The notes beneath the pieces were generated by a model. That model ran no database searches. It was not told the DNA's origin and saw nothing but the letters and a program-made list of their open reading frames with translations. This document shows, piece after piece, positions 1-6,105 of a stretch of DNA of 6,105 nt; within the stretch, counting starts at the first letter, position 1, and each line of letters starts with the position of its first letter. A program made the position numbers and the translations under genes. Source of the stretch: a virus; IMG/VR virus record IMGVR_UViG_3300020030_000131, positions 1 to 6,105 of that record. One strand, given 5' to 3'.

Positions 1-105
1 TGCCTCCTCCAGCATCGCCGTTATACGCGAAAATTCGTATCTGCTGGCGTTGGTGATTTTCTTGGCTATATGCCTCGTCCTTCTGCTCGTGTTTCGTCGT
101 GGTCT
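1..105. repeat. Terminal redundancy, copy 1. It is identical to 6001..6105, the signature of a circular genome that was linearised or assembled with overlap.
   Basis: Direct comparison shows all 105 nt of 1-105 equal to 6001-6105. The reading frame of the replication gene is continuous across the junction. Confidence 0.95.
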
Positions 106-450
106 TATTTCGATTTTGAGAGGAGGATCAATTATAATTACTCGATTCCTCGATATTACCTTAAATATCTTAAACCGGAGGACGAAGTCGTTCGTTCGAT
201 TACCGCTGCTGATTCTTATTCACATTTTAGCAAGTCTCCTCTGGTTAAGCGTGTTGTGTCTTTGTGTATTGAGCGGTTCAACCTCAATTCCTCCGTATCC
301 TGTAGAGCGTCGTATACGTGGGAGCAAAAGCAAATAATACGTTTTTCTGCCTCCTCTCGGAAGATGCCCGATTTCGACCCTCCTACTTGGTTGGATCTGG
401 ACATTCTTCAGTTTTGGAGAGATCATTATAAACTTCAACTAAACATTTAA
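1..450 (+). CDS. VP4: Replication initiator protein (rolling-circle HUH endonuclease, VP4-like), C-terminal part. It continues from 5380..6000 across the circular junction. The full product is 356 aa.
   Basis: Frame 1 is open from position 1 (CLLQHRRYTRKFVSAGVGDFLGYMPRP...) to the TAA at 448-450. It is the same frame as the ORF leaving the window at 6105. It contains a SIPRYYLKYL segment, which I recall as typical of microvirus Rep C-terminal regions. The ORF-track entry 70..450 is only the internal-Met fragment. Confidence 0.9.
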   Translation, partial: CLLQHRRYTRKFVSAGVGDFLGYMPRPSARVSSWSYFDFERRINYNYSIPRYYLKYLKPEDEVVRSITAADSYSHFSKSPLVKRVVSLCIERFNLNSSVSCRASYTWEQKQIIRFSASSRKMPDFDPPTWLDLDILQFWRDHYKLQLNI

Positions 451-453
451 TTT

Positions 454-2253
454 ATGGGTAAACAACCTTTCATTTCACATTCTGTAAATGGTTACTCTCG
501 CTACGATGTTCCTGAGAGTAAGGCCTTTACGTGTACACCGGGTATTCTGTACCCAGTGCGGATCGATTTTATTAATGCTCGTGACCGTGTGTCTATCGAG
601 CAGGGCATTGATGTTCGCAGCAATCCTCTTGCTGTTCCGACCTTTAACCCTTATACTATTCGACTTCATCGTTTTTGGGTGCCTCTTCAGCTGTATCATC
701 CTGAGTTGAGAACAAACAGCAGCAAGTTTGATATGAACGAGTTGAGTTTGAATTGGATTACCGCTCTTGTTGGTACTTCGGGCACGACCTCCCCTAATTC
801 TGCTCTTGGAACTTCGCGAGCTTACCCCAATTCGCTTATGTCTTGGCTCCGCGTTTCTAATAAGACATCGCTGCAGCTTTCTAACCAACCTCCTTATACC
901 GCCAGTCTTCCCTCCGGTGCTTCGGTTAATCAGTGGGCAAATGCTGATACATATTTAGCTTATTGGGATATCGTTCGCAATTATTATGGTTATTCACAGT
1001 GGGGGTTATATTCGATTGCGTGGCCTGCTTCCTGGTCGATTCTGCCAGATTCTTACTCTTTTGCTGACTCTGCTACGTTTTTTAAGCAAGAATATGCTAA
1101 CCTAGAATTTCTTGATGCTTATTTTGAGAGTCAGTTCTACCCGTCAGCTGTTTCGAGTTCAAATAACACGTTCAATAGGGGTAATTTGTTTTTCCAGATA
1201 ATCAATTCTCAGCTTCCGTCGGGAGGCGATCAAGATGGTTATCCCGTTTCTACTACGCTGCCTAGTGGTGCTCATATTATCTCCGGCAGCGGCCCAGCTG
1301 ATCAGTTTTCTGACGATATCGGTAGTACTTCTGTCACTGGTATTTCGGCTTTCTTGTTTGCGCATCCGATGGCTGTTATACCTTCGAATCCTGATCGTTT
1401 TAGCCGCCTTATTCCCGTGGGCTCTTCTTCTGCTGTTTCTATGTCTGGCGTCAGCACCATCCCGCAGTTGGCTATTGCTTCTCGTCTTCAGGAATACAAG
1501 GATTTGCTCGGCGCTGGTGGTAATCGTTATAGCGATTGGCTGGAGACGTTTTTTGCCTCTAAAATTGAGCACGTCGATAGGCCTAAACTCCTCTTTAGCG
1601 CGTCGCAGACCGTTAACGTGCAGATTGTTATGAATCAAGCCGGGCAAAATAATTTAGCGGTTTCGTCCCCTAACGGCCCTCTCGGTCAACAAGGAGGAGC
1701 AATTGCTTTTAACGATCGTTTGGGTCGTCGGCAGTCTTATTATTTTCGCGAGCCTGGTTACATGATCGATATGCTAAGTATCCGCCCTGTTTATTTTTGG
1801 AGTGGCGTCACGCCGGATTATTTGAATTATCAAGGCTCGGATTATTTCAACCCCATTTATAATGATATTGGTTATCAGGATGTTCCTGCTGCGCGTCTTT
1901 TTAGTAATGCTGCGGGCTCGGACCTTGGTCTCGCAGTCGCTTATGAGCCTTGCTTCAACGAGTTTCGTTCGTCTTATGATGAGGTATTAGGCTCACTGTC
2001 TTCGTATCCCGCTCCTGTAGTAGGCACTCCTAAGGCTCTTTACTCGTATTGGGTGCAGCAGCGTTCTCTCGGTTTCTCGTATGTGGGTTCCGCTTCTGCT
2101 AATTATTACCCTGCACTCTTTGTGGATATGGCGCAAGTCAATTCCCCCTTTTCTTCTAATACAGAGGATAACTTCTTTGTGAATTTGTCTTATGCCGTTC
2201 AGAAGAAGAATCTTATTAATAAAACCTTTGCAACTCGTTTGTCTAATCGTTAA
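454..2253 (+). CDS. VP1: Major capsid protein (Microviridae F/VP1 family), 599 aa
   Basis: This is the largest ORF and starts 3 nt after the Rep stop. The N-terminal pattern (short segment, then GILYPVRIDFINARDRVSIEQGIDVRSNPLAVPTFNPYTIRLHRFWVPLQLY) parallels the conserved microvirus capsid N-terminus (..G.L.P....EVLPGD......R..P...P......FFVP.RL.W). Third codon positions are strongly T-biased. Size is appropriate for VP1. Confidence 0.9.
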   Translation: MGKQPFISHSVNGYSRYDVPESKAFTCTPGILYPVRIDFINARDRVSIEQGIDVRSNPLAVPTFNPYTIRLHRFWVPLQLYHPELRTNSSKFDMNELSLNWITALVGTSGTTSPNSALGTSRAYPNSLMSWLRVSNKTSLQLSNQPPYTASLPSGASVNQWANADTYLAYWDIVRNYYGYSQWGLYSIAWPASWSILPDSYSFADSATFFKQEYANLEFLDAYFESQFYPSAVSSSNNTFNRGNLFFQIINSQLPSGGDQDGYPVSTTLPSGAHIISGSGPADQFSDDIGSTSVTGISAFLFAHPMAVIPSNPDRFSRLIPVGSSSAVSMSGVSTIPQLAIASRLQEYKDLLGAGGNRYSDWLETFFASKIEHVDRPKLLFSASQTVNVQIVMNQAGQNNLAVSSPNGPLGQQGGAIAFNDRLGRRQSYYFREPGYMIDMLSIRPVYFWSGVTPDYLNYQGSDYFNPIYNDIGYQDVPAARLFSNAAGSDLGLAVAYEPCFNEFRSSYDEVLGSLSSYPAPVVGTPKALYSYWVQQRSLGFSYVGSASANYYPALFVDMAQVNSPFSSNTEDNFFVNLSYAVQKKNLINKTFATRLSNR

Positions 2254-2265
2254 TACATTGATTTT

Positions 2266-2562
2266 ATGGCACTTGATTGGCTTCTTGAAGACGCTCCCGC
2301 CTATATTTCTCGCGGTCAGCGTATTCTTTCTGTTCTCAATGGTTCTGGTTCCGTTGACGTTCTTCCTGGTCGTCCGGATGTGGTGGCGGAATCGGCTGAT
2401 TTTGATAAGGGTGAGAGATTCAATCCCGAAATTGATTTCGACCCTAATTCATTCTCTCGTATGGATAAGTTTGACGGCCTCGAGGTTGGACAGGAACTTA
2501 TTGATTCAGAGTTGGATAAGTCGACGCCTACTTCTAAATCTTCCAATTCTGAAGAAAAATAG
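2266..2562 (+). CDS. Hypothetical small acidic protein (98 aa), a possible scaffolding-type protein
   Basis: ATG start 12 nt after the VP1 stop. T-rich third positions match the hallmark genes. By my count there are about 21 Asp/Glu against about 10 Arg/Lys. I recognise no motif. Confidence 0.6.
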   Translation: MALDWLLEDAPAYISRGQRILSVLNGSGSVDVLPGRPDVVAESADFDKGERFNPEIDFDPNSFSRMDKFDGLEVGQELIDSELDKSTPTSKSSNSEEK

Positions 2563-2632
2563 TATATCCTTTACTTGACGATATATGTTACGTGCGCGGA
2601 CCCCTTCTGAAAGAGTCCGTGAATTTCTGAAG
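2547..2632 (+). repeat. Three direct copies of TTCTGAAR within 86 nt (2547-2554 TTCTGAAG, 2605-2612 TTCTGAAA, 2625-2632 TTCTGAAG)
   Basis: Read directly. In my manual scan the only other full TTCTGAA-type match in the window was one reverse-complement copy inside VP2. The last two copies are 20 nt apart. Possible iteron or protein-binding repeat. Confidence 0.45.
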
Positions 2633-2806
2633 GTTATTGGTAACGACTGCAGGAGAGGCCGCGCATTTTTCTATCGTTCTTTATTCAATTGTTTACACCA
2701 TTGTGGCGCGGTGACGCATTTCGCGGTTCGGAGAACCGCCCCGAACGAAGTGAGGGTGCGGCACCGTAGCTTCCCTTTAAATTTTCAATATCATGTCAGA
2801 CGCTAA
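2585..2806 (+). CDS. Doubtful ORF: Arg-rich, very basic 73-aa protein (it would be a J/VP8-like DNA-binding protein if real)
   Basis: ATG-initiated ORF with about 16 Arg in 73 aa. Its T3 codon bias is clearly weaker than in neighbouring genes. It is filled with stable hairpins, contains a terminator-like structure, and overlaps the next ORF by 14 nt. Coding and non-coding readings cannot be separated by eye. Confidence 0.25.
   Translation: MLRARTPSERVREFLKVIGNDCRRGRAFFYRSLFNCLHHCGAVTHFAVRRTAPNEVRVRHRSFPLNFQYHVRR
2593..2670 (+). promoter_or_regulatory. Long imperfect hairpin (about 73 nt) with a GC-rich base, followed immediately by TTTTT. Candidate intrinsic terminator and/or ssDNA structural element.
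   Basis: Seven perfect bp: TGCGCGG 2593-2599 pairs with CCGCGCA 2659-2665. After bulged A2600, 2601-2609 pairs with 2650-2658 (one C.A mismatch, one T.G pair). Then AGTC 2614-2617 pairs with GACT 2645-2648. A T5 run lies at 2666-2670. Confidence 0.5.
2723..2765 (+). promoter_or_regulatory. Cluster of three overlapping, mutually exclusive GC-rich hairpins just upstream of the 63-aa ORF
   Basis: Hairpin A: GCGGTTC 2723-2729 pairs with GAACCGC 2733-2739 (7 bp, loop GGA). Hairpin B: CCGCCCC 2736-2742 pairs with GGG(T)GCGG 2754-2761 (7 bp, one bulge, 11-nt loop). Hairpin C: GGTG 2755-2758 pairs with CACC 2762-2765, part of the 11-nt palindrome GGTGCGGCACC. A/B and B/C share nucleotides. G+C is 46/70 in 2701-2770, against 28/70 in a VP1 sample (461-530). 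Confidence 0.5.
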
Positions 2807-2984
2807 ACAACCTTTCTATAAATCAAAGGCTTTTTGGACGCTTGTTTCATCCATTATCGCCGCGTTGGCTGCTTTTTTTCTCTCTTCGTGTGCTGCACAG
2901 GCAAGAATGCAGCGCAGTGGTGTTCACGTCGACACTGTGCGTGTTGATTATATCATTCGTTCTAATAATTTAACACACTTGTAG
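2793..2984 (+). CDS. Small membrane-targeted protein, putative lipoprotein (63 aa; predicted mature lipopeptide 31 aa)
   Basis: The N-terminus has Lys-containing n-region residues (K5, K10, K12), a hydrophobic core FWTLVSSIIAALAAFF, and then L-S-S-C. That matches the lipobox pattern [LVI][ASTVI][GAS]C, with Cys33 encoded by TGT at 2889-2891. The stop is 1 nt before the VP2 ATG. Third codon positions are moderately T-rich. Confidence 0.6.
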   Translation: MSDAKQPFYKSKAFWTLVSSIIAALAAFFLSSCAAQARMQRSGVHVDTVRVDYIIRSNNLTHL

Positions 2985-2985
2985 T

Positions 2986-4359
2986 ATGCCTGTTCCCGTT
3001 GCTGCTCCCGCTGCCGCATCTTTTGGCCAGGCTCTTGGACAGTCTGCTGCATCTTCCGGCGCTACTGGCCTGATATCTGGTGCACTCGGCCAACTTTTTG
3101 GTGGAATGAACGCTCGTCGCCAATGGCGTTTTCAGCAGAAGCAGATGGCTCTTCAGCAGAAATATGCTTTGGAGCAGATGCAGAGGCAGTCCGAGCTTTC
3201 TTATTCTAATTGGCAAAGGCAGTTTGATTATGAAAATTCATATAATGACCCCTCAAAGGTCTTTGATCGTTATTTGAAGGCTGGCGTAACCCCTGCTGCC
3301 GTTTTAGGCTCTTCGGGTGTTGGAGTGAACGCCACTATGTCCGGCGGTTCTGCGGGCATGCCCTCCGCTTCCGGCCCTTCCGGTGGCGCTCCCGTCAGTC
3401 CTGGTGCTTTTTCCCCTGGTGATCCCGCTGCTATCGCGCAGAATATGGTTGCGCAATCAACGGTAAGCCGTAACGATGCTGCTGCTAATCTTGATAACGC
3501 TCAAGCTCGATCAATTGATGACCAGAATGTTGGTAAACAGATGTACACTCTTATGGCTGAGACTCGTGTAGCCCTAGATCAGGCTGCTGCAAAGCATAAT
3601 TTAGCTGTTTCGGATGTTCTTAAAGTGCAGGAGGCTATTGAGAAAAATGCTCTTTTTATCTCTGATACTACTCTTTTGAGCGCTATTGCCGAGAAGAAGA
3701 GTCAAGCTGCTCTTGTTGATGCACAGGTCCGCCGCTTGAATATCGAGAATGAGCATTTAGGTGCTGTCCTGTCGGCTCAAGCCTTCATGATGAATACTCA
3801 AGGTGCTCTTAATCAAGTTCTTGGCGAGCAGGCTCGCGAAGTCATAGAGTCTTTGCATTTAAATAATCTCGATACTGCTAATGAGATCGCGCGTAATTGG
3901 GAAAAGCGTTTCGACGTTGAAATTCCGAATCCTCAGTATTCAGAAAATCTTAGAAGTAAAAACCCCATCACTCGCGGGAACCCTGGCCCTAAGACTTTCA
4001 AGATTTCGATGTCGCTTAAAGACTTTTACGATAAAACTATTATAAACGAAGCAAACGCATCTGATTTTCTCCCTGAGCAGGCTCGCATTGCACTTCGTAA
4101 TGCAAAGGTTGATCCGTATGTCGAGATTTCGAAGGCCCTTATAGGTGTCGCTGGTAGTCTTGTTGGTGCTGGCATTATACGAGGTGGAATGTCGCGCGCG
4201 GCCGGCACGATTTCCGCCGGCGGCTCTTCTAGTAGTTCTGCAGGCTCTTCGTTGACGACTCGTTATGATTCGAACGGAAATGTTGTTGGTTATGCTAAAA
4301 CTGAGATGAATCGTAGCGGTCATTCGAGTTCGTACAATAATTCTCGTCATTCACGTTGA
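2986..4359 (+). CDS. VP2: DNA pilot / minor capsid protein (Microviridae H/VP2-like), 457 aa
   Basis: Second-largest ORF, downstream of the capsid gene. It has an Ala/Gly-rich hydrophobic N-terminus and a Gln/Arg-rich helical segment (RRQWRFQQKQMALQQKYALEQMQRQSE). The segment NSYNDPSKVFDRYLKAGVTPAAVLG resembles the conserved ..AG(L/V)NP..-type motif I recall in microvirus pilot proteins. A long heptad-like Ala/Gln/Leu-rich centre is followed by a Gly-rich hydrophobic stretch and a Ser-rich tail. Confidence 0.8.
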   Translation: MPVPVAAPAAASFGQALGQSAASSGATGLISGALGQLFGGMNARRQWRFQQKQMALQQKYALEQMQRQSELSYSNWQRQFDYENSYNDPSKVFDRYLKAGVTPAAVLGSSGVGVNATMSGGSAGMPSASGPSGGAPVSPGAFSPGDPAAIAQNMVAQSTVSRNDAAANLDNAQARSIDDQNVGKQMYTLMAETRVALDQAAAKHNLAVSDVLKVQEAIEKNALFISDTTLLSAIAEKKSQAALVDAQVRRLNIENEHLGAVLSAQAFMMNTQGALNQVLGEQAREVIESLHLNNLDTANEIARNWEKRFDVEIPNPQYSENLRSKNPITRGNPGPKTFKISMSLKDFYDKTIINEANASDFLPEQARIALRNAKVDPYVEISKALIGVAGSLVGAGIIRGGMSRAAGTISAGGSSSSSAGSSLTTRYDSNGNVVGYAKTEMNRSGHSSSYNNSRHSR

Positions 4360-4364
4360 TTTTT

Positions 4365-4395
4365 TTTGGAGCTTCATTTTTTATTGTTATATTTG
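4365..4395 (+). promoter_or_regulatory. Bacteroides/Bacteroidota-type promoter: -33 TTTG (4365-4368), 19-nt spacer, -7 TATATTTG (4388-4395, matching TAnnTTTG)
   Basis: Exact match to both published consensus elements for Bacteroides primary-sigma promoters, with spacing in the reported 19-21 nt range. It lies in the 63-nt VP2-to-next-ORF intergenic region, about 28 nt upstream of the ATG at 4423. It is the only intergenic exact TAnnTTTG I found in the window. Confidence 0.6.
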
Positions 4396-4422
4396 CATTG
4401 TCAAACCAATAATCTTATTATT

Positions 4423-4728
4423 ATGAAAAAGCTTCAACAACCTGTAATCGACAAACTGTTACTCGATGTTATAGAGTACGCGTTCGTAGAGTGGCTTGTC
4501 CGTCGAGGAATATTTACTGCCTTTAGGGCGAACTATTGCCGCGTTCCTTCAACTCGAAAAACCTTTCGAGATTGCTTGCGTGATCACATCCGACGTGTTT
4601 ATCGTTCATCTAGCCTTGGCCCCGAGTCTCTCGTCTCCTCTGCTTTTTTATTTATTTCAACTCCTGAGGGTTGCGAATTCTGGACCAAGCACTCCGACGC
4701 TTGGAGGAGTTTTTACAATAAACTTTAA
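4423..4728 (+). CDS. Hypothetical protein (101 aa from ATG 4423; the track's 4366 start is a TTG upstream of the predicted transcription start)
   Basis: ATG is preceded by the AT-rich context ATTATTATGA, shared with the next gene. The C-terminal segment SSAFLFISTPEGCEFWTKHSDAWRSFY resembles an aF.W..TpEG..fW.....W motif that I recall from small phage or bacterial hypothetical proteins but cannot assign to a named family. Confidence 0.6.
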   Translation: MKKLQQPVIDKLLLDVIEYAFVEWLVRRGIFTAFRANYCRVPSTRKTFRDCLRDHIRRVYRSSSLGPESLVSSAFLFISTPEGCEFWTKHSDAWRSFYNKL

Positions 4729-4751
4729 ATGAAACGTTAAATTATATTATT

Positions 4752-5075
4752 ATGACACAGGTTCATATTGTTATTCGCCGCATCAATCCGGCTTTTAAGA
4801 TTGATTTAGTACAGGTAGGCTATATTAAAGATGGGCATTTCGAAATGCTTCATCTTAGTGATCTTGCTCATACGCCTATTTCTGACTATATAGAGCACTC
4901 TAGTATTGCTGCCTCGCCTTATATTGATCATTGTCATATTCCTAGTCTTGCAGCGGCTCTGGTTACCTGCCCTGATTTCTCGATCGATTTTTTCGATAAT
5001 ACGCTCGTTTTTATGTTTAGTACTAATCTGACTCACGATGAAATCACGTCGAAAGAAAAAGGGGAAGGGGACTAA
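4752..5075 (+). CDS. Hypothetical protein (107 aa), His- and Asp-rich, with no recognisable motif
   Basis: ATG in the same ATTATTATGA context. It is the only long ORF in this interval on the coding strand. It ends 45 nt before the strong terminator. Confidence 0.55.
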   Translation: MTQVHIVIRRINPAFKIDLVQVGYIKDGHFEMLHLSDLAHTPISDYIEHSSIAASPYIDHCHIPSLAAALVTCPDFSIDFFDNTLVFMFSTNLTHDEITSKEKGEGD

Positions 5076-5119
5076 AGTAGTCACCCGCCCGCTCGGTGGA
5101 AGAGTCCTCTGACTCGTTG

Positions 5120-5154
5120 GGCCTGCGGGGGAAATCTCTTGCAGGCCTTTTTTT
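5120..5154 (+). terminator. Rho-independent (intrinsic) terminator
   Basis: GGCCTGC 5120-5126 pairs with GCAGGCC 5141-5147. In RNA the stem can extend inward with G-C and G.U pairs (5127-5131 with 5136-5140, loop AAAT). It is followed directly by T7 at 5148-5154. A smaller hairpin, GAGTC 5102-5106 with GACTC 5111-5115, sits immediately upstream. Confidence 0.8.
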
Positions 5155-5179
5155 AAGTGTAGAGTAATGTTTTTAAATT

Positions 5180-5380
5180 ATGGATAATTTCGATTTCAGG
5201 CCTAGATTTTCCCCTACTATCAATGGCATTTCTCATCGCTATTCTATTGGCGCATACCGAGGTCGGAACCGAGTTGTTATCGCTTGGTTTGCCGACGAGA
5301 TCCCTGCGAATGACTATCTTGCTCGTTGTCTTCGTACTAATCCTTATATTAAGTTCGATTGCCTTAAAAGCCTTTTTTAA
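5180..5380 (+). CDS. Hypothetical small protein (66 aa) joined to the replication gene by a stop/start overlap
   Basis: ATG start and T-rich third positions. Its TAA stop (5378-5380) shares the A at 5380 with the Rep ATG (5380-5382), forming TAATG. It is the first ORF after the terminator. Confidence 0.5.
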   Translation: MDNFDFRPRFSPTINGISHRYSIGAYRGRNRVVIAWFADEIPANDYLARCLRTNPYIKFDCLKSLF

Positions 5381-6105
5381 TGGCCTGCTCTTCACCCATA
5401 TGGATACGAAATCGTCGTTACTTCGACAAGAAAAACCCTTGTCGTAACGGTTCTGATGTTGCCAAGTCCGCCTTAGCTCTTCGACCCTGGGACATTGCCC
5501 GCCAGTGGCTGATGGTTCCCTGTGGAAAGTGCGAAGACTGCTTGCGTCGGCAGCGTAATGATTGGTTTGTTCGGCTGGAGCGGGAGCTCGCCTGCTGCAA
5601 GGCTAATAACCAGCAGGCTATTTTTATTACGATAACTATTGCTCCGAGGTATTACAATGAAGCCTTGCTCGACCCCTCTCGATTCATCCGCCGTTTCAAT
5701 GAGCGCTTGCGACATAAACTCGGCCATTCGTTCAAGCATGCCTTTTTCCAGGAGTTCGGCACTCATCCGGAGATGGGAAATGAGCCTCGATTACATTTTC
5801 ATGGCTTTCTGTTTGGCACAAACGTTCTTTATAATACCATTCGCTCTGCCGTTCGAGATCTCGGCTTTGTGTGGCTCGCGAAAGCCACCCATAGACGCGC
5901 TCGCTATTGTGTGAAGTATGTTACTAAACAAATTCAATTTAACCCCGAGGAGATCTCGGATAAATATGTTACTGTAGATGGAAGACTTACACCTTTATCT
6001 TGCCTCCTCCAGCATCGCCGTTATACGCGAAAATTCGTATCTGCTGGCGTTGGTGATTTTCTTGGCTATATGCCTCGTCCTTCTGCTCGTGTTTCGTCGT
6101 GGTCT
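5380..6105 (+). CDS. VP4: Replication initiator protein (rolling-circle HUH endonuclease, VP4-like), N-terminal part. The ORF has no stop within the window and continues at position 1. The last 105 nt duplicate 1..105.
   Basis: My own translation of frame 1 gives an in-frame TAA at 5365-5367 and the first ATG at 5380. The product begins MACSSPIWIRN...WLMVPCGKCEDCLRRQRNDWFVRLE. Motif I is FITITI (5623-5640). The HUH motif is HFH within RLHFHGFLF (5794-5802). The catalytic two-tyrosine motif is YCVKYVTK (5905-5928; compare YxxKYxxK in phiX174 protein A). Confidence 0.92.
   Translation, partial: MACSSPIWIRNRRYFDKKNPCRNGSDVAKSALALRPWDIARQWLMVPCGKCEDCLRRQRNDWFVRLERELACCKANNQQAIFITITIAPRYYNEALLDPSRFIRRFNERLRHKLGHSFKHAFFQEFGTHPEMGNEPRLHFHGFLFGTNVLYNTIRSAVRDLGFVWLAKATHRRARYCVKYVTKQIQFNPEEISDKYVTVDGRLTPLSCLLQHRRYTRKFVSAGVGDFLGYMPRPSARVSSWS
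6001..6105. repeat. Terminal redundancy, copy 2 (identical to 1..105)
   Basis: Identical over all 105 nt by direct comparison. Confidence 0.95.

Follow-up and report, generated by a model that had tools for sequence, protein, structure and literature searches.

A folded non-coding element conserved across a clade of gut microviruses and its candidate role as a complementary-strand origin

The window, that is, the whole stretch of 6,105 nt analysed here, is a circular microvirus genome of about 6000 nt with positions 1-105 duplicated at 6001-6105. All of its genes lie on the + strand (Table 1). The segment singled out in an earlier note on this DNA (2563-2792) is the gap separating the 98-aa ORF from the 63-aa ORF. 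A promoter scan found no sigma-70-like site in 2550-2800 and, on reading the sequence by eye, the TTGACG of the 5' box has no -10 partner at a usable spacing. The Rfam scan proposed in that note was carried out with the covariance models of Rfam 15 under permissive filters and gave no match in 2500-2800, even at E <= 1; the sole Rfam match in the window, CrcZ at 4296-4396, is a chance one. Scans for tRNA and tmRNA returned nothing relevant, and a consensus terminator scan called a canonical terminator at 5119-5148.

Table 1. Genes of the window and parts of the region between the 98-aa and 63-aa ORFs
Feature	Position	Strand	Remarks
Rep	spans origin of record	+	
Capsid protein VP1	454-2253	+	Pfam Phage_F, PHROG 514
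98-aa ORF	2266-2562	+	
P-alpha 5' strand, AGAAAAAT	2553-2560	+	overlaps last codons and first stop-codon base of ORF 2266-2562
Variable spacer	2561-2568	+	final two bases of TAG stop and 6 further nt; varies more than any other part of the element
5' box, CTTTACTTGACGATATATGYTACGT	2569-2593	+	near-invariant, unpaired bulge between P-alpha and P1 (alignments A3 and A4, k-mer scan)
P1 GC clamp, 5' strand	2594-2602	+	pairs with 2657-2664
P2 hairpin	2603-2633	+	stem 2603-2612/2624-2633; loop GAGTNCGTGAA at 2613-2623
Conserved joining segment, TTATTGGTAACGACTGCAGGAGA	2634-2656	+	2648-2655 can pair with 2604-2611 (alternative helix)
P1 3' strand	2657-2664	+	
P-alpha 3' strand, ATTTTTCT	2665-2672	+	the "T5" run
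3' tail, ATCGTTCTTTA	2673-2683	+	conserved, unpaired; end of the element
Module left flank, TTCAATTGTTTACACCATTG	2684-2703	+	kept without the GC core in L029 and L047 (footprint)
Accessory GC-rich hairpin module	2704-2769	+	outer stem 2710-2718/2757-2765; inner hairpin 2723-2729/2733-2739, loop GGA
Module right flank and downstream ORF leader	2770-2792	+	same CTTTAAATTTT...ATG context as directly after the element in relatives without the module
63-aa membrane- or lipoprotein-like ORF	2793-2984	+	start codon at 2793
Pilot protein VP2	2986-4359	+	PHROG 8689
Small ORFs	3' of VP2	+	

The segment was originally described as the only compositionally deviant part of the genome. Our recount agrees with the reported G+C of 46/70 in 2701-2770, but a count of 46 G+C or more is also reached by 70-nt windows near 3301-3400, 4151 and 5051, the richest of them (51/70 at 3338) in the first of these regions. 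As a whole, the 230-nt segment has a G+C content of 47.4% vs 45.3% for the genome. The long imperfect hairpin at 2593-2670, with its GC clamp TGCGCGG/CCGCGCA followed by T5, is present, and the 11-nt palindrome GGTGCGGCACC is located at 2755. Three TTCTGAAR motifs are also found (at 2547, 2605 and 2625), but the pair inside the element corresponds to the two sides of the near-palindromic P2 stem and not to independent repeats. Folding energy alone is unremarkable: 2563-2792 has a z-score of -3.1 under DNA and of -1.6 under RNA parameters, and the core element one of -2.3 under both. In a genome-wide scan with 130-nt windows, those at 2276, 5331 and 5851 score lower, several of the lower-scoring windows being coding. 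Sequence alone makes a weak case; it is conservation and covariation that lift the region above chance.

Conservation defines a core, 2553-2683, that is a 131-base folded non-coding element distinct from the GC-rich module downstream of it. The 230 nt are folded and non-coding, in line with one of the earlier readings, but they comprise two separate modules (2553-2683 and 2704-2769) and not one element. About 150 related genomes, with capsid protein identities down to ~40%, carry a single copy of the core on the gene strand at 72-100% identity. A BLAST search against GenBank phages detected 2550-2685, conserved at 72-93%, in 63 microvirus records, often with unaligned flanks; the records come from faeces of pigs, rodents, lemurs, tortoises, marmots, dogs, birds and humans. 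These 63 records compare with 66 that have a VP1 match at E <= 1e-30 (to ~38% identity), and the organism-name make-up of the two sets is the same. An 18-mer from the 3' end of the element occurs in more than 119 IMG/VR contigs of about 6 kb. The covariance model of alignment A4 has one match in the window (2549-2683, + strand, 161.5 bits), and all 49 of the 49 loci fetched by VP1 similarity alone contain exactly one full match, on the VP1 strand and with 149-163 bits. The same model finds no match in phiHBP1 or in the phiX174 origin fragment (L202, 4200-4400). The one cultured Bacteroides microvirus, phiHBP1, is therefore no model for the clade: it lacks the element and has a VP1 of just 23% identity.

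A survey of 14-mers in 148 genomes revealed only two ultra-conserved islands, the core element and positions 8-65 within the Rep gene. The Rep island has diverged in Poophage MBI-2016a and Dulem virus 210, both of which keep the core element. Plasmid sequences gave no significant match to the element, and the 5' box has no match among 185,579 species-representative bacterial and archaeal genomes, in which no integrated VP1 relatives were found either. A temperate lifestyle of the clade was considered and set aside, there being no host or provirus match; the hosts are probably Bacteroidota. In relatives, the next start codon usually lies 1-22 nt past the 3' tail, and in most of the IMG/VR contigs with the 18-mer the downstream ORF starts 12-13 nt after ...CGTTCTTTA. 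Two unusual contigs deserve mention. L179 consists of two related genomes fused via an identical 121-nt element; because it is a chimera joined through the element, it is uninformative on natural multimers or a nick site. Identical element copies thus explain an assembly artefact, namely chimeric contigs of this kind. The over-length contig L051 contains only a chance copy of the 18-mer.

The earlier note had proposed looking for compensatory stem changes in relatives, and such changes are indeed found in P-alpha, P1 and P2. In the outermost helix, P-alpha (2553-2560/2665-2672), five of eight pairs show changes on both sides, with pairing in 96% of cells, among the 31 diverse sequences of A4. 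Cognate P-alpha duplexes have a mean energy of -8.4 kcal/mol vs -5.4 kcal/mol for non-cognate ones, and none of 20000 permutations is as good. The two strands differ by lineage: AGAAAAAT/ATTTTTCT, AGAAAAAG/CTTTTTCT, AGAAAAAC/GTTTTTCT, AAAGAAAT/ATTTCTTT, AGAGAAAA/TTTTCTCT, AAGAAAAT/ATTTTCTT, AAAGAAAG/CTTTCTTT, AGAAAGC/GCTTTCT and AAAAGTTT/AAACTTTT. In other words, the T-run after the clamp pairs with the purine run that ends the upstream ORF, and both covary across lineages. This lends no support to the suggestion that the hairpin and its T5 form a terminator. P-alpha and P1 share a continuous 3' strand, while the 5' strand is broken by a bulge of ~33 nt made up of the variable spacer and then the near-invariant box CTTTACTNGAYRATATATGNTAYGT. 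In P1, the pair 2599-2659 is GC in 107, GU in 14 and AU in 11 of the 132 distinct sequences of alignment A3, and distant relatives have GCGGAAA/TTTCCGC and GCGGCAA/TTGCCGC. Inside P1 lies a domain formed by P2 and the conserved joining segment, the sequence of which varies with its base pairing preserved. Seven of nine P2 pairs change on both sides (A3, n=132), one of them, for example, being UA in 90 and CG in 35 sequences, and an unbiased mutual-information scan places mostly P2 pairs at the top. The loop of P2 is similar to a U-N-C-G loop whose second position is free. For the whole structure, covariation in A4 amounts to 0.354, compared with 0.140 +/- 0.011 after shuffling and 0.06-0.13 for slid partners. 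Together with the highest conservation in the genome, these many compensatory helix changes support the original idea of a non-coding structural element.

The fold also has a changeable part. In the distant lineages L174, L175, L177, L184 and L045 the domain inside P1 has been swapped for other hairpins, with P-alpha, the box, P1 and the tail kept. An additional pair, 2608-2651, covaries as well (TA 86, GC 10, GT 9, TG 8, CG 5). It belongs to the alternative helix 2604-2611/2648-2655, which competes with P2 and in which the other pairs vary solely via G.U wobble, and it may reflect a second conformation or a tertiary contact. Two further pairings were rejected: an outer pairing ACGATA/TATCGT obtained from folding, whose mismatches are uncompensated, and a bulge hairpin TATATC/GATATA, in which the spacer strand varies freely and the partner is invariant.

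The GC-rich part (2684-2792) has a very different distribution. It is found in only ~20 fetched relatives and three GenBank records, always at the same site and with 88-99% identity. Some relatives with 90% VP1 identity and some with ~70% carry the module; other 90% relatives are without it. In relatives lacking the module, the CTTTAAATTTT...ATG context follows the element directly. L122, L142, L152, L046 and L179 have unrelated hairpins in the same slot and other lineages have nothing there, so the junction 3' of the element is a variable site for optional hairpins. A target-site duplication (CTTTA) around the module was ruled out, being inconsistent among copies. In 19 distinct copies of the module, compensatory double changes occur at six pairs, with pairing in 98% of cells. 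The inner hairpin GCGGTTC-GGA-GAACCGC (2723-2739) and its enclosing stem covary, but the other hairpins of the three that had been described as mutually exclusive are without compensatory support; since the rival helix GTTCGG/CCGAAC shows no double changes in the module copies, they reduce to one fold. The proposal that alternative GC hairpins gate the lipoprotein ORF finds no support in a module that is optional and whose covariation fits a single fold.

The same DNA can be read as a 73-aa ORF (2585-2806), which had been put forward as an Arg-rich J/VP8-like gene for a DNA-condensing protein. The ORF exists as described, except that it has 15 Arg and not about 16. Its ATG at 2585 is invariant and, in 70 of 170 distinct relatives, the frame is open into the downstream ORF. 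Nevertheless, the frame spans both modules and crosses an insertion absent from ~85% of relatives. In 163 distinct relatives the frame from ATG 2585 stops after 8 to 110 codons and, despite the 70/170 run-ons, its phase and stop position differ among lineages. Because element lengths range over 113-117 nt, frame-shifting indels of 1-2 nt are evidently tolerated. The proposed test of codon periodicity was also negative: entropy by codon position is 0.14/0.14/0.21 in 111 same-length copies, compared with 0.51/0.26/0.92 in the control, the last 30 codons of the upstream ORF. Element substitutions are compensatory stem changes that are non-synonymous in the 73-aa frame, and the ORF has no Pfam or PHROG match. 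Its Arg richness results from CGN codons read through GC-rich stems. The coding reading is thus contradicted and we reject it, leaving it next to no probability. ORFs called across the region are spurious, and several GenBank records annotate a "hypothetical protein" there. A leader-peptide or translational-coupling role of the box ATG was likewise dismissed, as there is no consistent frame or stop.

On which strand, and in which nucleic acid, does the element fold? In the element G.T pairs are frequent and A.C pairs, their counterparts on the opposite strand, are rare; this assigns the fold to the + strand. Strand alone cannot decide between DNA and RNA, since + is both the packaged DNA and the mRNA sense. 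Single-sequence folding with DNA parameters recovers P-alpha in 25 and P2 in 14 of 31 representatives, whereas RNA parameters recover them in 11 and 2, respectively. The covariation-supported hairpin of the extra module is also the DNA minimum-energy fold, and the RNA minimum-energy fold of the element is the G.U-rich alternative helix. As evidence, this match between DNA folding and covariation is weak, given its dependence on the energy models.

Of the explanations considered, the likeliest is that 2553-2683 is a cis-acting complementary-strand (minus-strand) origin on the packaged ssDNA. We put the probability of this tentative reading at roughly 0.4. A complementary-strand signal is needed by every microvirus, and that of phiX174 is a hairpin ahead of gene G. 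The element would act as a folded single strand of viral (+) DNA, and the origin would let host enzymes prime the conversion of the incoming ssDNA circle to the double-stranded replicative form. Its hairpins might hold single-strand binding protein off the region, and host primase or RNA polymerase could read the invariant unpaired blocks (the 5' box, the joining segment and the YTATCG-containing tail), at which a short RNA primer would be made. Consistent with such a role, the element is non-coding, pairs within the packaged strand and has a fixed orientation. We favour a DNA-level role because the signal is obligatory in microviruses and the element is the best-conserved non-coding DNA of the clade, because DNA parameters recover the supported helices far more often than RNA parameters, and because a test went against each of the terminator, leader-peptide and coupling readings. 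Invariant unpaired blocks combined with a changeable inner part also resemble plasmid single-strand origins, which are ~160 nt long, orientation-specific and heavily folded, with conserved sequence blocks (PMC5703833). A further reason is the resemblance to conserved intergenic hairpins of other microviruses, which covary and have been read as minus-strand signals (PMC9865509). Homology to a described sso or ssi was not detected in the plasmid search or with Rfam. A counterpoint is that the element lies inside a probable polycistronic transcript and the same fold would therefore exist in RNA. Some of its traits are RNA-like, namely the position of 2608-2651 in the G.U-rich alternative helix, the U-N-C-G-like loop of P2 and, in most lineages, the tail directly before the start codon.

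The element might instead work at the mRNA level, as a leaky terminator, a stabiliser of the 3' end of the capsid message, a processing site or a regulator of translation of the next gene, which we regard as rather unlikely. Nearly all lineages have a GC clamp with a U-rich run behind it, yet the U-run covaries as a helix strand, is replaced by AAACTTTT in L200 and follows a clamp that encloses 60-90 nt, unlike the canonical terminator at 5119-5148; the rho-independent terminator scan made no call at the element. In most lineages the 5' strand of P-alpha and the end of the upstream ORF overlap, with the next start codon usually 1-22 nt past the tail. However, P-alpha lies off the ORF end in Dulem virus 210, bajarodmic virus 860 and the Poophages, ~20 genomes tolerate an insertion of ~100 nt between tail and start codon, and, relative to the downstream gene, neither the frame nor the stop of the 5'-box ATG is consistent. 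Two features would suit a role at the mRNA level: the G.U-rich alternative helix with 2608-2651 is the RNA minimum-energy fold, and the second position of the apical loop GAGU-N-CG-UGAA is free. On the other hand, RNA parameters seldom predict the best-supported helices, P2 and P-alpha, and Rfam has no match. The inner domain is moreover replaced wholesale in L174, L175 and L184, making a conserved ligand-binding or catalytic core less likely. A structured regulatory RNA with two conformations nevertheless forms one half of a different view, in which the element is not a priming signal at all but either such an RNA or a self-splinting Rep (+) origin; taken together, we consider this pair of options unlikely. 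In the RNA version, 2603-2612 would have two alternative partners, both selected, and the toggle would control the pilot/lysis gene block in Bacteroidota phages. In the DNA version, a nick would fall in the bulged 5' box, P-alpha would pair the DNA on both sides of it and the ends would be held for Rep-mediated closure.

A Rep-dependent (+) origin or termination site, nicked in the unpaired 5' box, is in our view quite improbable. Here P-alpha would pair the sequence upstream of the nick with sequence 3' of P1 and thereby hold the ends of the displaced strand for re-circularisation. Such a site would agree with the near-invariant box being a single-stranded bulge between two helices, and with co-inheritance of the element with the whole clade, Rep included. 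The box also contains ACTTGA, the hexamer that spans the phiX174 nick site. This likeness is not significant, though: 17.5% of the 40-nt windows in the genome score equally, ACTTGA also occurs at 2271, and the hexamer is all that is shared with the 30-nt phiX174 origin CAACTTGATATTAATAACACTATAGACCAC. In addition, the third base of CTTG varies (T, C or A), and a big + strand-specific domain with G.T pairs would be unexpected for a nick site on supercoiled duplex DNA. The phiX174 (+) origin lies within gene A and, by analogy, the Rep-gene island 8-65 offers another candidate. The Rep gene also has a second CTTGRC..TATATG motif, at 59-75, which was discarded since it evolves as ordinary codons. 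Finally, conserved arms that flank a variable centre might suggest a folded ssDNA attachment site that mimics dif for XerCD integration, a mechanism used by CTXphi and proposed for Bacteroidetes microvirus proviruses, and microvirus proviruses with flanking dif-like sites are known (PMC3091885). We give this very little credence, as the 5' box has no match and VP1 relatives show no integration in the 185,579 representative genomes. Nor is the element known to bear any convincing likeness to E. coli dif.

Microviruses are among the most abundant phages in animal guts but, to our knowledge, their cis replication signals outside the phiX174/G4 group are essentially unmapped. The element provides a sharply defined clade-wide candidate that may guide the study of how gut microvirus replication starts, and it could be used as a nucleotide marker of the clade. 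If the self-splinting origin were true, it would give non-phiX microviruses their first defined origin and represent a new organisation of rolling-circle termination; if the RNA toggle were true, it would represent a new class of structured regulatory RNA.

It is instructive to compare the element with known systems. The primosome assembly (n'/PriA) hairpins of phiX174 and the primase-recognition hairpins of G4 are likewise non-coding, on the + strand and in a gap downstream of the capsid module; they too occur in single copy, and a cis requirement would apply to the element as well. However, the element has no sequence similarity to them and differs in its stacked helices, 33-nt conserved bulge, closed inner domain and conserved tail. 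The probable host phylum is also different, and the priming role of the element is only a candidate one. Rho-independent terminators and mRNA-stabilising hairpins of phiX174 intergenic regions share with it a GC-rich stem followed by a T-run after the capsid block, whereas in the element the T-run belongs to a covarying helix, 60-90 nt lie within the stem and the unpaired flanks are invariant. Single-strand origins of rolling-circle plasmids (ssoA, ssoU) are similar in size (~130-160 nt), orientation-specific and much folded, with short conserved blocks amid varying sequence (PMC5703833), but the element is phage-borne and has no plasmid homology. Intergenic hairpins of reekeekee- and roodoodooviruses are, like the element, clade-specific and conserved at the nucleotide level, with compensatory stems and identical loops (PMC9865509), and both are tentatively tied to minus-strand initiation. 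Those hairpins are simple, 13-64 nt long and located between Cap and Rep (PMC9865509), whereas the element, from an unrelated clade, has multiple helices and long conserved unpaired blocks. The literature that we searched contains no description of the element. Folded intergenic cis elements of ssDNA replicons are thus known as such; what appears to be new here is the bulged-box architecture and its clade-wide invariance.

The slot between the conserved folded non-coding element and the next start codon is filled in other lineages by unrelated hairpins, such as GACCTCTATGG...CCATGGAGGTC, while in loci L029 and L047 it holds the flanks of the accessory GC-rich hairpin module only, the core being absent. 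In the 63-aa ORF found downstream of the element, a segment resembling a signal peptide contains a lipobox-like LSSC, and the conserved N-terminus (MSDxKQPFYKSKAFWTL) carries a KKFWTL-type motif that recurs across lineages. Lineages L192-L197 lack this ORF and have the DNA pilot protein gene VP2 directly 3' of the element. In GenBank records PQ006814, MZ089787, PQ006256, PQ006779 and others, the element itself is overlapped by a 'hypothetical protein' or by the start of a 'DNA pilot protein'. These gene calls are probably spurious or have a start placed too early.

Positions of features in the window and of slot hairpins in other viral loci
Feature	Position	Strand	Setting
95-aa ORF	50-337	+	+1 frame relative to Rep, over the Rep C-terminal region
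63-aa ORF	2793-2984		downstream of the element
Canonical strong terminator, the sole one in the genome	5119-5148		3' of ORF 4752-5075
Slot hairpins, L122, L142, L152	73 nt after the element		
Slot hairpin, L046	74 nt after the element		

The over-length contig L179 (IMGVR_UViG_3300020029_000058, 10519 nt) consists of two related genomes, 77-92% identical, arranged head to tail, and the 121-nt element is present in identical form both where they meet and at the contig end. L179 looks like an assembly chimera that arose from this ultra-conserved element. Three unrelated viral contigs (L015, L022 and L051) also contain the 18-mer from the 3' end of the element, TTTTTCTATCGTTCTTTA, but lack the remainder of the element. 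The covariance model of the element found no match in L015 and reached E-values of only about 0.7-0.9 in L022 and L051; therefore, the 18-mer matches are due to chance.

The terminator has a GC-rich stem of 13 bp and a loop of 4 nt, followed by T7. No Shine-Dalgarno sequence precedes any gene start in the window, the gene leaders are AT-rich, and at 4365-4395 TTTG (4365-4368) is followed after 19 nt by TATATTTG (4388-4395), in agreement with the Bacteroides promoter consensus. Together, these sequence features hint at a Bacteroidota host. A search of 185,579 species-representative genomes found no host or provirus for this microvirus clade.

A second ultra-conserved nucleotide island, CAACATCGCCGTTATACGCGAAAATTCGTATCTGCTGGCGTTGGTGATTTTC, lies within the Rep (VP4) coding region at 8-65 (= 6008-6065). 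Among 131 distinct sequences, all three codon positions are frozen, and the island can form a hairpin, CGCC..ATACG-CGAAAATT-CGTAT..GGCG. Poophage MBI-2016a and Dulem virus 210 carry diverged versions of the island. It is a candidate (+) origin by analogy with phiX174, in which the (+) origin is located inside the Rep gene; the constraint may alternatively stem from an overprinted ORF. The 95-aa ORF begins with a strongly hydrophobic N-terminus (MVIFLAICLVLLLVF...) and its frame remains open in the consensus of relatives. This ORF may represent an overprinted membrane or lysis gene.

Follow-up and report, generated by a model that had tools for sequence, protein, structure and literature searches.

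A small, conserved lipoprotein gene in gut microviruses as a candidate effector of host lysis or superinfection exclusion

Introduction

How microviruses outside the phiX174 group leave their host is a long-standing gap in the biology of these phages (PMC7062461, PMC3394797), and so is the way in which they protect the cells that they have infected. Genomes of the gokushovirus type have no known lysis gene, and a few have acquired M15 peptidases (PMC7062461, PMC3394797). The window analysed here, which is the whole 6105-nt stretch of DNA under study, raises the question in a concrete form, as immediately upstream of its pilot gene lies a 63-codon ORF with the signal of a bacterial lipoprotein. 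Here, we ask whether this ORF is a real gene, what kind of protein it would make, how it is distributed among microviruses and their hosts, and which of several envelope functions fits it best.

The genome and the locus

The window spans the complete, circular genome of a gokushovirus-like faecal microvirus, with every gene on the + strand, and its closest GenBank records are Microviridae from the faeces of pigs and other mammals, with 75-82% identity across parts of the genome. The replication gene Rep (5380-6105, continuing at 1-450 across the ends; PF23343) is followed by the capsid gene VP1 (454-2253; PF02305, phrog_514) and by p98, which encodes an acidic protein of 98 aa (2266-2562). Beyond p98, fold prediction places a long, imperfect, GC-rich hairpin at 2577-2688, with an inner stem at approximately 2592-2666 and a T-run after it. 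The small lipoprotein precursor gene comes next (2793-2984, 63 codons and a TAG), called from the ORF list, its homologues and dN/dS, and is succeeded by the gene for the DNA pilot protein VP2 (2986-4359; phrog_8689) and by two ORFs without assigned function (4366-4728 and 4752-5075).

The first-pass annotation had set the ORF between a structured region and the pilot gene, a placement that holds to the nucleotide: the TAG of the lipoprotein gene is followed by a single T and then by the ATG of VP2 at 2986, so that VP2 starts 1 nt past the stop. This adjacency is identical in all relatives of the window's clade, and the two genes are probably co-transcribed. As modelled, the hairpin looks like a terminator or attenuator; an Rfam search gave no relevant match, and a sigma-70 promoter scan was uninformative for a Bacteroidales host. 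No gene of the window has a Shine-Dalgarno motif, the leaders being A/T-rich, as would be expected for a phage of Bacteroidota.

Anatomy of the predicted lipoprotein

The ORF runs from ATG to TAG and encodes a 63-aa protein, MSDAKQPFYKSKAFWTLVSSIIAALAAFFLSSC followed by AAQARMQRSGVHVDTVRVDYIIRSNNLTHL, whose parts were also recognized in the first-pass annotation. The basic n-region comprises residues 1-12 (2793-2828, + strand) and carries lysines at positions 5, 10 and 12, the last being invariant or nearly so in alignments. The hydrophobic core that follows, initially put at about 16 residues, extends over 18, from A13 to L30 (AFWTLVSSIIAALAAFFL; 2829-2882); its conserved residues are F14, W15, T16, L17, A23, A24, L25, A27 and F29, and small residues are spaced i, i+4, i+8. 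The core gives way to the lipobox L30-S31-S32-C33 (2880-2891), whose Cys33 is predicted to be lipidated and to become the mature N-terminus. If cut before Cys33, the mature lipopeptide would have 31 residues including the Cys (CAAQARMQRSGVHVDTVRVDYIIRSNNLTHL; 2889-2981), as originally proposed, with a net charge of approximately +2, no acidic residue directly past the Cys, no Pro and no second Cys. Its conserved core, G43-S57 (GVHVDTVRVDYIIRS; 2919-2963), has a beta-strand-like alternation, in which G43, H45, D47 and V49 are invariant among peptides of the window's type and D47 is nearly invariant across all types described below.

These features agree with a rule of the PROSITE PS51257 type, namely a basic n-region, an uncharged h-region and a lipobox of the form [LVI..][ASTV..][GAS]-C, here LSSC, with the Cys inside the 15-35 range, and the match is the sole one among + strand ATG ORFs of at least 35 aa in the window. 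The same rule produced four evidently spurious matches to alternative-frame ORFs in 13 related genomes, approximately 0.3 per genome, and because the T-rich + strand gives many hydrophobic ORFs, the lipobox pattern alone is weak evidence. The confident part of the AF2 model is a helix at residues 12-42, and for the mature part the model gives neither a reliable fold nor an amphipathic helix.

A genuine gene under strong purifying selection

Among 5.8 billion proteins, a word-indexed search returned 322 homologues, one of which bears the automated name 'MAG TPA: lipoprotein [Microviridae sp.]', and tblastn located the gene in 40 GenBank microviruses, where it is often unannotated. The first-pass annotation had looked to relatives for a small lipobox ORF at this position, and there it is found: the gene is intact in approximately 170 related microvirus genomes, is nowhere absent or interrupted among close relatives, and is present in every complete genome among 42 further ones picked by VP1 similarity alone. 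Seeming losses or pseudogenes in four genomes (L099, L093, L127 and L118) were rejected, their contigs ending inside the region.

In a set of 81 distinct sequences of 63 codons, synonymous sites are saturated (pS 0.63) and pN is 0.08, for a dN/dS of 0.06, and the entropy at the three codon positions is 0.26, 0.14 and 1.10. The ratio is 0.046 in the hydrophobic core (pS 0.56) and 0.028 in the core of the mature peptide, taken as residues 41-59. When copies from the same genomes are compared with the window, the lipoprotein is 80-95% identical, VP1 approximately 70% and VP2 often approximately 50%. Every homologue, however divergent, keeps Cys33 and a Ser, Ala or Gly at -1, and the Cys is invariant at all of the approximately 170 loci. 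Judged by this record the ORF is a genuine gene, its conservation and the dN/dS of 0.06 excluding a chance ORF, and a secreted, lipid-anchored mini-protein is well supported as its product.

Mis-called gene models in databases

The length of the protein needs some care, as about half of the family's database entries are 100 aa long, with 37 extra N-terminal residues. We rejected this longer form (MLRARTPS...), whose ATG (window position 2585) sits inside the conserved GC-rich hairpin and whose spacer is not kept in frame: from hairpin to lipoprotein ATG the spacing in relatives is 104-110 nt, often out of frame, and is further broken by insertions of approximately 97 nt (the window being among these) or approximately 190 nt.

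About 30 clusters carry longer proteins still, of 172-223 aa, with an unconserved middle rich in Ser, Thr, Pro and Leu. It is the shadow, in the +1 frame, of gene X, a real gene lying downstream whose own frame is significantly stop-free, and the lipoprotein frame across X would be open by chance with a P of 0.27-0.53 per lineage. The conserved basic end of the long forms (RRGGRRGKPRPK.K.IPLGGSHL) is truly coding, as judged by synonymous differences between L088 and L090, and in L141 it is a separate 28-aa ORF with its own ATG in a different frame; we take this tail to resemble J, the small DNA-binding protein of phiX174 and G4. A u-spanin-like architecture for the forms of approximately 200 aa (lipobox, linker, hydrophobic segment, basic tail) was thus rejected in favour of read-through across X into a J-like gene. 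As the long and the 100-aa calls are both artefactual, the short 63-aa form is the functional unit, the practical upshot being that half of the family's database entries are wrong, as proteins of 100 or approximately 200 aa.

Exchangeable peptides on a conserved signal

Searched exhaustively by profile, 1.84 billion representative proteins yielded a small family of 69 clusters, limited to microviruses from faeces and to Alistipes prophages of microviruses, and all inspectable contexts are microviruses or microvirus prophages; a second homology search, begun from the most divergent member, gave two matches. The signal peptide (..SKKFWTLVAAIVAAL.AFF..[SAG]C) is the best-conserved module and holds six of the eight best-conserved columns. 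Behind it stand several types of mature peptide, namely type T1, to which the window belongs (G-V-H-I-D-T-V-R-V-D-Y-I-I-R-S), type T3 (HYVVQSASS.KSGDTTRTTITYEQIGNFKRP) and at least three rarer types, all of which have in common an Asp-Thr/Ser followed by beta-strand-like alternation. In two clusters, P0167 and P0181, a T1 mature peptide is found behind an unrelated signal peptide with the Cys kept, which, we argue, makes the Cys-anchored peptide an effector in its own right.

The position of the gene varies with lineage. Within the window's clade (VP1 identity of at least 46%) it is always between p98 and VP2, and lineages with a VP1 identity of 24-29% have T1 and T3 homologues (50-70% identity) between VP2 and Rep. 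The gene has evidently moved between very different microviruses, and the occurrence of T1 and T3 each in lineages with a VP1 identity of approximately 25%, at different genome positions, suggests that its function is portable and capsid-independent. The one well-resolved recombination breakpoint (L191 versus L049) falls exactly between the conserved hairpin and the ATG of the lipoprotein. A sister clade of five genomes (VP1 identity of approximately 40%) has 100-140 nt between its p98-like gene and VP2, and these genomes have neither a lipobox ORF nor a protein in which a TM segment is credible; being missing from this clade, the gene cannot be the ancestral or universal lysis device of the group.

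We also considered whether the peptide is tied to a partner in the virion. The C-terminal subtype of the lipoprotein is perfectly linked to the type of VP2 N-terminus, a linkage explained by physical adjacency and not taken as a sign of functional coupling. For the capsid loops no co-variation was found beyond population structure: the nearest neighbour by VP1 shares the peptide type in 18 of 24 cases, for variable and conserved columns alike, and the nearest neighbour by Rep, p98 or VP2 does so in 22 of 24, VP1 being the gene least associated with peptide type.

When the window protein and 22 diverse members were searched against Pfam, NCBIfam, PHROG, PADLOC and PDB sequences, all matches were weak and of the signal-peptide type, to LptM, YgdI/YgdR, EexN, the N-termini of mycoplasma lipoproteins and the PADLOC candidate family PDC-M02A, the last with E-values of 0.004-0.03 and 12-14 bits. 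None matched Lysis_col, entericidin, Rz1, Llp or Cor, and PF02402 was matched neither by the 22 diverse members at E-values up to 10 nor by the window protein. The gene thus belongs to no described family and any resemblance is architectural only; our literature search found no paper on a microvirus lipoprotein.

Hosts and prophages

A scan of one genome per prokaryotic species found the gene at two loci, both in Alistipes and both integrated microviruses with the order lipoprotein-X-Rep-VP1-p-VP2. One of these prophages, at about 131.4-136.5 kb of NZ_JAGYXY010000001.1, comes from the isolate A. montrealensis kh20, where it sits on a scaffold of 839 kb between flanks with RelA/SpoT, HIT and HTH genes. 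The HIT/HTH left flank recurs in IMG/VR contigs from two different microvirus lineages, and in these too the prophage begins with the lipoprotein gene. In the Alistipes prophages the lipoprotein gene stands directly past the host junction in the same orientation. In GC content the window (45%) agrees with the prophages (44%) and not with the host flanks (52-53%). No integrated copy from the window's own clade was found. Together these loci support a Bacteroidales (Alistipes) host range for the gene's carriers, in keeping with the Bacteroides-type host that had been assumed.

Other candidates for lysis in the genome

Profile searches of the window proteins found no peptidase, endolysin, holin or E-like gene, in agreement with the first reading of the genome, and the lipoprotein is the only membrane-targeted product with support. 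A lysis gene could also be overprinted on another, as protein E is in phiX174, and hydrophobic + strand ORFs in alternative frames (2183-2578, 2-337, 1202-1633 and 5163-5447) are open in 83-100% of relatives. In synonymous-codon shuffles the +1 frames are expected to be stop-free (P = 0.78 over p98, for example). The open frames match composition, with no avoidance of stops beyond it, and give no evidence of an overprinted E-like lysis gene, which is possible but unsupported.

Possible functions

The reading that we prefer, and hold tentatively at somewhat less than an even chance, is that the peptide is the phage's self-contained egress (lysis) effector. The precursor would insert into the inner membrane via its signal peptide, after which, following the universal lipoprotein pathway, Cys33 would be acylated and signal peptidase II would cleave. 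The result would be a mildly basic peptide of approximately 30 residues tethered to the periplasm-facing leaflet, with no acidic surface-export signal past the Cys, whose conserved D-T-V-R-V-D-Y-I-I segment is beta-strand-like and could dock onto a host envelope protein. With its gene behind an attenuating hairpin, such a lipopeptide 'protein antibiotic' would be made sparingly, alongside the pilot protein, and may damage the Bacteroidales envelope from within the periplasm. One route would be permeabilization in the manner of colicin release lipoproteins, perhaps with help from the unusually well-conserved signal peptide, which would stay behind in the inner membrane; the other would be the blockage or mis-activation of a step in wall or outer-membrane biogenesis that is exposed to the periplasm. 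No other phage protein would be needed, which would explain the movement of the gene between lineages that share only a host.

Several observations favour this egress reading: the strong purifying selection on a gene kept intact in so many genomes; the fact that nothing else in the genome is supported as membrane-targeted and that peptidase, holin and E-like genes are all lacking, in a group whose gokushovirus-like genomes have no known lysis gene (PMC7062461, PMC3394797); the likeness to colicin release proteins in size, in position behind a terminator-like hairpin and in having a conserved signal peptide; and a peptide type that is not co-inherited with the capsid beyond what is seen for other genes. 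Others weaken it, as there is no homology to Lysis_col or to any lysis family, AF2 gives no confident fold for the mature part, and the place of the gene as first in the Alistipes prophages is typical of genes useful to a lysogen. Furthermore, the empty slot of the sister clade, whose members have no membrane protein either, implies that another lysis mechanism is already present in the group, and makes the lipoprotein look like an add-on. We know of no lipoprotein-type phage lysis protein. The fullest form of the egress reading, a first lipoprotein-type single-gene phage lysis protein that acts in the periplasm, has at least two exchangeable specificities (T1 and T3) and uses its signal peptide a second time as an inner-membrane effector, is possible and, in our view, less likely than not.

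A second reading, which we regard as a real possibility without thinking it probable, is that the lipoprotein serves superinfection exclusion and the protection of progeny, by the logic of Llp, Rtp45 and Cor. Here, the lipopeptide would dock by beta-strand augmentation on the periplasmic face of an outer-membrane protein or other entry factor, freezing the entry protein so that neither adsorption nor DNA delivery could proceed, and infected or lysogenic cells, as well as debris, would stop consuming phage. A class of small phage lipoproteins that work in the periplasm and jam FhuA or LptDE is already established (PMC9586334, PMC12685063), and carriage of a gokushovirus gives superinfection immunity (PMC7062461). 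Exclusion would also suit the patchy, accessory distribution of the gene with its lack in the sister clade, the discrete mature types on a constant signal peptide, and the leading place in the Alistipes prophages. The gene adjoins the pilot gene, and the perfect linkage of its tail subtype to the VP2 N-terminus would speak for exclusion too, but is accounted for by adjacency. However, with a mass of 3.4 kDa the mature peptide is only half as large as Llp or Rtp45 (6-7 kDa) and has no sequence similarity to them or to Cor, its type shows no excess association with the variable capsid loops, and the lipoprotein is better conserved than either capsid or pilot. That one type serves lineages with a VP1 identity of approximately 25% would be odd for a blocker of a single receptor. 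Egress and exclusion are thus best treated as nearly balanced branches of a hypothesis, between which sequence cannot choose.

It is unlikely, in our estimation, that the peptide has some other envelope role, such as neutralizing a surface or periplasmic host defence, altering the production of capsule or OMVs, or blocking TonB-dependent uptake. The portable, host-specific and diversified peptide types would fit roles of this kind, as would the PDC-M02A matches, but these are weak, at 12-14 bits, and nothing is specific for any one of the roles. On the last of these roles, the D-T-V-R-V / G-D-T-x-x-T motif has a faint likeness to a TonB box. Less probable again is a helper in outer-membrane disruption, a last, spanin- or disruptin-like step of lysis following the breach of the wall by a separate core mechanism. 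An accessory that improves lysis would fit both the absence from the sister clade and the strict retention wherever the gene is present, and the predicted periplasm-facing anchor and mildly cationic peptide would suit it; against it, the protein has no i-spanin partner, no C-terminal TMD (the long forms being read-through), no Pro-rich stretch or Cys of the Rz1 type and no amphipathic helix. Finally, a plain type II TM anchor that acts via its helix like phiX174 E, for which the long (18-residue), highly conserved hydrophobic segment with its face of small residues and the AF2 helix to residue 42 might speak, is very improbable in view of the Cys and small -1 residue that are invariant across types, even with a replaced signal peptide (P0167, P0181), and a chance ORF is excluded by the dN/dS.

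Whichever branch holds, the gene is the candidate that best lends itself to testing how these phages burst or shield the host: it is short enough to synthesize, conserved and portable, and there are two prophage-bearing hosts, one of them a cultured Alistipes isolate. If lysis is its function, a lipoprotein lysis effector would be new, and if it lyses as a single gene, it would supply the missing lysis function of a large gokushovirus-like group of the gut and single out a step in the Bacteroidales envelope as a new drug target. If exclusion is its function, no smaller exclusion lipoprotein would be known, nor any earlier one from an ssDNA phage. In both cases a vulnerable envelope component of abundant gut Bacteroidales would be named.

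Comparison with known systems

The closest architectural parallel is with the colicin lysis lipoproteins, which act by quasi-lysis through activation of the outer-membrane phospholipase A. The first-pass annotation had drawn this parallel and a further one with o-spanins; the likeness in architecture stands and kinship does not, given that no profile matched and that there is neither an i-spanin nor a Pro- or Cys-rich domain. The BRP precursor has 47 aa, of which 19 form the signal peptide and 28 the mature protein (PMC2896534), and the viral protein is similarly a tiny precursor with a mature peptide of approximately 30 residues, here 31. The ColE7 lysis gene follows the T1 terminator (PMC2896534), and the viral gene sits just downstream of a terminator-like hairpin, so that its product too would be made at a low level. 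The stable BRP signal peptide is, according to references cited in PMC2896534, functional and itself toxic; in the viral protein the signal peptide likewise seems important in its own right, and the whole small protein is highly conserved. The two differ in that they have no sequence similarity, and in that one is a viral gene of Bacteroidales and the other part of a colicin operon of Enterobacteriaceae.

Phage lipoproteins of the Llp, Cor and Rtp45 class act from the periplasm by jamming FhuA or LptDE, and Rtp45 forms a beta-sheet with LptD (PMC9586334, PMC12685063). Like Llp of T5, Rtp45 and Cor, the protein described here is a small periplasm-facing phage lipoprotein whose gene lies beside that of a host-entry protein, it occurs in lytic and temperate phages, and it has a short beta-strand available for docking. 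Unlike them it is half the size and dissimilar in sequence, shows no excess co-variation with the capsid and is common to very different capsid lineages.

The spanins, both the o-spanin Rz1 and the u-spanin gp11 of phage T1, resemble it in carrying a small lipoprotein signal and in coming from phages of diderm hosts. In contrast to a two-component o-spanin, the gene has p98 and VP2 as its neighbours, with no i-spanin partner and no endolysin/holin cassette, and the mature domain in the window is without the Pro-rich stretch or periplasmic Cys of the Rz1 type; in contrast to T1 gp11 there is no C-terminal TMD, the protein ending 30 residues past the Cys. With protein E of phiX174 it has in common the setting of a minimal phage genome, small size, membrane targeting, a hydrophobic helix that is conserved, and the lack of an enzyme domain. 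Unlike E, the gene occupies an intergenic slot of its own and is not overprinted, encodes a lipobox and an exported effector peptide, is far more conserved and is horizontally exchanged. Set beside these systems, it is a new protein family that brings a known kind of device, the small phage lipoprotein, to a virus group without a prior example.

Structured elements around the lipoprotein gene

Between the gene for p98, an acidic 98-aa protein, and the small lipoprotein gene (2793-2984) lies a long, GC-rich imperfect hairpin (2577-2688, with an inner stem at about 2592-2666), whose DNA sequence all relatives conserve. The stem is followed on its 3' side by TTTTTCT..TTCTTT, and by appearance the structure could be a terminator or attenuator of the leaky kind, or alternatively a complementary-strand origin. 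A recombination breakpoint falls at this hairpin (locus L191 versus L049), and two further loci, L010 and L068, carry local duplications at the same site. An additional GC-rich segment of ~80-97 nt with its own hairpin (CCATTGTGGCG.GGTGACGCATTTCGCGGTTCGGAGAACCGCCCCGAACGAAGTGAGGGTGCGGCACCGTAGCTTCCC; about 2698-2780 in the window) is missing from most relatives, being present once in ~14 loci and twice in L008, L019, L033 and L077. A small mobile element, or one amplified by slippage, is a possible explanation for this segment.

The main transcription unit probably ends at a second, strong terminator-like hairpin (5119-5148), composed of a 13-bp stem with 8 GC pairs and a subsequent T-run, which is positioned between the last small ORF (ending at 5075) and the replication gene Rep (starting at 5380).

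Variable and probably spurious reading frames

The two ORFs between the pilot protein gene VP2 and Rep, p120 (4366-4728) and p107 (4752-5075), could not be assigned to a family. They are among the most variable genes, and detectable homologues are missing from most genomes of the same clade that encode the T3 type of lipoprotein mature peptide. Long hydrophobic ORFs also occur on the + strand, overlapping real genes in their +1 frame (2-337, 1202-1633, 2183-2578 and 5163-5447), and were considered as overprinted genes; they are open in 83-100% of relatives, but as this openness matches the expectation from composition, spurious gene calls are a likelier reading than overprinting. Separately, a 10.5-kb IMG/VR contig (L149) carries the whole microvirus gene set twice in non-identical copies, with two lipoprotein genes among them; such a contig represents a heterodimeric concatemer or else a chimera of the assembly.

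Integrated relatives in Alistipes and a small basic peptide

An integrated microvirus prophage is found in Alistipes montrealensis kh20 (L090, NZ_JAGYXY010000001.1, about 7900-13100), and further integrated Alistipes prophages are represented by L091, L144, L150, L195 and L210. At least two distinct microvirus lineages in Alistipes share their neighbouring host genes, HIT and HTH_3, which suggests a common attachment site.

Immediately 5' of Rep, the Alistipes-prophage lineage encodes a short, basic peptide that is conserved, RRGGRRGKPRPK.K.IPLGGSHL (L088, 5250-5320; L090, 8517-8585; L141, about 1020-1108), which in L141 forms a separate 28-aa ORF, MSRFKRRRKKSKPTRPHTQVFSVGGKHL. In many genomes the lipoprotein and this peptide share a frame with no intervening stop, giving rise to database gene calls of ~200 aa. 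The basic peptide resembles J, the DNA-packaging protein of phiX174 and G4.

Follow-up and report, generated by a model that had tools for sequence, protein, structure and literature searches.

We report that positions 4360–5154 of the window (the whole stretch analysed, 6,105 nucleotides) probably form a conserved, highly expressed operon of a clade of gut microviruses and not an imported cassette, with promoter and terminator activities that are predicted from the DNA. The window represents a circular microvirus genome of ∼6.0 kb, in which every gene lies on one strand in the order VP4-VP1-p98-p100/p63-VP2-A-B-J-p66. The block lies downstream of the pilot gene, and consists of a promoter, then genes, then a terminator. 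A discrete transcription unit with two ORFs of 101 and 107 aa had been proposed at this position by an earlier, sequence-only reading, and at the sequence level this description was borne out. The features are as follows.

4365–4368, + strand: −33 element TTTG of a predicted Bacteroidota sigma-ABfr-type promoter, 19 nt upstream of the −7 box.
4388–4395, + strand: −7 element TATATTTG (TAnnTTTG), conserved in relatives.
4396–4422, + strand: predicted transcription start and short leader without a Shine-Dalgarno sequence, CATTGTCAAACCAATAATCTTATTATT.
4423–4728, + strand: ORF A, 101 aa, basic (pI 9.7), predicted to be all-helical (ORF list, AlphaFold, homologues).
4752–5075, + strand: ORF B, 107 aa, acidic (pI 5.1), predicted alpha/beta fold (ORF list, homologues, model).
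5038–5112, + strand: gene for a J/VP8-like basic peptide of 24 aa, MKSRRKKKGKGTKVVTRPLGGRVL, with conserved ATG and frame.
5119–5154, + strand: predicted intrinsic terminator (top-ranked in the scan; RNA fold; covariation).

Conservation was assessed mainly in 63 circular relatives, whose VP1 proteins are at least 69% identical, and in a second set of 12 GenBank relatives, 10 of which were examined for the J-like ORF. ORF A is present in all 63 circular relatives, is missing from four of the 12 GenBank relatives (L002, L004, L008 and L009), and takes an 86-aa form in L099 and L100. ORF B occurs in 63/63 circular and 12/12 GenBank relatives, always directly downstream of VP2 or A. The ATG and frame of the J-like ORF are conserved in all 63 circular relatives as well as in 10/10 of the GenBank relatives examined. 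Judged by this distribution, ORF A alone within the block looks dispensable. Both ORF A and ORF B are under purifying selection, as indicated by dN/dS values of ∼0.30 and ∼0.27, respectively, compared to 0.30 for VP2 and 0.11 for VP1, all of which are rough figures because dS is saturated. The base composition of the block (GC 0.40–0.44) is close to that of the genome (0.45), and the third codon positions of B are rich in T.

The promoter motif TTTG-N19-TATATTTG, as previously noted, is present at 4365–4395. It was the sole match to TTTG-N17-23-TAnnTTTG when both strands of the window were scanned. Taken alone, the motif in one genome is not significant (0.20 matches expected by chance; at least one match in 37 of 200 shuffles), and the promoter is credible because of its conservation in the relatives, not because of the single-genome match. 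The full motif occurs in the VP2-to-A spacer of 42–43 of the 63 circular relatives, and only three times outside this spacer in the 63 genomes (two within A and one directly upstream of B). The −7 box is kept in 55–56 of the 63, the distance from its end to the ATG of ORF A is 26 nt in 43 relatives, and the box is retained in L002 and L004, two of the GenBank relatives devoid of ORF A. In the GenBank set as a whole, the promoter is retained in all 12 relatives. These observations fit the sigma-ABfr consensus, which comprises a −7 element TAnnTTTG and a TTTG at about −33 (PMC7366714): the match is exact, with a 19-nt spacer and a position conserved in the relatives. As a candidate sigma-70 promoter, the spacer offered hexamer pairs matching at best 9/12 positions, with −10 elements ending 9 nt and 1 nt upstream of the ORF A ATG, and this assignment was rejected. 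A TAnnTTTG-like −7 box also lies within p66, 21 nt before the Rep ATG, in 31/63 relatives. It coincides with conserved K-F-D codons, is not present in the window, and was not retained as a second promoter.

The leader segment GTAAACCAATAAC is conserved across the relatives, and A residues are found at −3, −6, −11, −12, −14 and −15 in 71–98% of them. The enrichment of A at −3, −6 and −11 to −14 is strongest for the A and B genes, and the same A-rich positions make up the translation-initiation context described for Bacteroidetes (PMC7366714). The sequence-only reading had also pointed to a start context, ATTATTATGA, shared by the two ORFs. This context is indeed present at 4417–4426 and 4746–4755; it is not specific to the block, as the leaders of all eight genes in the window are AT-rich and lack a Shine-Dalgarno sequence. 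Over the 63 genomes, a Shine-Dalgarno core was found at 4 of 503 start codons, compared to a background of 7.8%. From these signals, the host of the clade is most likely a member of the Bacteroidota. The conserved promoter together with the leaders lacking Shine-Dalgarno sequences thus yields a prediction of the host phylum, which would be of use for isolating or resurrecting such phages.

The hairpin at the end of the block had been called the strongest terminator of the genome, and it did rank first in the scan. Its stem spans 5119–5148 with 13 pairs (8 of them G-C) and a 4-nt loop, is followed by seven T residues, and begins 7 nt past the stop codon of the J-like ORF. It also dominates the predicted RNA fold. 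A hairpin abutting a T-run was observed in ∼45 of 62 relatives, with differing stem sequences and usually 35–41 nt past the J-like stop codon; no clear hairpin of this kind was seen in 15 of the 62. At least two of the four genomes without A have kept the hairpin and T-run after the J-like gene. Explicit counting of pairs revealed changes on both sides at 8 of the 13 pairs, and the observed covariation score was reached by none of 500 shuffles; the signal in RNAalifold was weak because the loop lengths were misaligned. A G+C-rich hairpin followed by a T-run, with its stem kept by compensatory changes, is what characterizes an intrinsic terminator. A scan against Rfam gave no match anywhere in the window.

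We searched the products of the block against Pfam, PHROG and NCBIfam. Among ORF A, ORF B and the 24-aa peptide only ORF A had matches, to PHROGs without known function, and neither ORF A nor ORF B matched capsid, Rep or pilot families in Pfam and PHROG, in agreement with what had been suspected from the sequence. ORF A had homologues in 146 clusters, on contigs of ∼6 kb. Its AlphaFold model (pLDDT 88) has five helices; a Foldseek comparison of this model with the PDB gave no match below E=5, and a PDB profile search gave none. The link made in the sequence-only reading between its C-terminal TPEG..FW motif and widespread small hypothetical proteins turned out to be accurate. All 33 of the aligned A proteins matched phrog_10949 (best E-value 4.9e-5), and the family pattern, 'F..FL..G...F..N ... 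AFxW..TPEG..FW......W', defines an uncurated domain. In a cross-family alignment of this domain the positions F, W and W do not vary, and T, E and G hardly do. With E≤1e-3, the family comprises 90 representative clusters, tandem-repeat proteins among them. The remote relatives of ORF A include both single-domain and tandem-repeat forms, and members that stand alone are, for instance, 69–94 aa long. The domain is also found in dsDNA phages, in DUF932/RepL elements, in plasmid-like elements and in one 735-kb phage. The small phage proteins of phrog_10949 and phrog_16354 have the C-terminal AFxW..TPEG..FW......W module in common with ORF A, which differs from them by ∼25 inserted residues that separate its N-terminal helices from the C-terminal motif. 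To our knowledge, no member of this family has a known function. The domain is thereby defined as a widespread mobile-element protein family that is open to curation and to experimental tests.

ORF B, on the other hand, appears from its distribution to be a clade-wide core protein restricted to microviruses. Its homologues form more than 300 clusters, almost all of 107 aa and likewise on contigs of ∼6 kb. The best structural model of ORF B has a pLDDT of 82, and the remaining four of the five models were poor. Among its matches in BFVD, six have a TM score of at least 0.5; every named source is a member of the Microviridae, and three are without a name. As for ORF A, Foldseek gave no significant match in the PDB (nothing below E=0.4). 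Its best PDB match, GFRP (probability 0.4, TM ∼0.4), was taken as a chance similarity, and its only PDB profile match, 8fje 'E8', extended over 35 residues (E=0.0037) and was disregarded. Searches with A and B for similarity to proteins B, C and D of phiX174 found none. We consider ORF B the prime candidate for a missing assembly or packaging factor of these viruses.

The last gene of the block had been overlooked by the sequence-only reading. In microviruses, J/VP8 proteins escort the ssDNA into the procapsid and anchor in a hydrophobic pocket of the capsid protein. The 24-aa ORF at 5038–5112 shares the last 38 nt of ORF B, relative to which it is read in the +1 frame. It is annotated in none of the GenBank relatives. 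The encoded peptide has a pI of 12.0 and a net charge of +9.5, with a Lys/Arg-rich N-terminus and a hydrophobic C-terminus ending in ...GGRVL; its consensus among the relatives is M(K/S)(S/A)RRKKKGKGTKVVTRP(L/V/F)(G/L)G(R/K/N/P)(V/I)L*. The conserved C-terminus RPLGGRVL resembles the ...RGGIRL or ...RGGIRF of gokushovirus VP8 proteins: the former ends in GG-x-x-L and the latter in GG-x-x-L or GG-x-x-F. J/VP8 proteins are about 25–40 aa long and rich in Arg and Lys, with a pI of about 12 or higher (PMC3091885), and their hydrophobic C-terminus is buried in the capsid (PMC11281519). In size and charge the peptide is of this type. It matched nothing in Pfam, PHROG or the PDB, and hhalign gave a probability of 0.4% against gokushovirus VP8; homology tests on this peptide are not decisive, given its shortness and its low complexity. 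Its properties and its position fit those of a microvirus J/VP8 DNA-binding protein, and suggest a J-like function. We also considered a B-J fusion made by programmed frameshifting. This was rejected, as the overlap has no canonical slippery heptamer in the B frame and the J-like ORF has its own ATG in every relative.

Several other explanations of the block were weighed against the operon proposed here. The sequence-only reading had taken the whole of it for a moron-like autonomous accessory cassette, serving host takeover, anti-defence or exclusion. Consistent with such a cassette, the block has a promoter and a terminator of its own at the sequence level, its products are without known function, the domain of ORF A is shared with dsDNA phages, DUF932/RepL elements and the 735-kb phage, and ORF A is absent from four of the 12 GenBank relatives. 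This explanation is largely refuted by the distribution data, however, and we regard it as highly improbable. When presence and absence were mapped, the block was not sporadic: every one of the 63 circular relatives has A together with B and the J-like gene, the latter two were present in each relative examined for them, and only ORF A is patchy. The composition is normal rather than foreign, and, where the source is named, the fold of B matches Microviridae only. The four genomes without A have kept the promoter, B and the J-like gene, and the regulatory signals would therefore serve B and J and not imported cargo. The block also ends with a putative J/VP8-type packaging gene, and so is likely to be a core unit. 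Its likeness to the morons of lambdoid phages, which are promoter-ORF-terminator insertions, lies in the compact arrangement between a promoter and a terminator; unlike those, it is neither sporadic nor compositionally distinct, and has core genes inside. Setting aside the imported-cargo reading removes a false lead. A caveat had been attached to that reading, namely that one or both ORFs could be strongly diverged equivalents of gokushovirus VP3 or VP5. In its full form, A and B would be homologues, diverged beyond recognition, of VP3 (the internal scaffold) and VP5 (an ssDNA-synthesis factor like C of phiX174), and the block would amount to VP3-VP5-VP8. The order is exactly that of phiMH2K (VP2-VP3-VP5-VP8-VP4), the proteins are of broadly similar size, scaffold and C-like proteins are fast-evolving, and earlier sequence surveys missed VP3 and VP5 in Bacteroidetes-type microviruses. 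Against this stand the profile comparisons. With hhalign, A, B, p98, p66, p63 and J all scored <1% against gokushovirus VP3, VP5 and VP8, and the values of A and B with VP3 and VP5 were ≤0.5%, where the VP3 reference alignment consists of three sequences. Neither A nor B matched VP3 (PF09675) or any other Pfam or PHROG entry for these proteins, and no named VP3 or VP5 is among the best 50 BFVD matches of B. Moreover, an essential scaffold is hard to reconcile with A, which four relatives do without and whose domain family is non-microviral. The scaffold of Bacteroidetes microviruses was predicted by Krupovic and Forterre to be encoded just after VP1 (PMC3091885), and the p98 gene has this location; its product is acidic and probably disordered, and as a candidate for the scaffold it ranks no lower than B. 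Taken together, descent of A and B from VP3 and VP5 appears unlikely; a positional and functional equivalence to them is possible.

The remaining alternatives concern the host and the extent of transcription. If the host were not a member of the Bacteroidota (for example, if it belonged to the Clostridia), the conservation of TTTG-N19-TATATTTG would reflect a different role of this AT-rich spacer. Taken by itself the motif lacks significance, and a VP1 profile search of 185,000 representative genomes found no prophage relatives, in Bacteroidota genomes or elsewhere. In addition, a 17-kb scaffold, L094, carries 1,174 nt of the operon joined to Clostridia-like chromosome DNA, which is at odds with a Bacteroidota host if the scaffold is not chimeric. 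L094 is probably a chimera, since the junction lies inside Rep and at the scaffold end. The lack of Shine-Dalgarno sequences is a typical trait in Bacteroidota and an uncommon one among phages of Bacillota, the A-rich leader positions fit the Bacteroidetes pattern, and the sigma-70-like hexamer pairs of the spacer are poor both in match and in placement relative to the ATG. A host outside the Bacteroidota is therefore very unlikely in our judgement. We take more seriously, as an alternative that is possible if on the whole somewhat unlikely, that the unit is not self-contained: the motif at 4365–4395 would be the main or only promoter of the genome, the hairpin a leaky attenuator, and the transcripts would continue through p66, Rep, VP1 and further. 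The scarcity of the full −33/−7 motif elsewhere in the 63 genomes, the single coding strand, the 15 of 62 relatives with no clear hairpin abutting a T-run, and a window containing no further intergenic consensus promoter are all in line with this arrangement. It would, however, place VP1, which is needed in bulk, behind a 13-bp G+C-rich terminator and seven T residues. The −7-like box seen in p66 before Rep in about half of the relatives may itself be a second promoter, and real promoters may be missed by a motif scan, as the −33 element is poorly conserved in some Bacteroidetes (PMC7366714). A leaky attenuator is compatible with the operon that we favour, and the difference between the two is one of degree.

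In the operon that we favour, the sigma-ABfr-type promoter, with its −33 TTTG and −7 TATATTTG, would start a transcript near 4400 carrying three genes whose initiation regions are A-rich and lack a Shine-Dalgarno sequence. ORF A would be an auxiliary gene, derived from a widespread domain family of mobile elements and lost in some relatives. ORF B may act in procapsid assembly or in ssDNA synthesis or packaging, and the 24-residue product would be a J/VP8-type protein that escorts the ssDNA into the procapsid and anchors in the pocket of the capsid protein. The strong terminator 7 nt past the J-like gene would then stop most of the transcripts, leaving p66 and Rep to be expressed at a lower level from any read-through. 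The outcome would be a short, abundant mRNA for proteins required in stoichiometric amounts. A bolder combination of these ideas is rather doubtful when all of its parts are taken jointly, and we put it forward tentatively: the clade would package its DNA with an overprinted 24-aa J-like peptide, B would be a new microvirus-specific alpha/beta protein replacing helpers of the VP3/VP5/D type, and A would be an accessory host-interaction or anti-defence factor, captured into the most strongly expressed operon from a helical family of gut-anaerobe phages and plasmid-like elements.

Gut microviruses of this type are abundant, and their genes beyond VP1, VP2 and VP4 are annotated as hypothetical. 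Placing both ORFs within a conserved operon bounded by a predicted promoter and terminator gives a fuller and testable gene map. Among the closest counterparts are the Bacteroidetes microviruses (the proposed Alpavirinae and the BMV proviruses), which have the same inferred host phylum and the same order VP4-VP1-(acidic ORF)-VP2, and in which, too, only VP1, VP2 and VP4 are recognisable by sequence. Their description in 2011 found no equivalents of J/VP8, C/VP5 or other small genes (PMC3091885). The differences are that a J-like gene is evident here, and that the present clade yielded no prophage relatives. The unannotated J/VP8-like gene that closes the present operon is of a class that was reported to be absent from Bacteroidetes microviruses at that time.

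Among the Gokushovirinae, the gene orders are VP2-VP3-VP5-VP8-VP4 in phiMH2K and VP2-VP3-ORF8-ORF4 in Chp2. The VP3/VP5/VP8 block of this group has the same genome position as the block described here, and the same order relative to VP2 and VP4. It differs in that its VP8 is 38–44 aa long, as compared to the 24 aa of the J-like peptide, and in that A, B and this peptide have no detectable homology to its members.

The late unit of phiX174 runs from the promoter P_D through D (the external scaffold), E and J to the terminator T_J, and the transcripts of this phage read through its terminators. The present block is more like this late unit than like a moron, and its logic is also that of the gokushovirus block. 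Three likenesses to the phiX174 unit were observed. In both, a promoter drives the morphogenetic genes that are needed most abundantly, a role that is presumed for the genes described here. The last gene is in each case tiny, encodes a Lys/Arg-rich product with a hydrophobic C-terminus, and adjoins the gene before it or overlaps with it, and an intrinsic terminator (a predicted one here) comes right after it. The differences are that A and B have no similarity in sequence or fold to D or E, that the promoter is of the Bacteroidota type, and that the J-like gene, in the +1 frame, shares 38 nt with B.

From its sequence and its conservation, the segment 3′ of the pilot gene VP2 appears to be a conserved operon comprising a promoter, ORF A, ORF B, a small gene likened to that of the microvirus J/VP8 DNA-binding protein (the J-like gene) and a terminator. 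It belongs to a circular microvirus genome of ∼6,000 nt (bases 1-105 recur at 6001-6105 of the 6,105-nt window), whose + strand carries every gene:

5380..6000 joined to 1..450, + strand, Rep/VP4 (PHROG and Pfam matches)
454-2253, + strand, VP1 (PHROG and Pfam matches)
2266-2562, + strand, p98, an acidic 98-aa ORF
2793-2984, + strand, p63, a small membrane-type ORF
2986-4359, + strand, VP2, pilot protein (PHROG and Pfam matches)
4423-4728, + strand, ORF A
4752-5075, + strand, ORF B
5038-5112, + strand, J-like gene, in the +1 frame relative to B; 24-aa peptide MKSRRKKKGKGTKVVTRPLGGRVL
5180-5380, + strand, p66, a 66-aa ORF; its stop and the Rep start codon overlap in TAATG

PHROG and Pfam scans of the window's genes gave matches for VP1, VP2 and Rep only. 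The two ORFs described in the sequence-only reading both exist; the third gene of the block, the J-like gene, had been overlooked.

Searching GenBank phages by blastn and tblastn, we found ∼60 relatives ('Microviridae sp.', bajarodmic, tortoise, Dulem and similar) from animal faeces, with the same gene order. In a metagenome-wide protein search, B had >300 clusters and A had 146; almost all are exactly 107 and 101 aa long, respectively, and come from ∼6 kb contigs. The IMG/VR scan used VP1 as the key and was thus independent of A and B; in the 80 loci that it yielded, VP1 identity was 69% or higher, and 62 of them were circular, making 63 circular genomes with the window. A, B, p98, p63/p100 and p66 were each present in all 63. 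The dN/dS values were 0.30 for A, 0.27 for B, 0.30 for VP2, 0.11 for VP1 and 0.10 for Rep, and are rough as dS was saturated.

Among the relatives as a whole, B and the J-like gene occur throughout, and A is absent from some. In MG945141, PQ006260, MK765655 and MT135342, B comes directly after a 68-112-nt spacer from VP2; the −7 box of the promoter is still recognisable in the first two of these, and not clearly so in the last two. The more distant MG945509 and MG945453 have a shorter A, of 86 aa, in this position. As VP1 of these A-less and short-A genomes is 66-88% identical to that of the window, A is likely to have long resided at this locus and to have been lost repeatedly. Thus, judged from its distribution, A appears to be dispensable and does not look like a recent import bringing its own signals.

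The promoter motif claimed earlier is present: TTTG-N19-TATATTTG at 4365-4395 is the sole full match in the window. Such a single match is not significant alone, since 0.20 matches are expected by chance and 37 of 200 shuffles had at least one. Across the 63 circular genomes, the −7 box (TAnnTTTG) occurs within the VP2-to-A spacer in 55-56, ending 26 nt 5′ of the ORF A ATG in 43, and the full −33/−7 motif occurs there in 42-43. Outside the spacer, the full motif was observed only three times (two inside A, one just before B). ORFs A and B also share the start context ATTATTATGA, as had been noted. It is not a signature of a cassette, however, because the adenine enrichment at −3, −6 and −11 to −14 of the starts, strongest for these two ORFs, matches the published Bacteroidetes initiation context; the Bacteroidota promoter consensus is likewise published (PMC7366714). 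This good Bacteroidetes-type context suggests efficient translation of A and B. Of the 503 start codons of the 63 circular genomes, just 4 have a GGAG, GAGG or AGGA core on their 5′ side, compared to a background of 7.8%. The promoter type points to a Bacteroidota host, and the rare Shine-Dalgarno cores and A-rich starts independently agree with this assignment.

One scaffold (L094 1-1300; ENA HANS18-1...scaffold_2330) is in conflict with these host signals. In it, a 1,174-nt microvirus fragment, 99.8% identical to a circular genome (L096) and carrying the promoter, A, B, the J-like gene, p66 and the first 110 nt of Rep, is joined to Clostridia-like DNA encoding CdaA, YbbR and ProRS (the last 81-83% identical to Clostridia MAGs). 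Since the junction lies inside Rep (corresponding to window ∼5491), we consider it a probable assembly chimera, the alternative being an integration remnant. Searching 185,000 representative genomes with a VP1 profile, we found no prophage relative.

Conservation of the DNA just 3′ of the B stop extends to the most distant relatives. Here the J-like ORF overlaps the final 38 nt of B, and its ATG, frame and C-terminal RP(L/V/F)(G/L)Gx(V/I)L* were retained in the 10 GenBank relatives examined and in 63/63 circular genomes, with no annotation among the GenBank records. J/VP8 proteins are 25-40 aa long and Arg/Lys-rich (PMC3091885), with a hydrophobic C-terminus buried in the capsid protein and structural conservation limited to the last four residues (PMC11281519). 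The peptide has a pI of 12, and gokushovirus VP8 proteins end in ...RGGIRL or ...RGGIRF. Profile tests against known proteins gave no match, 24 aa being very short for such tests; the proposed likeness to J/VP8 is one of properties and position.

A hairpin spans 5119-5148, beginning 7 nt beyond the stop codon of the J-like gene, with seven T on its 3′ side. It is the dominant structure in the RNA fold of this region and took first place among the terminator-like sites of the genome, in agreement with the earlier placement of the strongest terminator directly 3′ of the ORFs. A hairpin abutting a T-run is found in ∼45 of 62 relatives, mostly 35-41 nt after the J-like stop and with different stem sequences. 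When pairs were counted on an alignment of 20 relatives' terminators, both members had changed in 8 of 13 stem pairs. The paired fraction and the covariation score of the real alignment were beyond those of all 500 shuffles, and every slid register scored lower. The predicted terminator thus appears to serve the J-like gene. Many relatives (L001 5620-5700, L005 5557-5640 and others) have a longer conserved G+C-rich structured element 3′ of this gene, GAACCCCAGGGGACAACCGAAGGTTGTGGCCACCGCGAAGCGGTAAGG...CCCCTGTGGGTTC, whose window counterpart is the simple hairpin only.

ORF A is basic (pI 9.7) and was modelled confidently as five helices (pLDDT 88), with no match in the PDB. All 33 aligned members matched phrog_10949 (function unknown), and when 1.8 billion representative proteins were scanned with HMMER, 90 clusters matched, including orthologues of 104-106 aa, stand-alone proteins of 69-94 aa and tandem forms of 182-572 aa with two to five copies. 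The sequence-only reading was therefore correct in linking its TPEG motif to widespread small hypothetical proteins. The family pattern is F..FL..G....F..N ... AFxW..TPEG..FW......W, and no Pfam or NCBIfam model covers the domain. Other members come from a dsDNA phage contig that encodes a portal protein, a 735-kb uncultured phage and DUF932/RepL elements, with three paralogues in one of these elements. In L184 (ENA NODE_741, 44.9 kb) and L182, proteins with the A-type domain take the form of several 94-aa paralogues (3231-3515, 9634-9918, 10001-10285) and of 186-191-aa two-repeat proteins, amid DUF932 and RepL genes of what look like plasmid or phage-plasmid elements. A 12,120-nt contig (L097, ENA NODE_463) contains two genome copies, slightly different from each other and joined head to tail, in which the gene caller missed an intact 105-aa A homologue at 1937-2254.

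ORF B is acidic (pI 5.1) with a predicted alpha/beta fold, one of five models being confident (pLDDT 82). Nothing significant was found in the PDB. BFVD gave six matches of TM at least 0.5, all uncharacterised; the three with a name are all Microviridae, one of them from a marine microvirus and 19% identical. In hhalign comparisons of A, B, p98, p66 and p63 with gokushoviral VP3, VP5 and VP8, probabilities were <1%, which lends no support to the caveat that A or B could be a diverged VP3 or VP5.

phiX174 has a P_D-D-(E)-J-T_J unit, and the operon follows a similar logic; its position between VP2 and VP4 is that of the gokushoviral VP3/VP5-VP8 block. We infer that the mRNA of this operon would be short and abundant, supplying proteins that are required stoichiometrically. 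The J-like peptide would have its role in DNA packaging, B may be an assembly or packaging factor, either scaffold-like or C/VP5-like, and A a non-essential auxiliary. The sequence-only reading had taken the whole block as a moron-like accessory cassette. That reading fails because of the distribution of the block, its ordinary base composition and the core-type gene inside the unit; it survives in a weakened form for ORF A alone. The scaffold could instead be p98, a strongly acidic protein (pI 4.2) of low-complexity look found directly 3′ of VP1 in 63/63 circular genomes, a position at which an internal scaffold resembling VP3 was predicted for Bacteroidetes microviruses by Krupovic and Forterre (PMC3091885); hhalign gave no support for p98 as VP3.

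The operon genes are already in many public genomes, unannotated or hypothetical, and in its architecture the operon is a variation on an already known microvirus design. Three points are apparently new, and are useful, not startling: the occurrence of an overprinted J-like gene within a Bacteroidota-type clade, the recognition of B as a core family confined to microviruses, and an outline of the uncurated domain family to which A belongs.

Outside the operon, p66 (dN/dS 0.15; kept in 63/63 circular relatives) is another candidate C/VP5-like replication or packaging factor. A TAnnTTTG box inside it, at offset 170 and 21 nt 5′ of the Rep ATG, occurs in 31/63 relatives, with a one-mismatch version at window 5349-5356 (TAAGTTCG). 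The box overlies conserved K-F-D codons; it may be an internal promoter for Rep or simply a coding constraint. Immediately 5′ of VP2, relatives have one 100-aa ORF (e.g. L095 3069-3371), which in the window and MG945813 is split into an ORF at 2585-2806, conserved only in its first 33 aa, and p63. The seeming 230-nt non-coding gap at 2563-2792 is thus partly a disrupted gene. The splitting insertion (∼110 nt, ∼2683-2790) is G+C-rich and hairpin-forming, and the ssDNA fold has z = −3.1; it may represent an origin-like element or just a small insertion with structure.
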